Virus record (IMG/VR): IMGVR_UViG_3300045988_180880
Coordinates: 1 to 64,000 of that record
Source: a virus
Strand: one strand, 5' to 3'
Length of the DNA stretch: 64,000 nt
Part shown: one piece after another, positions 1 to 64,000 of the stretch
How the letters are laid out: each line of letters begins with the position of its first letter
How positions within the stretch are numbered: position 1 is the first letter of the stretch
The notes under the pieces: generated by a model
Databases searched by the model: none
What the model saw: the letters and a program-made list of their open reading frames with translations, nothing else
What the model was told of the DNA's origin: nothing
Made by a program: the position numbers and the translations under genes

Positions 1-365
1 CTAGTATATTATTTACTGTCAAGTATATCTTGCTTTATTAAATCTTATAATAATCAAGGATTTCTTTATATATTGGGTGTAGTTATGATTTTTATAATTA
101 AAGCACTTGAAGAAATAAAAAAAATGGTAATGGACCAAACTTATTTCGCAATCCACTACCTGACCTGATAAATATTCCAAAAAGTCGTACTTACTTTAAG
201 TTCAATTTATCTTAGCTAACCTTTATCGCTACAAGGGTATATCTTTTTGAAGTTCTAATAGTTAATTTCTTAACTATCATGAGTATTTCCCAAAGATAAT
301 AATTACAAATACCTTTATAGAATTTTACAGTGACCTTAGAGGTATATAAAATTTCTATCTTCTAC

Positions 366-376
366 CATATATAAGA
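366..376 (-). promoter_or_regulatory. recurrent promoter-like motif (minus strand reads TCTTATATATG, preceded by CCCCTGAAAT)
   Basis: Same extended word as at 17364 and 46611. No ORF of 60 aa or more lies downstream of it in the window. Confidence 0.4.
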
Positions 377-387
377 ATTTCAGGGGT

Positions 388-1470
388 TTAGAAATACCCA
401 AATTTTTGTAGATTATTTATTAATTCTTGTATATTATCATCTATCTTTTCTTTTTCCATGTTGTTCCAATTAACTCTATCATTTTGTTCTGGATTACCAA
501 ATATTCGAGTTATCCAATAGGGGATTTTAGTTCCTCTTATATTATCCCATCTAGATGTGTTTGTTTTTTCAGAAAGTGCCCATAATACTTCTTCTATTGT
601 ATATAACATAGATTGGTGAATATGTAATGATACTTTAAAAACAGATCTCATTATTCCTATTATATTATCTAGGAACATATTTAATTGATCTTTATTAGTA
701 AATACTCCAAAATTTCTCGAATCTATATTATAAATATCTCTCAAAGTTAGTATTATTCCTTTTCTAAACTTAAAATTATTATAACCTCCGATATATCTAT
801 AAAGTTTATCTATGAATTCTAAGGCTCCTTTATTACTAATGATAAAGTTATTAACAATTATATCAGAAAAATCAAACATATAGTTATTATATACATTTAA
901 TCCAGATAAACTACTATAACTATTTTTAATATTTTTCTTGATAGATTTATAGAATTTACCTCTTACTATAGTACTTTTTCCATATTCATAAAAACGATAT
1001 GTAGGAAGACCATATTTGAAGTACATATAAGTATCTCTAACTCTATCATCAATAGCTTTTTCATCATGAAAACTAGAATCAATTTCTACAATGAATTTCG
1101 CTTTATAAAAGAAATAATCAGAAAGTATATAATGTTTCTCCCAAAGTTCTGTTCGAGTTTTTGGAACTTTCTCTTTAGTTAATATTTCTTTCCAGAGCTC
1201 TCTATCCATTATTGGAACGGGAAATTCTTTTATATACTTTGTAAAATCTTTTTCTTGCGTTAATTCATTTTTTATTTTTTCTATATCTTCTTCAAACTTT
1301 TTTGAAAAACTACTTTCATTAGCGATAAGAGCATCTCTTCTATTTTTAATAATAGAGATGTGAGTGTTATCTTCTTTTAAAAGATACGTTGGAATGATAT
1401 ATCCTTGTTCAATCTCTTCTGCATAATATTTGCATCCCATAGCAAATATCTTAATTAGGTCTGTATTCAT
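388..1470 (-). CDS. DUF559/Vsr-like endonuclease-fold protein, possible free-standing homing endonuclease
   Basis: 360-aa ORF. The segment FIVEIDSSFHDEKAIDDRVRDTYMYFKYGLPTYRF fits the DUF559 pattern (hEhD..H....D..R...h...G..hhRF). Confidence 0.5.
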   Translation of the reverse strand: MNTDLIKIFAMGCKYYAEEIEQGYIIPTYLLKEDNTHISIIKNRRDALIANESSFSKKFEEDIEKIKNELTQEKDFTKYIKEFPVPIMDRELWKEILTKEKVPKTRTELWEKHYILSDYFFYKAKFIVEIDSSFHDEKAIDDRVRDTYMYFKYGLPTYRFYEYGKSTIVRGKFYKSIKKNIKNSYSSLSGLNVYNNYMFDFSDIIVNNFIISNKGALEFIDKLYRYIGGYNNFKFRKGIILTLRDIYNIDSRNFGVFTNKDQLNMFLDNIIGIMRSVFKVSLHIHQSMLYTIEEVLWALSEKTNTSRWDNIRGTKIPYWITRIFGNPEQNDRVNWNNMEKEKIDDNIQELINNLQKFGYF

Positions 1471-1517
1471 AAGTTATATTAATTTTATTTCTATTTATAA
1501 GGTTTAGACCTTAAGAG

Positions 1518-1528
1518 CCTTATATGTG
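1518..1528 (+). promoter_or_regulatory. recurrent promoter-like motif CCTTATATGTG
   Basis: 33 nt upstream of ATG 1562. Followed by the conserved leader AACTTAAAAGAAA, also seen at 34295 and 60286. Confidence 0.55.
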
Positions 1529-1561
1529 TAGTTTATTACATGAAAAACAAACTTAAAAGAA

Positions 1562-1768
1562 ATGAAAATTGAACAAGAATTAATCGATGAATCTTATAGA
1601 GGATTCGTAAGAAGAGACCTAGTAGATCTATACCAAAGATTTATAGGTGAAAGAAGTGGAGGAAAAGTACATAATTCATCATTATCTAATGAGATAACTC
1701 CTGGTAATGATGTAAATGTTAGTGAAAGATTTTTAAATAGACAGAAAAGGAGGGGATTAAATTACTAA
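1562..1768 (+). CDS. hypothetical protein
   Basis: 68-aa ORF directly downstream of a promoter motif. Confidence 0.5.
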   Translation: MKIEQELIDESYRGFVRRDLVDLYQRFIGERSGGKVHNSSLSNEITPGNDVNVSERFLNRQKRRGLNY

Positions 1769-1860
1769 GATTTCCGAAAACTATTCATATAATTAAAAGA
1801 TGTTATGAAGAAAGGTTTGGTGGTTTTATTGAATCTGTCTATACTATTGAATATGGAATT

Positions 1861-2043
1861 TTGCATTTAATGTACTTTGATGAGAATGTATTAATTGAAT
1901 TCTCTAAAACATTTCGATCTCTTGAGAATGATAATATAGATGTATTGAGAGAAAAACTCAGAACTGTATTATCTGGAAAAATTATAGGAGATAATAAATT
2001 CATTTCTGTAGATAGAATAGAAAACCTAAGAACCAGAAAATAA
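1861..2043 (+). CDS. hypothetical protein (start uncertain; first ATG at 1870)
   Basis: 60-aa ORF. Its frame is stop-free back to 1741 without an ATG. Followed by the hairpin at 2051-2077. Confidence 0.4.
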   Translation: MHLMYFDENVLIEFSKTFRSLENDNIDVLREKLRTVLSGKIIGDNKFISVDRIENLRTRK

Positions 2044-2050
2044 AAAAATT

Positions 2051-2077
2051 GAAGGAGACTTTTTACAGTTCTCCTTC
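2051..2077. terminator. bidirectional hairpin terminator
   Basis: GAAGGAGA-N11-TCTCCTTC flanked by A-run and T-run, between convergent ORFs. Confidence 0.65.
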
Positions 2078-2091
2078 TTTTATTTTTCTTC

Positions 2092-2646
2092 TTAGGACAT
2101 AAAATCTAGCTTTTTCGTTTTTACTAGATCTAAGTCATTAAATGGAGTACCTTCGATAAGATTTACTCCTGTTTGTTGTAAAATCCATCCAAGTCCGGTC
2201 AAGTTTCCATATTCATCTACTACAATCTTTTTATCCCATATTGTTAGTTTAGGGAAATATAATTTGTAGTCCGGGAAAATCATACTCCATTCATCTTCAT
2301 TTCCTTCTAAAAATTTATCTAGTTCAGGGTGAGTATTTATTTTTTTTGTTCTCCCATTCCATATCACATCAAAACACGGCCGAAGAATATATGGACAAAC
2401 TTCGACTCCCTGACACTCTCCTGGTTCTGATGTTCTAGAAATAACTTTACATTTATTTCTTACCAGAGTCATTATTTTGTCCATTGAGTAGTCGGCCGTA
2501 TTAATTATCACTATCTTTCCGGTTATATATGTTGGATTCTTTGGGTTAACGTGAATTAGACTACCTACCGAAGGATCTATCTCTTCTTGTAAGTAAATAG
2601 CCTCGATAAAAGCATCTAATCCATTCCCATAATATACGGAATTCAT
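2092..2646 (-). CDS. hypothetical protein
   Basis: 184-aa ORF with a 4-nt overlap with its upstream neighbour. Confidence 0.6.
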   Translation of the reverse strand: MNSVYYGNGLDAFIEAIYLQEEIDPSVGSLIHVNPKNPTYITGKIVIINTADYSMDKIMTLVRNKCKVISRTSEPGECQGVEVCPYILRPCFDVIWNGRTKKINTHPELDKFLEGNEDEWSMIFPDYKLYFPKLTIWDKKIVVDEYGNLTGLGWILQQTGVNLIEGTPFNDLDLVKTKKLDFMS

Positions 2647-2891
2647 TTTTTTATCTCCTTCCCTAGTAATATCCCAGCAAATTCAGTAAGATCTACATCC
2701 CTAACAAATACATCAACTGGCTTAATGAATATAACAGTCCTTTCTACTATTGTCCCATCTTCTCTTACTGCTGATACATTATATAGGTTTTTTGATATTT
2801 TAGGGAGAAATGATTCAGGTACATATTTCCAATCAATTGCCATAGCTTCATCATCAAACATCTCTGATACTAGGTATTTTTCTTGTTTCAT
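2643..2891 (-). CDS. hypothetical protein
   Basis: 82-aa ORF in the co-directional block. Confidence 0.55.
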   Translation of the reverse strand: MKQEKYLVSEMFDDEAMAIDWKYVPESFLPKISKNLYNVSAVREDGTIVERTVIFIKPVDVFVRDVDLTEFAGILLGKEIKK

Positions 2892-2903
2892 ATCTTATAT
2901 TTT

Positions 2904-4259
2904 TTAAAGTTGATTAATAATTTGTTCAGTATATGCTACCGGATCGAATTTCTTAAGCTCTTTCAATCTTGTCTTGAGCTCTTTTATACGATCCGAAGTA
3001 TCTTTATTTTTTCTAAGGTAACTGATAGGCTTTGACATAACAGAACTAACTATTTCCTGAGGCATTCTAAATACTTTCATAATCTCTTCGTCAGTTGCTT
3101 TTGGATTTTTGTTTAATATATAATCCGAAATTAATGGAATAGCCTCTAAAACCGCAATATCAAAAGTAGTTTTTTCTATCTTCTTCTGATTTACTTTTAC
3201 AATTAGATCTATGTAATTTTTATAAGTATAATCTAACCAATCATATAAACCAATTCGAAACATTGTGGATCCAGTAGTTACGTTTGTTGTGTAGTTTGTA
3301 GCACTATAGCAACACTTTCTTGCTAGATCTTCAATTTCTTCAATAGATATTCCTCTTGCTCCTGGAACTTTAGATATTACCATTTTAGGACCATTAATAT
3401 CAGTAAGATCTTCCATATATACTTTTCCTTCTTCTGCAAGTTTTTTAAACTTTTTAAAATTAGGTGTAAATAAGAAAGTATCTCCTTCAAATAATATTCC
3501 TGGATTACCAAAATTATCAGTTACTCTTGTTAATTTGTATGAATATATTACTCTACCTTTACCTGTTTTCCATAATCTATCAAGTTCTGAATTTTCTTTG
3601 TCAATTATTAAGTTTGCATTCGGTTCTAGGAGTAACGGGTTATTATTTATATAGGCTTGGTATAATGATTTCGGACTAAAATTCGGATAATCATTCTTAA
3701 CACCTATGCACAGACCAGTTACCGATGTTTTCATGTAAAGACAAAGAGGTATAGGAAGTGGAAGATAAGATATTTCCATTGGTCCTACTGGCGATTCTAC
3801 CATAGGAACCTCTTTCCATAATTCTCCAAGTACTCTATTGTATACATCTGAAACCATTTGTTTTGTATATCGAGGAGCGGCATACTGATTGTATACACCA
3901 TTTATTTCCGTATATCCCCATGAACCGTGACCTTCAAAAACTCCAGTATGTACGAGATTAGCATTAAGTTCTTCAATACCGGAAAGACTATGAGGATGAT
4001 AGTTTGCTACACTTGAAATTACTGTAGTACTAGGTATCATCTTCCCTTTTGGAAATTGAAGAGCTGAATATATTAATCTTCTATAACTAGGTTTACAACC
4101 ATCTTGTATAAATGCTGTATGTCTTTGATTATTAATATAATTACCAAAATCTAAAAAAGCATCTCTTGCTATTTCTCCAATAGCTTTTTGTTGAATTAAT
4201 TCTTCTTGTGTAATTTGTGGTAATTCTATTTCTTTCTTTTTTCTAGCCATATTATTCAA
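2904..4259 (-). CDS. type II DNA topoisomerase, DNA-cleavage (GyrA / T4 gp52-like) subunit
   Basis: DGCKPSYRRLIYSAL (GyrA DGLKPVHRRVLY), ANYHPHSLSG (YHPHGD), AAPRYTK (catalytic-Tyr RYTE motif). Confidence 0.85.
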   Translation of the reverse strand: MNNMARKKKEIELPQITQEELIQQKAIGEIARDAFLDFGNYINNQRHTAFIQDGCKPSYRRLIYSALQFPKGKMIPSTTVISSVANYHPHSLSGIEELNANLVHTGVFEGHGSWGYTEINGVYNQYAAPRYTKQMVSDVYNRVLGELWKEVPMVESPVGPMEISYLPLPIPLCLYMKTSVTGLCIGVKNDYPNFSPKSLYQAYINNNPLLLEPNANLIIDKENSELDRLWKTGKGRVIYSYKLTRVTDNFGNPGILFEGDTFLFTPNFKKFKKLAEEGKVYMEDLTDINGPKMVISKVPGARGISIEEIEDLARKCCYSATNYTTNVTTGSTMFRIGLYDWLDYTYKNYIDLIVKVNQKKIEKTTFDIAVLEAIPLISDYILNKNPKATDEEIMKVFRMPQEIVSSVMSKPISYLRKNKDTSDRIKELKTRLKELKKFDPVAYTEQIINQL

Positions 4260-4575
4260 TTATTCTAAATTCGTCTAAATTATACCAAAAATCTTCAGAT
4301 ACTCCTGCTTTTACTGAAATCGATTCTTCTGAATTAAGATTTGTTATTTTTATTGAGAAAGACATAATTCCTCCTCCAATTCCACTTTTAGATATAACTA
4401 CTGGTGGATATTCTAGAAGAATTAGGTCTCCTTGTTTAATATCTCTTATAAATTTTTCAAAAGTTTTACTCGTACTGTATCTCATTTCAATACATTTCAT
4501 TGAAATTACCTGAACTGTATATTTTACTGTAGGTAATTCTTGTATATTGAAATTTCCCATTTTAAATGTTTCCAT
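4252..4575 (-). CDS. hypothetical protein, member 3 of a three-gene tandem paralogue array
   Basis: Shares DLILLEYPP...KITNLNS...FW...FRIIE with the two upstream ORFs. Confidence 0.55.
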   Translation of the reverse strand: METFKMGNFNIQELPTVKYTVQVISMKCIEMRYSTSKTFEKFIRDIKQGDLILLEYPPVVISKSGIGGGIMSFSIKITNLNSEESISVKAGVSEDFWYNLDEFRIIE

Positions 4576-4909
4576 GATCTATTACTTGTATTTCTTTCAT
4601 AGCATCCCAAAACTCATTAATTGCACTTTCAGGAACTATTATTGATTTATTACTTCTAAGATTTGTTATCTTAGTTCTTACAGATTTCATTCCTGACTGT
4701 GAATTTCTTTTAAGAATAGGAGGAATTTCTAGAAGAATTATATCTTCTGGGTTAATTCCATCTAAAAATATTTCCCTTTTCTTATTATTTATGTAGTAAG
4801 TATTTTTATCCATCTTAGAAATTACTTTAATAAAATATTTCATTGTTGGTAATACATCCCTACTATTTTCAATACCATTAATTTTATAAATCTGTAAATC
4901 CATTATCAA
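4562..4909 (-). CDS. hypothetical protein, member 2 of a three-gene tandem paralogue array
   Basis: DIILLEIPP...KITNLRSNKS...EFW...IQVIDHG. Confidence 0.55.
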   Translation of the reverse strand: MIMDLQIYKINGIENSRDVLPTMKYFIKVISKMDKNTYYINNKKREIFLDGINPEDIILLEIPPILKRNSQSGMKSVRTKITNLRSNKSIIVPESAINEFWDAMKEIQVIDHGNI

Positions 4910-5228
4910 TTATTTTGAATTTCCCGAAATAATAATATAAGATATTTAATTCCAGAGTGCTAAATTTCATACTCTTTTTATTCTCTAAATTAGTAACTGT
5001 GACATATCCTTGAAGTAATAATGAATATGAAATCATTACTAAATCTCCTTCATTCAGATATAAGTTTATGAATTCTTTTTTCTCCTTATTCATTAACCTA
5101 TAAATTTCAGAATTTTTATTAGTTAATATTTTCTTAGCTCTATCACAACATATATTTTGTGGTTCACCAAGTAATATTACTATTTTAACTTCTGGAATAT
5201 TTGGATATTTATAAGTCTGTGAATCCAT
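4884..5228 (-). CDS. hypothetical protein, member 1 of a three-gene tandem paralogue array
   Basis: DLVMISY...VTNLENKKS...FKIIDNGFTDL. Its C-terminal GFTDL duplicates the C-terminus of the Toprim fragment upstream. Confidence 0.55.
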   Translation of the reverse strand: MDSQTYKYPNIPEVKIVILLGEPQNICCDRAKKILTNKNSEIYRLMNKEKKEFINLYLNEGDLVMISYSLLLQGYVTVTNLENKKSMKFSTLELNILYYYFGKFKIIDNGFTDL

Positions 5229-5913
5229 ATGGATTAGTTATAATTCCGGCATCAAATAATAGTTTTTTTCTTTCTTCAATATCTTCTGTCAGTTTCATAC
5301 TATAGTCGAAACCATCCGGAGTTACTTGAATTAATTTTCTAGTTGCCGGATTATAAAAGATATCATAAATATCTTCAGAATTAAAAGCTCCTAGACCTTT
5401 TCTGCGAAAAAATGGTTTACTCGGATCTAATCCTATCGGAAATATTCCATTATCTTGTAATGGATCTCCAGGATAGAACTTTTTATCACCTTGTTCAAAT
5501 ATTGGTGACATTATTTGATAAACCATTCCAAAATCTATCAAAAATCTTCCGAATTTTCCAAATAAATATAGAATTAATTTTTTTATCTGTTCGCCATCAG
5601 GGTCCGCATCAACTGCGATAACAATTTTACCATAACGGCTGTATTTTTTTATCAATTCATAAGCTTCTTCAAAAGATTTTGCATCCTTTGTTACGTTATT
5701 TACATCCATACCAAGTCCAATTACTTTGAATATAGTATGAATTTCTTTATTATCTAGTGCCTGATCTACAGTCTTATCTAGCACCGAAAGTATCTTACCT
5801 CTTAACGGGAGTACTGCGTGGAACTGAGTGTTATGTCTTCCACTTTTTAGTGATCCTGCTGGACTTAGCAATATGTTAATAATTCTATCAATTGATTCTT
5901 GATAGTTCAGCAT
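5209..5913 (-). CDS. type II topoisomerase ATPase-subunit (GyrB/gp39-like), C-terminal Toprim fragment
   Basis: SPAGSLKSGRH..HAVLPLRGKILSV (DSAGGSAKQGRDR..LPLRGKILNV) and IAVDADPDGEQI (DxDxD). The conserved part begins at about codon 16. Confidence 0.85.
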   Translation of the reverse strand: MLNYQESIDRIINILLSPAGSLKSGRHNTQFHAVLPLRGKILSVLDKTVDQALDNKEIHTIFKVIGLGMDVNNVTKDAKSFEEAYELIKKYSRYGKIVIAVDADPDGEQIKKLILYLFGKFGRFLIDFGMVYQIMSPIFEQGDKKFYPGDPLQDNGIFPIGLDPSKPFFRRKGLGAFNSEDIYDIFYNPATRKLIQVTPDGFDYSMKLTEDIEERKKLLFDAGIITNPYGFTDL

Positions 5914-6080
5914 ATATTTTTATCTATTTTATTATAGATAGTGAATACAGTATGCGTTACATCAAAGAATTTATCTTTGACTCGGTATTAGATTTACTTA
6001 GGATATTTTTTCTCTAAGGTCTTTCACCGAATTTACTCACTTATAATTTAAGACATTTCTGATTTAAACGGCCTAATTTG
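5869..6080 (-). other. intervening sequence splitting the Toprim ELxLxEG|DSAGG motif (candidate compact self-splicing intron)
   Basis: The upstream ORF reads ...CELFLCEG then QIRPFKSEMS-stop. Homology resumes at LSPAGS. Joining 6081 to 5868 is in frame, with U before the 5' junction and G (uuG) before the 3' junction. Confidence 0.45.
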
Positions 6081-7100
6081 ACCTTCACAGAGGAATAATT
6101 CACAATCCCATCTGTTTTTTCCAGTTGCGTCACTAAAACCCTCTATTAATTCAACCCTTGACTTAAACATATTTCTTCCCTGAGCATCATCAATCATTTT
6201 TTGCGCTTTTTCAGCTGCCGAGAATGATCTCATTGAATTATAAATAGTATTCAATCTATCTACATGTTCTTGCCAATAGTCAGGGTTAGATCTAAATATT
6301 TTTATGAATTCTTTTACTAATGCTCCTGTGAAATCCGATTGTTTTACTTTCCCAATAGATTTTAATCGTACTTTAGTTTGACTATCGAACGATATTACCT
6401 CTGCCAGGAGCACAACACATGATTTAAAACCATTCATAGTGTATTTATGAGTAATTTTATACTCAGCTCTAATTGCTTGGTCAAAACATGCTTCTATATA
6501 ATTTAAATGTTGTCCCGTATTTACTACAAGACCGTTCACACTACCATAACTACTTTTATTAGACATCTCAGGATCTACATCAAAATATATTAAAACTTTT
6601 ACTTCTGAATTTTTACTTGTATCTTCAGGAATAATAGTTTTAATAATTTTGTATTTATAAATATCAAGATCTGCAGCTGTCATATTTTTTCCATTTGCAA
6701 TAACAGTTACTTTTCTTTTATAAAATTCCTTCATTATAAGAAGAAAATAGTTTAAGTTATCATATGGAATAACAACTCTAGGGTCAGGAACATATGTAGT
6801 ACCTAGTTTGAATAAAACTATAGTACTCATTCCTGTTGGTAAATTCACGCCAAGTTTTTTATTTACATCAGAAAGTTTCATAGCACCTTCAAAAGTAAGA
6901 TTACCGTAATTCTCATATACAACTATATAGAATAGATCTTTTTTACTTCTAGGTCCTTGTGATTCCCAAAGTTGTTTTACTTCTGGAATAGATTTATCAT
7001 AATTATCTTGTGTAATCTTTGATAATAAAATATATTGTTCAGAAAGGGCACAGGTACAAGCACTTCCTACACCGTGCAAGTTTTCTATGATTTTCATCAT
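6048..7100 (-). CDS. type II topoisomerase ATPase-subunit, middle fragment (ATP-lid G2 motif plus transducer)
   Basis: NLHGVGSACTCALS (GGLHGVGasvvNALS), FDSQTKVRLKS (QTK loop), and it ends in ELFLCEG (Toprim Glu). Confidence 0.8.
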   Translation of the reverse strand: MMKIIENLHGVGSACTCALSEQYILLSKITQDNYDKSIPEVKQLWESQGPRSKKDLFYIVVYENYGNLTFEGAMKLSDVNKKLGVNLPTGMSTIVLFKLGTTYVPDPRVVIPYDNLNYFLLIMKEFYKRKVTVIANGKNMTAADLDIYKYKIIKTIIPEDTSKNSEVKVLIYFDVDPEMSNKSSYGSVNGLVVNTGQHLNYIEACFDQAIRAEYKITHKYTMNGFKSCVVLLAEVISFDSQTKVRLKSIGKVKQSDFTGALVKEFIKIFRSNPDYWQEHVDRLNTIYNSMRSFSAAEKAQKMIDDAQGRNMFKSRVELIEGFSDATGKNRWDCELFLCEGQIRPFKSEMS

Positions 7101-7259
7101 AAGTTTAGACTATCTCATCTAAAAGTTCAGTTCTGTACTTAGTCGTTAAACAATAAAATAATTTTTTATTGCTTGGTATTAGATTATTATATCTTTCACC
7201 AATTTTTGCAGAATTTTCTTAGGAAACATTTCCTAAGCCGCCATCTGACGGCCAATGTG
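7077..7259 (-). other. intervening sequence splitting the GHKL ATPase between LNSGSKF and LHGVG (candidate compact intron)
   Basis: The N-terminal ORF leaves homology after ...GKGDDTGA and ends AHIGRQMAA-TAG. Homology resumes at (L)HGVGSA. Joining 7260 to 7076 is in frame, with U and G at the junctions. The 20-nt palindrome at 7218-7237 contains the TAG. Confidence 0.4.
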
Positions 7260-7628
7260 AGCGCCTGTATCGTCCCCCTTCCCATTAAATTTACTTCCAG
7301 AGTTTAATGTACTTATAGATAAATGTGCCATAGTTTTTCCAGGTATCTCACTCATTCTTAGTGGAATACCCCAGCTATTATCTGCTACTAGATTAAATCC
7401 ATTATAATTTTCTGTATCTACTATGATTGTTGTTGCATCAGGATTATCGTAAAGTACATCTATTGCATTATCTATAATTTCTCGAAAAGCATTACATGCA
7501 CCTTCACAAGGTTTTCCTGATGGATCTGGAGCAAGAGATCCTAACATGTAATCCGGATTAGTTAATACATTTTCCGGCCATTGTAATAATCTAATATCTC
7601 CAGGTCCTTTTTTCTTATTTTCTTCCAT
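7233..7628 (-). CDS. type II topoisomerase ATPase-subunit, N-terminal GHKL fragment
   Basis: REIIDNAIDV (N box), ADNSWGIP (G1 DxGxG), LNSGSKF (LHAGGKF). Confidence 0.8.
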   Translation of the reverse strand: MEENKKKGPGDIRLLQWPENVLTNPDYMLGSLAPDPSGKPCEGACNAFREIIDNAIDVLYDNPDATTIIVDTENYNGFNLVADNSWGIPLRMSEIPGKTMAHLSISTLNSGSKFNGKGDDTGAHIGRQMAA

Positions 7629-7691
7629 AAATAAAATTTAGTTTATTAAAAAATTTAATATTAATTAAATATGTTTTCATTTATAAATAGT

Positions 7692-7718
7692 GGGAAGACA
7701 ACACAATAATATCTTCCC
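7692..7718 (-). terminator. hairpin terminator downstream of the HNH gene
   Basis: GGGAAGA-N13-TCTTCCC. Confidence 0.5.
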
Positions 7719-7729
7719 ATCTATAAGGT

Positions 7730-9091
7730 TTACATGTCTAATGGTTGGTTGTTTTCAGGATCTAATGCAGTAAGATGTCCTATAGATTTTAAAATGTTCC
7801 ATGCATCTTGACCATTTAAAACGTAATAATTATTTATTAAAGTATTTGATTTCAAACTTCTGTAAATTTTTCTTTGAGAACTATTAAGGTGCTCATCTTT
7901 GTATAAATCTTTTAAATTAGTATAAGTTTTTATTATTTTTGTTTTATCTTTTGAAATTATAAAATATACGTATTTTAATTTATTAAAAAGTGCATCATTA
8001 TCACCTTCTTTAATACATATATAAGATTTTTTACATAACATTGCAGATAATAAAGTTCCTGAAAGATTCAATCCTTTATTATAATCTGTTCCATATATAA
8101 ATTCATATGCTTCTCTAGTGTGTGTCTTTAAGATAATATCTCCATATAAATTACAAACGATAATAGTATTACTTATGTACTTTATTGTATTAATATTATT
8201 CATATTCTCTTTATTATTACATAGTTTAAGATTATCAAAATGATTATTTTTTCGATCTCTATCAATATGATCTACAATTTCTCCCTTTTCTAAATTTCTT
8301 CCTAGAATATATTCCATTATAATTCTATGAGCAGGGTATGTTTTATGTTTAATTGATACATGAACATATCCAGTAGTATTTCTTTCGTCACTATAGTATG
8401 ATAATTTCTCATCTATTTTAATAAATCCTTTTTTACATACATACAATCCTGGATACTTCCAATGTTCATACCATTCATAATCATCTAGATTTCCTGAAAA
8501 TCCTGGAATAATTCGATTTGGTTTTTCGTATTTCCAAATCATCCCTTTATAAGTTCCTCCTTTAATCGCAGCAGACTCTATAGAAGATCTTACATATTTA
8601 CTTGGAGTATCCCTTGCATAAAATCTCTCAACTTCTTTTCCATCTAGGGTATATCCAACATACATTCCTAAAAATTTTGTATTTCTTAGTGATACTTTAT
8701 CAGTTCTCCAGTTTTCTTCTGGAGTAACCCACTCTAAATTATTTAAAGTGTTATCACCTCTATTATTATTTATATGATTAACTACATTATATATGTTTGG
8801 ATTAGGGTTATTTAAGAATACAGAAGCAACCATTCTATGAACACTTGAATTAATTGATTTAGGCTTTCCATTTTCTCTATAAGTAGAGGTAAATCTTATA
8901 TATTTATTCTCACTAACTACCTTACTTAATAATCTTCCAGTTTCTAAATTTTTCATTTCCCCTCTCTTATTTACTCCATATCTTCCAGAAATTTCTTTAG
9001 GAACTATAGGAGCTTCAATAGGCATAAATACATCATCGGGTAAGAAAGGATATTTTTCACGTTGTACAAAAATTGAAGGTAAATTCTCCAT
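7730..9091 (-). CDS. HNH homing endonuclease (two HNH/NUMOD-like modules)
   Basis: VVNHINNNRGDNTLNNLEWVTPEEN and IVDHIDRDRKNNHFDNLKLCNNKENMNN. Confidence 0.8.
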   Translation of the reverse strand: MENLPSIFVQREKYPFLPDDVFMPIEAPIVPKEISGRYGVNKRGEMKNLETGRLLSKVVSENKYIRFTSTYRENGKPKSINSSVHRMVASVFLNNPNPNIYNVVNHINNNRGDNTLNNLEWVTPEENWRTDKVSLRNTKFLGMYVGYTLDGKEVERFYARDTPSKYVRSSIESAAIKGGTYKGMIWKYEKPNRIIPGFSGNLDDYEWYEHWKYPGLYVCKKGFIKIDEKLSYYSDERNTTGYVHVSIKHKTYPAHRIIMEYILGRNLEKGEIVDHIDRDRKNNHFDNLKLCNNKENMNNINTIKYISNTIIVCNLYGDIILKTHTREAYEFIYGTDYNKGLNLSGTLLSAMLCKKSYICIKEGDNDALFNKLKYVYFIISKDKTKIIKTYTNLKDLYKDEHLNSSQRKIYRSLKSNTLINNYYVLNGQDAWNILKSIGHLTALDPENNQPLDM

Positions 9092-9103
9092 AACTAATAA
9101 AAT

Positions 9104-9688
9104 TTAAGGTTTAAGTTTTTCCAATTTTTCTAGAAGGCCAGAGAATATATTACGTCCTCTAGCTTTTCCATATAACTCTTTACAATACCAAGAGAGAATG
9201 TCAAATAAGCTATCTTTTTTATCTCTTGGATTAATTTTCGCCGCCATATTTATCACTTCTATTTTTCTACCGTTTTGTTCTAATAGTTTTAAAATAACGC
9301 CGAAATCAAAAATACTAACTCTATCGGCGGTATCTACAACTATAATATCAACGGTAGAGTCTAATATAAGTGATTCTAATTTTGGCGAAGATTCTGTAGG
9401 TCCTGATATCTCTGAAACTGAATTAGAGATTTTATAACCTTTGGCACTACAATAATTCAATAATCGTTTTTCTTGTTCTTCTAATTCATTTCTTTTATCT
9501 TCAGAACTTACTCTAGAATAAATTACTGTAGTTAATTCTTTTTCAAGTTTTTCCTCAGAATCTACAATAATCCATCTATGTTTAAATTCATCTATTTCAG
9601 ATTTGACTACTCCTTTAGAGATCCAATTCTCAACAGTTCTTCTAGTCACTCTGTGAATTTTTGCAAAAGTATTTATTCTATATTTCAT
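9104..9688 (-). CDS. IS607-type serine recombinase (N-terminal MerR-like HTH plus resolvase catalytic domain)
   Basis: An N-terminal HTH (FAKIHRVTRRTVENWISKG) precedes VIYSRVSSEDKRNELEEQ. This domain order and the roughly 190-aa length are typical of IS607 TnpA. Confidence 0.75.
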   Translation of the reverse strand: MKYRINTFAKIHRVTRRTVENWISKGVVKSEIDEFKHRWIIVDSEEKLEKELTTVIYSRVSSEDKRNELEEQEKRLLNYCSAKGYKISNSVSEISGPTESSPKLESLILDSTVDIIVVDTADRVSIFDFGVILKLLEQNGRKIEVINMAAKINPRDKKDSLFDILSWYCKELYGKARGRNIFSGLLEKLEKLKP

Positions 9689-9730
9689 AACACAATAACT
9701 ATAAAATTAAACAACATTTTCGTATTATTT

Positions 9731-9741
9731 CATATATAAGG
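9731..9741 (-). promoter_or_regulatory. recurrent promoter-like motif (minus strand CCTTATATATG)
   Basis: 42 nt upstream of ATG 9688. Confidence 0.55.
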
Positions 9742-9767
9742 CATACATTAGAAAAAGGTAGCGAAAT

Positions 9768-9827
9768 GTGGGTTATTTTTGATGTTTTTAGCCATCTTAA
9801 CCTATAAAATGAGCCAAAATAACCCAC
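9768..9827. repeat. 12-bp perfect inverted repeat GTGGGTTATTTT / AAAATAACCCAC with a 36-nt spacer
   Basis: Read directly. Lies between the small membrane-protein ORF and the recombinase promoter. Confidence 0.7.
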
Positions 9828-9935
9828 TATCCTAAGAGAGGTTGATTTTGCTCTTACAGATGGTTGAGTTCCTTAATAATGAAGTTAAAGAAAAAATAAA
9901 ATCCCTAGAACCGTTTAAGTCCTAGGGTAAAAGAA

Positions 9936-10103
9936 TTAATCTACTCTTTTATTTTTTAATTTATCACACTCTATTTTTGTTCTTGCCAAAGCAATAGCGT
10001 GATTGAATATATCTATGAGAATGTTATCATCCTCTAGAAATATCATCATTAGTGTCATGATAATTGCAATGATGATATGTTGAATAATTTCTTTATTATT
10101 CAT
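9936..10103 (-). CDS. small single-pass membrane protein (55 aa), paralogue of 63709..63885
   Basis: MNNKEIIQHIIIAIIMTLMMIFLEDDNILIDIFN... compared with MNKNEIIQYAIIAIIIIAVIVFLEDSELKDILIDIFN.... Below the ORF-track length cut-off. Confidence 0.55.
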   Translation of the reverse strand: MNNKEIIQHIIIAIIMTLMMIFLEDDNILIDIFNHAIALARTKIECDKLKNKRVD

Positions 10104-10112
10104 AGAAATAAT

Positions 10113-10262
10113 CATTTTAATTACACCTTTTTCTACGGATTAAATTTATTCTATGAATTTTTCTTTAACTTTAAAAAATTAATGCTAGCTTCTTTTGTAT
10201 ATCTGCAATATATACTTTAGGAGCTAGCTCATTTATTTTCTCTTCATATATAAGGCTTTGAA
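10113..10262 (-). promoter_or_regulatory. promoter motif (10245-10255) plus conserved structured 5' leader, copy A
   Basis: About 110 nt are alignable with 63557-63708. Hairpin GCTAGCT..GTATAT..ATATAC..AGCTAGC at 10184-10228. Confidence 0.5.
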
Positions 10263-10325
10263 ACATTTTTAGGCGGAACTAGTTTTTAATCGAATTCTAT
10301 ATCACTGTGCAGAAAGAAAAAACAT

Positions 10326-10374
10326 ACTCCTTAAGCAATAATAAAAAGCTTAGGGAGTTTTAAATTTTTATAGT
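10326..10374 (+). promoter_or_regulatory. conserved hairpin leader abutting the start codon, copy 1
   Basis: CTCCTTAAGC-N11-GCTTAGGGAG (10327-10357), then TTTTAAATTTTTATAGT-ATG. Near-identical copy at 62936-62985. Confidence 0.55.
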
Positions 10375-10779
10375 ATGAAAAAGACAAATAGAGAAAAAAT
10401 CAGAAGAGAATTTCAAGAGTTAAAAGTTAAGTTTGAAAAGATTAATTTCAAACAGGTAAAACTTGAATTTGAAAAAGGAACAATTACTGAAGACGAATTT
10501 ATTGAGAAATCAAGAGTGGTCTTTGCATTAAAAGCGAGGTTTAAAAAATTATTAGAAAAAACTAAGTACCTAAAATATCAAAGCAAGGCGATTAAGGAAC
10601 TTTATGGGTCAATGAGAAAATATTGCATTAAGAGTGATATTATCGATCCTTGGTATAAAGAGATAATAAAAAATTTACAAGTTCCATTTATTTTAGGATT
10701 AGCCTTAGTAGCTAGAGATCGAGAACTAGTAAAGTTTAGTAAATCATTTATTAATGGAATTAAGAAAGTAGTTGTTTAG
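10375..10779 (+). CDS. hypothetical basic coiled-coil protein
   Basis: 134-aa ORF with its own leader and terminator. Confidence 0.6.
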   Translation: MKKTNREKIRREFQELKVKFEKINFKQVKLEFEKGTITEDEFIEKSRVVFALKARFKKLLEKTKYLKYQSKAIKELYGSMRKYCIKSDIIDPWYKEIIKNLQVPFILGLALVARDRELVKFSKSFINGIKKVVV

Positions 10780-10780
10780 A

Positions 10781-10800
10781 AGAGGGATTAATTTCCCTCT
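10781..10800 (+). terminator. intrinsic terminator
   Basis: AGAGGGA-TTAATT-TCCCTCT followed by TTTTATTTT. Confidence 0.7.
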
Positions 10801-10861
10801 TTTTATTTTGTACGTTGAAAAAAAAGATAGATATAGTCTTACTATATCTATCCTTAATAAT

Positions 10862-11983
10862 TTATTTATTCTTTCTATAAGAAAGAGTTTCCGGATTATT
10901 CATATTTTCTTTTTGAGTTACTTCTCTTAGATTAGAGTATTCATTATTAATTGTCTCTACAGATCGAACAGGTTGAATATGATCTATTACATTATTTTCT
11001 TCTATCTTTTTCCCAGAAATAGTTTCATAAACTAATCTATGAACTAAAATTGATTTTCCTCCGATTTTTATTCTATACCTTTGTTCTTTTTCTTCTAAAG
11101 TACCTATATTTTCTACTCCATTAATCTTTAGAATTCCACAAAGATTGGCTTCAACTTTATGAGAGGTAATAAATGGGTTAAGATACCATCCATTTTCTAT
11201 AACTGGATGACGAGATTTATAATCTTCGAGTGTTAAGTCTATTCTTTTCCATTCATAACCTTTGTAAGTAATTCTAATTCCACATAACACTTTTCTATAG
11301 CCTGGAAAATATTTCTTTAGTTCACTAGCATTATACCATTCTTTAATAACTTTTTTATCTTTTGGATCGATTTGAAGATACTTGTATTTATGACAAAAAT
11401 TATTTAATCTATTCTCTGCCTTATTGTTTTCGCTATAAGTAATCCACTCCAGATTTTCTTTGCAAAAATTTAAGGGATTTAAATCTTTATGGTTTATTAT
11501 ATTATTTACTTCTGGATATAAATTAGGAATAAATAGATAAGCGATTAAAGAGTGATTATAAACATGAATACTAATATCAAATAAAGAAAAGCTTCTTTCG
11601 GGATATATTCTTCTATTTGAAATTTTATTTTTAAGATTAGATTTTCTTACTTTTCCTTTATAATTACATTGAATTGCGCCATACTTATTAATAAAGTATA
11701 TATTAGATAAATCATAATCTAATAATTTCTTAAAATTTTCATTTCGATCAATTAATTCAAATTTAAAAAATTTTTCAAGATCTATCCATTGATTATCTGG
11801 AATATCATCATAATAGTACTCCATAAGATCATCCGTTTCACGATTTAAAACTAAAATTTTCTTTTCTCCAGAGTTTAATTCTACTTCTGCGACATCATAG
11901 TAGTCTTCGGGGTAAGATTCGTGATGTTTAAATAGGTTTCTCCATTCTGATGGAAGTTCTGTTTTTAAATGATTCTGTAACAT
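10862..11983 (-). CDS. HNH homing endonuclease
   Basis: IINHKDLNPLNFCKENLEWITYSEN and VIDHIQP...NLREVTQKENMNN. Paralogue of 7730..9091. Confidence 0.8.
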   Translation of the reverse strand: MLQNHLKTELPSEWRNLFKHHESYPEDYYDVAEVELNSGEKKILVLNRETDDLMEYYYDDIPDNQWIDLEKFFKFELIDRNENFKKLLDYDLSNIYFINKYGAIQCNYKGKVRKSNLKNKISNRRIYPERSFSLFDISIHVYNHSLIAYLFIPNLYPEVNNIINHKDLNPLNFCKENLEWITYSENNKAENRLNNFCHKYKYLQIDPKDKKVIKEWYNASELKKYFPGYRKVLCGIRITYKGYEWKRIDLTLEDYKSRHPVIENGWYLNPFITSHKVEANLCGILKINGVENIGTLEEKEQRYRIKIGGKSILVHRLVYETISGKKIEENNVIDHIQPVRSVETINNEYSNLREVTQKENMNNPETLSYRKNK

Positions 11984-12187
11984 AATTTTAATAAATTTTA
12001 AGGTTATATAAATTATATATCGAGTAACACAATAACAATTAAAGAAGGGTTTTCTTATAAGTAGCTAATTTATAATACTCACCCTTTTATTATGTTACTA
12101 GATCAAAACAAAAAGAACAACTACAAAATTTCTTTTATAATTGTTCTATGTCATGTATTAGGGTTTGAATTCCTCAGGCCCGCAAAT

Positions 12188-12198
12188 TCTTATATATG
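12188..12198 (+). promoter_or_regulatory. recurrent promoter-like motif TCTTATATATG
   Basis: 36 nt upstream of ATG 12235. Confidence 0.5.
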
Positions 12199-12234
12199 AT
12201 ATGAAAACTTATATAAACAAAATTAATAACAGTT

Positions 12235-13398
12235 ATGATTAAAAGTATTTTAGAACAAGATCTTTATTGTTTTAGTGTATCACATTTCTTCTCTAGAAAA
12301 TTTCCAGATAGTATTGGAGAGTTAGTATTTTTTGACCGAAACAACACAGAGTACACTGAGGAATTTGTAGAAGAATTTAAAAGAAATCTTTACACAATTA
12401 AAAATCTTAAACTTCTTCCAGAGGAGTTTGAATGGGTAAAGAATAGAATTAAATACATTCCAGAATTTTATTGGGAATGGTTAAGACAGTGGAGATTCGA
12501 TCCAGAGAAAGTTAACATTTCTTTAGACGAAAAACATCATCTTAAAATCAGTGTTATCGACAAAATGTATAGAATGGCACTTTATGAAATACCAATTCTT
12601 GCAACATTGTCAGAGATGATGCATAAAGAAGACAAGGTTGATATGTCTGAAGTCTTAGGAAAACTTGAAAAGAAAATAGAACTTTCAAATAGAGAAAAGC
12701 TTTGGTTCTGTGAATTTGGCTTACGTCGAAGATATTCATTCAATGTTCATGAAGAGGTAATTAGAATGTTGAAAGAGAAATCAACTTATTGTACTGGAAC
12801 TAGTAATGTTTATTTTGCTATGAAGTATAATATGATTCCTCAAGGAACTATGAATCATCAGCTTTGTAGTTTTATGAATAGTATGTATGGATATCGTCAA
12901 GGATCGTACGTAATGATGGAAAATTGGGAAGATGTATATGATTCTCAGCTTGGTTGCGTACTTACAGATACGATAACTTCTAAAGCATTTTTCGATCAGC
13001 TTTCTAGAAAACATGCATTCTTATTTCCAAGTTTTAGACAAGATTCTGGAGATGAATATATGTTTGTGAATCTTATGATTAATCGTTTGAAAGAGCTAGG
13101 AGTTGATCCTAAAGATAAAACAGTGGTATTCTCTAATGCACTTGATATGGAAAAATTCAAAGACATTTCTGAATATTGTGCAGGAAGAATCAAAAAAGCT
13201 GTCGCAGGAATAGGAACTAATCTTACTTGTGATATTCCAGGAATTAAACCTGCTAATATAGTAATGAAATTAGTAAGATGTAGGATGAATGAAAATAAAC
13301 CTTGGATTCCTTGCATAAAACTTTCAGACGACTTAGGAAAACATACTGGTGATCCGGCCGAAATTCAGTTATGCAAAGATACGTTAGGAATAGAGTAA
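12235..13398 (+). CDS. pncB: nicotinate phosphoribosyltransferase family protein (PncB-like)
   Basis: EQDLYCFSV (tDlYkltM), EFGLRRR, GTSNV...PQGTMNHQ, FRQDSGD, GIGTNLT. Confidence 0.8.
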   Translation: MIKSILEQDLYCFSVSHFFSRKFPDSIGELVFFDRNNTEYTEEFVEEFKRNLYTIKNLKLLPEEFEWVKNRIKYIPEFYWEWLRQWRFDPEKVNISLDEKHHLKISVIDKMYRMALYEIPILATLSEMMHKEDKVDMSEVLGKLEKKIELSNREKLWFCEFGLRRRYSFNVHEEVIRMLKEKSTYCTGTSNVYFAMKYNMIPQGTMNHQLCSFMNSMYGYRQGSYVMMENWEDVYDSQLGCVLTDTITSKAFFDQLSRKHAFLFPSFRQDSGDEYMFVNLMINRLKELGVDPKDKTVVFSNALDMEKFKDISEYCAGRIKKAVAGIGTNLTCDIPGIKPANIVMKLVRCRMNENKPWIPCIKLSDDLGKHTGDPAEIQLCKDTLGIE

Positions 13399-13405
13399 AA
13401 ATAAT

Positions 13406-13432
13406 GAGCCTGGGGATAATTTCCTTGGGCTC
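13406..13432 (+). terminator. intrinsic terminator
   Basis: GAGCCTGGGG-N7-CCTTGGGCTC (with G:U pairs) followed by TTTTT. Confidence 0.6.
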
Positions 13433-13450
13433 TTTTTATATCAATGACTT

Positions 13451-13891
13451 ATGTTAATAATATTAGATCCAGCAAAAATTAATCTTAGGGATGCAAAAAT
13501 TTATACAACACAAGAAGAATTAGAAGAAACATGGAAAACGCCTTTAGATTCCATTCTTCCTTCTCTAGGTTATACTAGGACTTATTTTGAATTGATGAAG
13601 TCGAGTTTAGGAGGCGTTACAATAGGATCTGTTTATTATCGAACTGTGGAGGATCAAAATACGGCCGGTGATATTATTGAAAGAAATACATATATAAAAG
13701 TTCAAAATATAACTTATACATATTCGAGGTATTATGCTTTTTTAACAATTATAGAAGACGCGGCCGGAATAATATCTGTTTGTCAAGGTTATGTAGAGGC
13801 AGAAAAATTATTATCTGATCCTTGTATTGTTGAGATTGATAGAATTCCTATATCTATACGTGAAAGAATTATAAAACTTATTAATGTATGA
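13451..13891 (+). CDS. hypothetical protein
   Basis: 146-aa ORF, first of an overlapping plus-strand run. Confidence 0.6.
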   Translation: MLIILDPAKINLRDAKIYTTQEELEETWKTPLDSILPSLGYTRTYFELMKSSLGGVTIGSVYYRTVEDQNTAGDIIERNTYIKVQNITYTYSRYYAFLTIIEDAAGIISVCQGYVEAEKLLSDPCIVEIDRIPISIRERIIKLINV

Positions 13892-14226
13892 CAAAAAAGC
13901 GTGAAGTATATAATGAAATAAAATATGGTCTATGTGAGCTATTTCCGACAGAACATGGAAATTTCATGATTAATAATTCAGATTGTTCATTTACATATTC
14001 TAAGTTTTCTGATTCTGGAAAAATTTTATTTTATGGAGAGATGTCGATAGGTGATAAGATAGAATTTTCAGTATTTAGAACTAGGGAGGATTATCCAGAT
14101 TGTATTGTTTTCTATTTTTCTTGGATGAATGTTTCCGAGATGAAGAGAGATGTACAAAAAACAGAAGAATGGTTGGGAATATTAAATAATGGATTTGAGC
14201 ATGAAAAAACTAATAGAGTCTCCTAA
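13888..14226 (+). CDS. hypothetical protein
   Basis: 112-aa ORF with an ATGA overlap. Confidence 0.6.
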   Translation: MTKKREVYNEIKYGLCELFPTEHGNFMINNSDCSFTYSKFSDSGKILFYGEMSIGDKIEFSVFRTREDYPDCIVFYFSWMNVSEMKRDVQKTEEWLGILNNGFEHEKTNRVS

Positions 14227-14455
14227 AGAATGGCTTGAGTTTTATAAAAAACTAAATAAACTATACAATTTTCATCTTGAATACTATGGTCCAGAAAATG
14301 ATTGTATTAAGGGATATACAAATCCTTATTTCTTACCAATCAAGTATCCCGTTATTATATCTGGATATAGTACTACTAGTGGTATAGATAATTGGACTAC
14401 ACTTACATTTACATTTATTTATTTAACTGACTTTTTTAAAGATGAAGACTGCTAA
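14189..14455 (+). CDS. hypothetical protein
   Basis: 88-aa ORF overlapping both neighbours. Confidence 0.5.
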   Translation: MDLSMKKLIESPKEWLEFYKKLNKLYNFHLEYYGPENDCIKGYTNPYFLPIKYPVIISGYSTTSGIDNWTTLTFTFIYLTDFFKDEDC

Positions 14456-15329
14456 AGATTATATAGATTTCTTAGTACAGCGAGGATATAGTTCTGCAGG
14501 AAATCAATTTATATGTGGTTACTTAGAGTATACCGATTTAGAAAAGAAAGATACTTTAGGGCATGTTACATTATTTACAAGATATACAGAAGAATATACC
14601 AAAGAACTAGAATCTCTTCCTGAAGGGACTGAATTTGAGATTGATTTTTCGAGAGTAGAAGTCACAGGAGCATGGTTTAAGACTTTGATTACTTATCCAG
14701 AAAAGACTAATTCTTTTTGTGATGAAGGAACTGGAATAATAGTAGAAGGTAAAGAGTTCGAAGATAATTTTGAAAAAGTATTATGGATATCAGAGAACCC
14801 AACTGAACATGAATTAGGAACTATTAGATCGCATTATAGAAACTTGGAATACTTTATGAAAAATTTTAAACCAATTCTTATAAAGTATGATTTTTATGAG
14901 TGTTATGATTCATTTTGGGATACTACCGAAAGACATTCCTCGGCGCCTAGATTTGATTATAGACATATAAATACTAGATCTGATTTTGATATAGATTTTA
15001 TATTTACAACTAATCCTATAACTGGATCTCTTGAATGTAATGCGCCGAGTAAATTATTCGGTGATAAGTCTAAAGATTTATGTAGTTTATCTCCTAAAGA
15101 ATTTGAGAAATATTTAATTGAGGATTATTTTAGTGGTGATTTGAAATTTGAATATATTCTCAGTTCTGATCCTAGATATACAAAAGATAGTTACATTGAG
15201 ATTATGAAATTAATGTTTTCTTTAAGGTATATGGAAGACGGAACAGGTCAAGTATACAAAGATATAGATTTTGAGAAAATACCAGAAAAGTATAACGATT
15301 TAATTAGAGATTATAATGAAAAGGGGTGA
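14442..15329 (+). CDS. hypothetical protein
   Basis: 295-aa ORF. Confidence 0.65.
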   Translation: MKTAKDYIDFLVQRGYSSAGNQFICGYLEYTDLEKKDTLGHVTLFTRYTEEYTKELESLPEGTEFEIDFSRVEVTGAWFKTLITYPEKTNSFCDEGTGIIVEGKEFEDNFEKVLWISENPTEHELGTIRSHYRNLEYFMKNFKPILIKYDFYECYDSFWDTTERHSSAPRFDYRHINTRSDFDIDFIFTTNPITGSLECNAPSKLFGDKSKDLCSLSPKEFEKYLIEDYFSGDLKFEYILSSDPRYTKDSYIEIMKLMFSLRYMEDGTGQVYKDIDFEKIPEKYNDLIRDYNEKG

Positions 15330-15687
15330 TGTAGGATTATTATCTATTGGACTTAAAAGAAGATTTAACCCAATTATAGGAATAGGAGCAAGTAATAAAA
15401 ATATAGTAGAGGTAGAAAGTTTATTAAAAATTCTAGCCGAAGAAAAGAAGGTACAGGAATTTATAGATTCTTTACAACCAGGAGATATTATATACTGGAA
15501 AGATCTTGATGTGATAGAGCTTGCATGGTTTGAAGTTAAATTTCTAGAGGTATTTGACATAGAAGAACGAAGACTTCGAATACAAGAGATTCATTCTTTT
15601 AAACAATCTATTAAATTAATCAGTGCTTATGATTATCTTTCAGGAAGTTTATTAACCAAAGAAGAATATGAAAATCAGACTATATAA
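15316..15687 (+). CDS. hypothetical protein
   Basis: 123-aa ORF. Confidence 0.6.
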   Translation: MKRGDVGLLSIGLKRRFNPIIGIGASNKNIVEVESLLKILAEEKKVQEFIDSLQPGDIIYWKDLDVIELAWFEVKFLEVFDIEERRLRIQEIHSFKQSIKLISAYDYLSGSLLTKEEYENQTI

Positions 15688-15742
15688 TAGATAGAAGAAA
15701 GAAAAAGAGAAGAACAATTAAAGTTTCTTCTCTATTCTTTTT

Positions 15743-16468
15743 TTACTTCAAGATAAATTTTGAAGTTGGATCATCTCCAATTTTGTATTGTAATTTTCTG
15801 AGAGATCTAATAAATGCTTTTTTAGAACCGTATGTTGATCCTCTTTCTAATATCGTTGTATCTTCTGTTTCTCTTTTCCACTCTAAAATTTCAGGATTAT
15901 CTTGAGATATAGATTTTTGTGTTCTTGCTATCACTACATTCTTCTTCCATTCATTTCTTAGGTTAATTCTTTTTTGTGAATTTACTGGAACTATACACTT
16001 TGGATTAAGTACTAATAAACATTCTACATCCCAACCATAAAGATTAAAACTTCTTCCGTTATAGTATAATCCATTAAATTCAGGCATTCTAGTTTCATTT
16101 TGACCATTTTCTGTAAGTAATATTCCATCATAACCTTCAGAAACCATCTTTTCAAAATCAATTAAGTAATCAGAAAGAGCAGGTTGAAGTTTTGATATTC
16201 TTTTAAATGGTACTTGATATAAATCTTCTAATGTATCAATAATATAAATTTTAGCTGTAGAAGAAAGTTTGAATTTAAAATATATTTGTAAATCTTCCTT
16301 CCAAGATTCCATTTCAGATACTATAAAATCTCTCCATCCCCATTCAGAGTCTATTGGAGAAGCCCATAATCCAGTTCTAGGTTTACACCATCCTTTTCTG
16401 TTTTTAATTTTTCTGAATTTCTTTGGGTTAAATCTCTTTTTCCCATATACAATAAATTCTTTTTCCAT
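15743..16468 (-). CDS. hypothetical protein
   Basis: 241-aa ORF with a promoter motif 16 nt upstream. Confidence 0.65.
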   Translation of the reverse strand: MEKEFIVYGKKRFNPKKFRKIKNRKGWCKPRTGLWASPIDSEWGWRDFIVSEMESWKEDLQIYFKFKLSSTAKIYIIDTLEDLYQVPFKRISKLQPALSDYLIDFEKMVSEGYDGILLTENGQNETRMPEFNGLYYNGRSFNLYGWDVECLLVLNPKCIVPVNSQKRINLRNEWKKNVVIARTQKSISQDNPEILEWKRETEDTTILERGSTYGSKKAFIRSLRKLQYKIGDDPTSKFILK

Positions 16469-16484
16469 ATTCTTTTATTTTATA

Positions 16485-16495
16485 CATTAATAAGG
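16485..16495 (-). promoter_or_regulatory. recurrent promoter-like motif (minus strand CCTTATTAATG)
   Basis: 16 nt upstream of ATG 16468. Confidence 0.55.
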
Positions 16496-16560
16496 TTTTA
16501 AAACGAGAAATAAAAACCATAGGATAAATTCCTATGGGTATAACAAGTTTCTCCATAAGT

Positions 16561-16611
16561 TACGTTGTATAAAGTTTATTATTATTTCGGAAGGCATCTT
16601 TATACAACGTA
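16561..16611. repeat. 14-bp perfect inverted repeat TACGTTGTATAAAG / CTTTATACAACGTA with a 23-nt loop
   Basis: Read directly. Lies between two minus-strand genes, next to a second hairpin CCATAGGA-N5-TCCTATGG at about 16519-16539. Confidence 0.7.
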
Positions 16612-16681
16612 CTTATCTTTTTCTTCTTTATTGGGTGGTGTAGCAATTAATTAATCTTTAGTCCTTCCTTTCCTTAAGATT

Positions 16682-17173
16682 TTATAATCGACCATAATAT
16701 CTTGGATCTGGTGTTGACGAAGCTTCAATGATGTATGGAGATATTCTATTCCAGTAGACGCCATTTCCCATATCAATTGGCTGTCGATATCCCCAAGGGT
16801 CACCATAATAAGGTTGAGTTAGGTAACTATTTCCATCATTTCTGAATATTCTGCTGAAATTATCTACTACCATTGTTAATGATTGAACGAAAGTAAATAA
16901 TCTTCCACATGTATCCTGAACATTTTTCATCTTTTCAACAATATTACTATCATTCTTATCTCTCTTCACTTGTTGGATCAGAGTATTGTTATTTGATTGA
17001 AACTCTGATCCTGAAGAAAAACTTGGATCATCAGGAATACTCTTTTGTCTAAAACCACCATTCTGATTGCCGTTATTAGTATTGATTTTATCTACACCAA
17101 TAAATACAGCTACGCCTGCAACTGCTGCAACTAATACTTTGAAGCCAACGCTTAAAATTTTTCTGTAATTCAT
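16682..17173 (-). CDS. membrane-anchored or secreted hypothetical protein
   Basis: N-terminal hydrophobic helix ILSVGFKVLVAAVAGVAVFIGV. 163 aa. Confidence 0.6.
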   Translation of the reverse strand: MNYRKILSVGFKVLVAAVAGVAVFIGVDKINTNNGNQNGGFRQKSIPDDPSFSSGSEFQSNNNTLIQQVKRDKNDSNIVEKMKNVQDTCGRLFTFVQSLTMVVDNFSRIFRNDGNSYLTQPYYGDPWGYRQPIDMGNGVYWNRISPYIIEASSTPDPRYYGRL

Positions 17174-17363
17174 AAAGCTACTAATTTTTTAAATTTTTAT
17201 TTGTTATAACTACCTCTCAGTAGCTTTACTCGTGGCTTCTCGTTTACACTCACCCGAATTCATACTAAGTTTTTAGCATCAATTTTACTTGTTTTTTTAA
17301 TCACTAAATTGTTAATTTTTCTATTTGTTTTATAGACAGAAACTTTAGCGCTTATTTTTCGTC

Positions 17364-17374
17364 CATATATAAGA
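17364..17374 (-). promoter_or_regulatory. recurrent promoter-like motif (minus strand TCTTATATATG, preceded by CCTTGAAAT)
   Basis: 190 nt upstream of ATG 17173, which implies a long leader. Confidence 0.45.
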
Positions 17375-17481
17375 ATTTCAAGGTTTATGCTCTTTTTGCT
17401 TTATTTTTTAAGTGAAAGCCTAATTATTGATAAGAAACTCTGTTTGAAGAGTTGATTAATAACTAAAAAATAAACTATCTA

Positions 17482-18078
17482 ATGATTTATGGTTATATAC
17501 GAGTATCTACAGAAAAACAAACAGTAGAAGTACAGAGGTACGAAATAAACAGGTATTGTAGGGAAAATGGAATTGAAGTAGATGCATGGATAGAAGAGAG
17601 CATCTCAGGGGCTATAAAACCTAGTGCTAGACTTCTTGGAAAATTAATATTAGATCGAATAAAGAAAGGGGATTTAATATTAGTTACTGAAATTTCTAGA
17701 CTTGGAAGAAATGTATATATGGTGATGTCAATTATAAATCATTGTATGTTAACTGGAGCTGCTATCTTACCTATCTGGAAAGGGGAGATAATAAAAGAAG
17801 ATTCTATGTCCGTATATGAAACCTTCTTTGATATAATTAGCGCTCAGAAAGAAAGAGAGCTAATAAGTCGAAGAACAAAATGTGCATTAGCTATGATGAA
17901 ATCTAATGGAGTGAGATTAGGTAGACCTGTTGGAATTCCTAGGAAGCGTAAATTAGATGGAAAAGATAGTGAAATTACAAGATTACTTGAGAAAGGATTG
18001 AGTAAAGCAGAAGTAGCTAGAAGATTAGGAGTTAGTCAAACAACATTATCAGAGTTTATGAAAATAAAACATTTATAA
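17482..18078 (+). CDS. small serine recombinase (resolvase/invertase family)
   Basis: MIYGYIRVSTEKQTVEVQ (catalytic Ser motif), ISRLGRN, and a C-terminal HTH (LSKAEVARRLGVSQTTLSEFM). Confidence 0.85.
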   Translation: MIYGYIRVSTEKQTVEVQRYEINRYCRENGIEVDAWIEESISGAIKPSARLLGKLILDRIKKGDLILVTEISRLGRNVYMVMSIINHCMLTGAAILPIWKGEIIKEDSMSVYETFFDIISAQKERELISRRTKCALAMMKSNGVRLGRPVGIPRKRKLDGKDSEITRLLEKGLSKAEVARRLGVSQTTLSEFMKIKHL

Positions 18079-18090
18079 ATTAAAAAAGTT

Positions 18091-18489
18091 ATGAATAATA
18101 AGTTTATTTTAAATTTGGAGAATCAATTTCATGGAATACACACGAGATTGAAAGAACTGCATTTCTCAGCACCCACTATGAGCATCCATAAATTAATTGA
18201 TGATTTTGATGGTGAATTTCAAGATTTTGATGATGCTCTTATGGAAAATGCTCAAGCTCTCTGGGGATTTATTCAACCAGGAACATTAAGCCCTATTCTT
18301 CCAGAAGCATTAGAATTTGAAAATCTCTTAGTAGATATTAGAGGATTACTAACTGGAATAAAAAGAGAAGCTGGAGATGATTTAATGTGGTCAGGTATTA
18401 TTAACAGAACAGATGACTTTTTCGAAACTGTTAATAAATATATTTACTTGATCAAAATATGTAAACATGACGCTGCAAAAAGCGAATAA
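18091..18489 (+). CDS. hypothetical helical protein
   Basis: 132-aa ORF. Any resemblance to Dps/ferritin-like helices is too weak to call. Confidence 0.55.
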   Translation: MNNKFILNLENQFHGIHTRLKELHFSAPTMSIHKLIDDFDGEFQDFDDALMENAQALWGFIQPGTLSPILPEALEFENLLVDIRGLLTGIKREAGDDLMWSGIINRTDDFFETVNKYIYLIKICKHDAAKSE

Positions 18490-18542
18490 AAAAAAAAGAA
18501 CTAACCTTGGAAATAAAATCCTTGGTTAGTTTTCTTTCTCTT

Positions 18543-19094
18543 CTAAAATAAACCTTTTTCTCTAGATAGTTTAAGAATAGAATAATTGTAATTGCTCATA
18601 TAATAAGCAGCATTATCATCTATGTTTATTAATCCCTTTTCATAATTCTCTATTATTGCTAAAGAATTATATAGGATGATTCTAATAAATTCTTCTTCAG
18701 GAATACTTGGTTTTTCAATAGTAATAATATCCGAATTAAGTTTTTTAAAATACCTAAAACTTTCTTTTGTTATTAAATCCAGTCTATATATGTATCTTGT
18801 CATATTTTTTGCTGTCCAGATTTTTCGAAATGGTTTTTCAAAATTACTTAAGGTAATTGAAATATAGTATTTACTTTTACCTAAGCGATTATTATCCTTT
18901 AAAAAACTTACAATCTTTGAGATTTCTAGAAGACGATTTCTATTTCTATTTCCTATAAATGAAAATACACTAAAACTATTTGATATTGTTTTATATTCCT
19001 CAGAAGTTAGATAATTTTGAGCATTATGTATATCTACTAGTTTAAGAGGAGTTTCTATTATATAAGCTCTAAAGTTTGGTGTGAAAGTTATCAT
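18543..19094 (-). CDS. hypothetical protein
   Basis: 183-aa ORF. Confidence 0.6.
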   Translation of the reverse strand: MITFTPNFRAYIIETPLKLVDIHNAQNYLTSEEYKTISNSFSVFSFIGNRNRNRLLEISKIVSFLKDNNRLGKSKYYISITLSNFEKPFRKIWTAKNMTRYIYRLDLITKESFRYFKKLNSDIITIEKPSIPEEEFIRIILYNSLAIIENYEKGLINIDDNAAYYMSNYNYSILKLSREKGLF

Positions 19095-19434
19095 GATAAT
19101 TTTTATAATTATAATATAGTTTATTGAGGTTATCTATATCTTTTTTAACACTAAGAAGTCCAGTAGTAGTTTTTATTATTTTAATTAAAACTTTTCTAAT
19201 ATCTTCTGAATTAATTCCAGATATAATTTCTTCCTTTATTTTTGTAGCGTCTCTATAAAAATTAAAACAAATATCTTTATACTCTATGTGGTGTAATAAA
19301 TAATTAGATGAAACTCTCTTTAATTGATTTTTTAATAAGAGAATAATTCTATTATCTATTATTACATAAGTGTACTTATTAGTCTCAACACTACGATAAT
19401 AGTATTCAATCTTTATCATTTTCTTTTTCTTCAT
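19069..19434 (-). CDS. hypothetical protein
   Basis: 121-aa ORF overlapping its downstream neighbour. Confidence 0.55.
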   Translation of the reverse strand: MKKKKMIKIEYYYRSVETNKYTYVIIDNRIILLLKNQLKRVSSNYLLHHIEYKDICFNFYRDATKIKEEIISGINSEDIRKVLIKIIKTTTGLLSVKKDIDNLNKLYYNYKNYHDNFHTKL

Positions 19435-19455
19435 AACAATTATAAGAGTTTAAAT

Positions 19456-19466
19456 CCTTAATAATG
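19456..19466 (+). promoter_or_regulatory. recurrent promoter-like motif variant CCTTAATAATG
   Basis: 19 nt upstream of ATG 19486. Confidence 0.45.
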
Positions 19467-19485
19467 TAATAAAATAAAAAAGAAA

Positions 19486-20274
19486 ATGTTAAAAGATGTA
19501 TTAGATTTATTAGAAAGAGCAGAATTTTTTAATAAAAAGTGTTACCAAGAAAACTTAAGAAGGGAGGTTGGTTCTAAATATGCATATTATGATATTTCTA
19601 TATTTAATACAAGACTAACTACTATTCAATGTTCTCTTGAAGCTTTTAAAGGTTTATATGGAATTATACCAAGGTCAGAAGGATACGAATTAGCTGTTAA
19701 TAATCGTAGAAGTTATTTGATCACTATCTTGTCAAATCTAACTACAAAAGAAAAAGTAAAGTGGATATTTAGAAAAACTAGTAAATTTGTTAATATAATT
19801 ACATCCTCACGAGGGATAGTTGATAGTGAAACAGAAGCTTATATCTTTGGATATTTAGTTTCTCAACAGCTTTTAGATTTTATATACATAGATGATCTTC
19901 TTTTAGAGGTAGAGAAGAAAAAAGAAATCTCTGGAAAACTATCTAAGGGTGATGTAAGTTATGTAATGTCCACTTCTGGAATCTATTATGATAAGACAGA
20001 TAAGGATATCATTAGAATAGGACCTCCTCCAGTAAATGGTATGGTTTATTCAAGAGCTGGTAAGAAAAAATTTATAATGATGATTCCAAAAAGCAGAAAA
20101 GTGACCAAATCTGAACTTTTAAGTACTTGGTCTCATGAATTACATCATATGGCTAGAGATTCTTTTGGAGTAATGAATCGAGAATATTTTCTCTTTGAAG
20201 ATATTTTAGTTGAATATATGGAGAAATCTTTGCCAATTTTAAAAGAACTTATATGGAAACGGAAGAATATGTAA
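19486..20274 (+). CDS. hypothetical protein with an HExxH motif (possible zinc metallopeptidase)
   Basis: WSHELHHMARD is the only motif seen. Confidence 0.55.
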   Translation: MLKDVLDLLERAEFFNKKCYQENLRREVGSKYAYYDISIFNTRLTTIQCSLEAFKGLYGIIPRSEGYELAVNNRRSYLITILSNLTTKEKVKWIFRKTSKFVNIITSSRGIVDSETEAYIFGYLVSQQLLDFIYIDDLLLEVEKKKEISGKLSKGDVSYVMSTSGIYYDKTDKDIIRIGPPPVNGMVYSRAGKKKFIMMIPKSRKVTKSELLSTWSHELHHMARDSFGVMNREYFLFEDILVEYMEKSLPILKELIWKRKNM

Positions 20275-20567
20275 AAGTAGCTGGATACGTATTTTTGTAT
20301 GATCTAGAAGAAGATTTACAAGTTGTTACCGCAATAAGATTAAAAGATGGATTGCCTCGTTTAGTGCTTTCTCCATGGGATAGTGCTGATCCTGAAGAAG
20401 TATTTTTTGGATGGACTGATGATCTCAATGCATGTTATATTAGTATTTCAAGTTTTGGCGATGTTATAATATTAGATACATTTTTAGACAGTGTTAAAGA
20501 TCGTTTAATGTCAGTTCCTGGAAAATTAGTAGTAATGAAAGATAAAACTTATAAAATAGAAATATGA
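20253..20567 (+). CDS. hypothetical protein
   Basis: 104-aa ORF. Confidence 0.55.
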   Translation: METEEYVKVAGYVFLYDLEEDLQVVTAIRLKDGLPRLVLSPWDSADPEEVFFGWTDDLNACYISISSFGDVIILDTFLDSVKDRLMSVPGKLVVMKDKTYKIEI

Positions 20568-20806
20568 TGAAGGTTATAGTTTATTTAGTATTATTAATTG
20601 TATTTTTCCTGTATTTAGGACATACAGAGATATCATTTTCACCATTCAGAATTAAAATAATTGAGTGGTATAAGCCTTTAGGAATAATTATTATGACTGT
20701 TGGATTTTTTATTTATACAGTCGGAAATGAAAGAAAATCATTTAAAGATGGTTGGACTAAGGCAAAAAATGAAATAATTAATAAGATAACAGATGAGAGT
20801 AGATAG
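20564..20806 (+). CDS. small two-helix membrane protein
   Basis: VIVYLVLLIVFFLYL and LGIIIMTVGFFIYTV. Confidence 0.55.
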   Translation: MMKVIVYLVLLIVFFLYLGHTEISFSPFRIKIIEWYKPLGIIIMTVGFFIYTVGNERKSFKDGWTKAKNEIINKITDESR

Positions 20807-21344
20807 TTGGACGCAACCAAGAGTCAAAAATAAAGATACTGGAGATATAGGAGTTGTTTATAGTAATGGTTTTGATTCGAAGGGATCTTATTATAAAGTA
20901 TGTTGGGGATCATCTATATTTCCAGAAAGAATGAGTACAGATGATTTTGATAAAAAATGTGAAATCATAGAGCATGATTATACATCAATTATCCCTCAAA
21001 TAATGGAACATCTTAAGGAGAAAAGCTTAGCCAGAATTCCTCAAGTAGTAGCAAGAAGGTTAGATCCAGATTATTATAAAGTAGGTGATATTGTTTATTT
21101 TCAGTCTCCTGGATATTTATGGGGTAGTGGTGAATATGCAGCATTTGGACCAGAACACCCTTTAATAATTGTAGAAATAAGGCAAGATTGGAGTAATGAA
21201 TTTAGATTTAATATTATCCTAGATAGATATCATCCAGAGTCACCTTTAAATCCTAAAGGAGAGTTCTCGACTTTTTTCGATCTAACTAGTTTTTATAGTA
21301 CGGATGCATATAATAATTTAGCACGTTATGACAAAGAATACTAA
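20793..21344 (+). CDS. hypothetical protein
   Basis: 183-aa ORF. Confidence 0.6.
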   Translation: MRVDSWTQPRVKNKDTGDIGVVYSNGFDSKGSYYKVCWGSSIFPERMSTDDFDKKCEIIEHDYTSIIPQIMEHLKEKSLARIPQVVARRLDPDYYKVGDIVYFQSPGYLWGSGEYAAFGPEHPLIIVEIRQDWSNEFRFNIILDRYHPESPLNPKGEFSTFFDLTSFYSTDAYNNLARYDKEY

Positions 21345-21873
21345 AAGAAAGTTATACTATCAAAAATATCTTCCAGGAGATATAATTACTTGGTCTTATG
21401 ATAGTATTGATGAAATTATTCTTATTAAATTAGTAACTGGTGTAGTAGGATTATTTGGAAGTTTTAGATATGAAACTGTAGATTTAGAATTAGGATGTTC
21501 CCTAGATCATAGATATTATGGAGACAGAACAAATATATTAGTATCTAATACTGATATAATAAATAGCAGATTGATTTTTCGATCTTTCCCGGGAATTTCT
21601 GATATAATATGTAAGAAGGTATGTAAATTTTCTGGAGAATGTGATTTATGTAATTTTAAACCTTCTACCAGACCTAATGAATTCTTTTTCTCTGGAGATA
21701 AAATAAATAGCACTCTACTTACTTCTTATCCAGTAAATAATCGTAAAGGAATAGTTAAACGTGTGAGAATAAATGAAAGTATTCTTATAGACTTTGTAGA
21801 GGAATTATATGAAAAAAGCATTATTACTCTGGATTTCATAAAAAAAGAAAGTAAAAGAACTTGTAACTCTTGA
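21328..21873 (+). CDS. hypothetical protein
   Basis: 181-aa ORF. Confidence 0.6.
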   Translation: MTKNTKRKLYYQKYLPGDIITWSYDSIDEIILIKLVTGVVGLFGSFRYETVDLELGCSLDHRYYGDRTNILVSNTDIINSRLIFRSFPGISDIICKKVCKFSGECDLCNFKPSTRPNEFFFSGDKINSTLLTSYPVNNRKGIVKRVRINESILIDFVEELYEKSIITLDFIKKESKRTCNS

Positions 21874-21895
21874 AAGTCTTGAATATGGAGTTTTT

Positions 21896-22084
21896 ATGGA
21901 ATATTCATCAAAGGAAGTAAGTCATTTTTCGAAAGACCTTAGATTATTTCAAAGAAGAGTATATACAATAGATTCAGGGAATTTAAATTATTGTGATCAA
22001 TGTGTTCTCTCTAAGGATAATTGTAGTGAATGTGGAGTTATGACATATAATTTATTAGATAGTTTAAAATTATTAATGATATGA
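21896..22084 (+). CDS. small Cys-containing hypothetical protein
   Basis: 62-aa ORF with CDQC...CSEC (possible zinc ribbon). ATGA overlap with the next gene. Confidence 0.45.
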   Translation: MEYSSKEVSHFSKDLRLFQRRVYTIDSGNLNYCDQCVLSKDNCSECGVMTYNLLDSLKLLMI

Positions 22085-22950
22085 AAACAAAAGAACAATT
22101 AATTAAAGTTTTTAAAGAAGTAATAGAAGATATTATTTCTAGAGAGTATGAATGTAAGGATAATTATATAGAATTTCCAGAAACAGATAGATTAATATAT
22201 GAATCAAAAATGTATAAGTTTATTCAAAAAGGAAGTAATAAATCTAAATTTCAAACTCCTCCTAAAATATATGTACAGAACATAGATACCTTTGAAAAAG
22301 CAAAGGAATTAGGTTCAGGATGTGCAGTCCTTAATATGGCTTCATCTAAAAGACCTGGTGGAGGAGTTGAAACAGGCTCTAGAGCTCAGGAAGAAGAATT
22401 ATGTAGAAGAAGTAATTTGCTATTATCCCTATATTTATACTCTCCTGAAAAATGGGATGAATACTTTGGAGATTATTATTCAGGAAAAGTTCTTAATGAC
22501 TTCTCCTACCCTATTCCAGTTTATGGAGGAATATATAGTCCAGGGGTATGCGTTTATAGAAAACCAGGAACTTATGAAACTGTAGGTAATTATTTTAAAT
22601 GTAATGTAATTTCAGTGGCAGGAGTAGTAAGACCTGATATTGATAAGAATACTGGAGAAATGATGAAAAAATATGTTCCTGTTGTAAAAGGAAAAATAAG
22701 AACAATCCTTAGAATAGCTTTAGATAATAATCATACTAAACTTGTTCTAGGGGCACTTGGATGTGGAGCATTTAAAAATCCACCTTCTCATGTAGCAAGA
22801 TTATTTAAGGAAGTTTTGGAAGAACCAGAATTTATTGGAGCATTTGAAGAAATATGTTTTGCTATTCTCGATGATGGAAATTCAGGAAGAGATCATAATC
22901 CAAATGGAAATTTAAAACCTTTCGCAGATGTGTTTGGAGAAAAGATCTAA
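22081..22950 (+). CDS. bacterial-type poly(ADP-ribose) glycohydrolase-like macrodomain protein (TIGR02452/DUF2263-like)
   Basis: AVLNMASSKRPGGGVETGSRAQEEELCRRSNL and LVLGALGCGAFKNPPSHVA match the family signature. Confidence 0.75.
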   Translation: MKTKEQLIKVFKEVIEDIISREYECKDNYIEFPETDRLIYESKMYKFIQKGSNKSKFQTPPKIYVQNIDTFEKAKELGSGCAVLNMASSKRPGGGVETGSRAQEEELCRRSNLLLSLYLYSPEKWDEYFGDYYSGKVLNDFSYPIPVYGGIYSPGVCVYRKPGTYETVGNYFKCNVISVAGVVRPDIDKNTGEMMKKYVPVVKGKIRTILRIALDNNHTKLVLGALGCGAFKNPPSHVARLFKEVLEEPEFIGAFEEICFAILDDGNSGRDHNPNGNLKPFADVFGEKI

Positions 22951-23449
22951 TTTATTAAAAGAAATTTGTAGAAGATTAAGATATAAACCTATTATAAAAA
23001 CAAGTGATGGAAATTATACTAGAGTTACAGGAGTTTATTTTGATGATTCTGGTAGTCCTTGGTTTAAGTTGATAGGTTCTGATAATTGGTATACTTTCTC
23101 AGTAATAGATAAGATTGTTCTTTATTCTAAAAATCTCATTAACAAAGAAATTCGTATATCCGGAGAAACAATAAATCCACTTGTAAGATTTGCAGAAGAA
23201 CATGCGAAAAAGAATTTTACAGATGAGGGAATAAAAGCATCATTGGATTCTAAAAATGAGAATTATGTAAAAGTAGTAAATGGTAAAGGAGAATCTATTG
23301 CATCATATGATAAAGATAAACCTTATTTTTATAATTATGGTGTAGACTTACTTTTAAAGTATATGATAAATTTAAAAGATTGTTCTGGATCTGATTTTGA
23401 GATAATTGAAGAAGATTCAGAAGATAATCCATTTTTATATTTTGGATGA
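22928..23449 (+). CDS. hypothetical protein
   Basis: 173-aa ORF. Confidence 0.6.
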   Translation: MCLEKRSNLLKEICRRLRYKPIIKTSDGNYTRVTGVYFDDSGSPWFKLIGSDNWYTFSVIDKIVLYSKNLINKEIRISGETINPLVRFAEEHAKKNFTDEGIKASLDSKNENYVKVVNGKGESIASYDKDKPYFYNYGVDLLLKYMINLKDCSGSDFEIIEEDSEDNPFLYFG

Positions 23450-23452
23450 ATT

Positions 23453-23839
23453 ATGGAAGTAGGAAAGATTTATGTAGATTATAAAGACGGACCTGATGGT
23501 TGGTTCGGTTTATTTAGTGGATGTGAAAGAGGAGTATTTAATTTTCCAAATAATCTTTGGAGATGGTATGTAATAGATTCAAGGATTGTTATTAATTATC
23601 CAAGAGTTGATAATTATTATGGTCGAAGAGTAGCAACTGTTAAAGAACTTGAGAAGATTGAGTCTATTCTTGAACATCTAGGGTATACTTTGATACCAGG
23701 AACTTCAGAGATTTCAGAAATACCTGTTAATAATATTTCAAAAATTATAGAAAAATTAGAAAGAGGTGAGTGGAGTCTTCTCAAAGAAACTGAAAAAATA
23801 AAAATAATAGAAACACTTAAAGGCTATGTTAACAACTGA
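23453..23839 (+). CDS. hypothetical protein
   Basis: 128-aa ORF. Confidence 0.6.
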   Translation: MEVGKIYVDYKDGPDGWFGLFSGCERGVFNFPNNLWRWYVIDSRIVINYPRVDNYYGRRVATVKELEKIESILEHLGYTLIPGTSEISEIPVNNISKIIEKLERGEWSLLKETEKIKIIETLKGYVNN

Positions 23840-24203
23840 AGAATTATTTAGAGAATATATTAAACTATTCACATTAATAGTAGAAACCGCCGGACAAACG
23901 GAAGGTAATAAGAGTTACAAGGAAGTTACTAGAGTTCTTAAAGAAAATGAACATATAGTGAAAAAGATAATTGAAGGAGAAATGTCTTTTACTCCATTTG
24001 TAGCTTCTCTTATATTCTTTATAATCAAAGATATTCATGGGACAGAAAAACTTAGTGGAGAGAATTCTATGGAAACTATAAAACCACTAGTAGATGATTT
24101 CTATGTGAGATATATAAAGAAACCTACTAGAAAATTTACAGCAAAGTATGGATTACCAGCTGTAGAAGATTTAAATACTTATATCAAATTATATCTTGTT
24201 TAA
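23826..24203 (+). CDS. hypothetical protein
   Basis: 125-aa ORF. Confidence 0.6.
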   Translation: MLTTEELFREYIKLFTLIVETAGQTEGNKSYKEVTRVLKENEHIVKKIIEGEMSFTPFVASLIFFIIKDIHGTEKLSGENSMETIKPLVDDFYVRYIKKPTRKFTAKYGLPAVEDLNTYIKLYLV

Positions 24204-24210
24204 TTAAGAA

Positions 24211-24774
24211 GTGGATATTTTTAATTTTGATATAGTTAATCAAGAAATGATTGGTGGATTAGTAGTTGTATCATATTCTTTTCATTACAATATGCTAGAT
24301 TTCTCATATACTTCTCCAAAAACTAAGAATATAAACTTATGGCCATTTTATAAGAAGAGTTATAGTATTCCAGGAAAAATAAGTGATAGTACTGGTAAAA
24401 TAGTAATAAATGATATTCTTAATCCTATAGAAGATGGAAGTATCTTAGAAATTAATGATACACCTCCTGGAAATGGACATAATAGTAGTTATAAAGTAGT
24501 ATTTTATAATAAAAAATGTTTTCTGCTACCCTTCATAGAACTAGTTTTTGGAGCTAAGAAGGAATTAGATGAGAAAGCATATACTCTTATACCTACTGTA
24601 AAAAGATATGAATTTAACTTTTCTACTATAAAAGATTGGTCATCAATTAAAGATGATAGTGTTTTATGTAAAAAGAACATCATACAAATTCTAAAGAAGG
24701 TGAAAAAGACAATCGGTAATAACCTTATAATTGATAAACAAACATTGACAATTGTTAATAATTTTTATTTATGA
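24211..24774 (+). CDS. hypothetical protein (GTG start in the ORF track)
   Basis: 187-aa ORF. Confidence 0.55.
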   Translation: MDIFNFDIVNQEMIGGLVVVSYSFHYNMLDFSYTSPKTKNINLWPFYKKSYSIPGKISDSTGKIVINDILNPIEDGSILEINDTPPGNGHNSSYKVVFYNKKCFLLPFIELVFGAKKELDEKAYTLIPTVKRYEFNFSTIKDWSSIKDDSVLCKKNIIQILKKVKKTIGNNLIIDKQTLTIVNNFYL

Positions 24775-25331
24775 AAAATTTTAAAGTAACATCAAAAGAA
24801 AATGGAAAAGAGTATTGGATCTCTAGAGCAAATGCAGTAGTAGGAATTGTATATACTAGAGATAGCAATGGTCGAGTAATGTTTTTAGTATCTAAACGAG
24901 GTTCAGGATGTCCAGATCATGTTGGAAAATGGTCAGTTACTTGTGGTTATCTTGATTGGGGTGAAACAAGAAAAGAAGCAGTAAAACGAGAACTTTATGA
25001 AGAACTTGGACTTAATCTTGAAATTTATCCCAATGAAGCAATTGATCATTTTTGTACTATAGATGATCCGTCTCAAGATGTTAGAGAAAACATAGTTTCT
25101 AGATATCTTATTCACGTAGATTACATAGCTACTCAGAAAAAATTAGCTGATAAGGAAATTAACTGTGATACTGTATCAAGAGGTGGAGAACCTAATGAAG
25201 TAGATGATATTAAATTTGTCCCAGCAGAAGATATTGATAGTTATGATTGGGCGTTTAATCATGATCAGGTACTTAAAGAGATTTTGGAATACTTAGAAAC
25301 AGGTCGAAAACCTAAATATTGTGAAGAGTAA
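24771..25331 (+). CDS. Nudix hydrolase
   Basis: Nudix box GKWSVTCGYLDWGETRKEAVKRELYEELGL (Gx5Ex7REUxEExGU). Confidence 0.85.
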   Translation: MKNFKVTSKENGKEYWISRANAVVGIVYTRDSNGRVMFLVSKRGSGCPDHVGKWSVTCGYLDWGETRKEAVKRELYEELGLNLEIYPNEAIDHFCTIDDPSQDVRENIVSRYLIHVDYIATQKKLADKEINCDTVSRGGEPNEVDDIKFVPAEDIDSYDWAFNHDQVLKEILEYLETGRKPKYCEE

Positions 25332-25400
25332 AGAAACTAGGAATAAGCTCTTCTTATGTTTAATAAAGATTAATAATCAGAAAAATCCTAGTTAATAATC

Positions 25401-25428
25401 AAACCCGAGGAGATAATTCTTCGGGTTT
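25401..25428 (+). terminator. intrinsic terminator
   Basis: AAACCCGA-N12-TCGGGTTT followed by ATTTT. Confidence 0.65.
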
Positions 25429-25433
25429 ATTTT

Positions 25434-25444
25434 CCTTATATGTG
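25434..25444 (+). promoter_or_regulatory. recurrent promoter-like motif CCTTATATGTG
   Basis: 24 nt upstream of ATG 25469. The GTG start at 25442 in the ORF track is part of this motif. Confidence 0.55.
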
Positions 25445-25468
25445 ATAAATATAAATAAATATAGAATT

Positions 25469-26026
25469 ATGAACAGATTTATTAATTGTGATTGTATTAA
25501 AAATAAGAAAGGTGAATTAATACCTTTATGGAAAATAGATTGGAAATTAGATAGTGAGTATCTTGATAAGGATGATCTAGAAAATAGTTTTATTGTTCCG
25601 GAAGATAGGAATATTGGTGATTTTATAGCAGAAACTGATATTGTAAAAGCTTTATGGGATTTGATAGATAAAAAAGTAGTTCCATGTAAAAGAGTTATTA
25701 AAATTTATTCAGACTCGACAGGAAGGGTTAGATTGAAAGAGGGTGATGAAATTTATGTTAAACATAAATTTAGCTCTAATGAAATTTACCCAACTAAAAT
25801 AAAAACAATAACTCAAGGAATACAAGAAAATGTTTATTATACTACAGAAAATCATCTAAAAAAGAACTGGTTAGGATCAGATACTGAAATTATAGAAGAT
25901 ACTATAGTAAATGATATCCCTGGAAATAATGTTGTTCAGATAATAATATACAGGAAACATTATGTTCTAGAAGACGGAACTGAAACTGATTACGATTATG
26001 ATTTTTTTAAATTAAAAGAAAAATGA
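25469..26026 (+). CDS. hypothetical protein (start moved to ATG 25469)
   Basis: ORF 25442..26026 trimmed because its GTG lies inside the promoter motif. Confidence 0.6.
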   Translation: MNRFINCDCIKNKKGELIPLWKIDWKLDSEYLDKDDLENSFIVPEDRNIGDFIAETDIVKALWDLIDKKVVPCKRVIKIYSDSTGRVRLKEGDEIYVKHKFSSNEIYPTKIKTITQGIQENVYYTTENHLKKNWLGSDTEIIEDTIVNDIPGNNVVQIIIYRKHYVLEDGTETDYDYDFFKLKEK

Positions 26027-26304
26027 GAGAATTTATTTATGCTAGTTACCTTCGAATTACACCAGAAGAGTTTTTTGATTTAGCAGCTGAAGAGATGAGT
26101 AAAGCTTATGAATCTTATAAATCTAGTTCAGAAGCTTATAAAGATCCTTTCCTTCGATTTTGGGTCTCTATAAATCCTAATCTAATTCCGGATAGTTATA
26201 TTGATACTTTAAAGAGGGTGTTAATTGATGAATATGGATGGAGGATTGTTGATATAGAAAAACAACTTGAAGAGGGGAAAATCTATATAAAAACTGAAGT
26301 ATAA
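26023..26304 (+). CDS. hypothetical protein
   Basis: 93-aa ORF. Confidence 0.55.
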   Translation: MREFIYASYLRITPEEFFDLAAEEMSKAYESYKSSSEAYKDPFLRFWVSINPNLIPDSYIDTLKRVLIDEYGWRIVDIEKQLEEGKIYIKTEV

Positions 26305-26444
26305 TGGTAGATGATGAAGTCCTGGAAAAATTAGTAAAACTTGGATATAAACAACCAATAAAGAAAAAGAGAATTGAGGTAGAAATAGTAGAATGGATAA
26401 GATTACATAAGAATATTATCCATTCTCGTATATCCATTTACTAA
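26304..26444 (+). CDS. short ORF (46 aa), possibly the 5' part of a frameshifted gene
   Basis: TAATG overlap with the upstream gene. The +1 frame is open from about 26397 to 26585. Confidence 0.3.
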   Translation: MVDDEVLEKLVKLGYKQPIKKKRIEVEIVEWIRLHKNIIHSRISIY

Positions 26445-26588
26445 TAAGGAAGGAGAGAAAAGATTTATATTTGCTATCCCAATGGAGAATGGTTCATTGA
26501 GTAGTAATAATCTAAACTATCCTTCTTATGAACAAGCTAGATTAGAAGGAATAAAGAGCGTATGTAATGAATTATTAAGAAAGTAATT

Positions 26589-26882
26589 ATGAAAAAGTTA
26601 TTAATAATCGTCAGTCTTGTTATAGGATTAGTGAGTTGTGATAGTAAAGGAAAAGATTTACCACAATATAAAGTAGAATATAGTAAGGAATTAGTTATAA
26701 AATCTATTGATAGAGGATTAAATTCTTATGGCGTTAGTACTGTTTATTACATCGCTGGGGACGAAATTGGTTCTAATGGAGATATTAGATTAAGTGAAAG
26801 AATTCCTAGTAGTAATAATCCAACATATAAAATAGGAGATAAAGTATTATTTTCAATTAAAAAGATAGAGAAAAATAAATGA
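26589..26882 (+). CDS. lipoprotein
   Basis: MKKLLIIVSLVIGLVSC: signal peptide plus lipobox Cys. Confidence 0.65.
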   Translation: MKKLLIIVSLVIGLVSCDSKGKDLPQYKVEYSKELVIKSIDRGLNSYGVSTVYYIAGDEIGSNGDIRLSERIPSSNNPTYKIGDKVLFSIKKIEKNK

Positions 26883-27427
26883 ATTTTTTACTAGTTTTAA
26901 TAGCATTATTATTAGTAATTGCAGTAATTTTTAAAATAATAGTTATTATAGGAGCTCTCACCAGAAATAAAGAATCTGTTTCTGGATGGGTTTCTAGATT
27001 ATATACACCAAATTATAAACCGTATAAGAAAATGGAAAAAGATAAAAAAGATCAACTTCTTGAAGAGTTGTTTATGCAAAAACTAGAAATAGATCTCGGA
27101 AAAGCAGATGGAACAAAAGATGAGGTTTATCTTGCTGATGTAGTTGAAGATGCTTTGGTTGATATCGAACTAGCCATAGAGGAAGAAGTTTCAGAGCAGA
27201 GATTTTTCATATGGCCAAAGGAAAGGGAGCGTCTAATTAAAACATGGGCTAAATTTATTCCTAATCCAGCTAATGGAGGAGATGATGATTTTATTGTATT
27301 TGATTCTTTCCGAGGTGAGTATACATTTGGGGAGAATGGATTTACTCCTTTATGTAGCTCAAAGGAATTAAACGGTTACTATAAAGACAATAACTTAGAA
27401 TATATAATTAAACAACCTAGATATTAA
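26879..27427 (+). CDS. membrane-anchored hypothetical protein
   Basis: N-terminal helix FLLVLIALLLVIAVIFKIIVIIGAL. Confidence 0.6.
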   Translation: MNFLLVLIALLLVIAVIFKIIVIIGALTRNKESVSGWVSRLYTPNYKPYKKMEKDKKDQLLEELFMQKLEIDLGKADGTKDEVYLADVVEDALVDIELAIEEEVSEQRFFIWPKERERLIKTWAKFIPNPANGGDDDFIVFDSFRGEYTFGENGFTPLCSSKELNGYYKDNNLEYIIKQPRY

Positions 27428-28117
27428 ATGAAGAGGAAAGATTATTTATATAGTATTATCTTAGATCAAAATACACCAGAACTTAGGAAAGAGTTTGAAG
27501 ATCTAGGATATTCTGAGATGGTTGGAACTGGTTTAGCCTTTAATCCAGATAAAGGAAATTGTATTATTACTTGTGCAGAGACTGGAGAATATGCAGCTAT
27601 AACTCGAGAAGCTATTAAATTTTCTTCATCTGGAAAAGTATCTCTTGTAAAAAGAATTCAATGTGGAGTAACTAAAGAACTAGCTCTTGGGATAGCTGCT
27701 CTTAGAGGAGATACAGATTTCGGACAATGGTTTACTAATGGAGAAGATTGGATAAAAGATAATCAAAAGAAAGGTTATCATAAAGCAACCATAAATGAAC
27801 TTCAAGATAAATTTCCTAGAGAAGGTATTCAATTTCTTAATTCAGCTTATATCGGAAAAGTTAGTAAGGATATAATTGAACTTCTAGAAGATGTTGGTTA
27901 TTATGATAGTAAAATAATTGATGGAGCACGTGATATTAAAGATTGGAAGGATTTTTCAGATTGTGGAATATGTACCTCTAATCATGGAAGCTACACAATT
28001 ATTCATAAATCATGTTGGGAAACAGCAAATCCTCATGTAACTTGGAACTGTGCAGGAAGAATTGATTGTGGGATTGATGAAGTTAGATTTTATCAAGTTA
28101 TTACACCTAGATTATAA
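27428..28117 (+). CDS. hypothetical protein
   Basis: 229-aa ORF. Confidence 0.6.
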   Translation: MKRKDYLYSIILDQNTPELRKEFEDLGYSEMVGTGLAFNPDKGNCIITCAETGEYAAITREAIKFSSSGKVSLVKRIQCGVTKELALGIAALRGDTDFGQWFTNGEDWIKDNQKKGYHKATINELQDKFPREGIQFLNSAYIGKVSKDIIELLEDVGYYDSKIIDGARDIKDWKDFSDCGICTSNHGSYTIIHKSCWETANPHVTWNCAGRIDCGIDEVRFYQVITPRL

Positions 28118-28461
28118 TGGTTAAGGAGTTAGGTATAATTCGAAGTGGTTCTGGTGGAATAATTGGATGTAAATCAGCGGCAGATCAAGTATACTATTAT
28201 AATTTAACTATAGAAATCTTAAAATATTTCTCAGCATTTCAGATAGATAATAAAATTATAGTTACTTATGAAGATGTAGAACATATAGATAGAGTAGAAT
28301 TATCAAGAATTAGCTCTGGTTTTTACTTAGATATTTATTATGATTTATTTATTCATACTAGATTAATGATCTTAGATGATGAAATTCCAAACTCTCTTAA
28401 GTATAATTGGAATGTGAGAACTGAAAGAAATTTACATGAAACGATATTTATTTTTAATTAA
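28117..28461 (+). CDS. hypothetical protein
   Basis: 114-aa ORF. Confidence 0.55.
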   Translation: MVKELGIIRSGSGGIIGCKSAADQVYYYNLTIEILKYFSAFQIDNKIIVTYEDVEHIDRVELSRISSGFYLDIYYDLFIHTRLMILDDEIPNSLKYNWNVRTERNLHETIFIFN

Positions 28462-28467
28462 AGAAAG

Positions 28468-29541
28468 ATGTTAGAATTAAAAGCTGTAGAATTTTTAAAA
28501 GAACTGTTGGGATCGTATAGTCCTAGCGGTTTTGAACAGGAAGCAACTAGGGTATTTAAAGATTATTGTTCTAAGTTTGCGATAGAAGAGTTTACTGATA
28601 AAATGGGAAATGTAGCATTTAAGGTAGGTTCAGGGAGTAAGAAAGTAATGATTTCTGCACATATTGATGAACTTGGAATGATGATACAAAATGTTACAGA
28701 CCAAGGAATGCTAAATATTATTAATCTTGGGGGAATAGATAAAAAAGTTCTCCCAGGAAGTATAGTTAAAATTTCTAAAATTGGTCACCCAGGAGAATAT
28801 GTAACAGGTATTATTGGGAAAAAGCCAATTCATGTAGAGTATGATGATAATAGCAAAAATGAATTAATTCCTATTGAAGATCTTCTTGTTGATATCGGCG
28901 CTGAATCTAAAGAAGAAGCTATGAAGTTAGTAGAGATAGGTAGTAGAGTTGTTTTTGAAGCAAATTTTATAGAACATCTTGGGAAGAATCGATTTGCATC
29001 TAAAGGACTAGATGATAAGATTGGAGTATTTATTGTTGCTGAAGTCTTAAGGAACGTGGTGAATTATGAAGCCTTTAAGGAACTTTTTGATGAATATACT
29101 TTTTATGGCGTGGCGAATACTCAGGAGGAAGTAGGTCTAAGAGGTGCAATGGTAACAAGTAAAAGAGTAAATCCTGATATTTCGATTGATATAGATGTTA
29201 CTTTCGCCACGGATGAAGGTAGAGGAATAAAACCTGAGTCCTATGGAGATATAGAACTTGGGAAAGGACCTGTTATCATGAATGGACCTGATAAATCTTG
29301 GAATCTTCGCTGTAAAATGATCGGAGTTGCTGAGATTAATGAAATTCCATATCAACTTGCAGCTTCATATGCAGGAGGAACAAATACTTCAGCAATTCAA
29401 GAAGGTGCTTTTGATTGTGAAACTATGTTAGTATCTATTCCTCAACGAAATATGCATACTCAAGTTGAAGTATGTGATTATCGAGATGTGGAAGGTGCTA
29501 TAAATCTAATCTCCAAGACATTATTAGAGATTACAAAATAA
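28468..29541 (+). CDS. M42 family metallopeptidase (glutamyl aminopeptidase/FrvX-like)
   Basis: SAHIDELGMMI, KGLDDKIGVF, NTQEEVGLRGA. Confidence 0.85.
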   Translation: MLELKAVEFLKELLGSYSPSGFEQEATRVFKDYCSKFAIEEFTDKMGNVAFKVGSGSKKVMISAHIDELGMMIQNVTDQGMLNIINLGGIDKKVLPGSIVKISKIGHPGEYVTGIIGKKPIHVEYDDNSKNELIPIEDLLVDIGAESKEEAMKLVEIGSRVVFEANFIEHLGKNRFASKGLDDKIGVFIVAEVLRNVVNYEAFKELFDEYTFYGVANTQEEVGLRGAMVTSKRVNPDISIDIDVTFATDEGRGIKPESYGDIELGKGPVIMNGPDKSWNLRCKMIGVAEINEIPYQLAASYAGGTNTSAIQEGAFDCETMLVSIPQRNMHTQVEVCDYRDVEGAINLISKTLLEITK

Positions 29542-29553
29542 AGAAAAATAATT

Positions 29554-29575
29554 AGAGGACTTTTTACAGTCCTCT
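29554..29575. terminator. bidirectional hairpin terminator
   Basis: AGAGGAC-TTTTTACA-GTCCTCT plus a T-run. The loop word TTTTTACAG is shared with the hairpin at 2051-2077. Confidence 0.7.
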
Positions 29576-29580
29576 TTTTT

Positions 29581-30117
29581 TTATATTTCTATTTTCCCTA
29601 GATTAATAGGTTTTTCATAATTTCCATTTACTTTAGAATTCCATATATTATAAAATAATTCTCTATAATTTTCTCTAACTTGATATACATCTCCATAAAT
29701 AATTCCTAGTACATTATAGTTATTTTCACCAAACATTCCAATCACTTTAACAAGTTTAGAACGCATTTTATTTTCAGAGAAAATGGATTCTTCATAATTC
29801 ACAGGATAAAAATTAAGAATCCTTCTCTTATAAAACCCTAATTGTTTTTCTTTTATTGAGTTAAGAAAGTAAATAACATGTCTTCCTAATAATCTTTCTG
29901 AAAAATTATTATCTACTAGTATATTATCTCCAAACACTTTTTGATCTTTTATATAAAGTCCTAATACTGGATGTTGATCTACTGATGAAGAATCTATAAT
30001 ATATTTCTTCAATTCAATTCCATAAGTATTTCTCTTCTCCATCCATTCTTTCATGATAAAACTTCTAACTCTAGGGTTTAAATTTTTTGATAACTTAGCT
30101 TCATAACATCTAATCAT
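29581..30117 (-). CDS. hypothetical protein (start moved to ATG 30117)
   Basis: The track start GTG 30138 lies inside the promoter motif. The next in-frame ATG is 18 nt after the motif. Confidence 0.55.
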   Translation of the reverse strand: MIRCYEAKLSKNLNPRVRSFIMKEWMEKRNTYGIELKKYIIDSSSVDQHPVLGLYIKDQKVFGDNILVDNNFSERLLGRHVIYFLNSIKEKQLGFYKRRILNFYPVNYEESIFSENKMRSKLVKVIGMFGENNYNVLGIIYGDVYQVRENYRELFYNIWNSKVNGNYEKPINLGKIEI

Positions 30118-30135
30118 AATTCTTTTATTTATTTT

Positions 30136-30146
30136 CACATATAAGG
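30136..30146 (-). promoter_or_regulatory. recurrent promoter-like motif (minus strand CCTTATATGTG)
   Basis: Back to back with the plus-strand copy at 30158, forming a divergent pair. Confidence 0.5.
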
Positions 30147-30157
30147 AACTTGGATTT

Positions 30158-30168
30158 CCTTATAAATG
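30158..30168 (+). promoter_or_regulatory. recurrent promoter-like motif CCTTATAAATG
   Basis: 15 nt upstream of ATG 30184. Confidence 0.5.
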
Positions 30169-30183
30169 TAATAAAATAATCAT

Positions 30184-30342
30184 ATGAAAAAGAAGAAAAA
30201 GAAATTAATCTCCCTAGCCGAAAAAGTTAGGAGAGATAATGAAATTAAAGAAACAGGAAAGTTAGTATCCTTAAGACCTAGTATCACTCATAAAAGTAAA
30301 AAAGATTATTCACGTAAGTGGAAACTCGAAGATTATGAATAA
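30184..30342 (+). CDS. small basic protein (52 aa)
   Basis: MKKKKKKLISLAEK.... Its stop overlaps the start of 30335. Below the ORF-track cut-off. Confidence 0.45.
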   Translation: MKKKKKKLISLAEKVRRDNEIKETGKLVSLRPSITHKSKKDYSRKWKLEDYE

Positions 30343-30697
30343 TAGGAAAGAATTAATAGAGTTAAATAAACTTTATAGGAAACGTTTAGTAGATTCAGTA
30401 ATAACTAAATTACTTAAAGTCCTTGAATTTACTGGATTAGATACACTTGAAGATCTTGTATTTGATTATAAGAGTTTAGAATCTAAATCTATATCAGGAA
30501 ATATTCAAAAATTATATTATGTAAACAAAACATTTAATTATATTAAAGTTGATATGGATTATGGAGAGTACTCTAAACATAATTTGGATATAGAGGATTT
30601 AGATACTACAGATTTAGAGATTATTGTATTTAATAATATTATCGGATATTATAAAGAGAATAAATTAATAAAAATAGCAAAAGATTATGAAGATTAA
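30335..30697 (+). CDS. hypothetical protein
   Basis: 120-aa ORF. Confidence 0.6.
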   Translation: MNNRKELIELNKLYRKRLVDSVITKLLKVLEFTGLDTLEDLVFDYKSLESKSISGNIQKLYYVNKTFNYIKVDMDYGEYSKHNLDIEDLDTTDLEIIVFNNIIGYYKENKLIKIAKDYED

Positions 30698-31334
30698 AAA
30701 ACCCTTTACAACTGCTGGATCTGGGAAGATCTATTTTATTTCAGATCTTCATTATGGTCATGAAAATGTAATAAAATATGATTCTCGACCTTTTAAAGAT
30801 GTAACTGAAATGAATAATTATATCTTAGAGGAACTTAAAAAAACTAAAGAAGAAGATATTATATTCGATTTAGGTGATATGTTTTGGAAAATGCCTGTTG
30901 ACGATATAAAAGATGTCTTAAATCAGATTCCTTGTAAAAATATTTATAAAATTGTTGGGAATCATGATAACTATGGACTTTATTTTGATCAGGCACCACT
31001 TAAAGGGTATTTCAAAATAATCTCTGATATTCTTGATGTTCATATAGAGCATTTAGGAAAAGATTATATGGTAACTATGTGTCATTATCCCTTTGTATCT
31101 TGGAATCATAAACCTCATGGATCTATTCACTTATTTGGTCACGTTCATGGTCACCTTACTGAATATATTAATAGTATTTATGATCTTAAAGTTGATGTAG
31201 GTTTTAATTCTGAGTTAGCAAAATCTCTTGGAACCTTCTTAATACCATTCGAGGAAATTATCAAGCATTTCGATACTAAAACAGGAGGAATGAATTATAA
31301 AGAGTGGACTCTAATTAAATGTAAAGAATTATGA
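30687..31334 (+). CDS. calcineurin-like metallophosphoesterase
   Basis: ISDLHYGH, LGDMF, GNHDN, MCHYP, GHVHG. Confidence 0.8.
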   Translation: MKIKKPFTTAGSGKIYFISDLHYGHENVIKYDSRPFKDVTEMNNYILEELKKTKEEDIIFDLGDMFWKMPVDDIKDVLNQIPCKNIYKIVGNHDNYGLYFDQAPLKGYFKIISDILDVHIEHLGKDYMVTMCHYPFVSWNHKPHGSIHLFGHVHGHLTEYINSIYDLKVDVGFNSELAKSLGTFLIPFEEIIKHFDTKTGGMNYKEWTLIKCKEL

Positions 31335-31621
31335 GAACAGTTTGGATTTATTCATTACAAATATCAGATACTGGAAGAGTTTATAGAGATATTCCACCAT
31401 CTGAAGCTGAAGTTGTTGATGAATTTGGCGGTGCTCCTAGAATAGTAAAGATATTAGATACTGGAAAAGTATTAAAAAATTATCAACTTCATTATCATTT
31501 CTTTAATACTCCAAGTGAGTGTATTGAACATAGAAATAAGTATATCGAGGGTAAATTGAAATTCTTTGAAGATCAATGGAAAGCCACCGAAAGAAATCTT
31601 AAAAAACGGATAATAAAATGA
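31331..31621 (+). CDS. hypothetical protein, divergent member 1 of a four-gene tandem paralogue array
   Basis: C-terminus NTPSECIEHRNKYIEGKLKFFEDQWK. Confidence 0.5.
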   Translation: MRTVWIYSLQISDTGRVYRDIPPSEAEVVDEFGGAPRIVKILDTGKVLKNYQLHYHFFNTPSECIEHRNKYIEGKLKFFEDQWKATERNLKKRIIK

Positions 31622-31983
31622 TAACACAATTAACAGCGAAAGAAATAATGAATCTCCCTAAGGATAAAACATTTTGGTATAGTTGTATTAGTTTTAGGGA
31701 GAAAACTTTTAGATGCTCTAGTATCATAAAACCAGCAGAAATTATTTTAAAAATTGATATAGATAATTTATTATATCTTCGAAAAGTTTCTGATAATTCT
31801 GTAATTGGATCTTTTCAGGGTTATAAAGAAAGAAAAGATTCAGAATGTAAATTTTTTGTGAGAATATTCGATACTGAAGAAGAATGTAAAGAATATTATA
31901 ATGCTCAGATTCATAATACTGTAGATCGACTTCAACATTTTTATGAAGAAAAGCTTAAATATATAAAATCCAAATTAATATGA
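31618..31983 (+). CDS. hypothetical protein, member 2 of a four-gene tandem paralogue array
   Basis: FDTEEECKEYYNAQIHNTVDRLQHFYEEKLKYIKSKL. Confidence 0.6.
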   Translation: MITQLTAKEIMNLPKDKTFWYSCISFREKTFRCSSIIKPAEIILKIDIDNLLYLRKVSDNSVIGSFQGYKERKDSECKFFVRIFDTEEECKEYYNAQIHNTVDRLQHFYEEKLKYIKSKLI

Positions 31984-32330
31984 TAACAAAAGAATTATTG
32001 TTAGAATATAAAGAAAATTCCAAGTCACTTTGGTATTTTATGTTAGAATTTTCTAGTAAATCTTATAAATGTACAAGGTTAGTAAAACCCATCGAAGTCT
32101 TAGTAACTAATTGGGATGAAAAAAGTGATTATTCTCTTATTTTAAAAAGTAAAAATAAAAATCTAGTTTTCAAAAATTATCACATAAGATTTTTTCTACC
32201 ATATCTTTTTGAAACGAGAGAAGAGTGTGTAGAAGCTTATAATGCAGTTGTTCAGGATCAAAAAGACAAACTTCAACATGATTATGAAGAAAGATTGAGA
32301 TATTTAAATTCTAAAATAGAAAAATTATGA
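31980..32330 (+). CDS. hypothetical protein, member 3 of a four-gene tandem paralogue array
   Basis: FETREECVEAYNAVVQDQKDKLQHDYEERLRYLNSKI. Confidence 0.6.
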   Translation: MITKELLLEYKENSKSLWYFMLEFSSKSYKCTRLVKPIEVLVTNWDEKSDYSLILKSKNKNLVFKNYHIRFFLPYLFETREECVEAYNAVVQDQKDKLQHDYEERLRYLNSKIEKL

Positions 32331-32707
32331 AACAGCCAGAAACATATGAAGAACTTGATAAACTTATAGGACAAATATTCTGGACTTTTGGATTTTATAT
32401 TGGTCCATACAGTTATAAATTTGAAAATATAAACTCCCCACAAGAAGTAGTTTTAGGGAAAGAGGAAAGATCTGGATATAGAGGAAACACTACCTGGTAT
32501 CCTTTAAGAAACAAAACTACTAATATGATAGTTGGTTACTTTCAATTAATTCCTAATAGATATAATCTAGATAATTATAAATTATATGAATCAGAAGAGG
32601 AAGCCATTGAAAGTTGGAATTCTATTATTCAAAATCAACTAGATCGATTAGAATTTGATTATGAGAAGAAAAAGAAATATTTAAATAAAAAGATTATTAA
32701 AAAATGA
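32327..32707 (+). CDS. hypothetical protein, member 4 of a four-gene tandem paralogue array
   Basis: YESEEEAIESWNSIIQNQLDRLEFDYEKKKKYLNKKI. Confidence 0.6.
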   Translation: MKQPETYEELDKLIGQIFWTFGFYIGPYSYKFENINSPQEVVLGKEERSGYRGNTTWYPLRNKTTNMIVGYFQLIPNRYNLDNYKLYESEEEAIESWNSIIQNQLDRLEFDYEKKKKYLNKKIIKK

Positions 32708-33240
32708 ATAAGATAATAATTGATGGATATTATAAAGAAAAGGAACACTTAGGAAAAATTTCAGGTATTATTTTTAAAAACTGGGAAGATAGTGAACCTA
32801 TAGATAAAATTTCAATTATTATTAACAATTTCGATTCTTATATTCCTGGAGAATTTTATAAAAGAGAACTTCCTGGGATTGTAAAATTATTAGAAAATAT
32901 AGATCTTGATAAATTCGATACAATCATATTAGATTCTCATGTTTGGTTGTGGAATGATGAAGAATCTTTTGAAAAACCTAAACCAGGACTAGGAGCACAT
33001 CTATATGAAAAACTTGGAAGAAAGAATCTTAATATTATTGGAATTGCAAAAAGTTATTACTGTGATAATAATATGCATACTTTTTCATGTTTTCGAGGAA
33101 ATAGTAAAAATCCTTTATATGTAGATTCAATTAATCAAGATAAAGATTATTCTGAAGTTATTAAAAGTATGTATGGAAATTTTAGAATACCATACCTTAT
33201 AAAATTAGCAGATACAGAATCAAAAATAAATTTCAAATGA
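32704..33240 (+). CDS. endonuclease V-like protein
   Basis: YIPGEFYKRELPGIVKLL...FDTIILDSHV...GLGAHLYEKLG..NIIGIAKSYY parallels E. coli Nfi YIPGFLSFREYP...DLVFVDGHG...GVASHFG...PTIGVAKK. Confidence 0.6.
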   Translation: MNKIIIDGYYKEKEHLGKISGIIFKNWEDSEPIDKISIIINNFDSYIPGEFYKRELPGIVKLLENIDLDKFDTIILDSHVWLWNDEESFEKPKPGLGAHLYEKLGRKNLNIIGIAKSYYCDNNMHTFSCFRGNSKNPLYVDSINQDKDYSEVIKSMYGNFRIPYLIKLADTESKINFK

Positions 33241-34253
33241 AAATGATTTATGCAATAGAACAATTACCCAAGAAAGAAGATACTTGGGTATTTTTGGGAG
33301 GACCTATTCAAGGAGCTCCAGAGTGGCAAGAAACAGTTCCAGATATTCAGGGAGTAACTTGGATAAACCCTAGAAGAAAAGAGAAAATTTCTGGAGGTTT
33401 ATCTGATGCTGAATATAAAAAACAGGTAGATTGGGAAACAATTGGACTTAGAGTATCAGATTTTATATTATTTTGGATCCCTGAAGCTGTTGAAGATATA
33501 CCAGGAAGAGATTATGCACAAACTACTAAAATCGAACTTACCGAAAATTTAGTTAGAAAGAAAAATATAATCTTAGGAATTGCGCCGAAAATACACGGAA
33601 GAAGGTACTTGATCGAAAAAGCTAAAGCATATGGAATAAAAAATGTATATAGCTCTTTAGACGAATGTATATCTGAGTTAAAGAAAGAAATATCTAATAG
33701 AGAGTCCAGTTCAAGAGAGTTTTTTACTTCCGATACACATTTCGGCGCAGAAAGAACTTTGGAATTATCTAAACGTCCTTTCATGAATGTTGAAGATATG
33801 GATTGGACTATGGTAGAGAGATGGAATACTAAAGTTCCTCCTAAAGCTATCGTATGGCATCTTGGAGATTTTGGTGATAGAAGTTACTTGAAATATTTAA
33901 ATGGAGATATTCGATTAGTTTGTGGAAATTATGAGATTAAAGAAAAATCTGAAAGAAATCTAGATATACCTGATTTTATAGGAGAGCTTATAGATTCTGG
34001 TTTTTCAAAAGTATTCCTAACTGAAGCAGAAACAAAACTCCTAGGAAAAGAGATAGCACTTGTACATGAACCTATGAATTCTACAAAAAAGTATAATCTT
34101 TTTGGACATATTCATGGAAGACAAATGATTAAGAGATTTGGATTAGATGTAGGTGTTGATGTTCATGGTTTTGCTCCTATGTCTGCAGAAGAGGTTGAAT
34201 TTTTCTTAAATGCACTAGAAAAAGGCTATTACGACGCTGAAGTATTTTGCTAG
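33237..34253 (+). CDS. two-domain protein: unknown N-terminal domain (weakly resembling nucleoside 2-deoxyribosyltransferase) fused to a metallophosphoesterase
   Basis: C-terminal half has FFTSDTHFG, HLGDFG, CGNYE, VHEP, GHIHG. The N-terminal WVFLGGPIQGAPEWQ is only suggestive. Confidence 0.6.
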   Translation: MKMIYAIEQLPKKEDTWVFLGGPIQGAPEWQETVPDIQGVTWINPRRKEKISGGLSDAEYKKQVDWETIGLRVSDFILFWIPEAVEDIPGRDYAQTTKIELTENLVRKKNIILGIAPKIHGRRYLIEKAKAYGIKNVYSSLDECISELKKEISNRESSSREFFTSDTHFGAERTLELSKRPFMNVEDMDWTMVERWNTKVPPKAIVWHLGDFGDRSYLKYLNGDIRLVCGNYEIKEKSERNLDIPDFIGELIDSGFSKVFLTEAETKLLGKEIALVHEPMNSTKKYNLFGHIHGRQMIKRFGLDVGVDVHGFAPMSAEEVEFFLNALEKGYYDAEVFC

Positions 34254-34271
34254 TCTGATATTCCTTGAAAG

Positions 34272-34282
34272 CCTTATAAGTG
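34272..34282 (+). promoter_or_regulatory. recurrent promoter-like motif CCTTATAAGTG
   Basis: 31 nt upstream of ATG 34314, with the conserved leader AACTTAAAAGAAA. Confidence 0.55.
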
Positions 34283-34313
34283 AGAATAAAAACAAACTTA
34301 AAAGAAAAGGAAT

Positions 34314-34709
34314 ATGATAGAAAAACTTAACACACTAATGACAATATTAAGTGCATTAGGATTATTAAGAGACGGAGTAAAAAATTACATAGATGTCTCA
34401 GTTGAAAATAGTTTATCCAATGGAATAGTAGATAAACTAAAAGATAGTTATGACAACTATACAGCTATCTTAAACAAGTATGCGATTGAAGGAAAGGATT
34501 TTGATGTTCCTTCGATTAATAGAGATTACGTAATAAGAAAACTGCGATTAATAAAAACAATAGTAAACAGATTAGTCGAATATTATATCAATGAGCCAGA
34601 AACATTGAGAGATTATAAACAATCCCTCTATTTGATTGGCGCTGACATAGATAGTATATATCGAAAGTCTGTTGTTGATTATAAAACGTTTTTGCTTGCA
34701 GTTAAGTAA
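34314..34709 (+). CDS. hypothetical protein
   Basis: 131-aa ORF with its own promoter motif and terminator. Confidence 0.6.
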   Translation: MIEKLNTLMTILSALGLLRDGVKNYIDVSVENSLSNGIVDKLKDSYDNYTAILNKYAIEGKDFDVPSINRDYVIRKLRLIKTIVNRLVEYYINEPETLRDYKQSLYLIGADIDSIYRKSVVDYKTFLLAVK

Positions 34710-34712
34710 GAA

Positions 34713-34734
34713 AAGGGTGGAATTACCCACCCTT
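34713..34734 (+). terminator. intrinsic terminator
   Basis: AAGGGTGG-AATTAC-CCACCCTT followed by TATTTTT. Confidence 0.75.
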
Positions 34735-34765
34735 TATTTTTCCACCGTCTAGAAAAGACTAAAAA

Positions 34766-34776
34766 CCTTATATATG
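34766..34776 (+). promoter_or_regulatory. recurrent promoter-like motif CCTTATATATG (no ORF downstream)
   Basis: First of two perfect copies at the left edge of the ORF-free island. Confidence 0.5.
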
Positions 34777-34833
34777 AAAGGAAAATAGAGTTCCTAAGAG
34801 GTTAAAATAATACCGTCTAAGAAACCCTATTAG

Positions 34834-34844
34834 CCTTATATATG
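34834..34844 (+). promoter_or_regulatory. recurrent promoter-like motif CCTTATATATG (no ORF downstream)
   Basis: Second perfect copy, 68 nt after the first. Confidence 0.5.
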
Positions 34845-35700
34845 TAATAAAAGATAGAAATATCTGATATTACCTAAAGACATAGTATATCTAATTTAAA
34901 AGATATATTATGTCTTTTATACTTTAGCGTTATACATAGATATAACTAGAACTTATAATACATACGAAAGGTGTGATGACGGAGTATTATAAGGAGAGAC
35001 TAGGAGTTGCTAACCTAGAAGTCGTCAGAACGACTTTATAAAATTCATCACCTTGATCTAACTTATAATTATGAAATATAATATAAGGACAGGTGGAAGT
35101 TGTTATACCACTTGAGTAGATATTTAAATAGTATTAAAATATCTTTTACAAGGATAAGTTCTGAGCGTAATTAAATAAGTATATTAAGTTACTATATTGA
35201 ATTATACTATTTATCAAAATAGAGAAAATACTTAATATAACTTAATAATTGATAAAGGTTGGACACATAACTTGGCAAGCACTAACAAATTATAATGTGC
35301 ATTTAGCTGAGTTTAACAAAATAAATTAAAATTAAATAAATTCCTTGTAATAGATGATATTATAAGGCCACGATATATTGAGATAAACCTGATAAAGGAT
35401 TATCAAGAGAAATATATCAAAGACATGTAGCCAAATATATGTGGTGAACTATGAAAATAATAAAGGACCTGTATAGTCTAGAGTTATTAGTAATAGGATG
35501 TGAATTTAGAGGGATTTAATATACAGTTAAATTATTATATATAACCTATGATAAATACCGATGAGGAAATTATAAAGATTATATATAATTCTAAGTTAGA
35601 AATCTTTAAGAGAGAAGCTTAGAGTAAAAACAACCATTTCTAAGTAAATTACTTAGAAAATAGAGACAAAAGAATATTAACAACAAAAAATTATAGAATT

Positions 35701-35826
35701 ATGAAAGCAGTTGTAAAAAACGTTGGAATTTTTGTAGCAGGAATAGCAGCAAAAGTAGTATTTGATTATGGTTATAAGAAAACTAAAAAATGTTTAAATA
35801 ACCGGAAAAACAAAAAAGCTGAATAA
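35701..35826 (+). CDS. small membrane protein (41 aa), paralogue of 35917..36153
   Basis: MKAVVKNVGIFVAGIAAKVVF...KKAE-stop. It shares its last codons and a 75-bp downstream repeat with the next gene. Below the ORF-track cut-off. Confidence 0.5.
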   Translation: MKAVVKNVGIFVAGIAAKVVFDYGYKKTKKCLNNRKNKKAE

Positions 35827-35892
35827 GCTAAAACAACCAGCCCGAGTTATGGATTAACTTGGGTTTAGAGACAATAATTAACAAAATTAATA
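35818..35892 (+). repeat. 75-bp direct repeat, copy 1 (gene end plus terminator hairpin plus spacer)
   Basis: Identical to 36145-36219. Contains the hairpin CCCGAGTT-N7-AACTTGGG (35841-35863). Confidence 0.85.
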
Positions 35893-35916
35893 ACTTAAAT
35901 AATAGGAGGAAAAATT

Positions 35917-36153
35917 ATGAAACTAATTAACTCAGCAGTAACGAAATTTGGTGCAACAAAAGTTGTAGCAGTAGCAGCTGGAGCAGGAATGGCATTAGGA
36001 GTAGCAACTACCTTAGGATGTCAAAAAGCCTATAAAAAACTCAAACCGAAAGGTCTTAGAGATGAGGATTTGGAAAAATTGGTAGAAGAAACCGTCAACC
36101 TAAAACCGGATGCAGAAAAAGAAAAACCTGCTGAAGAAGTAAAAGCTGAATAA
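35917..36153 (+). CDS. small membrane protein with a charged C-terminal tail
   Basis: KVVAVAAGAGMALGVATTLG helix. One of the few genes preceded by AGGAGG. Confidence 0.6.
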   Translation: MKLINSAVTKFGATKVVAVAAGAGMALGVATTLGCQKAYKKLKPKGLRDEDLEKLVEETVNLKPDAEKEKPAEEVKAE

Positions 36154-36219
36154 GCTAAAACAACCAGCCCGAGTTATGGATTAACTTGGGTTTAGAGACA
36201 ATAATTAACAAAATTAATA
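36145..36219 (+). repeat. 75-bp direct repeat, copy 2
   Basis: Identical to 35818-35892. Hairpin at 36168-36190. Confidence 0.85.
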
Positions 36220-36223
36220 TATT

Positions 36224-36412
36224 ATGAAAAAGATAACAGAAGTCATTATTTTTATGACAATGATATTAGCAGGAATTGCTTGGATATTAGGATTTGATAT
36301 AATTTATTCAATATCAGCAATAATTATGGGAACTACCGGAATTTATTATTGGTTTAGATATATGATTCCGGAACTATTTAACAGCAATGAAGAAGAATTC
36401 ATTGATGACTAA
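36224..36412 (+). CDS. small two-helix membrane protein with an acidic tail
   Basis: VIIFMTMILAGIAWILGF and ISAIIMGTTGIYYWF, ending NSNEEEFIDD. Confidence 0.6.
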   Translation: MKKITEVIIFMTMILAGIAWILGFDIIYSISAIIMGTTGIYYWFRYMIPELFNSNEEEFIDD

Positions 36413-36414
36413 CC

Positions 36415-36438
36415 GGAGGGATAACAAAATTTCCCTCC
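36415..36438 (+). terminator. hairpin terminator
   Basis: GGAGGG-N12-CCCTCC followed by ATTTTCATTTTT. Confidence 0.55.
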
Positions 36439-36443
36439 ATTTT

Positions 36444-36514
36444 CATTTTTGTAGTTAGGTGAATTCCTAACCTGATGAGATCACGAGGTTAAACTCAAGA
36501 TCGAAACAGAAATG
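36444..36514 (+). ncRNA. hammerhead self-cleaving ribozyme, type III topology
   Basis: CAUUUUUGU-A|GUUAGG-UGAAUU-CCUAAC-CUGAUGA-GAUC-N16-GAUC-GAA-ACAGAAAUG. All core nucleotides and three helices are present. Predicted cleavage after A36453. Confidence 0.9.
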
Positions 36515-36648
36515 GAAACTAAAGATTTCCTTTTGATTTTATATATCAAGAGACTATAACTAAACAAAAGGAAATTTACAAAGAAAAAAAAGAGGTCTTG
36601 ACTTTAATTAGTCAAGTTGATCCTCTTTTTATTTTTTTCTTCAGAATG

Positions 36649-37095
36649 CTAAGGAATTTGATTTTGTAGCATATAAAATTCATTTTTTAACATATCAATT
36701 CTACATTTGATATCAGCTATTTCACTTGCTATATCACGTAGTGGAGAATTACAGAAAAATTCTTGATTACTATTCCAATAAATATTATTTCCTGTAATAA
36801 CACTATTAATATTAGTTATAGCTGTTTCTATATTATGTAATCTTTGCATTAAATTAAAATCTCCAAAGATTCTTTTATCTATAGTAGATACTAATCTCTC
36901 TTCATTATTTACTATTATCTCAGGATTATCCATTATTTTCTCTAGATAACCTCGAAGATAATTAATAACTATATCTAAAATCTCATCCGATTGTGCAGAG
37001 GATAGAATTTTTTCAACTACAGCTTTTACTACAGAATCAGAAATTTTGATATCATTACTTAATTCAATATTTGTATTACTCGTTTTCATTGCCAT
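36649..37095 (-). CDS. hypothetical protein
   Basis: 148-aa ORF, last gene of the minus-strand block. Confidence 0.6.
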   Translation of the reverse strand: MAMKTSNTNIELSNDIKISDSVVKAVVEKILSSAQSDEILDIVINYLRGYLEKIMDNPEIIVNNEERLVSTIDKRIFGDFNLMQRLHNIETAITNINSVITGNNIYWNSNQEFFCNSPLRDIASEIADIKCRIDMLKNEFYMLQNQIP

Positions 37096-37537
37096 TTTTC
37101 AGTTCTTTTAAACAAGTTTTCTTAGATTCTAATTGAGCTTCAAGTAACTCTATTTCTCTTTTTAATGAAGCGATTCTTGTACTCTTAAGGGATTTATCTA
37201 GCGCCTCTATAAAAGAATCTTCAAATTGAGAAAATTTTAATTCCATATAGCAATGACAACTACCACCATAACCCCAATGATCTGTATACTCTAAACAAAT
37301 ACTTTTATCATTAATAGCATCCTCATTGTAATCATCATCTAACCAAAGACTTCCTCGAGTAGGATCATATTCATCATACCATGAATTAGTTAATCCATAT
37401 TTTCTATAAACTTCATAGATCTTATCAAATCTTTCCTTACATATCTCAACAATCTTAGGTTTAACTTCTTCTGATTGTTTCTTTGAATCTCCTAGAAAAA
37501 TACCTAAGAGATTAATTAATTCTTCTTTTCTATCCAT
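37076..37537 (-). CDS. hypothetical protein
   Basis: 153-aa ORF. Confidence 0.6.
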   Translation of the reverse strand: MDRKEELINLLGIFLGDSKKQSEEVKPKIVEICKERFDKIYEVYRKYGLTNSWYDEYDPTRGSLWLDDDYNEDAINDKSICLEYTDHWGYGGSCHCYMELKFSQFEDSFIEALDKSLKSTRIASLKREIELLEAQLESKKTCLKELKNGNENE

Positions 37538-37664
37538 AATTCATATATTTTATTTTACGGTAGCAGAACACAACTATCTACTACATCATTAAGAGTTTTA
37601 AGGGAAGAAAAATAAAAACTATACCTATTATTTTAAGTATAGTTTTATATAATAACTCTATTTA

Positions 37665-38120
37665 TTATTCTCTGTAACTATTATATCCATTTTCCCAAAG
37701 AATATCAGCTTCTTTAGGTATACCACAATCATCTGCAAATGAATAATATACTTTTCCAATAACCCCGTCTATTAATGGCCAAATAAAATCAATAATCTCT
37801 CTATCGGTTTTACCTGCATCGTTAAGTTCTTTCCATTTATCTCCTTTACCATATTCAGTATACATATCATACCACTCATAAACGAAATTAATAAGATTGA
37901 ATATCTCACTATTTCCGTATCCCCCACTATCCTCTTCTTTCTGATAAAATTCAACAGCACGAATTACATCTTCTTTAGAATTTATAATAATCACTTTATC
38001 AGTTATATTATTTTCATTTAGAAGATTTATTAATTTTTCTTCAATATCTAAGAAGAAAACTTGTGTACTCGAATTAGTAATTACATCTGAATAACTAGTG
38101 ATTAAACGTCTTTTGCTCAT
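37665..38120 (-). CDS. hypothetical protein, paralogue of 38552..39040
   Basis: N-terminus MSKRRLITSYSDVITNSSTQVFFL compared with MGKKKRIITSFSDVITNSSTEVFLI. Confidence 0.6.
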   Translation of the reverse strand: MSKRRLITSYSDVITNSSTQVFFLDIEEKLINLLNENNITDKVIIINSKEDVIRAVEFYQKEEDSGGYGNSEIFNLINFVYEWYDMYTEYGKGDKWKELNDAGKTDREIIDFIWPLIDGVIGKVYYSFADDCGIPKEADILWENGYNSYRE

Positions 38121-38571
38121 AATTTTTTATAATATATAGTAATTCTTCTGATAATGTTACTTTTGTCCCTAAGTTACGAATGAAAGTTGCTTTATTAATA
38201 TATTCCTTCGTTGTAATTATCTGATTGAACGTTAGTAATCTCAGGCGCCGTGATATAGTTCCAGCATTACTCTTAAATTCTTCTGGAGTAAGTGCAACTA
38301 TATCAATTATACTTTTGCATACCTTAGATAATGTTAGTTGTTTTAGGATAGGTTGTTTTATTTCGAATCTTAAACAAATAATATGATCTACAGCATAAAT
38401 ATTTTCTTCAGGGTTACCTCCAAATAGGTTCAAAAGTTCATTAGGGAGAGATAGTTTTACCTGACTCCCAAGTCTAAAACAACAAATAGAATATCGAGGG
38501 TTTCTTTCATCTGTATATACATAGAATTTATTTGTTGTTATTCCCGAAGTATCAGTCAAGACTCCATCCAT
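38095..38571 (-). CDS. hypothetical protein
   Basis: 158-aa ORF lying between the two paralogues. Confidence 0.55.
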   Translation of the reverse strand: MDGVLTDTSGITTNKFYVYTDERNPRYSICCFRLGSQVKLSLPNELLNLFGGNPEENIYAVDHIICLRFEIKQPILKQLTLSKVCKSIIDIVALTPEEFKSNAGTISRRLRLLTFNQIITTKEYINKATFIRNLGTKVTLSEELLYIIKNYEQKTFNH

Positions 38572-39040
38572 ATCTAAATCCTTTTGTTTCTAAGTTATCT
38601 AACTCATAAGAATAGTCTTTATCATCAGGATACAGTTCATAAAGTCTATTCATAATTTTTTGATTATGTTTAATATCAATATATACAATAGTTCCCTTTA
38701 ATCTCTCCATAATCTTTGGTTTAAACATTTCCCAAATATCATCTTCTTTATCAGGGAATTCATTGTTCATATCAAGGTATAAGTTAAATAGATTTCCTAG
38801 TAGAGGTTTTAAATCCCATATTGAATAATTATGATTAAATCCTTTCTTTCCTTGAAATCTAAAGAAATATTCAACATCTTCCTCAGTTTTTAGAACAAGG
38901 AAATCTTTTTGATATTTTTTATATATTCCAGTACCAATCATCTGTCTTAATGCATCTGGTCCTTGAATTAAAAATACTTCAGTGCTTGAATTTGTAATAA
39001 CATCTGAAAAACTAGTTATTATTCTTTTCTTTTTTCCCAT
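38552..39040 (-). CDS. hypothetical protein, paralogue of 37665..38120
   Basis: Shared N-terminal ITS(F/Y)SDVITNSST motif. Confidence 0.6.
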   Translation of the reverse strand: MGKKKRIITSFSDVITNSSTEVFLIQGPDALRQMIGTGIYKKYQKDFLVLKTEEDVEYFFRFQGKKGFNHNYSIWDLKPLLGNLFNLYLDMNNEFPDKEDDIWEMFKPKIMERLKGTIVYIDIKHNQKIMNRLYELYPDDKDYSYELDNLETKGFRYGWSLD

Positions 39041-39123
39041 AATTTACATAAATAAGAAAATGAGGGCAGCCATAATCTCACGACTTGCCACCCTCTGTCT
39101 TCAAATACTCTATATCTTTATTA

Positions 39124-40290
39124 TCAGAACATTAATCCACCTCGATATAAACTTGGATTACCTTTCTGTCTAATTATCTTAACTAATGTTTCGCCATCCC
39201 CATATATATCCTTAACTAGAATAAATCCGTCTTCATCAGGATCTTCAAGAATGGTTCCAATACTAAGTTCTTGATTTTTCCAGAGACTTGAGAATTGAGA
39301 TGTCATTCTAGTTTTCCAACCATCTAGGATATTACTACAATAATCCTCATTTGTCTTAGTATCTGAATCTTTATCTTCCATCTCACAATCTTTTCCAAGC
39401 CATTCTGGGAAATTAGCTCTTCCTGGACGAAGAATTTCCTTAATCCTTGTTACATCTTCCTCTGTTTCAACAGGGAATTTCATGATATCGAAAACATATT
39501 TAGCCAAAGGAATATTAAGGCAAGTATCTTCAGAAAGTTTTTCATGAATATTTACTTCATCAACAATCGAACCAAGAATATCAATAGTAGATATCTCAAG
39601 AAGATCGATTTTTTGAAGAATATTCTCTCTCTCTTCTGGAATTTTTAAATTATCGTCCAAATATTCGTTTATTGCTTTTTCTGACAAATTTCCGAATTGT
39701 TTGATATATCTAATTCTTCCAGGACGTCCAAGTAAATTCTCATTTACGTTAAGTGTATTTGTTGTTAGAATATATAATTTTCTTGATCTATTATATACCC
39801 CATCAATTAATTTTAGTAATACTTCATCACTCTCTCCTCGCTTAAATGTTTTCTCTGCTTCATCAATCAAAACAATACATTCAAAGTCGAGTTGTTGAAT
39901 AAAACTTACCATTCCCTCTATTTCATTATCAGGAATGATTATGACAGGAATGTCTAATCTATTACATAATAGTTTAGCACCAACACTTTTTCCTGTTCCT
40001 TTATATCCTGTGAAAATAACACCAAGATTCTTATTCCCTTCAACAAATTTATCTGATTCCCAAGTTTTTTGAATTATATCAAATAAATTATCACAACCTA
40101 CATCATATATTTTGTGATTAAATTCAAACTTTTCTGAGAGTTTTTTTAAACCGATTCTCTTATCTTGACCTTTTCCTTGATATAATTCAAAAATTCCTGA
40201 ACCTGGAGTTGGATAAAGTACTGTATTTCCATCAATCGGAAATAAAGTTCCACATTCATCAATCCATTTTTGTGCTACTAAATTTTTCAT
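39124..40290 (-). CDS. AAA+ ATPase (classic AAA clade)
   Basis: Walker A GYKGTGKS, Walker B CIVLIDEAE, sensor-1 ILTTNT, RPGRIRY. Confidence 0.8.
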   Translation of the reverse strand: MKNLVAQKWIDECGTLFPIDGNTVLYPTPGSGIFELYQGKGQDKRIGLKKLSEKFEFNHKIYDVGCDNLFDIIQKTWESDKFVEGNKNLGVIFTGYKGTGKSVGAKLLCNRLDIPVIIIPDNEIEGMVSFIQQLDFECIVLIDEAEKTFKRGESDEVLLKLIDGVYNRSRKLYILTTNTLNVNENLLGRPGRIRYIKQFGNLSEKAINEYLDDNLKIPEERENILQKIDLLEISTIDILGSIVDEVNIHEKLSEDTCLNIPLAKYVFDIMKFPVETEEDVTRIKEILRPGRANFPEWLGKDCEMEDKDSDTKTNEDYCSNILDGWKTRMTSQFSSLWKNQELSIGTILEDPDEDGFILVKDIYGDGETLVKIIRQKGNPSLYRGGLMF

Positions 40291-40313
40291 TTTTCTATTT
40301 GTTATATTTTATA

Positions 40314-40324
40314 CATTTATAAGA
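40314..40324 (-). promoter_or_regulatory. recurrent promoter-like motif (minus strand TCTTATAAATG, preceded by GCTTGAAAT)
   Basis: 23 nt upstream of ATG 40290. Overlaps the 3' end of the upstream CDS. Confidence 0.5.
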
Positions 40325-40751
40325 ATTTCAAGCTTTCAGAAGAATTTAGAATATTTATTACAGTTTTTGAATCTCCTACAATTAAATATGTATCTTTCTT
40401 TTTAATTATATCGACTATCGTTTTTAAAGATATTTCTAATGAATTAATCTTTTTCCAATTTTTATCACAAATAATAGGATCATAAGAAGTATTCCCTCGA
40501 TGTTTATCTTCGAGGTTAATAATTCCTAAACTTTCCATACGCTTCATAAGACATTTTAACCCTGTTTTCTTAAAATAATATTCAGGCTCAACTCCTAATT
40601 CTATAACCAATTTATTTTTCTTTCCAGGAACTATACTTGGATTCCTAGTATATTTCTTCGGAGTTAATTCTATTGTAGCAGAATATATAAGAACATGGTC
40701 GATATCAAAGAAATATACGCCCCATTCTCCTTTCTGTTCTAGGTTAATCAT
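40317..40751 (-). CDS. hypothetical protein, possible small HAD-like phosphatase
   Basis: FFDIDHV (DxDxV) near the N-terminus and LIVGDS near the C-terminus. Weak. Confidence 0.5.
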   Translation of the reverse strand: MINLEQKGEWGVYFFDIDHVLIYSATIELTPKKYTRNPSIVPGKKNKLVIELGVEPEYYFKKTGLKCLMKRMESLGIINLEDKHRGNTSYDPIICDKNWKKINSLEISLKTIVDIIKKKDTYLIVGDSKTVINILNSSESLKFL

Positions 40752-41674
40752 TAGAAATATATGTTAAGAAGTTGTCCAAGATCTATATAATCAATTCCTA
40801 CTTTTTCTGCTGCTAATATATCTCTATTACTTTGACCATATAAACCAGATTCAAGTCCAATTTGTATGGCTGAATTCTTATCAAATCCACGAGTCTTAGA
40901 AATTACAGCATCCATCATTCTATCTTTAGATTGTCCAAAATCATTCTGTACTAAGATTTGACAATGATCATACGGAACTCTTAGATATTCTGATAAAGCA
41001 CAAACAATATATTCTAACATTATTTTCCAAGAATCTGAACCATTACTACTTAAGATTAGATTTCTTGGAACCATAGCATAAACTTTATTTGGGTTAAAAC
41101 ATAAAATCTTATCCCAAACTTCAAAACGGAGTCTAATATCATAAATTCCACGTGGAAGAAGACCTGGTTTTCCATTACTCTGAAAAGTTTCTACTAGACA
41201 ATCTAAGACATCACAAAATATTACTTGTTTCTGTCGATCAATTTCTTTTCTTCCATTATTTGTATTACTACTTCCCCAGGATCCTCCAGTATTACCACTA
41301 CTACCCCAGCCAGAAGATCCACTCCAAGATCCTCCTGAGTTTCCCCAAGAATTTCCTCCTGCCGGTTTTGTTTGCCATGGATACTGTTGATTATTACTTC
41401 CTCCCCACGAAGATCCTCCTCCGTTATTGTTCCAAGATGGAGTTGATGGTTGACCCCAATTACCTCCACCTACACTTTGTCCAAATGGTGTCTGTTGCAT
41501 AATTTTTTCATTCAATTCTTTTTGACCTTTAACTACTTTTTCTATTCTCTCATCCTCCTCTGCTTCATCGATTTCATTGATATCATCATCGTCATCATCT
41601 CCTGAATCATATGGAGGTTCTTCCGAAGAGTAGTCAGGCTTTAGATATTCTTTAAATTTATTATCTTCTTCCAT
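40751..41674 (-). CDS. hypothetical protein with an acidic N-terminus, a Gly/Ser/Asn/Trp-rich low-complexity region and a C-terminal globular domain
   Basis: DDDDDINEIDEAEEDE, then about 70 aa of GGNWG/SSWGG/NSWGNSGGSWSGSSGWGSS repeats. The C-terminus is weakly HAD-like (ends ILAAEKVGIDYIDL). Confidence 0.6.
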   Translation of the reverse strand: MEEDNKFKEYLKPDYSSEEPPYDSGDDDDDDINEIDEAEEDERIEKVVKGQKELNEKIMQQTPFGQSVGGGNWGQPSTPSWNNNGGGSSWGGSNNQQYPWQTKPAGGNSWGNSGGSWSGSSGWGSSGNTGGSWGSSNTNNGRKEIDRQKQVIFCDVLDCLVETFQSNGKPGLLPRGIYDIRLRFEVWDKILCFNPNKVYAMVPRNLILSSNGSDSWKIMLEYIVCALSEYLRVPYDHCQILVQNDFGQSKDRMMDAVISKTRGFDKNSAIQIGLESGLYGQSNRDILAAEKVGIDYIDLGQLLNIYF

Positions 41675-41679
41675 AAGTT

Positions 41680-42054
41680 TTATAGTTTATGTTTATCACT
41701 TATAAGGATTTCCGGATTTAATAAAAGCTCATCAAGTTTAGCTAAATGAGACTTCTCCATATAAAGTCTCCATAATTCTGTTTTACGAGCTTCCTTAAAA
41801 CATTCTATAACTTTTTGAGCATCTAATTCTACGCTTCCGATAATCATATATCTATTATCATTTGTACATTTCGGTTCTATACCAAAACATCCTTCTCTAA
41901 TAAAAGCGTAGATAGTTTCATAAGATGGTCGTTTTAATATAACAGGAACAGTTATATTAATAGAAAGACCTGTACTTGTTGAAAGAATTAAAAATGTATC
42001 TCTAGTAGAATGTAATTTAAAATAATAATTCGATATAACAATATCTGCTATCAT
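41680..42054 (-). CDS. hypothetical protein, member 3 of a three-gene paralogue array downstream of rtcB
   Basis: KRPSYETIYAFIREGCFGI ... VELDAQKVIECFKEARK. Confidence 0.55.
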   Translation of the reverse strand: MIADIVISNYYFKLHSTRDTFLILSTSTGLSINITVPVILKRPSYETIYAFIREGCFGIEPKCTNDNRYMIIGSVELDAQKVIECFKEARKTELWRLYMEKSHLAKLDELLLNPEILISDKHKL

Positions 42055-42410
42055 AGGAAATATTCTTTTGAATTATTTATCATATCTTTTAATATAGTCA
42101 ATTGAGTGTCATCACCACCCCAAAATTTATCATTAAAAGCTTTCTTCATACCCTGAATTATCTTTTTATAATCTATTCCTTCTACTGTCCCTAAAACTTT
42201 AACAATTGATCTATTTGACATTTTTTCCGGTAACTCAAAATAAAACCTACCAAAACCAATAGATTCATATATATCTTTTCGTCTAGGTCTTTTAAGATAA
42301 TTATAGTGTTGATCATCAATACATATGTAAATATCTAAATTTTTCATAGTTCGAATTATTACTTCTCTTAATTCAATCATATCGTTTGTATCAACTATTA
42401 TCCCTGTCAT
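42051..42410 (-). CDS. hypothetical protein, member 2 of a three-gene paralogue array downstream of rtcB
   Basis: KRPRRKDIYESIGFGRFYF ... VEGIDYKKIIQGMKKAFN. Confidence 0.55.
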   Translation of the reverse strand: MTGIIVDTNDMIELREVIIRTMKNLDIYICIDDQHYNYLKRPRRKDIYESIGFGRFYFELPEKMSNRSIVKVLGTVEGIDYKKIIQGMKKAFNDKFWGGDDTQLTILKDMINNSKEYFL

Positions 42411-42781
42411 GTAAATTTTATATTATCTAAGTTTTTTACTAAATGTTTCAAATCATTCGCATAAGGACAATTTTTAGATCCTTGGATAAATGATTTTTTG
42501 AGTTCTTCTAGGTCAACACTAACTTCCTGAATGATTAAGCAATCGATCATATTTCTATATCGAAGATGTTCTAATAAAGAAGTATCATCACAAAATCGAA
42601 ATATACAAAATTTTCCAAGACAAGTTTTTACATAAATTTGTTTAGGAGTTATTCTCTTAGTCGCTAACCCATCTAAATTATATTCTAAAATAAAGTTCTC
42701 TCCAAGAATATTTCCACTAACAATTCCAATATCAGTTGATAATTCTTTTTGAAGTCTTCTGTAAAAACTAATCTTCACCAT
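42407..42781 (-). CDS. hypothetical protein, member 1 of a three-gene paralogue array downstream of rtcB
   Basis: KRITPKQIYVKTCLGKFCIF ... VSVDLEELKKSFIQGSKN. Confidence 0.55.
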   Translation of the reverse strand: MVKISFYRRLQKELSTDIGIVSGNILGENFILEYNLDGLATKRITPKQIYVKTCLGKFCIFRFCDDTSLLEHLRYRNMIDCLIIQEVSVDLEELKKSFIQGSKNCPYANDLKHLVKNLDNIKFT

Positions 42782-43565
42782 CTCCAGTTCCTGCTTTAAT
42801 AGATAAAATAGGTTTAATAATTTCCAAAATTTTCACTGTATCTTGTATTCCAGTTATTATTTCAGAAGGATCTTTATATACCTCGGGCGCTTCATCAATA
42901 CAGGCGAGACATACAGAACTAGAATATACATTGCCCATACTTTCTTTAAATTCTTGGAGACTTAATCGTTCTCTTGCTTCTCGCCTAGACATTAAGCGCC
43001 CAGCACCATGAGGAGCACTATAATTTCTATCAGGATTACCAAGACCTTCACAAATTAAGGTTCCAAAAGCCATGTTCATAGGGATAATTACTTTCTGTCC
43101 GGCGTAAGCTTGAATAGATCCTTTTCTAATTATTCTATCTCTTGGATCTATATAATTATGAATAGACTCAATCCTCTCAAGCTCTTTTCCGAGTCCAAGA
43201 GCTTTTTTAATTCTCTCTGATATCACCATTCGATTATATTCTGCATAAGCTTGAGCAAAAAACATATCCCCGAGATAACCAGATATATCTTCATGTGTTA
43301 CTAAGAATCTACTAGGCGGAATTGTATATCGGCCGGAAGCATGAAGTTTTTCTATTTCTTCTTTGATTTTCTTCCCTTGACCTTTATACTTCTCCTTAAT
43401 TCCTCTCTCGGCCGCTTTCATATCCGCCTCAATTATCCTAGTTTTCCCAATTTGTTTTTTCCAATAAGCAAGTATTTTTATTCCTAAGTTTCTTGATCCT
43501 GTATGAATAGTAACCCAAACAGACTCTTTATCTTCTTCTACCTGTCCAAGTTCTATAAAATGATT
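42768..43565 (-). CDS. rtcB: RNA 3'-phosphate ligase RtcB, exon 2
   Basis: Begins NHFIELG (second half of the GGGNHFIE motif). Also HTGSRNLG and APHGAGR. The ORF-track ORF 42768..43607 extends 14 codons into the intron. Confidence 0.85.
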   Translation of the reverse strand, partial: NHFIELGQVEEDKESVWVTIHTGSRNLGIKILAYWKKQIGKTRIIEADMKAAERGIKEKYKGQGKKIKEEIEKLHASGRYTIPPSRFLVTHEDISGYLGDMFFAQAYAEYNRMVISERIKKALGLGKELERIESIHNYIDPRDRIIRKGSIQAYAGQKVIIPMNMAFGTLICEGLGNPDRNYSAPHGAGRLMSRREARERLSLQEFKESMGNVYSSSVCLACIDEAPEVYKDPSEIITGIQDTVKILEIIKPILSIKAGTGDGED

Positions 43566-43815
43566 CAATTTTGTTACTAATACCTTTTCAAGTATTGGAT
43601 AGGTCATTTCTGCCTATCTCTAGTAGTTCTTTTTCCTACTAGTTCGGAGCACACCTTCTGACTTTTATGCCAGGCCAAGTCCCTCTGCTCTCTACGGGGG
43701 TATAAGTTTTAACACTATAACCTTCCCTCGGTGATTAGCATCTCAGCTTCTCCCGATATGGACGACTTTTACAACGAATGACTATTAATCATTCTGGAGG
43801 CAATCAATTTTTCTC
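43566..43815 (-). ncRNA. group I self-splicing intron (no internal ORF) in rtcB
   Basis: It splits GTLGGG|NHFIEL. P1 is readable: exon GGAGGU | gagaaaaauugauu GCCUCC, with U:G at the splice site. The intron ends in G (uuG). The region is visibly richer in GC than its flanks, with several hairpins (GAAUGA/UCAUUC, CUAGUAG/CUACUAG, GAUAGG/CCUAUC). Confidence 0.8.
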
Positions 43816-45267
43816 ACCTCCACCAAGAGTTCCAAGAGATTTATAGAAAATTCCCTCAGACATACCAATTCTTTTAAGGGTTTTTGATATAAATTTCTCT
43901 ATCTCTCCAAGACCCTCATAACATACAAATTCAGGCCATAAACTTCTTGCTCTTTCAAGTTTTGTTTTAAAAAATTTCTTGAATTCTTTTTCTTGGATAA
44001 CAGTTTTCTCATTAATCTCCATACCCATTGGAATATCTCTACGAATTCTAGCATCCCAAAGAGCTAATTCTGGATCTCCCGAAGGCATTTTATATTTTAC
44101 ACTTAACATTCCACAATTACCAGTAATAAAAATTCTTCCATTTCTTCTACATACAAAATATCCAGTATCCGTGGTAAAACAATATTTAAATCCATCAATA
44201 GAAGGAACAATACTAGATTTTTTATTATAAGTAACTATTTTATTCCTAGCAGGACTCACATAATAAACTATATTCCATCTCTCTTTTCCTAAAATTTCTG
44301 AAATTCCTGCTCTAGTATTTGTAGCCGAAAATGCAAATTGAATTACATCTATATTATCTTTATTAGTATTTGAATAAGAACTTCTATATCCATTATGTCC
44401 ATCCCAAAGTAAACACTCTTCTTTTACTATTTCAAGTTGCTCTTTAGTAGCCAGATAATACTTTTTAAGATCTTTGTTTATTGAAAAATCTACATTAAAT
44501 CGTATAGAAGTAGATTTATCTTTTAATATTGAAATTTTATACTCAATATTAGCATCCTCTAATAATTTTTTTGCTCTTTCTATTTTTCTTTCTTTTCTAA
44601 AATGTAATTCTATTCTATTATGATCTTTAGCAGGTATTATCTTTCCATCCGCTTGTACCATAATATCTATTCTAATCATTTCATTGGACAAACTAACACC
44701 TGGGTTATTAGATATATTAAAACAAGTTTTAAATCCATAAAAACCTTTAGATAAATTGAGTTTATCTAATTCTATTGGAGTAATTTTTCTATGATTCAAT
44801 TTATGTCCCTTCCAATATCCAGAGTATACTAATAAATTATGTTCTGAACTAATCAATTGATCTAATCCACTTTTCTTATTATAATATTGATGAAATTCAG
44901 TACAAGGAGATTTTATATACTTTATAGGTTTTAAAAATTTTCCCTCATCCGTTTCCGGATCAAATTGCATAATCTCTTCATCAGCATAGTTAGATATTTT
45001 AATCCACCCAGTTGGTGTTAACACTTCTGTATCACAATCTAGACACGATATATCACAGCCAACTACATCAGGATCAAGAGGACCGCCAGAATAAGTTTGA
45101 GTATATCCTACTACGCAACCTTTCCCACAATGAACATCCTCCATAATCCTAACTGTTTCATTCTCAGTCATTTTAGTATTTAAAAGTTCGTAGACTTGAG
45201 AAACTGCTTCTGGTTCAATATTATCAGTAAAGACAATTGCTTTACCATATTTTCCTGTTATTTCCAT
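43816..45267 (-). CDS. rtcB: RNA 3'-phosphate ligase RtcB, exon 1 (contains the intein)
   Basis: VRIMEDVHCGKGCVVG, VVGCDIS|C...N|CGM (the DIGCGM motif interrupted), and it ends GTLGGG. Confidence 0.85.
44116..45045 (-). mobile_element. intein (310 aa) with an insert resembling a LAGLIDADG homing endonuclease
   Basis: Starts CLDCDTEVLTPTGWIKI (block A). Block B SSEHNLLV. Ends FVCRRNGRIFITGN followed by the +1 Cys. Internal IDIMVQADGKI and ECLLWDGHNGY resemble LAGLIDADG motifs. Confidence 0.8.
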
Positions 45268-45271
45268 ATCC

Positions 45272-45985
45272 CTATAATTTCTTTGATAAACTATAAATCC
45301 AATGACGTCCTTCTTCAGTCCACCTCTTTACATTTCTTGGTTTTCCTGCCTTGTCAAATATAGTAACTATTTTTGTATATCCAAATTTATCAAATGGTTC
45401 CTTTAAGTACCATTTCTTTTTATCATGAGATCTAAAAATTAAATTATTCTTCTCTAATAATCTTAATAATTCTATATTAGATATTCCAAGACCCAAATCT
45501 TTCACTATATCTCTTGTTGAATATAGATTTTCTGAAGTAGTTAGGACTCGATTACAATAATCTACTTGAGGCTGTTGATTTTGAATAGTAATCTGTAGGT
45601 TAGTAATTTCAGAGGTTAATCTTCCAATTTCAGCGTCTCTCAGAGCAAATCCATTATTTATAATTTCGTCTAATTTTCTTAGACACCATACTCCAAATTT
45701 AGGACTACACCACATAGCAAAATGAATAGCTATTAATCTATGCATCCAAGTACCTTGATTCTGAGGAATACCTCCTTTAATAACTACTATTAATTCCGAT
45801 ATCGGAATTCCGATATCGATCGAGACCTCATTGATTAATTCTTTTGTCTGTTGATTACTAAGATAATGACCTAACTGCTTCTTACAAACTTTTGCTATCT
45901 CAGTAGCATTAATCATGACATCATTACTTGTCAATGCAAATGGAATAATACATCCATTATACTCAAAATTTAATAATTCATTCAT
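45272..45985 (-). CDS. KilA-N domain protein with a KilAC/antirepressor-like C-terminal domain
   Basis: FEYNGCIIPF...VMINATEIAK...QGTWMHRLIAIHFAMWCSPKFGVW, and C-terminal YSTRDIVKDLGL...W.L. Confidence 0.7.
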   Translation of the reverse strand: MNELLNFEYNGCIIPFALTSNDVMINATEIAKVCKKQLGHYLSNQQTKELINEVSIDIGIPISELIVVIKGGIPQNQGTWMHRLIAIHFAMWCSPKFGVWCLRKLDEIINNGFALRDAEIGRLTSEITNLQITIQNQQPQVDYCNRVLTTSENLYSTRDIVKDLGLGISNIELLRLLEKNNLIFRSHDKKKWYLKEPFDKFGYTKIVTIFDKAGKPRNVKRWTEEGRHWIYSLSKKL

Positions 45986-46001
45986 ACTTATATAAAATAA
46001 A

Positions 46002-46023
46002 GGGAGTAAATCATATTACTCCC
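46002..46023 (-). terminator. hairpin terminator
   Basis: GGGAGTAA-N6-TTACTCCC just downstream of 46031..46537. Confidence 0.55.
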
Positions 46024-46030
46024 CTAAAAC

Positions 46031-46537
46031 TTATTTCTTTTCTTCAACAGCTTCCTGTCCCTGCGTTTCTTCTTTAGAAGGTTTGTCTTCTTTAACTGGA
46101 CCTACAAACAATCCGCGAAGAATACACATCTTATTTTCTAAGGTACACTCTGAATGTTCCTTATTATAATATTCACAGATATCAGGGCAACATTTATCGA
46201 TTACTTTGTCGAGATAAACCAATTTTTTATTTCCGGCGATTTTTTGTAATATATCAGGCTGATCTTTGAAAATTTCCTCAAGAGTGCCTTCTTTTGGAAC
46301 CATTGAAGTTAAATCTGAATCTTCTCCTTCATTAGCTCCAAGATCATTACAAAAATCGATAAATGATAGTTCTTCATTTCCGGGATCTCTAGGATCAGGG
46401 ATAAAAGAACAACATTTTCCATAAGGACATTCTTTATCACAAATTAAATGTGATGTTGGAATTTCCTCAATGGGTCTAAAGACTACCACTTTTTCTCCGT
46501 TAGATGTGGGAACTTTTACTGTTTTTAACTTTTTCAT
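46031..46537 (-). CDS. Cys-rich hypothetical protein with an acidic/lysine-rich tail
   Basis: CDKECPYGKCC ... CCPDICEYYNKEHSEC ... C. Confidence 0.6.
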   Translation of the reverse strand: MKKLKTVKVPTSNGEKVVVFRPIEEIPTSHLICDKECPYGKCCSFIPDPRDPGNEELSFIDFCNDLGANEGEDSDLTSMVPKEGTLEEIFKDQPDILQKIAGNKKLVYLDKVIDKCCPDICEYYNKEHSECTLENKMCILRGLFVGPVKEDKPSKEETQGQEAVEEKK

Positions 46538-46610
46538 AATTTAATTCATTAATGTTATTTAATTCTTTACGCATTTATTTTCGAAGCGGATTCTGTATTA
46601 ATTTCCGCTT

Positions 46611-46621
46611 CATATATAAGA
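46611..46621 (-). promoter_or_regulatory. recurrent promoter-like motif (minus strand TCTTATATATG, preceded by CCCCTGAAAT)
   Basis: 73 nt upstream of ATG 46537. Immediately followed by the hairpin GAAGCGGA-N12-TCCGCTTC in the leader. Confidence 0.55.
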
Positions 46622-46685
46622 ATTTCAGGGGAGAAGAAAATAAAAAGAAGGAAGTATTTCATTCCTTCTTCTTAAATGTTCTAGT

Positions 46686-47381
46686 TTAGTTAGTTACTGC
46701 ATAAAGAATTGTGTTCCCTTCTCTTCTAAGAGTAAATAGTCTTTCAACCTCATTATCACTTATTATTTTATAGTCCTCTCGTTTTTTAGAAACTAGATAA
46801 TCTTTAATAAGTCCATAATTAAATGACTCTATCACAAGATGACAACCATTTGGAGTATTAATTTTTCCTAGAATATTAGTATATCCTGAGATAAATTTTT
46901 CTATATCATGTTGATAGAATTTATCTTCAGAATCAATATCTAAAATCCACCTAGGTTTATCTACAACTCCTTTTGATTGAACCGTTTCATTACTTAAGGC
47001 TACTTTCTTTGGAAGATTATGTATATTTGTATAATCATTGTTTGCTACTCTCTTAGAATATTCAAACATACATTGCTTTCCAAATTTTTCCAAAGATCTT
47101 GGTGTAATAGATATGTAAGCTCTTGCTTTATAATGTTCACACATCTCCGTTAATCGATTCCAGGATTTTTCAAGAACTCCTAAATCTGTCACCCACCAAG
47201 CATATCTCTGTATTTCTTGAAGAGGTAAATCAGGATTCTCTTTTCTTCTTTGTATAACTTGCACAAAATAATATATCTCCGGTTTACCTTTAGAAGATAT
47301 CTTAAATTTTAGAAGACTTTTTACTGTCTCTAAATTATTTATTACTCTCATGATTTTATAGTATTTAGTAAAAATTTCCAA
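46686..47381 (-). CDS. hypothetical protein (weak primase-polymerase/AEP-like motif spacing)
   Basis: WILDIDSED ... 17 aa ... TPNGCHLVI resembles AEP motifs I and II. Not conclusive. Confidence 0.5.
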   Translation of the reverse strand: MEIFTKYYKIMRVINNLETVKSLLKFKISSKGKPEIYYFVQVIQRRKENPDLPLQEIQRYAWWVTDLGVLEKSWNRLTEMCEHYKARAYISITPRSLEKFGKQCMFEYSKRVANNDYTNIHNLPKKVALSNETVQSKGVVDKPRWILDIDSEDKFYQHDIEKFISGYTNILGKINTPNGCHLVIESFNYGLIKDYLVSKKREDYKIISDNEVERLFTLRREGNTILYAVTN

Positions 47382-48904
47382 GAAACCGTTGCTGTATGAT
47401 CTGAAGAAAAGATATCAACCGTCTTACTAGTACTCTCAATCAATGGAAAATGTTTATCATTAAATCTCGTTGTTTTTGACATAATGATCTGAAACTTTCT
47501 TCTTCTAAGCTCTTCATTATATTTAGTGAGATTAGTTTTCCATTCTTTTCGAATCTCTTCGATTGGCCTTTTTCCAAAACCAATAGAGTCTAAGAATACT
47601 TTGATTACACTACTTTTTGGTAATGCTCCTCTTTGATATTCTTTATACATAAGTTGTCTTTTTTGTTTTTCTCCAGGGATACCAGAAATAAAACTAACCA
47701 ATTCCATTATCATTTCTGATTTTCTTGTAGCTTCTTTATCAGTTTCCTTCTTAGGGAAGTAATAATCTCCAACTATTCCAAGAGATTTAAGAAACTCTAT
47801 TTTTGGATCTAAAGTTACCTTCTCAGGATAGTACTCTTGAATATATTCATTAGCTATTGCTGCAAGTTTATACTTAACTTCTAATCGAGAAAGGTAATAA
47901 CTACTAATATCTCTAATTGCACACTTAGTTACTACTGGAAGAGATGAGATATCTATTAGATACTCTCCAGAAAACACTAATTCTGATTTTATTATCCCCA
48001 GTCGTTTAAATTTCCCGGCGAGTTTATTGGAAATCATAACTCCTATTAAAGACTGATTAAGAAGACCATCCTTTACTAAACATATAGATTGTCTTGTTTT
48101 ATATGTTTTTTCGCCGGGTTCTATTCCGACTGTATTTTCTGGGATATTAACTACCACATTAGTATCAAAGCAGATTCCTAAGTTAGCTCGTCTTTTATTT
48201 CCAATCGTTCCTGTCACTTTCGCCCATTTATCTTTTTGGTAAGTAACAGCAGTATTACTATCCACTTTTTTAGGAGAAAGTCTTTTATATTCTCCGATCA
48301 ACTCTGGATTAATAAGAATACTTGCATTATCCTCAATTAAATCAGTTATTAACCTACTAATTGAATATTTATTATAATCTGAATAAATTTTTGGATACTT
48401 AGTTTTTCTTTCAATAGGTTTGGGTGTATATTCGGAACGTTTAATAATATCATTAAGATCTTCAATATAATTAGTCATCCCTACACGACCGTACATCTCG
48501 TAAAAACCTTTGATAACTATTTCATCTTTTGTTGCTTGCGCTAAAAGTTCAGCAGTATCTAGGTATTCAAGTTTAATTGTACTTCCTAAAAAAGATAATA
48601 TAATTCTAAGATCCTGGGTTGAATAAGTTTCCCCAGAGTATCTTTCAACTCTTTTTTCTCTTACTATTCCCCATGCAGATGCGTAATTATGAACACTAGG
48701 ACTAACTCTTATTTTATTTTTTCCATAAGAATCCATTATTAACCAAGGATTACCAGAAGAACTAAGTTTATCTGCTAAAAGTACATATTGATACTTTAGA
48801 TTTTTCTTATTTCTCAGGATAATCTCAGTACTTTTCCCATACTCATAATCACAGTACTTTACTAATTTTAATCTTGAACCATTAATTTTAATTTCTTTTT
48901 CCAT
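47348..48904 (-). CDS. hypothetical protein
   Basis: 518-aa ORF with no motif recognised. Confidence 0.65.
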   Translation of the reverse strand: MEKEIKINGSRLKLVKYCDYEYGKSTEIILRNKKNLKYQYVLLADKLSSSGNPWLIMDSYGKNKIRVSPSVHNYASAWGIVREKRVERYSGETYSTQDLRIILSFLGSTIKLEYLDTAELLAQATKDEIVIKGFYEMYGRVGMTNYIEDLNDIIKRSEYTPKPIERKTKYPKIYSDYNKYSISRLITDLIEDNASILINPELIGEYKRLSPKKVDSNTAVTYQKDKWAKVTGTIGNKRRANLGICFDTNVVVNIPENTVGIEPGEKTYKTRQSICLVKDGLLNQSLIGVMISNKLAGKFKRLGIIKSELVFSGEYLIDISSLPVVTKCAIRDISSYYLSRLEVKYKLAAIANEYIQEYYPEKVTLDPKIEFLKSLGIVGDYYFPKKETDKEATRKSEMIMELVSFISGIPGEKQKRQLMYKEYQRGALPKSSVIKVFLDSIGFGKRPIEEIRKEWKTNLTKYNEELRRRKFQIIMSKTTRFNDKHFPLIESTSKTVDIFSSDHTATVSWKFLLNTIKS

Positions 48905-48928
48905 AATTCTTATGTTTATTGTTATTTA

Positions 48929-49459
48929 TTATTCATTAGTAAGAGTTTCAAGAGCTTCTAAAAAATCCAAGATATTCATTATAAAATTACGATAACTTTT
49001 ATCGGGTTTATCTGGAAGTCTAAGAGAATACTCAATAAAACCTCGTAATTCTATATCAGAAGGACAAATATTCATTATAATATCTTTGTAAAGATTATTA
49101 TGAACTGTTTCTGAGATTATAAGATTATTCTTAAGCTTTCTAAATAAACTTCGTTTTGTTAATTTTTTATAATTATCCTCAGAATGTAAATAAACAGGTA
49201 ATACCATTACTAAATCTCTAACTTCAGAAGGACTAATCCAGTTCCCTATTGGAGATCTAGCTGCATTTAATTCTTCATAGTTCTTTAGAATATGATAACT
49301 CAAAAGTTTATTTCGAAGAATAGATATATTTTTATCATAAATAAATTTTATAAATTCTTCTCTATTAAATAACTGATTAAATCTGATATAACCAACTATA
49401 ATATTTTTGTTATATCGTAATCTATAAAATTCAATACTTTCTATTTTTATTTTCTTCAT
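48929..49459 (-). CDS. hypothetical protein
   Basis: 176-aa ORF. The promoter motif ends 2 nt before its ATG. Confidence 0.6.
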   Translation of the reverse strand: MKKIKIESIEFYRLRYNKNIIVGYIRFNQLFNREEFIKFIYDKNISILRNKLLSYHILKNYEELNAARSPIGNWISPSEVRDLVMVLPVYLHSEDNYKKLTKRSLFRKLKNNLIISETVHNNLYKDIIMNICPSDIELRGFIEYSLRLPDKPDKSYRNFIMNILDFLEALETLTNE

Positions 49460-49461
49460 AA

Positions 49462-49472
49462 CACATATAAGG
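49462..49472 (-). promoter_or_regulatory. recurrent promoter-like motif (minus strand CCTTATATGTG) abutting a start codon
   Basis: Only 2 nt from ATG 49459, which suggests a possible leaderless transcript. Confidence 0.4.
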
Positions 49473-49589
49473 AAAATAAACCCCGACCTATCACAGGCAG
49501 GGGCTCACACTATAATATGCAATTCAAAGGATTTTCTCTTTTCCATTTATAAGGATTTAAAGCCTTAAGATTGATAAACAATAAGAATT

Positions 49590-50417
49590 ATGAAAAATAT
49601 TAATGAAGAAAAAATTAAAAAATTTAAAAAGATTACAGAATTAATTTTGAATGGACTAAAAGAAATAGGAATAAATCCTATTCTATCCGAAGATGATACT
49701 TCCCCTAATGAAGAGTGGGGAAATAGTATGACAATGTCTTTCAGTTTTTCTAATGGAGGACTTAAATATTGGTATCTCGGAATTTGGGGATGTGGGAGAT
49801 GGTCTGAAACTTACGATTGTGATAATTCTGAGGACTATATATCAGTCTTTCTAATTCACAAATGGACGTATGATAAATTTAGACCTAGTAGTTCAGATAT
49901 AGAATACAGAATTACATTAAACGATAAACCTGTAGAAATATATCATGTAATTCAAGGGTTAGAAGAAATTCATAAAAATCCTATTCAAGAATATTATAAA
50001 ACTTTTTGGGAACATAAAAGTGATCATGATATGCCTTGTCTTGAATATTTTAGAGATTGGTGGTTTCATGAAGTTACTTATCCGATTCAAGAAAAATTGA
50101 GATATAAATGGAGTGTAAAAATATTATATAATTTTCTTAAAGTATTATCATGGATTGACCCTAGAGTCTCACGAAGGAAGTTATTTAAAGAAGAAGGGTG
50201 TATTCCAATCTATACTTCCGGATTTTTAGCGACGGAATGGGCATCAAGTCGTGATTGGGCTTTTAATAGCTTTGCATGGTTATATGAAAAATTTCCATGG
50301 TGGTTATGTAAAATCTGTAAACATAAATTATTTGATGCACACTGGAACGTCGCTGATTTTCCGGAAGAAGTAACAAATACTTTAGAAAAAAGAATGTGGA
50401 AAGGAGTAGTAATATGA
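49590..50417 (+). CDS. Trp-rich hypothetical protein
   Basis: 275-aa ORF. Confidence 0.6.
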   Translation: MKNINEEKIKKFKKITELILNGLKEIGINPILSEDDTSPNEEWGNSMTMSFSFSNGGLKYWYLGIWGCGRWSETYDCDNSEDYISVFLIHKWTYDKFRPSSSDIEYRITLNDKPVEIYHVIQGLEEIHKNPIQEYYKTFWEHKSDHDMPCLEYFRDWWFHEVTYPIQEKLRYKWSVKILYNFLKVLSWIDPRVSRRKLFKEEGCIPIYTSGFLATEWASSRDWAFNSFAWLYEKFPWWLCKICKHKLFDAHWNVADFPEEVTNTLEKRMWKGVVI

Positions 50418-50632
50418 AAAAGTTTAAATTTGAGGAATGGTTAGATGAGAAAGGTGGAGGTTGTGAACTCATTTTAATATGTCTTTTTTGGAAATTTATA
50501 TTTGATCCTATTATATACCTAACTACCAAAGATATGGATTGGGTAGTAGCATCACAAACTCCATTCATAATATTTATTCTAACTCCATACATATTATTTA
50601 GAACAAGAAAAAGATGGAAAAAGAAAGATTAG
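50396..50632 (+). CDS. small membrane protein
   Basis: CELILICLFWKFIF and TPFIIFILTPYILF. Confidence 0.5.
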   Translation: MERSSNMKKFKFEEWLDEKGGGCELILICLFWKFIFDPIIYLTTKDMDWVVASQTPFIIFILTPYILFRTRKRWKKKD

Positions 50633-51153
50633 ATTTATTATTAGTTTATGCAAATGATCTATATAGATATATTGCTAAGAAACTTGGAGAAGATTATGAG
50701 CCAAAAAATTTAATTGGTCTTTTAGGATGGTTAGACGAACATAACGTAATAATACATATCCAACCAGAATTTTATAGTCAAGGTATAAATTGGAATTGGC
50801 AAATTTCATTTTATAATCCAGAAACTTTTGATGATCCAGATCTTATGGATGGAACTGGATTATATGGAGATAATGGAGAATATCCTACTAGAGGAAAAGC
50901 TATGTGTTGTAGTATTGTTAGAGCACTAGAATTATATATCCTTGAGATGATAGATTCTGAAGAAATTCTAGGCGATTACAAACTTCCAATGCCTTCTGGA
51001 ACAACAGTACAAGATCTCTTAATTTACATGATAAGAAATCAATATTCTGTAACAGTAGATGAAAAATGGTCGGAAATGAAAAGAAAATCTATTAATGAAT
51101 ACTTTAATTACTTAAAAGAAAGGATAATAGAATGTTGGGAAAAAGTTGTCTAG
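50614..51153 (+). CDS. hypothetical protein
   Basis: 179-aa ORF. Confidence 0.6.
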   Translation: MEKERLDLLLVYANDLYRYIAKKLGEDYEPKNLIGLLGWLDEHNVIIHIQPEFYSQGINWNWQISFYNPETFDDPDLMDGTGLYGDNGEYPTRGKAMCCSIVRALELYILEMIDSEEILGDYKLPMPSGTTVQDLLIYMIRNQYSVTVDEKWSEMKRKSINEYFNYLKERIIECWEKVV

Positions 51154-51326
51154 GATGTTTTATGTTCTTGGTAATAATGTTCTTAGGATGTTTATTCCTA
51201 GGATTTATAACTAAGATTGTATTCGCGCTATCAGTAGGAGTATTTATTCTTACAGCATATATCATTGGAATAATTTTTATGGCTTTCGTGATTTATAATG
51301 CAATTAAATTTTTACTTACATCATGA
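51132..51326 (+). CDS. small two-helix membrane protein
   Basis: FMFLVIMFLGCLFLGFI and VGVFILTAYIIGIIFMAFVI. Confidence 0.5.
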   Translation: MLGKSCLGCFMFLVIMFLGCLFLGFITKIVFALSVGVFILTAYIIGIIFMAFVIYNAIKFLLTS

Positions 51327-51490
51327 AATGGAGAAATTTTATACAAGATTTAGTTCTGATAATTATTGGAGTTATTCTTTCAATAATTCCAGAAAAATCA
51401 GAATTTACAGAGATGCTAACTACATTCTTCATAACAGGAGGAGTTATTAAATTAATTTGGGATTTTATAGTAAACAGTGATGAAGATTAA
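51323..51490 (+). CDS. small membrane protein (55 aa)
   Basis: ATGA overlap with the upstream gene. LVLIIIGVILSII. Below the ORF-track cut-off. Confidence 0.45.
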   Translation: MKWRNFIQDLVLIIIGVILSIIPEKSEFTEMLTTFFITGGVIKLIWDFIVNSDED

Positions 51491-51492
51491 TT

Positions 51493-51777
51493 ATGGAAAC
51501 TATAGAAATAAATTATAAATATAAACCTGGAACAAGATTATATCGAGTTACTTATGGAGAGCTTAAGTATTATGATGTTGAATGTGTAGATATAAAATTA
51601 TCATTAAATCGAGATGAACCGCTTATAACATATCAACTCAGAGTTAATAATTCATCTGGAAATAGAGATACATCTTGGGATTTTGAAATAGATAAATACT
51701 ATTCATTAACCCCAGAAGAAGCTTTAAAGAAACATTCAGCGGAGTTATTAGAAAAATTTAATTCTAAAGATAAATGA
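51493..51777 (+). CDS. hypothetical protein
   Basis: 94-aa ORF. Confidence 0.55.
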   Translation: METIEINYKYKPGTRLYRVTYGELKYYDVECVDIKLSLNRDEPLITYQLRVNNSSGNRDTSWDFEIDKYYSLTPEEALKKHSAELLEKFNSKDK

Positions 51778-52142
51778 CGATTATAGTAATTATATTCTCA
51801 ATAATAATATGTCTAATAGGAGTTTATTTTCTCTTAATTGAGACTAGAAGAATAAGAAAATGGCTAGGAATTGGACTAATTCTTATCACAGCGTGTATTG
51901 TATCTACTATTTATACTGAATGGGTAAATAATAGAGTATTTCAGTATTATACACTTAAGATTACTCTCAAAGATAATACCGAAAAAGTCATAGAGTACGT
52001 TAAAGCCTCTGAGTTATCTATACGATTTGCTGAGGATTCAACTATTATAGTTTGTGATACTATTCCTAGTGTAGTAAAAATAGAATTAATTGAAGTAAAA
52101 CAAAAACGTTATGGAGAAGTACATAAGAACGCTAATTTCTAA
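51774..52142 (+). CDS. two-helix membrane protein
   Basis: IIVIIFSIIICLIGVYFLLI and LGIGLILITACIVSTIY. Confidence 0.55.
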   Translation: MTIIVIIFSIIICLIGVYFLLIETRRIRKWLGIGLILITACIVSTIYTEWVNNRVFQYYTLKITLKDNTEKVIEYVKASELSIRFAEDSTIIVCDTIPSVVKIELIEVKQKRYGEVHKNANF

Positions 52143-52557
52143 AGGAATGTCCAGAATAGAGGCTGAAATGTTTATAGACGGATTAACAAAAGTTATTCTA
52201 GAAAAAAGAGAACCAGAACCAATTAAAGCAATATTTCCTACATACTATAAAATTAAAACAATAGATTCAAATACTAATGAAGATCTTGGTTTCATAAAGT
52301 TTGATGTAGGATTTGATGCTAAATTTTTTGATTATGATACTGCCAAAAAAATTTGTACATATTTAAATGAACATGATATATACAGACAATTAGATTCAAT
52401 CGATGCTGTAAATTATAATAAAAAACCATGGTTAACTATAACTCGCGATTGGAGATCTTATGTGAAATATATTACAAATGAAGGTAATGTTTTTTATATA
52501 GAAGTGAATTGGAAGATAGGACAAGCAAGTTGGAAAATAGTACCATTTTATGATTAG
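52111..52557 (+). CDS. hypothetical protein
   Basis: 148-aa ORF. Its N-terminus (YIRTLISKGMSRIEAEMFIDGL) resembles that of 52629..53078 (YLEKLKALGVKDEEAAKNLL). Confidence 0.55.
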   Translation: MEKYIRTLISKGMSRIEAEMFIDGLTKVILEKREPEPIKAIFPTYYKIKTIDSNTNEDLGFIKFDVGFDAKFFDYDTAKKICTYLNEHDIYRQLDSIDAVNYNKKPWLTITRDWRSYVKYITNEGNVFYIEVNWKIGQASWKIVPFYD

Positions 52558-52628
52558 AATATTACTCTGTGGGTTAGCAATCCTATTTGTAATTGGAATT
52601 TGGACTATAGAATTTATACAAAGATTAT

Positions 52629-53078
52629 ATGGAAAAATACTTGGAAAAATTAAAAGCGCTTGGAGTAAAAGATGAAGAAGCTGCCAAGAATCTACTTAGA
52701 GAAATAATCAATGATATTCAAGAAAAAGACATCATACATTTGATCATTTATTACCAAACAGGAAGTTCTTTTGAAACGCATAATGATGTAGATATTATTG
52801 ATTATCCTTGGAATAATATATCTATCGCAAAAGAAAATGAAGAAGCAATTCGACAGCATTATAAATTTGCAATGGATTTAGAATATATATGTACTTCTGA
52901 ATCAAGAGAAAAACTTAAAAAAGAAGCTGCTAAGAATTGGTGGTATGTAGAAGGACAATACAGTAGATATTCTCTGAAGTTAAAGAAAAATGATGGAACT
53001 TTCTTTACTTATAGTACTCCATGGATTGGCTACTTTGAACGTTTAAATGACATAGAAATAAAAATTTGTAACAGTTAA
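52629..53078 (+). CDS. hypothetical protein
   Basis: 149-aa ORF. Confidence 0.55.
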   Translation: MEKYLEKLKALGVKDEEAAKNLLREIINDIQEKDIIHLIIYYQTGSSFETHNDVDIIDYPWNNISIAKENEEAIRQHYKFAMDLEYICTSESREKLKKEAAKNWWYVEGQYSRYSLKLKKNDGTFFTYSTPWIGYFERLNDIEIKICNS

Positions 53079-53084
53079 TAATAT

Positions 53085-53119
53085 TAACTACACTAGTCTA
53101 TTATGGATTGGTGTAGTTA
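53085..53119 (+). terminator. hairpin terminator
   Basis: TAACTACAC-N17-GTGTAGTTA followed by TTTATTTT. Confidence 0.65.
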
Positions 53120-53148
53120 TTTATTTTGCTCCTTTAATAGGATGAGAA

Positions 53149-53159
53149 TCTTATATGTG
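53149..53159 (+). promoter_or_regulatory. recurrent promoter-like motif TCTTATATGTG
   Basis: 36 nt upstream of ATG 53196. Confidence 0.5.
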
Positions 53160-53195
53160 AAAGAAAATATTTTTATTAATTAAAACAATAAAATT

Positions 53196-53927
53196 ATGTT
53201 AGAATTTAAACCAGAAAAAGAATTAACAACATTAGACAAGTACAAAAAGTTATATGGTTTCTATGAGGGAAATCTAAATTATGTCCCTAGAGGGGGAGAT
53301 CTAACAAAACATATTGGATCTTCTTTAGCATTAATTGATTATTCTAGAGATGAAACTGGAAGATGGGACTATTCTCTTAAAGAAGTAAAAGTTGAGGATA
53401 TAACTGATTATGATCCTATGACTACAACTTCGATTATTAAATATAAAATAATTGGAGAAGAGGAAGTCAAAGAAGCTAGAATTATTCCGGAAGGTTTTAG
53501 TTTTGAAAGTCCAGAAGAAACGGGTAAATCATTAAGATTTCTTCCGTTATCAATGCATTTTAAAGTTCAGGAAGAGAAAGCTTTTTATGATAGACTTTTA
53601 GCGAAGTTTGATAATGCTAAAACACTATCCATTGAAGCTCTTGAAAATCTATCAAACTCTAAAGAACAACCAGAACTTCTAGGACGTAATTATAATATTG
53701 CAGCAGTAATTAAAACTGATGAAGAGACTCCAGAAATTCTATACTTTAGAATTGATAAACTAAAATTAAAACACAATAAACAAGATAATTATGCGATTAC
53801 TTTAACTAACGAAGATAAAGATAAAACATATACATTCTTGATTGATTCTAAAGCAGAGTCTTATGAATTCTCTTATGGAAAAGAAAAAATAGGAGATCTT
53901 AAAATCTTAGATCTCCAAAAATTATAA
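53196..53927 (+). CDS. hypothetical protein
   Basis: 243-aa ORF. Confidence 0.6.
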   Translation: MLEFKPEKELTTLDKYKKLYGFYEGNLNYVPRGGDLTKHIGSSLALIDYSRDETGRWDYSLKEVKVEDITDYDPMTTTSIIKYKIIGEEEVKEARIIPEGFSFESPEETGKSLRFLPLSMHFKVQEEKAFYDRLLAKFDNAKTLSIEALENLSNSKEQPELLGRNYNIAAVIKTDEETPEILYFRIDKLKLKHNKQDNYAITLTNEDKDKTYTFLIDSKAESYEFSYGKEKIGDLKILDLQKL

Positions 53928-53981
53928 AAAAAAAATAAACCCAGGCCCTATTATATAAAATAAGGCTTGGGATTTTTATTT

Positions 53982-54569
53982 CTACACAAATAATGCTGGT
54001 TTACATCTACTTCTCCAGTCTAGAAGATAACCAGGCTCAATCTCTTCTAAAAGTGTTGAAGTTTCTTTTAATTGAATAATACAATCTAGACATAAATTTA
54101 TACCAGAATTTTTGCTTCCAAAGGCAAGATATTCTTTTTTCTCTTTTTCTAGCTGATTATATTCAAATCTAGAGCATAAATCAGACCATGCTCCTTCTTC
54201 ATACATATTTTTTCCACAAATTGCACACTCACACTGTCCTAAACCAGCAATAGGAAAAAGTTGTTCAGGATCAGTAAAAGAATGAAATAAATGTCTCATA
54301 AATCTTCTATACTGTTCTGTACGATAAGCCTCCACAAGTAATCCAATCTCTCCAAGATCTGGTTGAAGAGATCCTTGTGGATTTTTATTTTTTCTATAAG
54401 CTATAATTCTCTCTGGAAGTTGTCGATCTAAGAGTGGTCTGGGGAAAAGGTATAAATAAATTAAATTTTTCTCTTCCACGCTTAGTGTCTGATTTACCCT
54501 TAAAGAATTAATAACTTCATGTGCATCACAATCTTTTAGTTTGTCAATGTAAAATTTTAAAGAATTCAT
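53982..54569 (-). CDS. hypothetical protein with a CxxC...CxxC zinc-ribbon-like pair
   Basis: CECAICGK ... CLDCIIQ. Confidence 0.6.
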   Translation of the reverse strand: MNSLKFYIDKLKDCDAHEVINSLRVNQTLSVEEKNLIYLYLFPRPLLDRQLPERIIAYRKNKNPQGSLQPDLGEIGLLVEAYRTEQYRRFMRHLFHSFTDPEQLFPIAGLGQCECAICGKNMYEEGAWSDLCSRFEYNQLEKEKKEYLAFGSKNSGINLCLDCIIQLKETSTLLEEIEPGYLLDWRSRCKPALFV

Positions 54570-54598
54570 GGTTTTATTGTTTAATGTTAATGATAATA

Positions 54599-54609
54599 CA
54601 TTAATAAGA
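54599..54609 (-). promoter_or_regulatory. recurrent promoter-like motif (minus strand TCTTATTAATG)
   Basis: 29 nt upstream of ATG 54569. Confidence 0.5.
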
Positions 54610-54628
54610 GTTTGTGGGGAACAAAAAA

Positions 54629-54657
54629 GAGAACTTAAGATCTTCTCCTAAGTTCTC
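54629..54657 (-). terminator. hairpin terminator
   Basis: GAGAACTTAAGA-TCTTC-TCCTAAGTTCTC (11 of 12 bp). Confidence 0.6.
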
Positions 54658-54685
54658 CCAACAAAACCATTTTCTTTATATTAAA

Positions 54686-54889
54686 CTACCCAAGAAAGTA
54701 TTCAGATTTTTCATAATCCTCTTTTATTTTAGGCTGTGGTGTAGTTTCTTCCAAAATCGTACTCGTAAAGATGACTTTATCTCTCTTCTTTTCACGATAT
54801 TCATCTTTATGGTGTACGTGTTGTTCACTTACAATGTCTTCTCTAACAAAGTAGTTTTCATTCTTTTCCATGTCTTTTAAGTTTTTCAT
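54686..54889 (-). CDS. small charged hypothetical protein
   Basis: 67-aa ORF bracketed by a promoter motif (20 nt upstream) and a terminator on its own strand. Preferred over the antisense ORF 54614..54880. Confidence 0.55.
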   Translation of the reverse strand: MKNLKDMEKNENYFVREDIVSEQHVHHKDEYREKKRDKVIFTSTILEETTPQPKIKEDYEKSEYFLG

Positions 54890-54906
54890 TTTTGTTTAAT
54901 TTTATT

Positions 54907-55233
54907 TTACATATATAAGGAAATTGGGGATTCTGAAAATACCTTAATTTCTAGTATTCTTTTAAATCCACTCTTCGGACATGGAAGTCTTGATTCTAGA
55001 ATATCAAAACTTTCCCTAAATCTAGTTCCATAAAATTCTTCAGGACTTGGATCAGGATACACCAAGAAATCTCCGGTTGGATAATATCCTTGATTTTCTC
55101 TTATGTCTAAAAGAAGAGGATTTACTTGATTTAATTCATCTAAAGATATCTCAGTAATTGATATATTTTCCTCACCTTCATCACAATCTACTTCCACAAT
55201 AAATGTATAATTGTTATTCTTCTCCAAAATCAT
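54907..55233 (-). CDS. acidic hypothetical protein
   Basis: 108-aa ORF overlapping the 3' end of kptA by 20 nt. Confidence 0.55.
   Translation of the reverse strand: MILEKNNNYTFIVEVDCDEGEENISITEISLDELNQVNPLLLDIRENQGYYPTGDFLVYPDPSPEEFYGTRFRESFDILESRLPCPKSGFKRILEIKVFSESPISLYM
54910..54920 (-). promoter_or_regulatory. recurrent promoter-like motif (minus strand CCTTATATATG)
   Basis: 20 nt upstream of ATG 54889. Overlaps the 3' end of 54907..55233. Confidence 0.55.
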
Positions 55234-55747
55234 AGTCTACTCTGATTATATGTTCTGGACTAACTTTTTTCACTAGAATAACTCCATTTCCAGATATAAA
55301 CACTTCATCTTCTAATCCTTCTAAGTCTACTCTAAGTATTGCTATCTCAGGACCTCTTCGAAGAGCTACATTTCTTGCTGTCAAAGGATCTGAACTTAGA
55401 TGTACATACTCTCTACTCCCTGGAATTAATCCATCTTTAAATATACTTTCCAGAAACTTTCTTTGTGTTCCGTGGTAGACAATATTGCACCCTGTGTACT
55501 TCTTAAAATCAGCATTAATCCCTTTAACACTGTGACCTTGAAGTGCACGAATCTTTCTTAAGTCGGCCGATAATTCATAGCGCTTTTTATTATCAGTATC
55601 TACTATTTCTTTTAGTTCAGACATAGTCCAGCCATGATCAATTAACTTCTTTGTTTCTAACCAACCTTCTGAATCAAGCGCTCCTTCTACTTCGGCCGGA
55701 TTATGTCTTAGAATATATGCTAACTCTTTTCCTCTATTCTTCTTCAT
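55214..55747 (-). CDS. kptA: RNA 2'-phosphotransferase (Tpt1/KptA family)
   Basis: LAYILRHNPAEVEGALDSEGWLETKKLI, IRALQGHSV, VYHGT, REYVHLS. Confidence 0.85.
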   Translation of the reverse strand: MKKNRGKELAYILRHNPAEVEGALDSEGWLETKKLIDHGWTMSELKEIVDTDNKKRYELSADLRKIRALQGHSVKGINADFKKYTGCNIVYHGTQRKFLESIFKDGLIPGSREYVHLSSDPLTARNVALRRGPEIAILRVDLEGLEDEVFISGNGVILVKKVSPEHIIRVDYDFGEE

Positions 55748-56300
55748 ATAATCTTCCTATTTTTATAAATTCTCCTATTAAATTTACAGCTTCAGTTATA
55801 GAGTTTCCGTCATCATATGTTGATGTTGATATTAAAATCTGTTCAGTATACTCAAGATATCCAATATTATTTATCACTCTATTCCGAATAAACCGGAAAT
55901 TTATTTCACATTTATCTAGAATTGAATTTATGTAGTTACTTTCTGGATTAATTTTAATAAGATCTTCTAAAAACCTCATAAATCTACGTTGCGTTCTACT
56001 AGTAAATTTCATTATTTTATCCAAAGGTTCTAAGTAATCTCGAAAAAGTTTTTCTAAGAAGTAGAATGAAAGCTCATCTATCTTCAGAAAATTTCCATTA
56101 CCAGTATAATATTCTACTAAATAGTTAGAGCTATCACTGAGATCTAAGCAAACTTTGAAAGGTTCCATGAGATTTACAAAAGATTCATCCTCCTGAAGAA
56201 GTTTTCTGTGAAAATACGTATCTATATCTCTACATAAACTCAGATATTCTTTATATGTTTCTTTACATATTCTTCTTAGTCTATTCACATGATCTTCCAT
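55734..56300 (-). CDS. hypothetical protein
   Basis: 188-aa ORF overlapping both enzyme genes. Confidence 0.55.
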   Translation of the reverse strand: MEDHVNRLRRICKETYKEYLSLCRDIDTYFHRKLLQEDESFVNLMEPFKVCLDLSDSSNYLVEYYTGNGNFLKIDELSFYFLEKLFRDYLEPLDKIMKFTSRTQRRFMRFLEDLIKINPESNYINSILDKCEINFRFIRNRVINNIGYLEYTEQILISTSTYDDGNSITEAVNLIGEFIKIGRLYEEE

Positions 56301-56820
56301 ACCACCAGATTAAAAATTTTCTTAACTTTTCATCTTTCCAATTAGGTGTAAAACAATTAACAATTCTCCTTCTTATTTCTGTTCCAGAATAAGTTACATG
56401 CACATCATCTTTTTGATCAGGATAAATTTTTATATTATAGAATCCTCCATTTTCTTTATATCTCTCAGCTACAGAATCTCTAGAACCACATATATAAATT
56501 TCAGAATCTTGTGGTATTTCCTCAAGACTTTTTAAATAATTAATTCTATGATCTAGCGTTTCAACCCATTTAGGATAATTACCTAGATCACTAATTTTAA
56601 ATATTTTCATCTTTGGATAGGACTCAAGTACCATTTCTTTCCTTGCTTCAAAAGGGAGAGGATCATGTGCAGTTCTTTCTGAGTTTTTTGTTTCTCCTAT
56701 AAAAATAACTACATTATTATTTCCAAAATCTCCTCTAACTTTATCTAATAAATAGTTATGTCCTCTTGTTAGATTATCTACTTGAAATCTACCAACAATT
56801 ACTCCAATCTTAGTGCTCAT
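56281..56820 (-). CDS. nicotinamide/nicotinate mononucleotide adenylyltransferase (cytidylyltransferase fold)
   Basis: GVIVGRFQVDNLTRGHNYLL (GRFQPxHxGH) and YSGTEIRRRI (ISxTxIR). Confidence 0.8.
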   Translation of the reverse strand: MSTKIGVIVGRFQVDNLTRGHNYLLDKVRGDFGNNNVVIFIGETKNSERTAHDPLPFEARKEMVLESYPKMKIFKISDLGNYPKWVETLDHRINYLKSLEEIPQDSEIYICGSRDSVAERYKENGGFYNIKIYPDQKDDVHVTYSGTEIRRRIVNCFTPNWKDEKLRKFLIWWYGRSCE

Positions 56821-57572
56821 TTCTTTTTTCTTTTATTATATGTTCTTTTTAATACATTTGTTTTAAGATATTCTTCACAACCTGTAAAAATTCTTCCTAA
56901 TTCTGCTTTATTATCATAAGGCATAACAAATTTCCTATTCACTAAAGCAGTCGGAACCTGGTGAAGAGTATACAGAGCAGTTCCTTTAAAGAATCTAGAT
57001 CTTTCAAGTTGATATCCTACGAACCCTTTAGCCTCTCCTGATGTAGTAATTGATAAGACAAATGATATCTCTCCAACTACTTTAAAAACAATACAATAGT
57101 GAAGTATAGGTCCAATAGGAAGAAATGCTACATCACCTCTTTCAATAGTTTCAGGTCTAAGTCTTTCTATATACATCGGAAGATATTTCTCCCTAAGATC
57201 GGCTGGAATTTTCTCTTCTAACTCCTTTGATCTAGTTACTATCTCTTCTTCCCTTTGTGATATAGATTTTTCTTCAGAGTCTCCAGCCGTAAGTGAGGGA
57301 GTTATAAACTTCCGCTTAATATCTAAAATTTTTTCAATGCAATCCCTATCTTCAGGCTTTTTATACCAAATTTTAATCAAATCCATAACTTTATTACATC
57401 TAGTTCTTGTTGCCTCTGGACTAACTACTCCTGGACCAACCATGAGAAATCTAATCATCTCATCCAAACCTTCAGTAATTGTCTTCTTAATACTATTTTT
57501 GATACTCTTATAGTTATTTATTGATTTTCTAATATCACCTAATTCTGTAACAGCTTCTTTAATAGTTTCCAT
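56817..57572 (-). CDS. hypothetical protein (C-terminal half weakly resembles a MazF/PemK-type barrel)
   Basis: ERGDVAFLPIGP...FVLSITTS is reminiscent of kGDIywvdl...vvPiTs. Low support. Confidence 0.55.
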   Translation of the reverse strand: METIKEAVTELGDIRKSINNYKSIKNSIKKTITEGLDEMIRFLMVGPGVVSPEATRTRCNKVMDLIKIWYKKPEDRDCIEKILDIKRKFITPSLTAGDSEEKSISQREEEIVTRSKELEEKIPADLREKYLPMYIERLRPETIERGDVAFLPIGPILHYCIVFKVVGEISFVLSITTSGEAKGFVGYQLERSRFFKGTALYTLHQVPTALVNRKFVMPYDNKAELGRIFTGCEEYLKTNVLKRTYNKRKKK

Positions 57573-57576
57573 AGAG

Positions 57577-58917
57577 TTAATTTTTCATTACTTTATCTAT
57601 TACTAATTGTTTTATATCATCTTCAGTTAAACCAAAATAATTACTAAGATTTTTAAGAATAAATACTCCTTTATAATGCTGAGTAAGATTAAGAATACTA
57701 TCTAGAGAGGTATCACTATAAATACTTTTATATTGTAAGATTCGTTTATATTCAACATTATCCTTTTCAAGTAATTTCTCTATATAGAATTCTTTTAATT
57801 TCGGATAATTTCCTAAGAAAAATTTAAGATCAATCTCAAGAATACTAAGATAATACCCATCTGTTACGTTTAAATCAACTAATGGTTTACTAGATAATGC
57901 AGAGAAATCTATAGAATCTACATGAGAAAGAGATTCAATAACATCCACAATTACATCTCTTGGGTTATAAGTATCATCTACACCTACCAAAAGTTGCTCA
58001 ATCTCTGTTCCTTTCATAGCAGTTTTCTTAATATCTAAAACTCCTCCAGTTATACCATCCCTTATATTATCTACATTTTCAAGATTTTCGGAGAAATATC
58101 CTTGAATAAAATCCTTTATATTATTATTTTTTCCTGATAATTTTTCTAAAATATTATTTCTCTTATTTATCGGAATACATAAATGTATTTCTCGATCTGA
58201 TTCAATATCTAACCAATATGAATCAAAGAAATTTAAAAATATACTTGATACCTTTTCACGTCCTCCACTATAACTGAACTGTTTGAGCGAAAAAGGTTCA
58301 ATATAACTTCCTAGATAAAGAACTAATTCCATCGGAGATAATGCATATACATATCCAGGTTTCCATTTTGTCGTTTTAGGTTTTGTTGCAATCAATTTCC
58401 CAATCTCCGTAGAATATATAAATGATTTATTTGTTGAATCTTCCTTTACTAATTTTAAACTAGGAAAACATCCAATACCTAAAGAGAAAGTTCCATGTAG
58501 ATTTCCATCAGAAACATATCTAGTATCTTGAAGAATCTTAAAAAATCCTTCAATAGCTACATAAATATAAACGTTTCGCCCTGGGAGTTTTGAATCTAAT
58601 TCATCATTTTGAATCCTTACAGCTACTCTAGGTCCACCCTCTCCATATTTAACATTATACCTTTCATATGAAGAGAAAAGTGAATTCTCTGCTAAAGATA
58701 TATGAAATCCAGAGTTAAGTACAACAACCTCAGAAATATCTTTCTCTTCCACTGTTTTGTTACCATTCAAATTGAAATTAGCTGACTTAACACTATTATA
58801 TACTTTCTTACGTGATGGTTTTGTTAAGTCCTTTTTATTTACAACTTCTGGAAACAAATCTGTTCCATGGTCAAAATAAACTAATGTTATTTCATACGGA
58901 ATATTCAAATTTTTCAT
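57577..58917 (-). CDS. hypothetical protein
   Basis: 446-aa ORF, first gene of the operon. Promoter motif 19 nt upstream. Confidence 0.65.
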   Translation of the reverse strand: MKNLNIPYEITLVYFDHGTDLFPEVVNKKDLTKPSRKKVYNSVKSANFNLNGNKTVEEKDISEVVVLNSGFHISLAENSLFSSYERYNVKYGEGGPRVAVRIQNDELDSKLPGRNVYIYVAIEGFFKILQDTRYVSDGNLHGTFSLGIGCFPSLKLVKEDSTNKSFIYSTEIGKLIATKPKTTKWKPGYVYALSPMELVLYLGSYIEPFSLKQFSYSGGREKVSSIFLNFFDSYWLDIESDREIHLCIPINKRNNILEKLSGKNNNIKDFIQGYFSENLENVDNIRDGITGGVLDIKKTAMKGTEIEQLLVGVDDTYNPRDVIVDVIESLSHVDSIDFSALSSKPLVDLNVTDGYYLSILEIDLKFFLGNYPKLKEFYIEKLLEKDNVEYKRILQYKSIYSDTSLDSILNLTQHYKGVFILKNLSNYFGLTEDDIKQLVIDKVMKN

Positions 58918-58936
58918 ATTTTTTTATTTTATTTTA

Positions 58937-58947
58937 CATTTATAAGG
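58937..58947 (-). promoter_or_regulatory. recurrent promoter-like motif (minus strand CCTTATAAATG)
   Basis: 19 nt upstream of ATG 58917. Confidence 0.5.
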
Positions 58948-58993
58948 GACTTAAAGCTTTATTTATGTAATAAAATTTTAATAAAGAATAATA

Positions 58994-59380
58994 ATGAAAA
59001 AGAAAATTTATTTTATTTCAGGACATAGAGATATTACTGAAAAAGAATTTAAAGAATGGTATGTTCCTCGTCTTGTAGAAGCAGCGGCCGAAGATTCAGA
59101 ATTCGTAGTAGCTGAATGTATCGGAGTTGATAGATTAGCTCAAGATTGGTTAAGAGATAATCTTAAGAATCATTCAAGAGTTACAGTTTATCATATGCTT
59201 GAAAAACCTAGATATTTAGCTTCTATGTTATTTAAAACGGCCGGAGGTTATCAAGACGATGTTCAAAGAGATTCAGCAATGACAACTATATCAACAGAAG
59301 ATATCGCATTTATTCGAAAAGGTAGATGGACTTCTGGAACCGCACAAAATATATTAAGACGTTATGAAAAAACTAATTAA
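58994..59380 (+). CDS. hypothetical protein (weakly resembles SLOG/DUF2493)
   Basis: IYFISGHRD...EFVVAECIGVDRLAQDWL resembles vlvtGgRd...vvhGga.GaD.lA..wA. Confidence 0.55.
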   Translation: MKKKIYFISGHRDITEKEFKEWYVPRLVEAAAEDSEFVVAECIGVDRLAQDWLRDNLKNHSRVTVYHMLEKPRYLASMLFKTAGGYQDDVQRDSAMTTISTEDIAFIRKGRWTSGTAQNILRRYEKTN

Positions 59381-59642
59381 TTGCTTCTTTAAGGGTATAT
59401 TTGCAACTGTTATGATTGCAATAACTGGGCAACTTTACTGGAATTTTTATATAGTAGAGAAGTTTGGAATAGGAAAAGTAGTAGAAGATAGTTCTGTATT
59501 TATAATTGGAGCAGCTGTATTATACTCTATCTTTGCTCTCTTAACAGGAAGAAAAGATGAAGAAGTATATGAAAAATTTGATTGGATAGAATTAATATGT
59601 CTATTTATAGGAAATATATTTTTAATATATCTATTCAAATAA
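59364..59642 (+). CDS. multi-helix small membrane protein
   Basis: Three hydrophobic segments in 92 aa. Confidence 0.55.
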   Translation: MKKLINCFFKGIFATVMIAITGQLYWNFYIVEKFGIGKVVEDSSVFIIGAAVLYSIFALLTGRKDEEVYEKFDWIELICLFIGNIFLIYLFK

Positions 59643-59690
59643 AATAATCAAAGAGGGAGGAGACAACTTCCTCTTTTTATTCCTTAAAAG

Positions 59691-59701
59691 CCTTATTAAT
59701 G
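59691..59701 (+). promoter_or_regulatory. recurrent promoter-like motif CCTTATTAATG
   Basis: 44 nt upstream of ATG 59746 and directly after a terminator hairpin. Confidence 0.55.
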
Positions 59702-59745
59702 ATGAGATAATAAAATATTAATGAAAAACAATAAACAAAAGTATT

Positions 59746-60231
59746 ATGAATTCAAAACAATTTATAGCAATTACAACCGGAACGGCAATAGTATCTGGTA
59801 TAGTAGGAAAACTTATAGGTAATAAAACCTGTAAGGAAAAAATGAATTATTACAAAGAAACATCTATTAAGCTTTTTCACTCTTTAGAAATCAAAGAAGA
59901 GGAGCTTAATAGATTAAAACAAGCTAATAAAGATCAAACTGAGATTATCAGAGATCTCACAGCAAAAAATGAAGAATTAAAACAAACTTACGAGATCCAA
60001 ACTAAAACTATTAAGGATCTTGTAGAAGAAAACAAAAAACTCGAAAAGAAATTAAAGGTATCAATTTCAGTAAGAGGGAAATTATTGAATAAACTTAGTA
60101 GTCTTCACAGGTTAGTTAAAAACTTAGAACCTACAGGAGACTTAATGAAACAATATCAAGAATTTATCCTTACACTGAAAAGAGAACATGATGCCATAAA
60201 AGACGAGGAAATGATGAAGGAAGGAGTTTGA
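59746..60231 (+). CDS. membrane-anchored coiled-coil protein
   Basis: N-terminal helix FIAITTGTAIVSGIVGKLIG followed by heptad-like charged repeats. Confidence 0.6.
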   Translation: MNSKQFIAITTGTAIVSGIVGKLIGNKTCKEKMNYYKETSIKLFHSLEIKEEELNRLKQANKDQTEIIRDLTAKNEELKQTYEIQTKTIKDLVEENKKLEKKLKVSISVRGKLLNKLSSLHRLVKNLEPTGDLMKQYQEFILTLKREHDAIKDEEMMKEGV

Positions 60232-60265
60232 TCTCCTTTCTTTTTTTCTTCTCATCCTTTAAAAG

Positions 60266-60276
60266 CCTTATTAATG
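60266..60276 (+). promoter_or_regulatory. recurrent promoter-like motif CCTTATTAATG
   Basis: 26 nt upstream of ATG 60303. Confidence 0.55.
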
Positions 60277-60302
60277 TAATTAAAACTTAAAAGAAAAGAA
60301 AA

Positions 60303-60620
60303 ATGGAAAAGAATTATGAAAAACAAATATTTCCAGAAGAAGGAAATATCTTAGGGACAGTAAAATTTAAATTCCCGGGAGAAGGAGAATACAGTCTTGC
60401 TTTTAATGGCAGGAGTAGTGTTAAAATTCAAGACATAGTAAATAAAGTATGTCTAGGAAAGAGAATAAAAATAAAATTACAAAAACTCATTAAGAATAAA
60501 TTGATGAGTAGAGTAATAACTATAAAAGATACTTACGAAATGACAAATAACCTATTCGTAAGAGTATTTAATAGTGAAAAGCAATTTATCGGATTTATTC
60601 ATATTAAAAAAGAATTATAA
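60303..60620 (+). CDS. hypothetical protein
   Basis: 105-aa ORF. Confidence 0.55.
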   Translation: MEKNYEKQIFPEEGNILGTVKFKFPGEGEYSLAFNGRSSVKIQDIVNKVCLGKRIKIKLQKLIKNKLMSRVITIKDTYEMTNNLFVRVFNSEKQFIGFIHIKKEL

Positions 60621-60622
60621 TC

Positions 60623-60787
60623 ATGAAAAAGAATGAAAAAGTTTTAATTAAAGTATCTCCCAAGAATATATTTAAAGCAGGAATAGGGTTACTAGCTATT
60701 AATGAATACCGCAAGGGTGGATTTCAGGCAGGTCTATCTGTTTTAATTGGAGGAGCAATTTTAGGATGGTTATTTTTCGATGAATAA
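60623..60787 (+). CDS. small membrane protein (54 aa)
   Basis: GLSVLIGGAILGWLFF. Lies 2 nt after the upstream stop and is followed by a terminator. Below the ORF-track cut-off. Confidence 0.45.
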   Translation: MKKNEKVLIKVSPKNIFKAGIGLLAINEYRKGGFQAGLSVLIGGAILGWLFFDE

Positions 60788-60834
60788 AACCCATTAAGAA
60801 GGAGTGAGAAAGTTCATTCCTTCTTTCTTTATTT

Positions 60835-60845
60835 CCTTATAAGTG
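60835..60845 (+). promoter_or_regulatory. recurrent promoter-like motif CCTTATAAGTG
   Basis: 22 nt upstream of ATG 60868. Confidence 0.55.
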
Positions 60846-60867
60846 TATAAATAAAAAATAAATAATT

Positions 60868-61281
60868 ATGCTAGAATACTTAAAGAAAACATATAAAGAA
60901 AATCATGAACTTGGATATGAAAAAATCTATATTGCAGTAGATATTCACGGTACCATTCTTGAACCTTCATGGAATAAAACTGAGAACTTTACATACTTAG
61001 GATCCTCAAAAGAAGCACTTCAGGAATTATCAGCTAGAGAAGATACTGTATTAATAATATGGTCATCCAGTTATCCTGAAAAATTAGAAATGTACCAAGA
61101 GAAATTCAGGGAAGATGGAATAAATTTTAAATACCTCAATCAAAATCCAGAAGTAAGATCAGGAAGAATTTCTTGTTTTGAAACTAAACCTTACTATGAT
61201 ATTCTTTTAGATGATAAAGCTGGATTTGAATGGACTGAATGGAAAGATATATTAAATTGGTTAGAAAATGAAAGAAGGTGA
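60868..61281 (+). CDS. hypothetical protein, HAD-like fold with an atypical first motif
   Basis: IAVDIHGTIL in place of DxDGT, and LLDDKAG near the C-terminus. Confidence 0.55.
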   Translation: MLEYLKKTYKENHELGYEKIYIAVDIHGTILEPSWNKTENFTYLGSSKEALQELSAREDTVLIIWSSSYPEKLEMYQEKFREDGINFKYLNQNPEVRSGRISCFETKPYYDILLDDKAGFEWTEWKDILNWLENERR

Positions 61282-61627
61282 TATTGTAAAAATTAATCCA
61301 CAGAATAATGGATTTATAGATTGGGCTGAATTTCTAGAGATCATTAGAGATTTTGGAAAAAGAGACCCTGAAGAATATTACGTCGTCGATATTTTAGGGC
61401 CGATTTATTCAATTGTTCATTCTGCTCAAGATTCAGGATTTTCGGAGAAGACTATTAATACTTCTAGTCTTCGGCCCATCCCTATCGACGAAGAATTATT
61501 TATAAAATACTGTGCAGAAAGATGTACCATAAGAAAGAATTGTATAAAAGGATGTGCATTAATAAAATACTCACCTAAAAGCCTTATTAATGTAAACAAT
61601 AAAAATATAAACAATAATGAAGAGTGA
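61268..61627 (+). CDS. hypothetical protein
   Basis: 119-aa ORF. Its 3' end contains a promoter motif. Confidence 0.55.
   Translation: MKEGDIVKINPQNNGFIDWAEFLEIIRDFGKRDPEEYYVVDILGPIYSIVHSAQDSGFSEKTINTSSLRPIPIDEELFIKYCAERCTIRKNCIKGCALIKYSPKSLINVNNKNINNNEE
61582..61592 (+). promoter_or_regulatory. recurrent promoter-like motif CCTTATTAATG embedded in a coding sequence
   Basis: Lies inside the last 15 codons of 61268..61627 and 24 nt upstream of ATG 61617. Confidence 0.45.
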
Positions 61628-61931
61628 AACATTAATTACTGCTTTAATTACAGCAGGAACACTATTTCTAACAAAAATAATGTTAGATGATGTGATATTA
61701 AGAACTAAAAAAGATGAACTAGAAAGAAGACTCGAAGACGCTATGAGAAATTATGAAGGTGATTCGAGAAAGCTTACAGAAAAAGAAAAAGATGAGGTTA
61801 ATAAAGAGTACGATTCTTTATGTGCTAAACTAGTGAAGAGTTCATATAGTAGTCTCTTCTTAAATAAAAAACTAGAACAAGAAATCGATACTTTCTATTA
61901 TAAATCTCGTAAACTTAAAAGTAGGGTGTAA
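61617..61931 (+). CDS. membrane-anchored hypothetical protein
   Basis: LITALITAGTLFLTKIML followed by a charged helix. Confidence 0.55.
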   Translation: MKSETLITALITAGTLFLTKIMLDDVILRTKKDELERRLEDAMRNYEGDSRKLTEKEKDEVNKEYDSLCAKLVKSSYSSLFLNKKLEQEIDTFYYKSRKLKSRV

Positions 61932-61941
61932 AATCCCTACT
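61920..61941 (+). terminator. intrinsic terminator
   Basis: AGTAGGG-N8-CCCTACT followed by TCTTTTTTT. Confidence 0.7.
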
Positions 61942-61961
61942 TCTTTTTTTATCCTTGAGAA

Positions 61962-61972
61962 CCTTATTAATG
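61962..61972 (+). promoter_or_regulatory. recurrent promoter-like motif CCTTATTAATG
   Basis: 23 nt upstream of ATG 61996. Confidence 0.55.
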
Positions 61973-61995
61973 TTAAATAATAAAAAAAATAAATT

Positions 61996-62724
61996 ATGAT
62001 AGTACTTGGAATGAGCTGTGCAGATATGATAAAAGAGCACAAAAAAGACGAAGAAATAATTGATGAAAAATTAATGGAGATCTTAAATAATAACAAATAT
62101 AAGATCAAGAAAATTTATGATAGAACAAAAAAGCCTGTACCTATAATAGATCGAAAATTGAAAATTAGAGGTACAAATTATAATATTGCAGTAAATGATA
62201 TAAGTTCCCCAAAAGAAAAAATAAAGAAATCATTAATACAATATCATCCATTTATAATAACTAATGATATTTGGTCTGGAAATAAAGTAGCAATGTTCTT
62301 TATAGAGTCATGTGCGAGATACGAATCAAAAACACTGGTAATGTTACTGGAGCCGCACCTTATAAAAAGATATCGTGAGAGATACTTAGAATCAGTGCAA
62401 CCAGAGAAAGTGACATTTGAAGACTTAGTTTCAACCTTTCTGAAAAGAAATCGAATATATTTCAACTTAGAGTATTTTCCCATTTTTGATAAGAAAGATC
62501 CAAAGAAGTTAATAGATATCAGAACAATAAGTAGAATGAAAGATGGAGTAGTGTTTGGAAGAGTTGAACCTACTGGAATTGTTAGATTTATTACATTTAT
62601 AAATAATAGTCAAGTTAGAAAATCAGATCAAGGAAAATATGTAGAGAATGGATATTATGACAAAATGGTAAAATTATTTCAAGATCCGGAACTTAGAAGA
62701 GAAGATATAATTAAATATTTTTAA
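61996..62724 (+). CDS. hypothetical protein
   Basis: 242-aa ORF. Confidence 0.6.
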   Translation: MIVLGMSCADMIKEHKKDEEIIDEKLMEILNNNKYKIKKIYDRTKKPVPIIDRKLKIRGTNYNIAVNDISSPKEKIKKSLIQYHPFIITNDIWSGNKVAMFFIESCARYESKTLVMLLEPHLIKRYRERYLESVQPEKVTFEDLVSTFLKRNRIYFNLEYFPIFDKKDPKKLIDIRTISRMKDGVVFGRVEPTGIVRFITFINNSQVRKSDQGKYVENGYYDKMVKLFQDPELRREDIIKYF

Positions 62725-62749
62725 AAGGGAGTGAATATAAAACTCCCTT
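62725..62749 (+). terminator. intrinsic terminator
   Basis: AAGGGAG-N11-CTCCCTT followed by CTTTTTTTT. Confidence 0.7.
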
Positions 62750-62762
62750 CTTTTTTTTATTT

Positions 62763-62883
62763 CCGGCCAGTAGATAAAGAAGCCCTGAAAACCTTATATG
62801 TGGCATATTAAAAAAAAATGTTATGATTTTGACTTATAAGCTCTTGGTTCGTGATGAATAGAGGGCTTTTTAATTTTGGCCGG
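62763..62883. repeat. nested inverted repeats CCGGCCA...AAGCCCT // AGGGCTT...TGGCCGG enclosing a promoter motif
   Basis: Outer arms 62763-62769 and 62877-62883. Inner arms 62780-62786 and 62862-62868. The motif CCTTATATGTG at 62792-62802 lies inside. Confidence 0.6.
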
Positions 62884-62900
62884 ATGATATAACTTGAAGG

Positions 62901-62911
62901 CCTTATATATG
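62901..62911 (+). promoter_or_regulatory. recurrent promoter-like motif CCTTATATATG
   Basis: 74 nt upstream of ATG 62986. The leader contains the conserved hairpin. Confidence 0.55.
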
Positions 62912-62935
62912 AGAAAAATAAGTAAATGATAATAC

Positions 62936-62985
62936 ACTCCTTAAGCAATAATAAAAAAGCTTAGGGAGTTTTAAATTTTTATAAT
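62936..62985 (+). promoter_or_regulatory. conserved hairpin leader abutting the start codon, copy 2
   Basis: CTCCTTAAGC-N12-GCTTAGGGAG (62937-62968). Near-identical to 10326-10374. Confidence 0.55.
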
Positions 62986-63513
62986 ATGAAACTAGAAAAA
63001 TTAATAGAAAAAATTGATCGGTGTTTAGGTACTGTATTAGTTATCGTAGGAATTATATTAGTAATTTCAATAGTAATATCACCTGCACCAAAGCCGAAAG
63101 AAATAATTTGGCAATCAGACGAGGAGTATGAATATGAACAATTCCTCGACTCAATAATGAAAGAGGAAGAAGAACTGAAAGACGAAAAGACAATAAAGGT
63201 AACTGCAACTGTCTATAATCCAGTCGAAAGTCAATGTGATTCTGATCCTCTAGTAACAGCAGATAATTCAAAAATTGACCTTGAAAAACTAAATCAAGGA
63301 AAACTTAAATGGATTGCTGTATCTAGAGATCTTAGAAAACAATTTAAATATGGATCAAAAGTAAGAATTAGATGTAAATCAGATCCAAGTATCGATGGAA
63401 TATATGAAGTTAGAGATACCATGAATAAAAGATATAAATTTTGTATAGATATCTTAAAACCCGTCGGAGAAAGTAAGGGGAAATGGCATGACGTCGAAGT
63501 AAGTTCAATATAA
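62986..63513 (+). CDS. membrane-anchored 3D-domain-like peptidoglycan hydrolase (putative endolysin or lytic transglycosylase)
   Basis: N-terminal helix LGTVLVIVGIILVISIVI, then VTATVYNPVESQCDSDPLVTADNSKI...IAVSRDL...GSKVRI...GIYEVRDTMNKRYKFCIDI. Confidence 0.6.
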   Translation: MKLEKLIEKIDRCLGTVLVIVGIILVISIVISPAPKPKEIIWQSDEEYEYEQFLDSIMKEEEELKDEKTIKVTATVYNPVESQCDSDPLVTADNSKIDLEKLNQGKLKWIAVSRDLRKQFKYGSKVRIRCKSDPSIDGIYEVRDTMNKRYKFCIDILKPVGESKGKWHDVEVSSI

Positions 63514-63536
63514 GAAAGGGATTAATTTTCCCTTTC
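63514..63536 (+). terminator. intrinsic terminator
   Basis: GAAAGGG-N9-CCCTTTC followed by TTTTTTTT. Confidence 0.7.
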
Positions 63537-63556
63537 TTTTTTTTATTCCTTAAAAG

Positions 63557-63708
63557 CCTTATATATGTAAAAAAAATAAATGAGCTAGCTCCTAAAGTAT
63601 ATGTGCGAAATATACAAAAGGAACTAGCATTAATTTTTAAGATTAAGAAAAATTCATAGAAAAATACTGGCATTAGAAAAATAACCCAAAATAAACTAGA
63701 CCAGTATT
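63557..63708 (+). promoter_or_regulatory. promoter motif (63557-63567) plus conserved structured 5' leader, copy B
   Basis: Alignable with the reverse complement of 10113-10262. Hairpin GCTAGCTCC..GTATAT..ATATAC..GGAACTAGC at 63584-63628. Confidence 0.5.
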
Positions 63709-63885
63709 ATGAATAAAAATGAAATTATTCAATATGCTATCATTGCTATAATTATAATCGCAGTGATAGTATTTCTAGAGGATTCTGAATTAAAAGATAT
63801 CCTCATAGATATATTCAATGATTCTCTGGCACAAATGAATGTAGACAGAGAAAGACGGAGGTTTAGACGAATGTTTGACGACTGA
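63709..63885 (+). CDS. small single-pass membrane protein with a highly charged C-terminus (holin-like), paralogue of 9936..10103
   Basis: IIQYAIIAIIIIAVIVFL followed by ...DRERRRFRRMFDD. Below the ORF-track cut-off. Confidence 0.55.
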   Translation: MNKNEIIQYAIIAIIIIAVIVFLEDSELKDILIDIFNDSLAQMNVDRERRRFRRMFDD

Positions 63886-63902
63886 CTCTAAACCCACTAC
63901 AA

Positions 63903-63927
63903 CCCTGAGATAGAAAATATCTTGGGG
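63903..63927 (+). terminator. intrinsic terminator
   Basis: CCCTGAGATA-GAAAA-TATCTTGGGG followed by TTTATTTTTT. Confidence 0.65.
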
Positions 63928-64000
63928 TTTATTTTTTCTTAATCTTCATATATTAGAATCTAAAGGATCCTAAAGAGCAAAATGTAACTTATTTATGAGG

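Follow-up and report, generated by a model that had tools for sequence, protein, structure and literature searches.

The window analysed here, the whole 64,000-nt stretch of viral DNA, carries three tandem small genes on its plus strand. The third of these genes (36224–36412 in the list of open reading frames) encodes a small hydrophobic, transmembrane-like protein of 62 aa that has no match among the PHROG families. Past its stop codon (36410–36412) lie a hairpin, referred to here as T1 (36415–36438), and an element at positions 36440–36518 of the plus strand in which all invariant positions of the hammerhead ribozyme core can be read. The element begins 28 nt past the stop codon, in the 3′ UTR of the 62-aa gene. 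Two further predicted structures follow: a long A+U-rich hairpin with a 13-bp basal stem, AGAUUUCCUUUUG / CAAAAGGAAAUUU (36523–36577, plus strand), and a terminator-like bidirectional hairpin (36580–36637), which is supported by a terminator call on the minus strand and by folding. A converging minus-strand gene ends at 36649. An earlier sequence-only reading of this DNA had placed the hammerhead about 30 nt after the stop of the last plus-strand gene and about 135 nt before the end of the minus-strand block, and the positions of the stop codon and of the minus-strand gene end bear these distances out. The same reading had counted the locus among the very few non-coding gaps in the window, which is wrong: ~950 nt without an open reading frame lie just upstream (34740–35700). 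Rfam E-value searches of the ~1-kb non-coding stretch and of a 197-nt gap in RtcB returned nothing.

T1 consists of a G+C-rich stem of 7 bp (GGAGGGA/UCCCUCC; five of the seven pairs are G:C) and a 10-nt loop, followed by AUUUUCAUUUUUGU; 1 nt beyond the stem stands UUUUCAUUUUUGU. By its sequence T1 looks like an intrinsic terminator, and a simple terminator scan made no call on it because its 10-nt loop exceeds 8 nt. The 45 nt upstream of the ribozyme belong to the most stable 1% of the 45-nt stretches of the window (percentile 0.01). The U-rich tail of T1 is at the same time the 5′ strand of helix III of the hammerhead. The bidirectional hairpin at the other end of the intergenic region is composed of an A tract, GAGG..CCUC enclosing an inner CUUGACU/AGUCAAG stem, and a U tract; a structure of this kind would terminate the plus-strand unit as well as the minus-strand block converging on it. 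The region also holds a short open frame, in which an AUG at 36512 opens 15 codons (36512–36556; METKDFLLILYIKRL).

The hammerhead element has the order of parts expected along the strand for type III: 5′ strand of helix III, helix I hairpin, core, helix II hairpin, GAA and 3′ strand of helix III. Helices I and II are closed by loops, and both the 5′ and the 3′ end lie in helix III, which gives the type III topology. The helices measure 6 bp (helix I), 4+3 bp (helix II) and 9–13 bp (helix III). The 5′ strand of helix III, positions 16.13 to 16.1, spans 36440–36452, and its inner nine nucleotides (36444–36452) read CAUUUUUGU. The cleavage triplet is GUA (G36451, U36452, A36453), followed by G36454; as N17 is not G, the NUH rule is met, and hammerhead numbering of the sequence predicts the cleavage site between A17 (36453) and G1.1 (36454). 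The helix I hairpin (36454–36471) is GUUAGG-UGAAUU-CCUAAC, with 36454–36459 paired to 36466–36471 around a 6-nt loop. It is followed by the core C3 U4 G5 A6 U7 G8 A9 (CUGAUGA; 36472–36478), which is invariant in all relatives. Helix II (36479–36502) pairs GAUC at 36479–36482 with GAUC at 36499–36502, including the G10.1:C11.1 pair; its distal part has an AC/AA internal loop, an outer GAG/CUC stem (36485–36487 with 36494–36496) and a GUUAAA loop. The second part of the core, G12 A13 A14 (36503–36505), is likewise invariant in the relatives. The 3′ strand of helix III runs from A15.1 onward (36506–36518) and contains the AUG of the short frame (36512–36514); the A15.1:U16.1 pair is formed by A36506 and U36452. 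The letters given for the element in the sequence-only reading match the window base for base, and its 9-bp helix III with one G:U pair is confirmed; a descriptor extends this helix to 13 bp with two G:U pairs.

In a descriptor scan of both strands of the window, the 36440–36518 site is the sole type III candidate (helices of 6, 4 and 13 bp). Descriptors for types I and II gave one weak match in the window (~56036–56093, minus strand), which lies inside an open reading frame, has helices II and III of 3 bp each and was judged to be a chance match. With RNAfold, both the minimum free energy structure and the centroid of the element are the hammerhead junction (−19.4 kcal/mol, 41% of the ensemble, z = −2.9), and the junction persists when the entire 241-nt intergenic region is folded (z = −6.05). 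Fast cleavage by hammerheads at physiological Mg2+ requires a tertiary contact (PMC3088659). By inspection, no conserved Watson–Crick pseudoknot of at least 4 bp joins loop 1 (UGAAUU) to the helix II loops in either of the two lineages described below; neither loop 1 nor the A residues next to inner helix II vary, as would fit a non-canonical contact.

A chance origin of the motif within the window is excluded. The string CTGATGAG..CGAAAC occurs once, against 0.00 occurrences expected. The 64-kb strand was also shuffled 600 times with its dinucleotides preserved. Five matches turned up with a very loose type III descriptor (minimum helix lengths 4/3/4 bp) and none with a descriptor set at 5/4/6 bp or more, which is still weaker than the observed 6/4(+3)/13.

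The best Rfam match of the element is RF00008 (Hammerhead_3, clan CL00010), with 16.8 bits and E = 0.17 in a search of 87 nt, against a gathering score of 48.5; every core base is correctly placed in the alignment. In a search of 301 nt the match was removed by the speed filters. When the whole window was searched at gathering thresholds, no family reached its cut-off. A score below the gathering threshold had been named beforehand as grounds for rejecting the hammerhead, and formally this is what was obtained, yet the same cut-off is missed by textbook members of the class. For comparison, an independent set was drawn from IMG/VR with a pattern in which only core and junction bases were fixed, which yielded six unrelated textbook viral type III hammerheads (L078, L089, L094, L095 and two in L096). 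A further match to the general pattern, L085, is a type I hammerhead and was left out of the type III set, and L063, from a pattern fixing helix III, proved to be a chance match within coding sequence. No gathering-level Rfam match was found for any of the six. The RF00008 cut-off thus misses compact viral type III hammerheads generally; the gathering score is a curation cut-off and not a defining property of the hammerhead class. Surveys run at the gathering threshold will undercount compact A+U-rich viral members, which escape the Rfam type III model.

Covariance models link the element to these independent hammerheads in both directions. Model R1, built from the phage family of the window, finds all six (E = 2e-10 to 5e-6). 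Model R2 was built solely from the six, which were aligned by covariance model because a MAFFT alignment misaligned them. In the R2 seed alignment, 11 of the 16 pairs covary, with change on both sides, a result equalled by none of 500 shuffles. With filters off, R2 matches positions 36447–36511 with 48.9 bits (E = 4.7e-12), the next best match in 128 kb scoring 13.1 bits; part of this score comes from the choice of seeds, which were retrieved with a pattern fixing 21 core and junction nucleotides, and the helices of the seeds are independent of the window sequence.

The element is found, identical or nearly so, in more than 20 jumbo-phage contigs from the human gut. The identical 79-nt element is present in 13 IMG/VR contigs of 166–378 kb and in five ENA contigs of 148–372 kb, at least two of which are labelled human gut. 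Two variants carry a single change each, a C to U in the internal loop of helix II (L058) and a U to C in loop 2 (L099), and a third lineage (L003, L008 and L102, called here the L003 lineage) differs in helix I and outer helix II. When relatives were fetched through the neighbouring minus-strand gene, all 14 retained the element, 13 of them in identical form and one with a single loop change. No copy has lost any of the 11 invariant core positions. The contig L009 has no change from the window in the 106 nt of T1 and hammerhead, while the adjacent gene is 89.5% identical. In the L003 lineage ~25% of nearby positions differ and the upstream gene is 78% identical, and the hammerhead is still kept.

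The differences between the window and the L003 lineage fall outside the core. The helix I pair 36458:36467 is G:C in the window and A:U in L003, L008 and L102, a compensatory change. In outer helix II, the GAG/CUC stem is replaced in this lineage by the unrelated stem (U)GAUA/UAUC(A), while the four inner pairs and the A residues that flank them stay the same. L003 shows no change in the core, in loop 1, in inner helix II or in helix III. Changes that spare the core and keep the pairing are the pattern that a hammerhead would predict. Covariation within the family is thin, since only one pair covaries among the four distinct sequences; no pair is broken, and 116 of 500 shuffles do as well. 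The core, the three helices, the chance tests, the independent model and the retention in relatives all agree with the original designation of the element as a canonical type III hammerhead. The identification of 36440–36518 as a genuine type III hammerhead, with self-cleavage as the predicted activity, is supported.

Conservation also extends to the surroundings of the ribozyme. In L003, an ortholog of the 62-aa protein with 64 aa is encoded at 3339–3533 on the minus strand, and the same hairpin and hammerhead come next. T1 is 92.6% identical between the window and L003, against 78% for the upstream gene. The long hairpin is ~90% identical, and its remodelled stem in L003 still has 12 bp; it is kept together with the ribozyme. 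The bidirectional hairpin, with 71% identity, is not conserved in L003. The conserved unit in the window and the L003 lineage thus comprises gene, T1 hairpin, hammerhead and long hairpin. The sequence-only reading had set the hammerhead at a point where two transcription blocks converge. Such a junction is indeed present in the window, but it is not conserved: the genes downstream of the ribozyme in L003 and L102 are co-directional, so the convergent setting is confined to the lineage of the window. The predicted ribozyme belongs, on the evidence of gene order, to the 3′ end of the small gene. The short open frame beginning at 36512 is found in L003 as well, with 17 codons (METKDFLLMILYIKMRQ) and two 3-nt indels that keep the frame.

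A survey of viral type III hammerheads covered at least 65 distinct examples outside the family of the window, with 30 sequence clusters among the matches listed. In this sample, which was selected by pattern and compared with control windows that are mostly coding, the 45 nt directly upstream of the hammerhead rank in the top 5% of local 45-nt windows for stability in 30% of the clusters listed (binomial p = 1e-5). For the most stable 10%, the share is 47% of the 30 clusters among the matches listed. Conversely, the 45 nt downstream are unusually unstructured in the clusters among the matches listed (median percentile 0.835; no cluster below 10%), and the upstream and downstream stabilities of the 30 listed clusters differ in a paired Wilcoxon test (p = 2e-5). 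Among the matches listed, the upstream hairpin and helix III are usually separated by 0–6 nt. A stable hairpin directly 5′ of the ribozyme is thus strongly enriched and a common feature of viral type III hammerheads. Among the same 30 listed clusters, a same-strand open reading frame stops within 100 nt upstream in 21 and starts within 100 nt downstream in 14, and convergent-only junctions account for two. The window fits this pattern on its upstream side (percentile 0.01) and is more structured than usual on its downstream side (0.105). The survey pattern suggests that the upstream message has its 3′ end protected and that the downstream message is set free, and the pairing of an upstream hairpin with an unstructured downstream stretch offers a testable lead for the function of phage ribozymes. 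No earlier description of a terminator–hammerhead arrangement was found in the literature searched, which does not show that none exists.

The element shares with the RF00008 type III hammerheads the full core (CUGAUGA and GAA), the A15.1:U16.1 and G10.1:C11.1 pairs, the GUA triplet and an open helix III. It departs from them in its A+U-rich helices, its 6-nt loop 1, a 16-nt insertion in helix II that holds an extra stem, and a helix III that is unusually long at 13 bp. Several other IMG/VR type III hammerheads (L095, L096, L173 and L141) resemble it in having a hairpin at or near helix III, a helix I of ~6 bp and a helix II of ~4 bp, and two of them, L173 and L141, share with the window a helix III 5′ strand that is U-rich like a terminator tail. 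Outside the core there is no sequence similarity to the other IMG/VR type III hammerheads, and most of these are followed by an unstructured leader and a co-directional gene, whereas in the window a long hairpin and a terminator follow. An engineered counterpart is RiboJ, an insulator made of the sTRSV hammerhead and a hairpin that is placed before a ribosome-binding site. The type III hammerhead of RiboJ cuts off the upstream RNA, and the downstream RNA then starts with the hammerhead and its hairpin. The hammerhead of the window and its adjacent hairpin would likewise stay at the 5′ end of the downstream RNA; unlike in RiboJ, no clear downstream gene is present, just the 15-codon open frame.

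Phage hammerheads have been known since 2011 and their function is still unknown (PMC6765202). All three types have been found in intergenic regions of phages and prophages, cleaving polycistronic transcripts (PMC3088659). The hammerheads described there by Perreault et al. in 2011 are similar to the present element in that they are intergenic, lie beside short genes of unknown function and are presumed to process multi-gene transcripts. Many of them occur in two or three copies flanking a gene and have a pseudoknot between loop I and stem II (PMC3088659). In contrast, the element of the window is single-copy, has no recognisable pseudoknot and belongs to a jumbo gut phage lineage.

With moderate confidence, we read the element as a genuine cis-cleaving type III hammerhead in the 3′ UTR of a small gene, where it would mature the 3′ end of the upstream message. 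We infer that the element is transcribed and cut in vivo, and the same holds for what the cut achieves and for any effect on the phage. Plus-strand transcripts that pass T1 would fold as they are made, forming the helix I hairpin, then the helix II hairpin and then helix III, which would close as 36506–36518 pairs back onto the U-rich tail of T1. The 2′-OH of A36453 would then attack the neighbouring phosphate. The upstream mRNA would be left with an end consisting of the stable T1 hairpin and a 15-nt tail with a 2′,3′-cyclic phosphate, and a fragment of ~185 nt with a 5′-OH, made up of the ribozyme body, the long hairpin and the terminator, would be released. The net outcome would be an upstream message that has a defined 3′ end protected by a hairpin and is physically uncoupled from downstream transcription. 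Dissociation of the cleavage products is plausible but not guaranteed: across a 13-bp helix III of about −9 to −11.5 kcal/mol the two products could remain paired, which would favour religation. As T1 looks like a good intrinsic terminator, many transcripts may also stop before the ribozyme is made. Processing of mRNA is the function usually suggested for hammerheads (PMC6765202), and maturation of a 3′ end agrees with the suggested processing of multi-gene transcripts (PMC3088659; PMC6765202).

A real ribozyme could instead serve to make the 5′ end of a downstream RNA, either a stable small RNA of ~185 nt with a 5′-OH or a message in which the micro-ORF at AUG 36512 is exposed. Such a role, comparable to that of RiboJ, is an unlikely alternative, although the long hairpin at 36523–36577 is better conserved in L003 (90% identity) than its neighbours (71–78%), the micro-ORF is retained there across the two in-frame 3-nt indels, and in the survey 14 of the 30 listed clusters have a same-strand frame starting within 100 nt downstream and the downstream 45 nt are unusually unstructured. 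Over its first eight codons the micro-ORF shows no nucleotide difference, even at third positions, which points to a constraint on the RNA rather than on a peptide. Furthermore, a 15-codon frame is not rare at 28% G+C, two indels would both stay in frame by chance in ~1 of 9 cases, the downstream region of the window is structured, unlike the typical case, and no Rfam family matches the downstream RNA. A related proposal, slightly less likely again, treats T1 and the hammerhead as one coupled device, the local case of a general phage module of hairpin, type III hammerhead and open leader, in which cutting switches on a downstream peptide or a stable 5′-OH RNA. Since one U-rich stretch is both the tail of T1 and the 5′ strand of helix III, termination versus read-through would decide whether the ribozyme forms; cleavage would cap the upstream mRNA with a protected end and free the AUG-bearing 3′ strand of helix III. 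A comparably low probability attaches to a fail-safe role at the convergent junction, which builds on the cutting of read-through transcripts proposed in the sequence-only reading: RNA antisense to the minus-strand genes would come loose through the cut and be broken down. The plus-strand unit does end at 36412 and the minus-strand block at 36649, with the ribozyme in the interval and upstream of the bidirectional terminator. In L003 and L102, however, the same unit is followed by co-directional genes, and only two of the 30 listed survey clusters are at convergent-only junctions. Moreover, cutting the RNA does not halt the polymerase, and the bidirectional terminator comes just ~70–120 nt past the 3′ end of the ribozyme (~130–185 nt past the cut site).

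It is improbable that the element is a non-cleaving look-alike, arisen by chance or through decay, within a conserved block that is merely a compound terminator or an RNA-stability element. An Rfam score under the gathering threshold, a single covarying pair and the conservation of the entire non-coding block, and not of the ribozyme alone, would all fit such a look-alike, and hammerhead-like RNAs without activity are on record (PMC3088659, Figure S7 legend). It is opposed by the 11 invariant core positions intact in every copy, by the lack of any match to the weaker descriptor in 600 shuffled strands, by the E value of 4.7e-12 from the independent model R2, and by changes between lineages that avoid the core and preserve pairing. 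Least probable of all, and by our estimate hardly to be expected, is a cooperation of the hammerhead with a phage RtcB ligase that would religate or circularise an RNA. RtcB joins ends with a 2′,3′-cyclic phosphate to ends with a 5′-OH, the ends that hammerheads make, and fragments of an RtcB ligase are encoded in the window on the minus strand (42768–45267), ~6–9 kb from the hammerhead. Against this, the window has a single hammerhead in 64 kb, so no unit is bounded by two cuts, and RtcB lies in another transcription block on the opposite strand. In phages, RtcB is usually linked to tRNA repair, which also speaks against this pairing.

The source of the window is an uncultured human-gut jumbo phage, probably one of the ‘Jug’ group, a phage of Bacteroides or Phocaeicola. 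A megablast search of 5 kb against GenBank phages gave no match, and a protein search with the topoisomerase found relatives at no more than 30% identity, so no cultured relative is known. The assignment to the Jug phages is based on matching features: origin in the human gut, contigs of 212–378 kb, 28–30% G+C, split genes and HNH endonucleases. The Jug jumbo gut phages have Bacteroides or Phocaeicola as predicted hosts (PMC12880540). Group I introns and inteins are reported in their description and hammerheads are unmentioned (PMC12880540); with the present element, an abundant human-gut jumbo-phage lineage gains a well-conserved hammerhead of type III.

The hammerhead (36440-36518, plus strand), a predicted type III self-cleaving ribozyme, and a stretch of about 950 nt at 34740-35700 on the same strand, in which no ORF of at least 40 aa is found, lie in one apparent transcription unit. 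This stretch is directly preceded by a terminator-like hairpin (about 34712-34745) and begins with two tandem copies (34744-34784 and 34812-34852) of a promoter-like repeat, ACCGTCTa...CTTATATATG. The predicted fold of 34850-35700 is far more stable than that of shuffled sequences (z = -5.55; n = 20 shuffles), and the stretch is 77-83% conserved in L003, a locus of a divergent lineage that keeps the hammerhead. No Rfam family matches it. The stretch is a candidate for a large non-coding RNA with extensive structure. Within it, a segment of about 280 nt (34974-35253) is missing from two related IMG/VR loci, L044 and L045, where the alignment breaks; apart from this segment, both loci are 98-99% identical to the window. 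The segment could be a small mobile insertion.

The promoter-like motif CTTATATATG is not confined to this unit. Allowing at most one mismatch, 36 sites are observed across the window against 15 expected, a count reached in 0 of 100 shuffles. Examples are at 12189, 34767, 34835, and 62902 on the plus strand and at 46611, 49462, and 9731 on the minus strand. The sites lie mostly 5' of gene blocks and in matching orientation. In Bacteroides, the -7 promoter box is TAnnTTTG, to which the final 8 nt of CTTATATATG are similar, and this likeness would fit the predicted host.

Between the non-coding stretch and the hammerhead, three tandem genes (35701-35826, 35917-36153, and 36224-36412) encode proteins that are small and hydrophobic (41, 78, and 62 aa, respectively). 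This array contains an 84-nt direct repeat (35814-35897 and 36141-36224; 98% identical) that takes in the end of one gene and, with it, a CCCGAGUU/AACUUGGG hairpin and the following gene's leader. The related locus L001 has one repeat unit fewer and lacks the 78-aa gene along with it.

On the 3' side, a 15-codon ORF, METKDFLLILYIKRL (36512-36559, plus strand), has its AUG within the 3' strand of helix III (36506-36518). Its counterpart in L003 (3187-3238, minus strand) has 17 codons, and the two differ by two 3-nt indels, both of which are in-frame. Coding constraint on this micro-ORF is unsupported because the window and L003 share every nucleotide of its first eight codons. About 390 nt 3' of the hammerhead and on its strand, the divergent lineage carries a tRNA-like element (L003 2778-2844 and L102 5437-5503, both minus strand; Rfam tRNA, 46.3 bits). 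Its anticodon loop has only about 3 nt, ARAGORN made no tRNA call for it, and it was not found in the window.

Among the matches listed for IMG/VR loci L078-L223, viral type III hammerheads that fall into 30 clusters, two features are strongly enriched (Wilcoxon p = 2e-5): a stable hairpin directly 5' of the ribozyme and an unstructured stretch 3' of it. A literature search did not find this arrangement described. Six clear type III hammerheads in L078, L089, L094, L095, and L096 (two in the last) all fall short of the gathering level of RF00008, the Rfam model for this type, and 11 of 16 pairs covary in their alignment. Surveys of viral contigs that apply the Rfam threshold will count too few hammerheads of this type.

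Elsewhere in the window, the gene for the RNA ligase RtcB (42768-45267, minus strand) is split. One minus-strand ORF (43804-45267) carries the RtcB N-terminus and a roughly 310-aa insert with matches to intein-bearing phage families, and the other (42768-43607) covers RtcB profile positions 154-425. The gap separating them (197 nt, 43608-43803) has no match in Rfam and is of the same size as the small group I introns that a study of the Jug phages, jumbo phages of the human gut, reports (PMC12880540). Large HNH endonuclease genes lie scattered among fragments of topoisomerase II genes (2904-4259, 6048-7100, 7730-9091, and 10862-11983, minus strand), consistent with the description of Jug phage genes as fragmented by homing elements (PMC12880540).

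Follow-up and report, generated by a model that had tools for sequence, protein, structure and literature searches.

A predicted intein and a predicted group I intron in rtcB of an uncultivated jumbo phage

Introduction

The RNA 3'-phosphate/5'-OH ligase RtcB is spread over two consecutive open reading frames (ORFs) in the virus record IMGVR_UViG_3300045988_180880, and the first of these also holds a 310-codon insert. This locus raises the question of whether the two ORFs are one interrupted gene that can still give an intact ligase, a broken gene, or two separate genes. We analysed positions 1 to 64,000 of the record (here called the window), in which the locus occupies 42768..45267 on the minus strand. 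An initial annotation had read the two ORFs as one gene carrying an intein and a group I intron, each inside a catalytic motif. Our analysis makes it very likely that this phage rtcB was invaded by two independent mobile self-splicing elements, an intein and a group I intron, both of them selfish elements of well-known kinds. The host is an uncultivated low-GC jumbo phage whose nearest contigs are 250 to 380 kb long and come from human-gut metagenomes. When an annotated phage collection was searched by blastn with the whole gene and by tblastn with a neighbouring 518-aa protein, nothing was returned, so the phage lacks a sequenced cultured relative in that collection.

Results

The 487-aa first ORF (45267..43804, minus strand, as are all features below) reads VVGCDIS|CLDCDTEVLTPTGW...FVCRRNGRIFITGN|CGMLSV and has the C terminus GTLGGGEKN*, while the motifs NHFIELG, HTGSRNLG, and APHGAGR all lie within the following ORF (43607..42768). 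The ATG at 43607, which opens this mechanically called 279-aa ORF, is a position internal to the intron, and the N-terminal extensions of exon-2 ORFs are unconserved across relatives. In order, the composite gene consists of an N-extein of codons 1 to 74 ending in VVGCDIS (45046..45267), the intein, the remainder of exon 1 with extein codons 75 to 174 from CGMLSV to GTLGGG (43816..44115), the intron, and exon 2 with extein codons 175 to 439 and the stop (42768..43565), which runs from NHFIELG through HTGSRNLG and IHNYID to APHGAGR. Removal of the 310-codon insert (45045-44116) and of the 250-nt gap (43815-43566) leaves a joint at 43816|43565 that keeps the frame and yields a 439-aa protein. 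This product gives a single Pfam RtcB (PF01139) match, from residue 37 to 431 against profile positions 13 to 425 of 426 (E = 2e-55, 189 bits), compared to 32.5 and 121.4 bits for the two raw, unspliced ORFs, and it also matches solved RtcB structures. The full-length match bears out the one-gene reading, and the proposed in-frame joint giving about 439 aa proved correct once the intein is removed as well. In a comparison of two intron-bearing lineages, the dN/dS ratio was 0.13 for exon 1 and 0.16 for exon 2; both rtcB exons are thus under purifying selection between such lineages.

We found alleles of the same gene in which neither insertion is present. Uninterrupted rtcB, as one ORF of 438 to 439 codons, occurs in L015-L017 (93 to 96% amino acid identity) and in L008-L011 and L046 (88%), and these alleles are continuous at both sites, reading DI(S/G)|CG(M/L) and GGG|NHF; the N-extein of the window is collinear with the L015 allele (DVVGCDIS|CGMLSVKY). 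The number of insertions in rtcB ranges from zero to three among sibling phages: none in L015-17, the intron only in L001, L004, and L012, the window-type intein plus the intron in L002, L003, L006, and L007, a different intein at MED|CH plus the intron in L005, L013, and L014, and both inteins plus the intron in L191. At least four long contigs, independent of one another, show the configuration of the window itself. That the arrangement is a chimera or another artefact of assembly, for which the uncultivated metagenomic source of the contig could speak, is extremely unlikely, as identical or near-identical arrangements are found in many independent IMG/VR, ENA, and Logan assemblies from different samples.

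The gap contains a 250-nt, ORF-less candidate group I intron (43566..43815) that runs from G 43815 to a terminal G at 43566 and whose exact span is missing from the uninterrupted alleles. Exon 1 closes on U 43816, the 5' splice-site nucleotide, and exon 2 opens with AAUCAU at 43565. In the P1 and P10 region (43796..43821), the exon sequence GGAGGU (43821-43816) pairs with an internal guide GCCUCC (43801-43796) across a 14-nt loop that contains an in-frame TGA stop, with a U·G pair at the splice site that was found in all 18 homologues analysed. P1 tracks synonymous exon changes: the exon and guide read GGUGGU/GCCACC in L183 and L063, AGCGGU/GCCGC in L212, and GGGGGU/GCCCC in L208, and exon position -7 (U or C) co-varies with the base after the guide (A or G). 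The terminal G is present in 24 of 24 homologous introns, directly before AA(U/C)CA. P10, in which UGAUU (43806-43802) can pair with AAUCA of exon 2 (43565-43561), is available in the window and most relatives; it lacks covariation, and its pairing is weak in L052 and poor in L212. The gap has a GC content of 40.4%, compared to 31.6% for the exons and 28.9% for the window, and its minimum free energy of -73.9 kcal/mol lies well below that of shuffled sequences (z = -4.16). The initial annotation had described the P1 pairing with its U:G pair and 14-nt spacing, the terminal G, the higher GC content, and hairpins in the gap; each of these stands, with compensatory changes now added for P1 and covarying helices for the hairpins. 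Read-through by TGA recoding after exon 1 was also considered and rejected, since the frame then runs into a TAA and the tails show no conservation.

The predicted catalytic core (43646..43763) comprises P3 to P8, with P3 and P7 crossing as in all group I introns. Within it we identified P3 (GUCC 43763-60 with GGAC 43682-79), P4 (UCGG 43756-53 with CCGA 43731-28), P5 (AGC with GCU), P6/P6a (GGG..GGU with ACC..CCC), P7 (G[A]GAGCA 43692-86 with UGCUCC 43651-46), and P8 (CUGGC 43673-69 with GUCAG 43662-58), so that the architecture as a whole spans P1 and P2 to P9.2 with the P3/P7 pseudoknot. In the window copy, all core helices are fully paired. A single hairpin, P8, separates P3' from P7', and both P7.1 and P7.2 are lacking, an arrangement that differs from the IA2 introns typical of phages. 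In P7 a bulged A precedes a G-C and an A-U pair, comparable to C[A]GA in Tetrahymena, and this arrangement is kept, with compensated changes, in L047 (GAAUA/UAUUC), L063, and L208. The bulged nucleotide followed by a G-C pair is the predicted guanosine-binding site. Peripheral hairpins occupy 43579..43642: P9 (CUAGUAG/CUACUAG) has compensatory changes in six of seven pairs, P9.1 (GAUAGG/CCUAUC, with the conserved loop CAGAAAUGA) has them in five of six, and P9.2 is AAUAC/GUAUU.

Across 18 homologues, 99.5% of the cells of this structural alignment are paired, versus 36 to 52% when the partners are slid, and compensatory changes occur in 26 of 48 pairs. No shuffle out of 500 equalled the real alignment on four of five measures, and 2 of 500 did so on the number of further pair types; P3 and P4 are invariant and therefore uninformative on covariation. 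RNAalifold independently recovered the same helices, including P8. The canonical architecture and the strong covariation support the assignment of the gap to the group I introns, as first proposed from P1 and the clean hairpins, and here the P3/P7 pseudoknot and the empty sites are added to that case; GTP-dependent self-splicing would be expected of such an RNA. The Rfam group I model RF00028, named in the initial annotation as a check, gave no match on the region at E values up to 1, on a 311-nt part of it at E values up to 10, in a search of the whole window with the gathering threshold, or on 11 relatives at E values up to 1. A separate Rfam hit, salivarius-1 at 43139-43203 (plus strand, E = 0.11), falls within exon 2 and was dismissed as chance. 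An nhmmer profile of the intron found no further copies in the window. A 15-nt core pattern lacked specificity, as almost all of the 116 matches it gave were due to chance; a gapped pattern was usable, with 6 chance matches among 27 metagenome hits. The intron family was found only in rtcB, both in phages and in bacterial chromosomes.

Some relatives of the intron carry a gene of their own in the P9.2 loop. LAGLIDADG ORFs of 99 to 208 aa are present there in L050, L158, L173, and L183, and a decayed ORF is present in L214; across relatives these ORFs are intact, reduced to a single motif, or decayed. The window copy has lost its endonuclease gene; recombination and help in trans are the only ways in which it can spread.

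These comparisons also bear on whether the two ORFs could encode two polypeptides that assemble as a split RtcB, with the gap as a spacer and exon 2 starting at the last gap triplet. That triplet, which reads TTG in the window and ATG in L047, shares the frame of exon 2 and could serve as a start codon, and gene callers do report two ORFs. However, no Shine-Dalgarno-like sequence precedes the TTG (GUAACAAAAUUG), the stretches that follow GGG and those that precede NHF vary in sequence and length among relatives, and the break would fall between adjacent active-site residues. In addition, a spacer would not be expected to keep the 26 compensated pairs or a P1 that tracks the exon, nor to house a homing-endonuclease gene within the loop of a hairpin. 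We therefore regard a split ligase as very unlikely.

The second insertion, a predicted intein of 310 codons (44116..45045, CLDCDTEV...RIFITGN), corresponds to residues 75 to 384 of the 487-aa ORF and is followed by a +1 Cys codon, TGT 44115-44113. Its excision restores DIS|CGM, and L015 carries DVVGCDISCGMLSVKY without a break. The insert has C1, a block B S-x-x-H motif (S66..H69), and the terminal N310 ahead of the +1 Cys. In an alignment of 28 relatives, C1, T6, E7, H69, D133, C289 (block F:4), F306, T308, G309, and N310 are invariant, and position +1 is C, S, or T in every one. There is no His at block G:6, where that residue commonly assists Asn cyclization and where splicing in its absence is on record (PMC4031507 and references therein); the penultimate residue is Gly309. 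The GN ending that the initial annotation had called unusual is indeed present, and it is not unusual for this copy, as Gly309 is kept in 28 of 28 relatives and is therefore not a lesion peculiar to the window. The intein has a class-1-type residue set. As the block F:4 Cys and a G:5 Thr make up two-thirds of the class 3 signature, its splicing route would be class 1 or class 3-like.

We modelled the intein with AF2 (pLDDT 94.8, pTM 0.91). Foldseek ranked the TliVMA intein first (7qsu, E = 2e-13, TMq 0.69), with PI-SceI, PhoVMA, and PI-PfuI next, and the middle domain matched I-DmoI. The model shows a HINT fold into which a LAGLIDADG domain is inserted, and this domain carries two predicted catalytic acidic residues. 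The nested homing-endonuclease domain covers approximately intein residues 115 to 265 (44251..44703) and contains motif 1, IMVQADG (D133), and motif 2, LLWDG (D215); D133 is invariant, and W214, D215, and G216 are at least 90% conserved in the 28 aligned relatives. The dN/dS ratio is 0.12 in the LAGLIDADG domain and 0.15 in the intein overall, and the intein is thus under purifying selection. Together with the invariant splicing residues and the empty sites, these structural matches uphold the proposal that residues 75 to 384 are an intein, and the two LAGLIDADG-like motifs noticed within it gain support from the conservation of D133 and D215 and from the match to I-DmoI.

Pfam searches largely miss this family. 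On the window insert there was no Hint or intein match, the other check that had been named; LAGLIDADG_3 (E = 0.087), Integrin_A_Ig_1, and C-JID were reported for the intein alone and were set aside as sub-threshold noise. Intein_splicing matched 1 of the 28 relatives and LAGLIDADG_3 matched 8. Since neither RF00028 nor Pfam Hint gave a match, the identification of both elements rests on the other evidence given above. Single-sequence phmmer against the PDB yielded one marginal intein match (0.028), so a family profile was needed; the profile matches solved inteins, among them AceL NrdHF at 6e-11.

One rival reading accepts both elements as genuine and holds that one or both no longer splice, so that rtcB is a pseudogene in this phage, either through a dead intein (Gly for the penultimate His) or through an intron that decayed after loss of its endonuclease. 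The Gly itself and the ORF-less intron copy fit such a reading, and rtcB is an accessory gene: in P0036, a related allele, the NHF and HTGSR motifs are lost to an internal deletion, which shows that loss of rtcB function does occur in the population. Against it stand the invariance of Gly309 in all 28 relatives, the intact splicing residues and endonuclease Asp residues, the low dN/dS of intein (0.15) and exons (0.13 and 0.16), the full pairing of the core intron helices, and the recurrence of the same configuration in at least four independent long contigs. We consider a pseudogene quite unlikely.

The placement of the insertions relative to the active site was read from PhoRtcB, in which Asp95, Cys98, His203, His234, His329, and His404 serve as metal ligands and GMP-accepting His and Cys98 bridges both Mn ions (PMC9745838). 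N175-H176 of the spliced product align to PhoRtcB 202-203, the sole pair that was aligned explicitly; by direct reading, D72..C75 and the His residues of HTGSR, IHNY, and APHGAGR are also all in the spliced product. From this correspondence, the +1 Cys of the intein is the predicted equivalent of Cys98, and the intron lies between the codons of Gly174 and Asn175 of GGG|NHF, where it would adjoin the equivalents of Asn202 and His203, the Mn2-binding His. The published residue roles and the 202-203 alignment thus support the view that each insertion sits inside a catalytic motif. As the +1 nucleophile would be a redox-sensitive, Mn-bridging Cys, splicing, and hence ligase activation, could depend on redox or metal state, and the intron could act as a gate on translation of the catalytic C-terminal half of RtcB. 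A joint reading of these points, in which the insertions form a double conditional lock on RtcB and, separately, the intron family is an uncatalogued structural subclass of group I, strikes us as unlikely.

For the preferred reading, two independent self-splicing elements, we propose the following course of expression. The rtcB gene would be transcribed as a single RNA on which ribosomes would halt at the TGA that lies three codons past the 5' splice site. Once the ribozyme folds, external guanosine would attack after U43816, at the U·G pair of P1, and exon ligation after the terminal G 43566 would create a 749-codon ORF whose translation would make the precursor. The intein would then excise itself by formation of a thioester at Cys1, transfer to the +1 Cys, and cyclization of Asn310, giving the 439-aa RtcB and a free 310-aa endonuclease that could cut intein-less alleles in co-infecting phages (homing). 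We infer catalysis in both splicing reactions, and endonuclease activity likewise.

Discussion

The Bacillus phage SPbeta genes bnrdE and bnrdF reportedly carry group I introns and an intein (Lazarevic et al. 1998, PNAS). The window rtcB resembles them as a phage enzyme gene with an intron and an intein at conserved catalytic regions and with homing endonucleases involved. It differs in that the host protein is RtcB rather than a ribonucleotide reductase, in that there is no detectable sequence relationship, and in the series of zero to three insertions in the rtcB population.

Group I introns in protein genes of phages and bacteria include those of T4 td, nrdB, and sunY, SPO1, Twort, and Bacillus recA and nrdE (PMC3984707). 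Like these introns, the rtcB intron family interrupts conserved codons of an enzyme gene, has an early in-frame stop after the 5' splice site, and comprises both ORF-less copies and copies with a LAGLIDADG gene placed in a peripheral loop. rtcB is absent from the host genes in that 2014 review (PMC3984707), and no report of an rtcB group I intron was found in the literature searched, so the present locus would extend to rtcB the short list of protein-coding genes with known introns of this group.

RtcB inteins have been described in 27 bacterial and 10 archaeal cases (PMC4760082), and inteins of RtcB-like ligases are known in actinobacteriophages (bioRxiv 10.1101/2025.01.02.630785). The host protein is the same, and the mini-intein P0108, which Pfam recognizes, lies at the identical DIG|CGM site. 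Unlike these inteins, the window element, a member of an F(I/L)TGN family, contains a LAGLIDADG domain and is a copy that goes unseen by Pfam intein models, and its host, a low-GC jumbo phage, differs from the prokaryotic and actinophage hosts. Its predicted organization, HINT interrupted by a two-motif LAGLIDADG domain, is that of TliVMA (7qsu/7qss), PI-SceI (1vde), PhoVMA (7qst), and PI-PfuI (1dq3), with Foldseek E values of 2e-13 to 2e-9 and TMq of 0.6 to 0.7 against solved homing-endonuclease inteins, and by sequence its N-terminal blocks align with the AceL NrdHF-1-1 intein (6zgq). Compared to the solved inteins, it has about 10 to 13% identity, is smaller at 310 aa and without an extra DNA-recognition region, and has the penultimate Gly and the block F:4 Cys.

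For standard resources, RF00028 misses the intron entirely and Pfam intein models miss the intein almost entirely, and as a result public protein sets list rtcB as two fragments; its annotation should unite the two ORFs in one spliced CDS. The near-identical rtcB alleles of gut jumbo phages, with zero to three insertions and an intron endonuclease that ranges from intact through decayed to absent, form a ready natural system in which homing, co-conversion, and the interference of neighbouring selfish elements with one another can be studied. The intein family extends well beyond this gene, with about 16,800 cluster representatives at E values up to 0.001. Its members sit at other RtcB sites and, in unrelated hosts, at classic intein sites: the hosts are PolA, amidase, and, with the insertion at Walker A (P-loop), terminase, AAA proteins, RecD-like and DnaB helicases, clamp loader, and guanylate kinase.

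Two insertions interrupt rtcB and removing them restores a single RtcB protein

In the window, rtcB lies on the minus strand (45267-42768) and is read in two ORFs. The first (487 aa, 45267..43804) has an RtcB-like start that runs to VVGCDIS, continues with CLDCDTEVLTPTGW...RIFITGN, returns to RtcB at CGMLSV, and stops at GTLGGGEKN; the second (43607..42768) holds NHFIELG, HTGSRNLG, and APHGAGR. The 250-nt gap between them (43815-43566) has a G at both ends and a GC content of 40.4%, whereas the exons have 31.6% and the whole window 28.9%. Joining U43816 to A43565 keeps the frame, with a predicted spliced exon junction of ...GGUGGAGGU followed by AAUCAUUUU. When residues 75 to 384 (the insert at 45045-44116) and the gap are both removed, a 439-aa product remains, and Pfam RtcB matches it once, across residues 37 to 431 (profile positions 13 to 425 of 426, E 2e-55); the unprocessed ORFs give two separate weak RtcB matches. 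These frames, boundaries, and the restored match confirm the interrupted rtcB reported in the initial annotation, including its claim that the junction is in frame and all of its coordinates. A 98%-identical allele (P0036, 345 aa) has an internal deletion fusing EFVCYEG to QGKKIKEE, and it is probably dead because neither the intron site nor the motifs NHF and HTGSR survive the deletion.

Sibling loci differ in which insertions they carry

Using the reconstructed extein (the RtcB host portion) as a protein query, we recovered uninterrupted RtcB proteins, including P0035 (438 aa, 88% identical), and many proteins that correspond to exon 1 alone or exon 2 alone. Among sibling loci fetched from IMG/VR, near-identical rtcB genes on 250- to 380-kb phage contigs were found in four insertion states (insertion points are marked by arrows below). 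The gene is uninterrupted in L015-L017 (93-96% amino acid identity) and in L008-L011 and L046 (88%); it carries the intron alone in L001, L004, and L012, the window's intein plus the intron in L002, L003, L006, and L007, and the intron together with a different intein, at MED↓CH, in L005, L013, and L014 (P0072). A human-gut contig (L191, 4628-8109) has both inteins and the intron, three insertions in one rtcB. The second intein (328 aa, ~2376-3347 in each of L005, L013, and L014) is of the same family as the window's and lies in the PDxH motif, not at DIS↓C, in hosts whose extein is near-identical. The intein site is empty in L015 (gacatatcg↓tgtggtatg, DIS↓CGM), and the intron site is empty in all intron-less alleles (ggcggcggg↓aatcac, GGG↓NH). 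Thus, both inserts are discrete elements that are present or absent independently, with boundaries exactly as proposed.

The intron-less alleles (L015-L017, L008-L011, and L046) also differ from the intron-bearing ones by synonymous flank changes (ggcggcggg↓aatcacttctta versus ggtggaggt↓aatcattttata) that abolish the -1 U and P1 complementarity. In L012 (4001-4012), the intron is present, yet the downstream flank is of the intron-less type. The pattern resembles what co-conversion tracts or endonuclease-resistant sites would leave.

The gap has the structure of a group I intron

Read directly, the gap contains P1 (GGAGGU/GCCUCC), whose U·G falls on the splice site, P10 (UGAUU/AAUCA), P2, P3 (GUCC/GGAC), P4 (UCGG/CCGA), P5, P6/P6a, P7 (G[A]GAGCA/UGCUCC, in which a bulged A precedes G-C and A-U pairs, the G-C pair being G43690/C43647 on the minus strand), P8, P9, P9.1, and P9.2, and its last base is G. 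Its strands run in the order P3-P4-P5-P6-P7-P3'-P8-P7', which produces the defining group I pseudoknot, and the single-sequence fold has a z of -4.16. The in-frame stop falls three codons into the intron, as is typical for group I introns of bacteria and phages (PMC3984707).

Across 18 distinct introns, the standard pairs form in 99.5% of cells compared to 36-52% with slid partners, and 26 of 48 pairs show compensatory changes. No shuffle of 500 reached the observed covariation on four of five measures, and two of 500 did so on further pair types. RNAalifold independently returned these helices together with P8 and gave 33 compensated pairs. P1 tracks the exon, reading GGUGGU/GCCACC in L183 and L063, AGCGGU/GCCGC in L212, and GGGGGU/GCCCC in L208, and the exon wobble base at -7 (U/C) co-varies with the base following the guide sequence (A/G). 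P7 is likewise compensated in L047 (GAAUA/UAUUC), L063 (GAGCG/CGCUC), and L208 (GAACA/UGUUC). The Rfam search proposed in the initial annotation (RF00028) gave no match to a group I intron at any threshold tried for the window or 11 relatives, and we treated this miss as a gap in model sensitivity, not as counter-evidence to the structure. P1 with its U·G, the P3/P7 pseudoknot, the terminal G, and covariation among the 18 homologues bear out the assignment of the gap as a group I intron.

Loops in P9.1 (43610-43602, minus strand, CAGAAAUGA), P2 (43788-43782, minus strand, UUAAUAG), and P5 (43745-43738, minus strand, CUGNGAUG) are near-invariant across very divergent introns, which suggests tertiary contacts.

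The intron family is found at one rtcB site in phages and bacteria

Homologues of the intron, all at this GGG↓NHF codon junction, came from phage rtcB genes of greater divergence, from viral and metagenome contigs scanned by pattern, and from GTDB genomes. In the sources scanned, every true match was in rtcB at this site. The GTDB carriers (L207, L208, L210, and L212) include one Acidobacteria and one Armatimonadota MAG as well as a 6.18-Mb Capsulimonadaceae chromosome (OZ244065.1). Since the same codon junction is interrupted in bacterial genomes and MAGs, the family extends beyond phages.

The content of the P9.2 loop varies. L173 has a 208-aa LAGLIDADG ORF with two motifs there, L158 and L181 also have LAGLIDADG ORFs, and L050 and L051 have a 99-aa ORF with a single LAGLIDADG motif. 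The loop of L183 holds a long insert (intron of 1110 nt), L214 keeps a decayed ORF remnant, and the window has no ORF. These contents correspond to the stages of the homing cycle.

In a related phage (L053, 6382-6888; L054, 3869-4375), an element with a P4-P6-like core and an nhmmer match to the rtcB intron profile (E 1e-5) splits the AAA ATPase gene, which lies downstream of rtcB, directly after GYKGTG (Walker A); the locus ends inside the element. The window's homologue (39124-40290, minus strand, GYKGTGKS) is uninterrupted.

The insert in the first ORF is an intein with a homing endonuclease domain

We found 34 homologues of the window's intein and aligned the 28 with clean boundaries (alignment A1). 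C1, T6, E7, H69 (block B, S/T-x-x-H), D133, K151, R153, K154, C289, F306, T308, G309, and N310 are invariant, and W214, D215, and G216 are conserved in at least 90%. Every clean-boundary relative ends in F(I/L)TGN followed by C, S, or T, so the GN ending that was initially thought unusual is a family trait. Protein splicing without a penultimate His is documented (references in PMC4031507), and the invariant C289 fits the report that Cys ranks second in frequency at block F:4 (PMC4031507). Cys at F:4 and Thr at G:5 are reminiscent of class 3 inteins; we assumed a class 1 route because Cys1 is invariant.

The family profile matched the solved inteins AceL NrdHF (6e-11), Spl DnaX (0.006), and PolII (0.02). 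The AlphaFold model (pLDDT 94.8, pTM 0.91) resembles TliVMA, PI-SceI, PhoVMA, and PI-PfuI (E 2e-13 to 2e-9), and its central domain matches I-DmoI. Pfam LAGLIDADG_3 was detected in 8 of 28 relatives; the window's copy gave nothing significant in Pfam, including in the suggested Hint-domain check. Together, the empty sites, invariant splicing residues, profile matches, and model identify the insert as an intein with a homing endonuclease domain. Between the window and the 72%-identical RtcB intein of L214, dN/dS comes to 0.15 for the whole intein and 0.12 for the endonuclease domain, suggesting an endonuclease that is functional now or was until recently.

Relatives occupy three RtcB sites (MED↓CH, HVG↓CDIGC, and DIG↓CGM), Walker A loops of unrelated NTPases, and amidases. 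In a full search of 1.84 billion representatives, the family had 16,806 matches at E <=0.001 and 3,139 at E <=1e-30, with two to four copies in some proteins; hosts included DnaB-type helicase, primase-helicase, clamp loader, RecD-like helicase, PolA, and RtcB, which is the classical range for inteins. Pfam intein models seldom recognise this FITGN family, so many hosts are probably mis-annotated or called as fragments. The HVG↓CDIGC inteins (P0004, P0006, and P0011) lie three residues upstream of the window's site, and their +1 Cys is the Cys preceding the metal-binding Asp.

Both insertions lie in the active site of a gene under purifying selection

Of the manganese ions in PhoRtcB, Mn1 has Cys98, His234, and His329 as ligands and Mn2 has Asp95, Cys98, and His203; Asn202 contacts GTP (PMC9745838). 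The window's D72-I-S-C75 is the D-x-x-C motif, which places the intein directly before the predicted metal-bridging Cys, and the same Cys would serve as the +1 splicing nucleophile. N175-H176 aligns to Pho 202-203, and the intron falls between the Gly and Asn codons, adjoining the Mn2 His. The proposal that each element sits inside a catalytic motif is therefore correct.

Between the window and L053, two intron-bearing lineages, dN/dS is 0.13 in exon 1 and 0.16 in exon 2, which argues that both halves are maintained as coding sequence. Retention of both halves would make sense only if they are joined. In the mechanically called ORFs, neither the stretch following GGG nor the one preceding NHF is conserved, which argues against an enzyme of two polypeptides.

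Relation to known systems and neighboring elements

A group I intron and an intein also occur together in the RNR genes of phage SPbeta. A Pfam-recognised mini-intein, P0108, occupies the same RtcB site as the window's intein. RtcB inteins are well known, with 27 bacterial and 10 archaeal examples (PMC4760082), RtcB-like ligase inteins occur in actinophages (2025 preprint, bioRxiv 10.1101/2025.01.02.630785), and jumbo phages accumulate selfish elements (PMC7824862). The insertions are known kinds of element; no report of a group I intron in rtcB was found in the literature searched. What they add is an rtcB-specific intron family missed by curated models and one population with zero to three insertions in a single gene. 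The initial interpretation is supported: we are highly confident in the identification of an intein and a group I intron, and we infer the splicing activity itself.

Elsewhere in the window, two large ORFs with HNH_3 domains (7730-9091 and 10862-11983, minus strand; E 3e-17 and 2e-13) are probably free-standing homing endonucleases and further selfish elements. Directly upstream of rtcB is a KilA-N/ANT antirepressor-like gene (45272-45985, minus strand), whose place varies in relatives (upstream of rtcB in L053, several genes downstream in L047, missing from that position in L046) and which looks like a mobile cassette.
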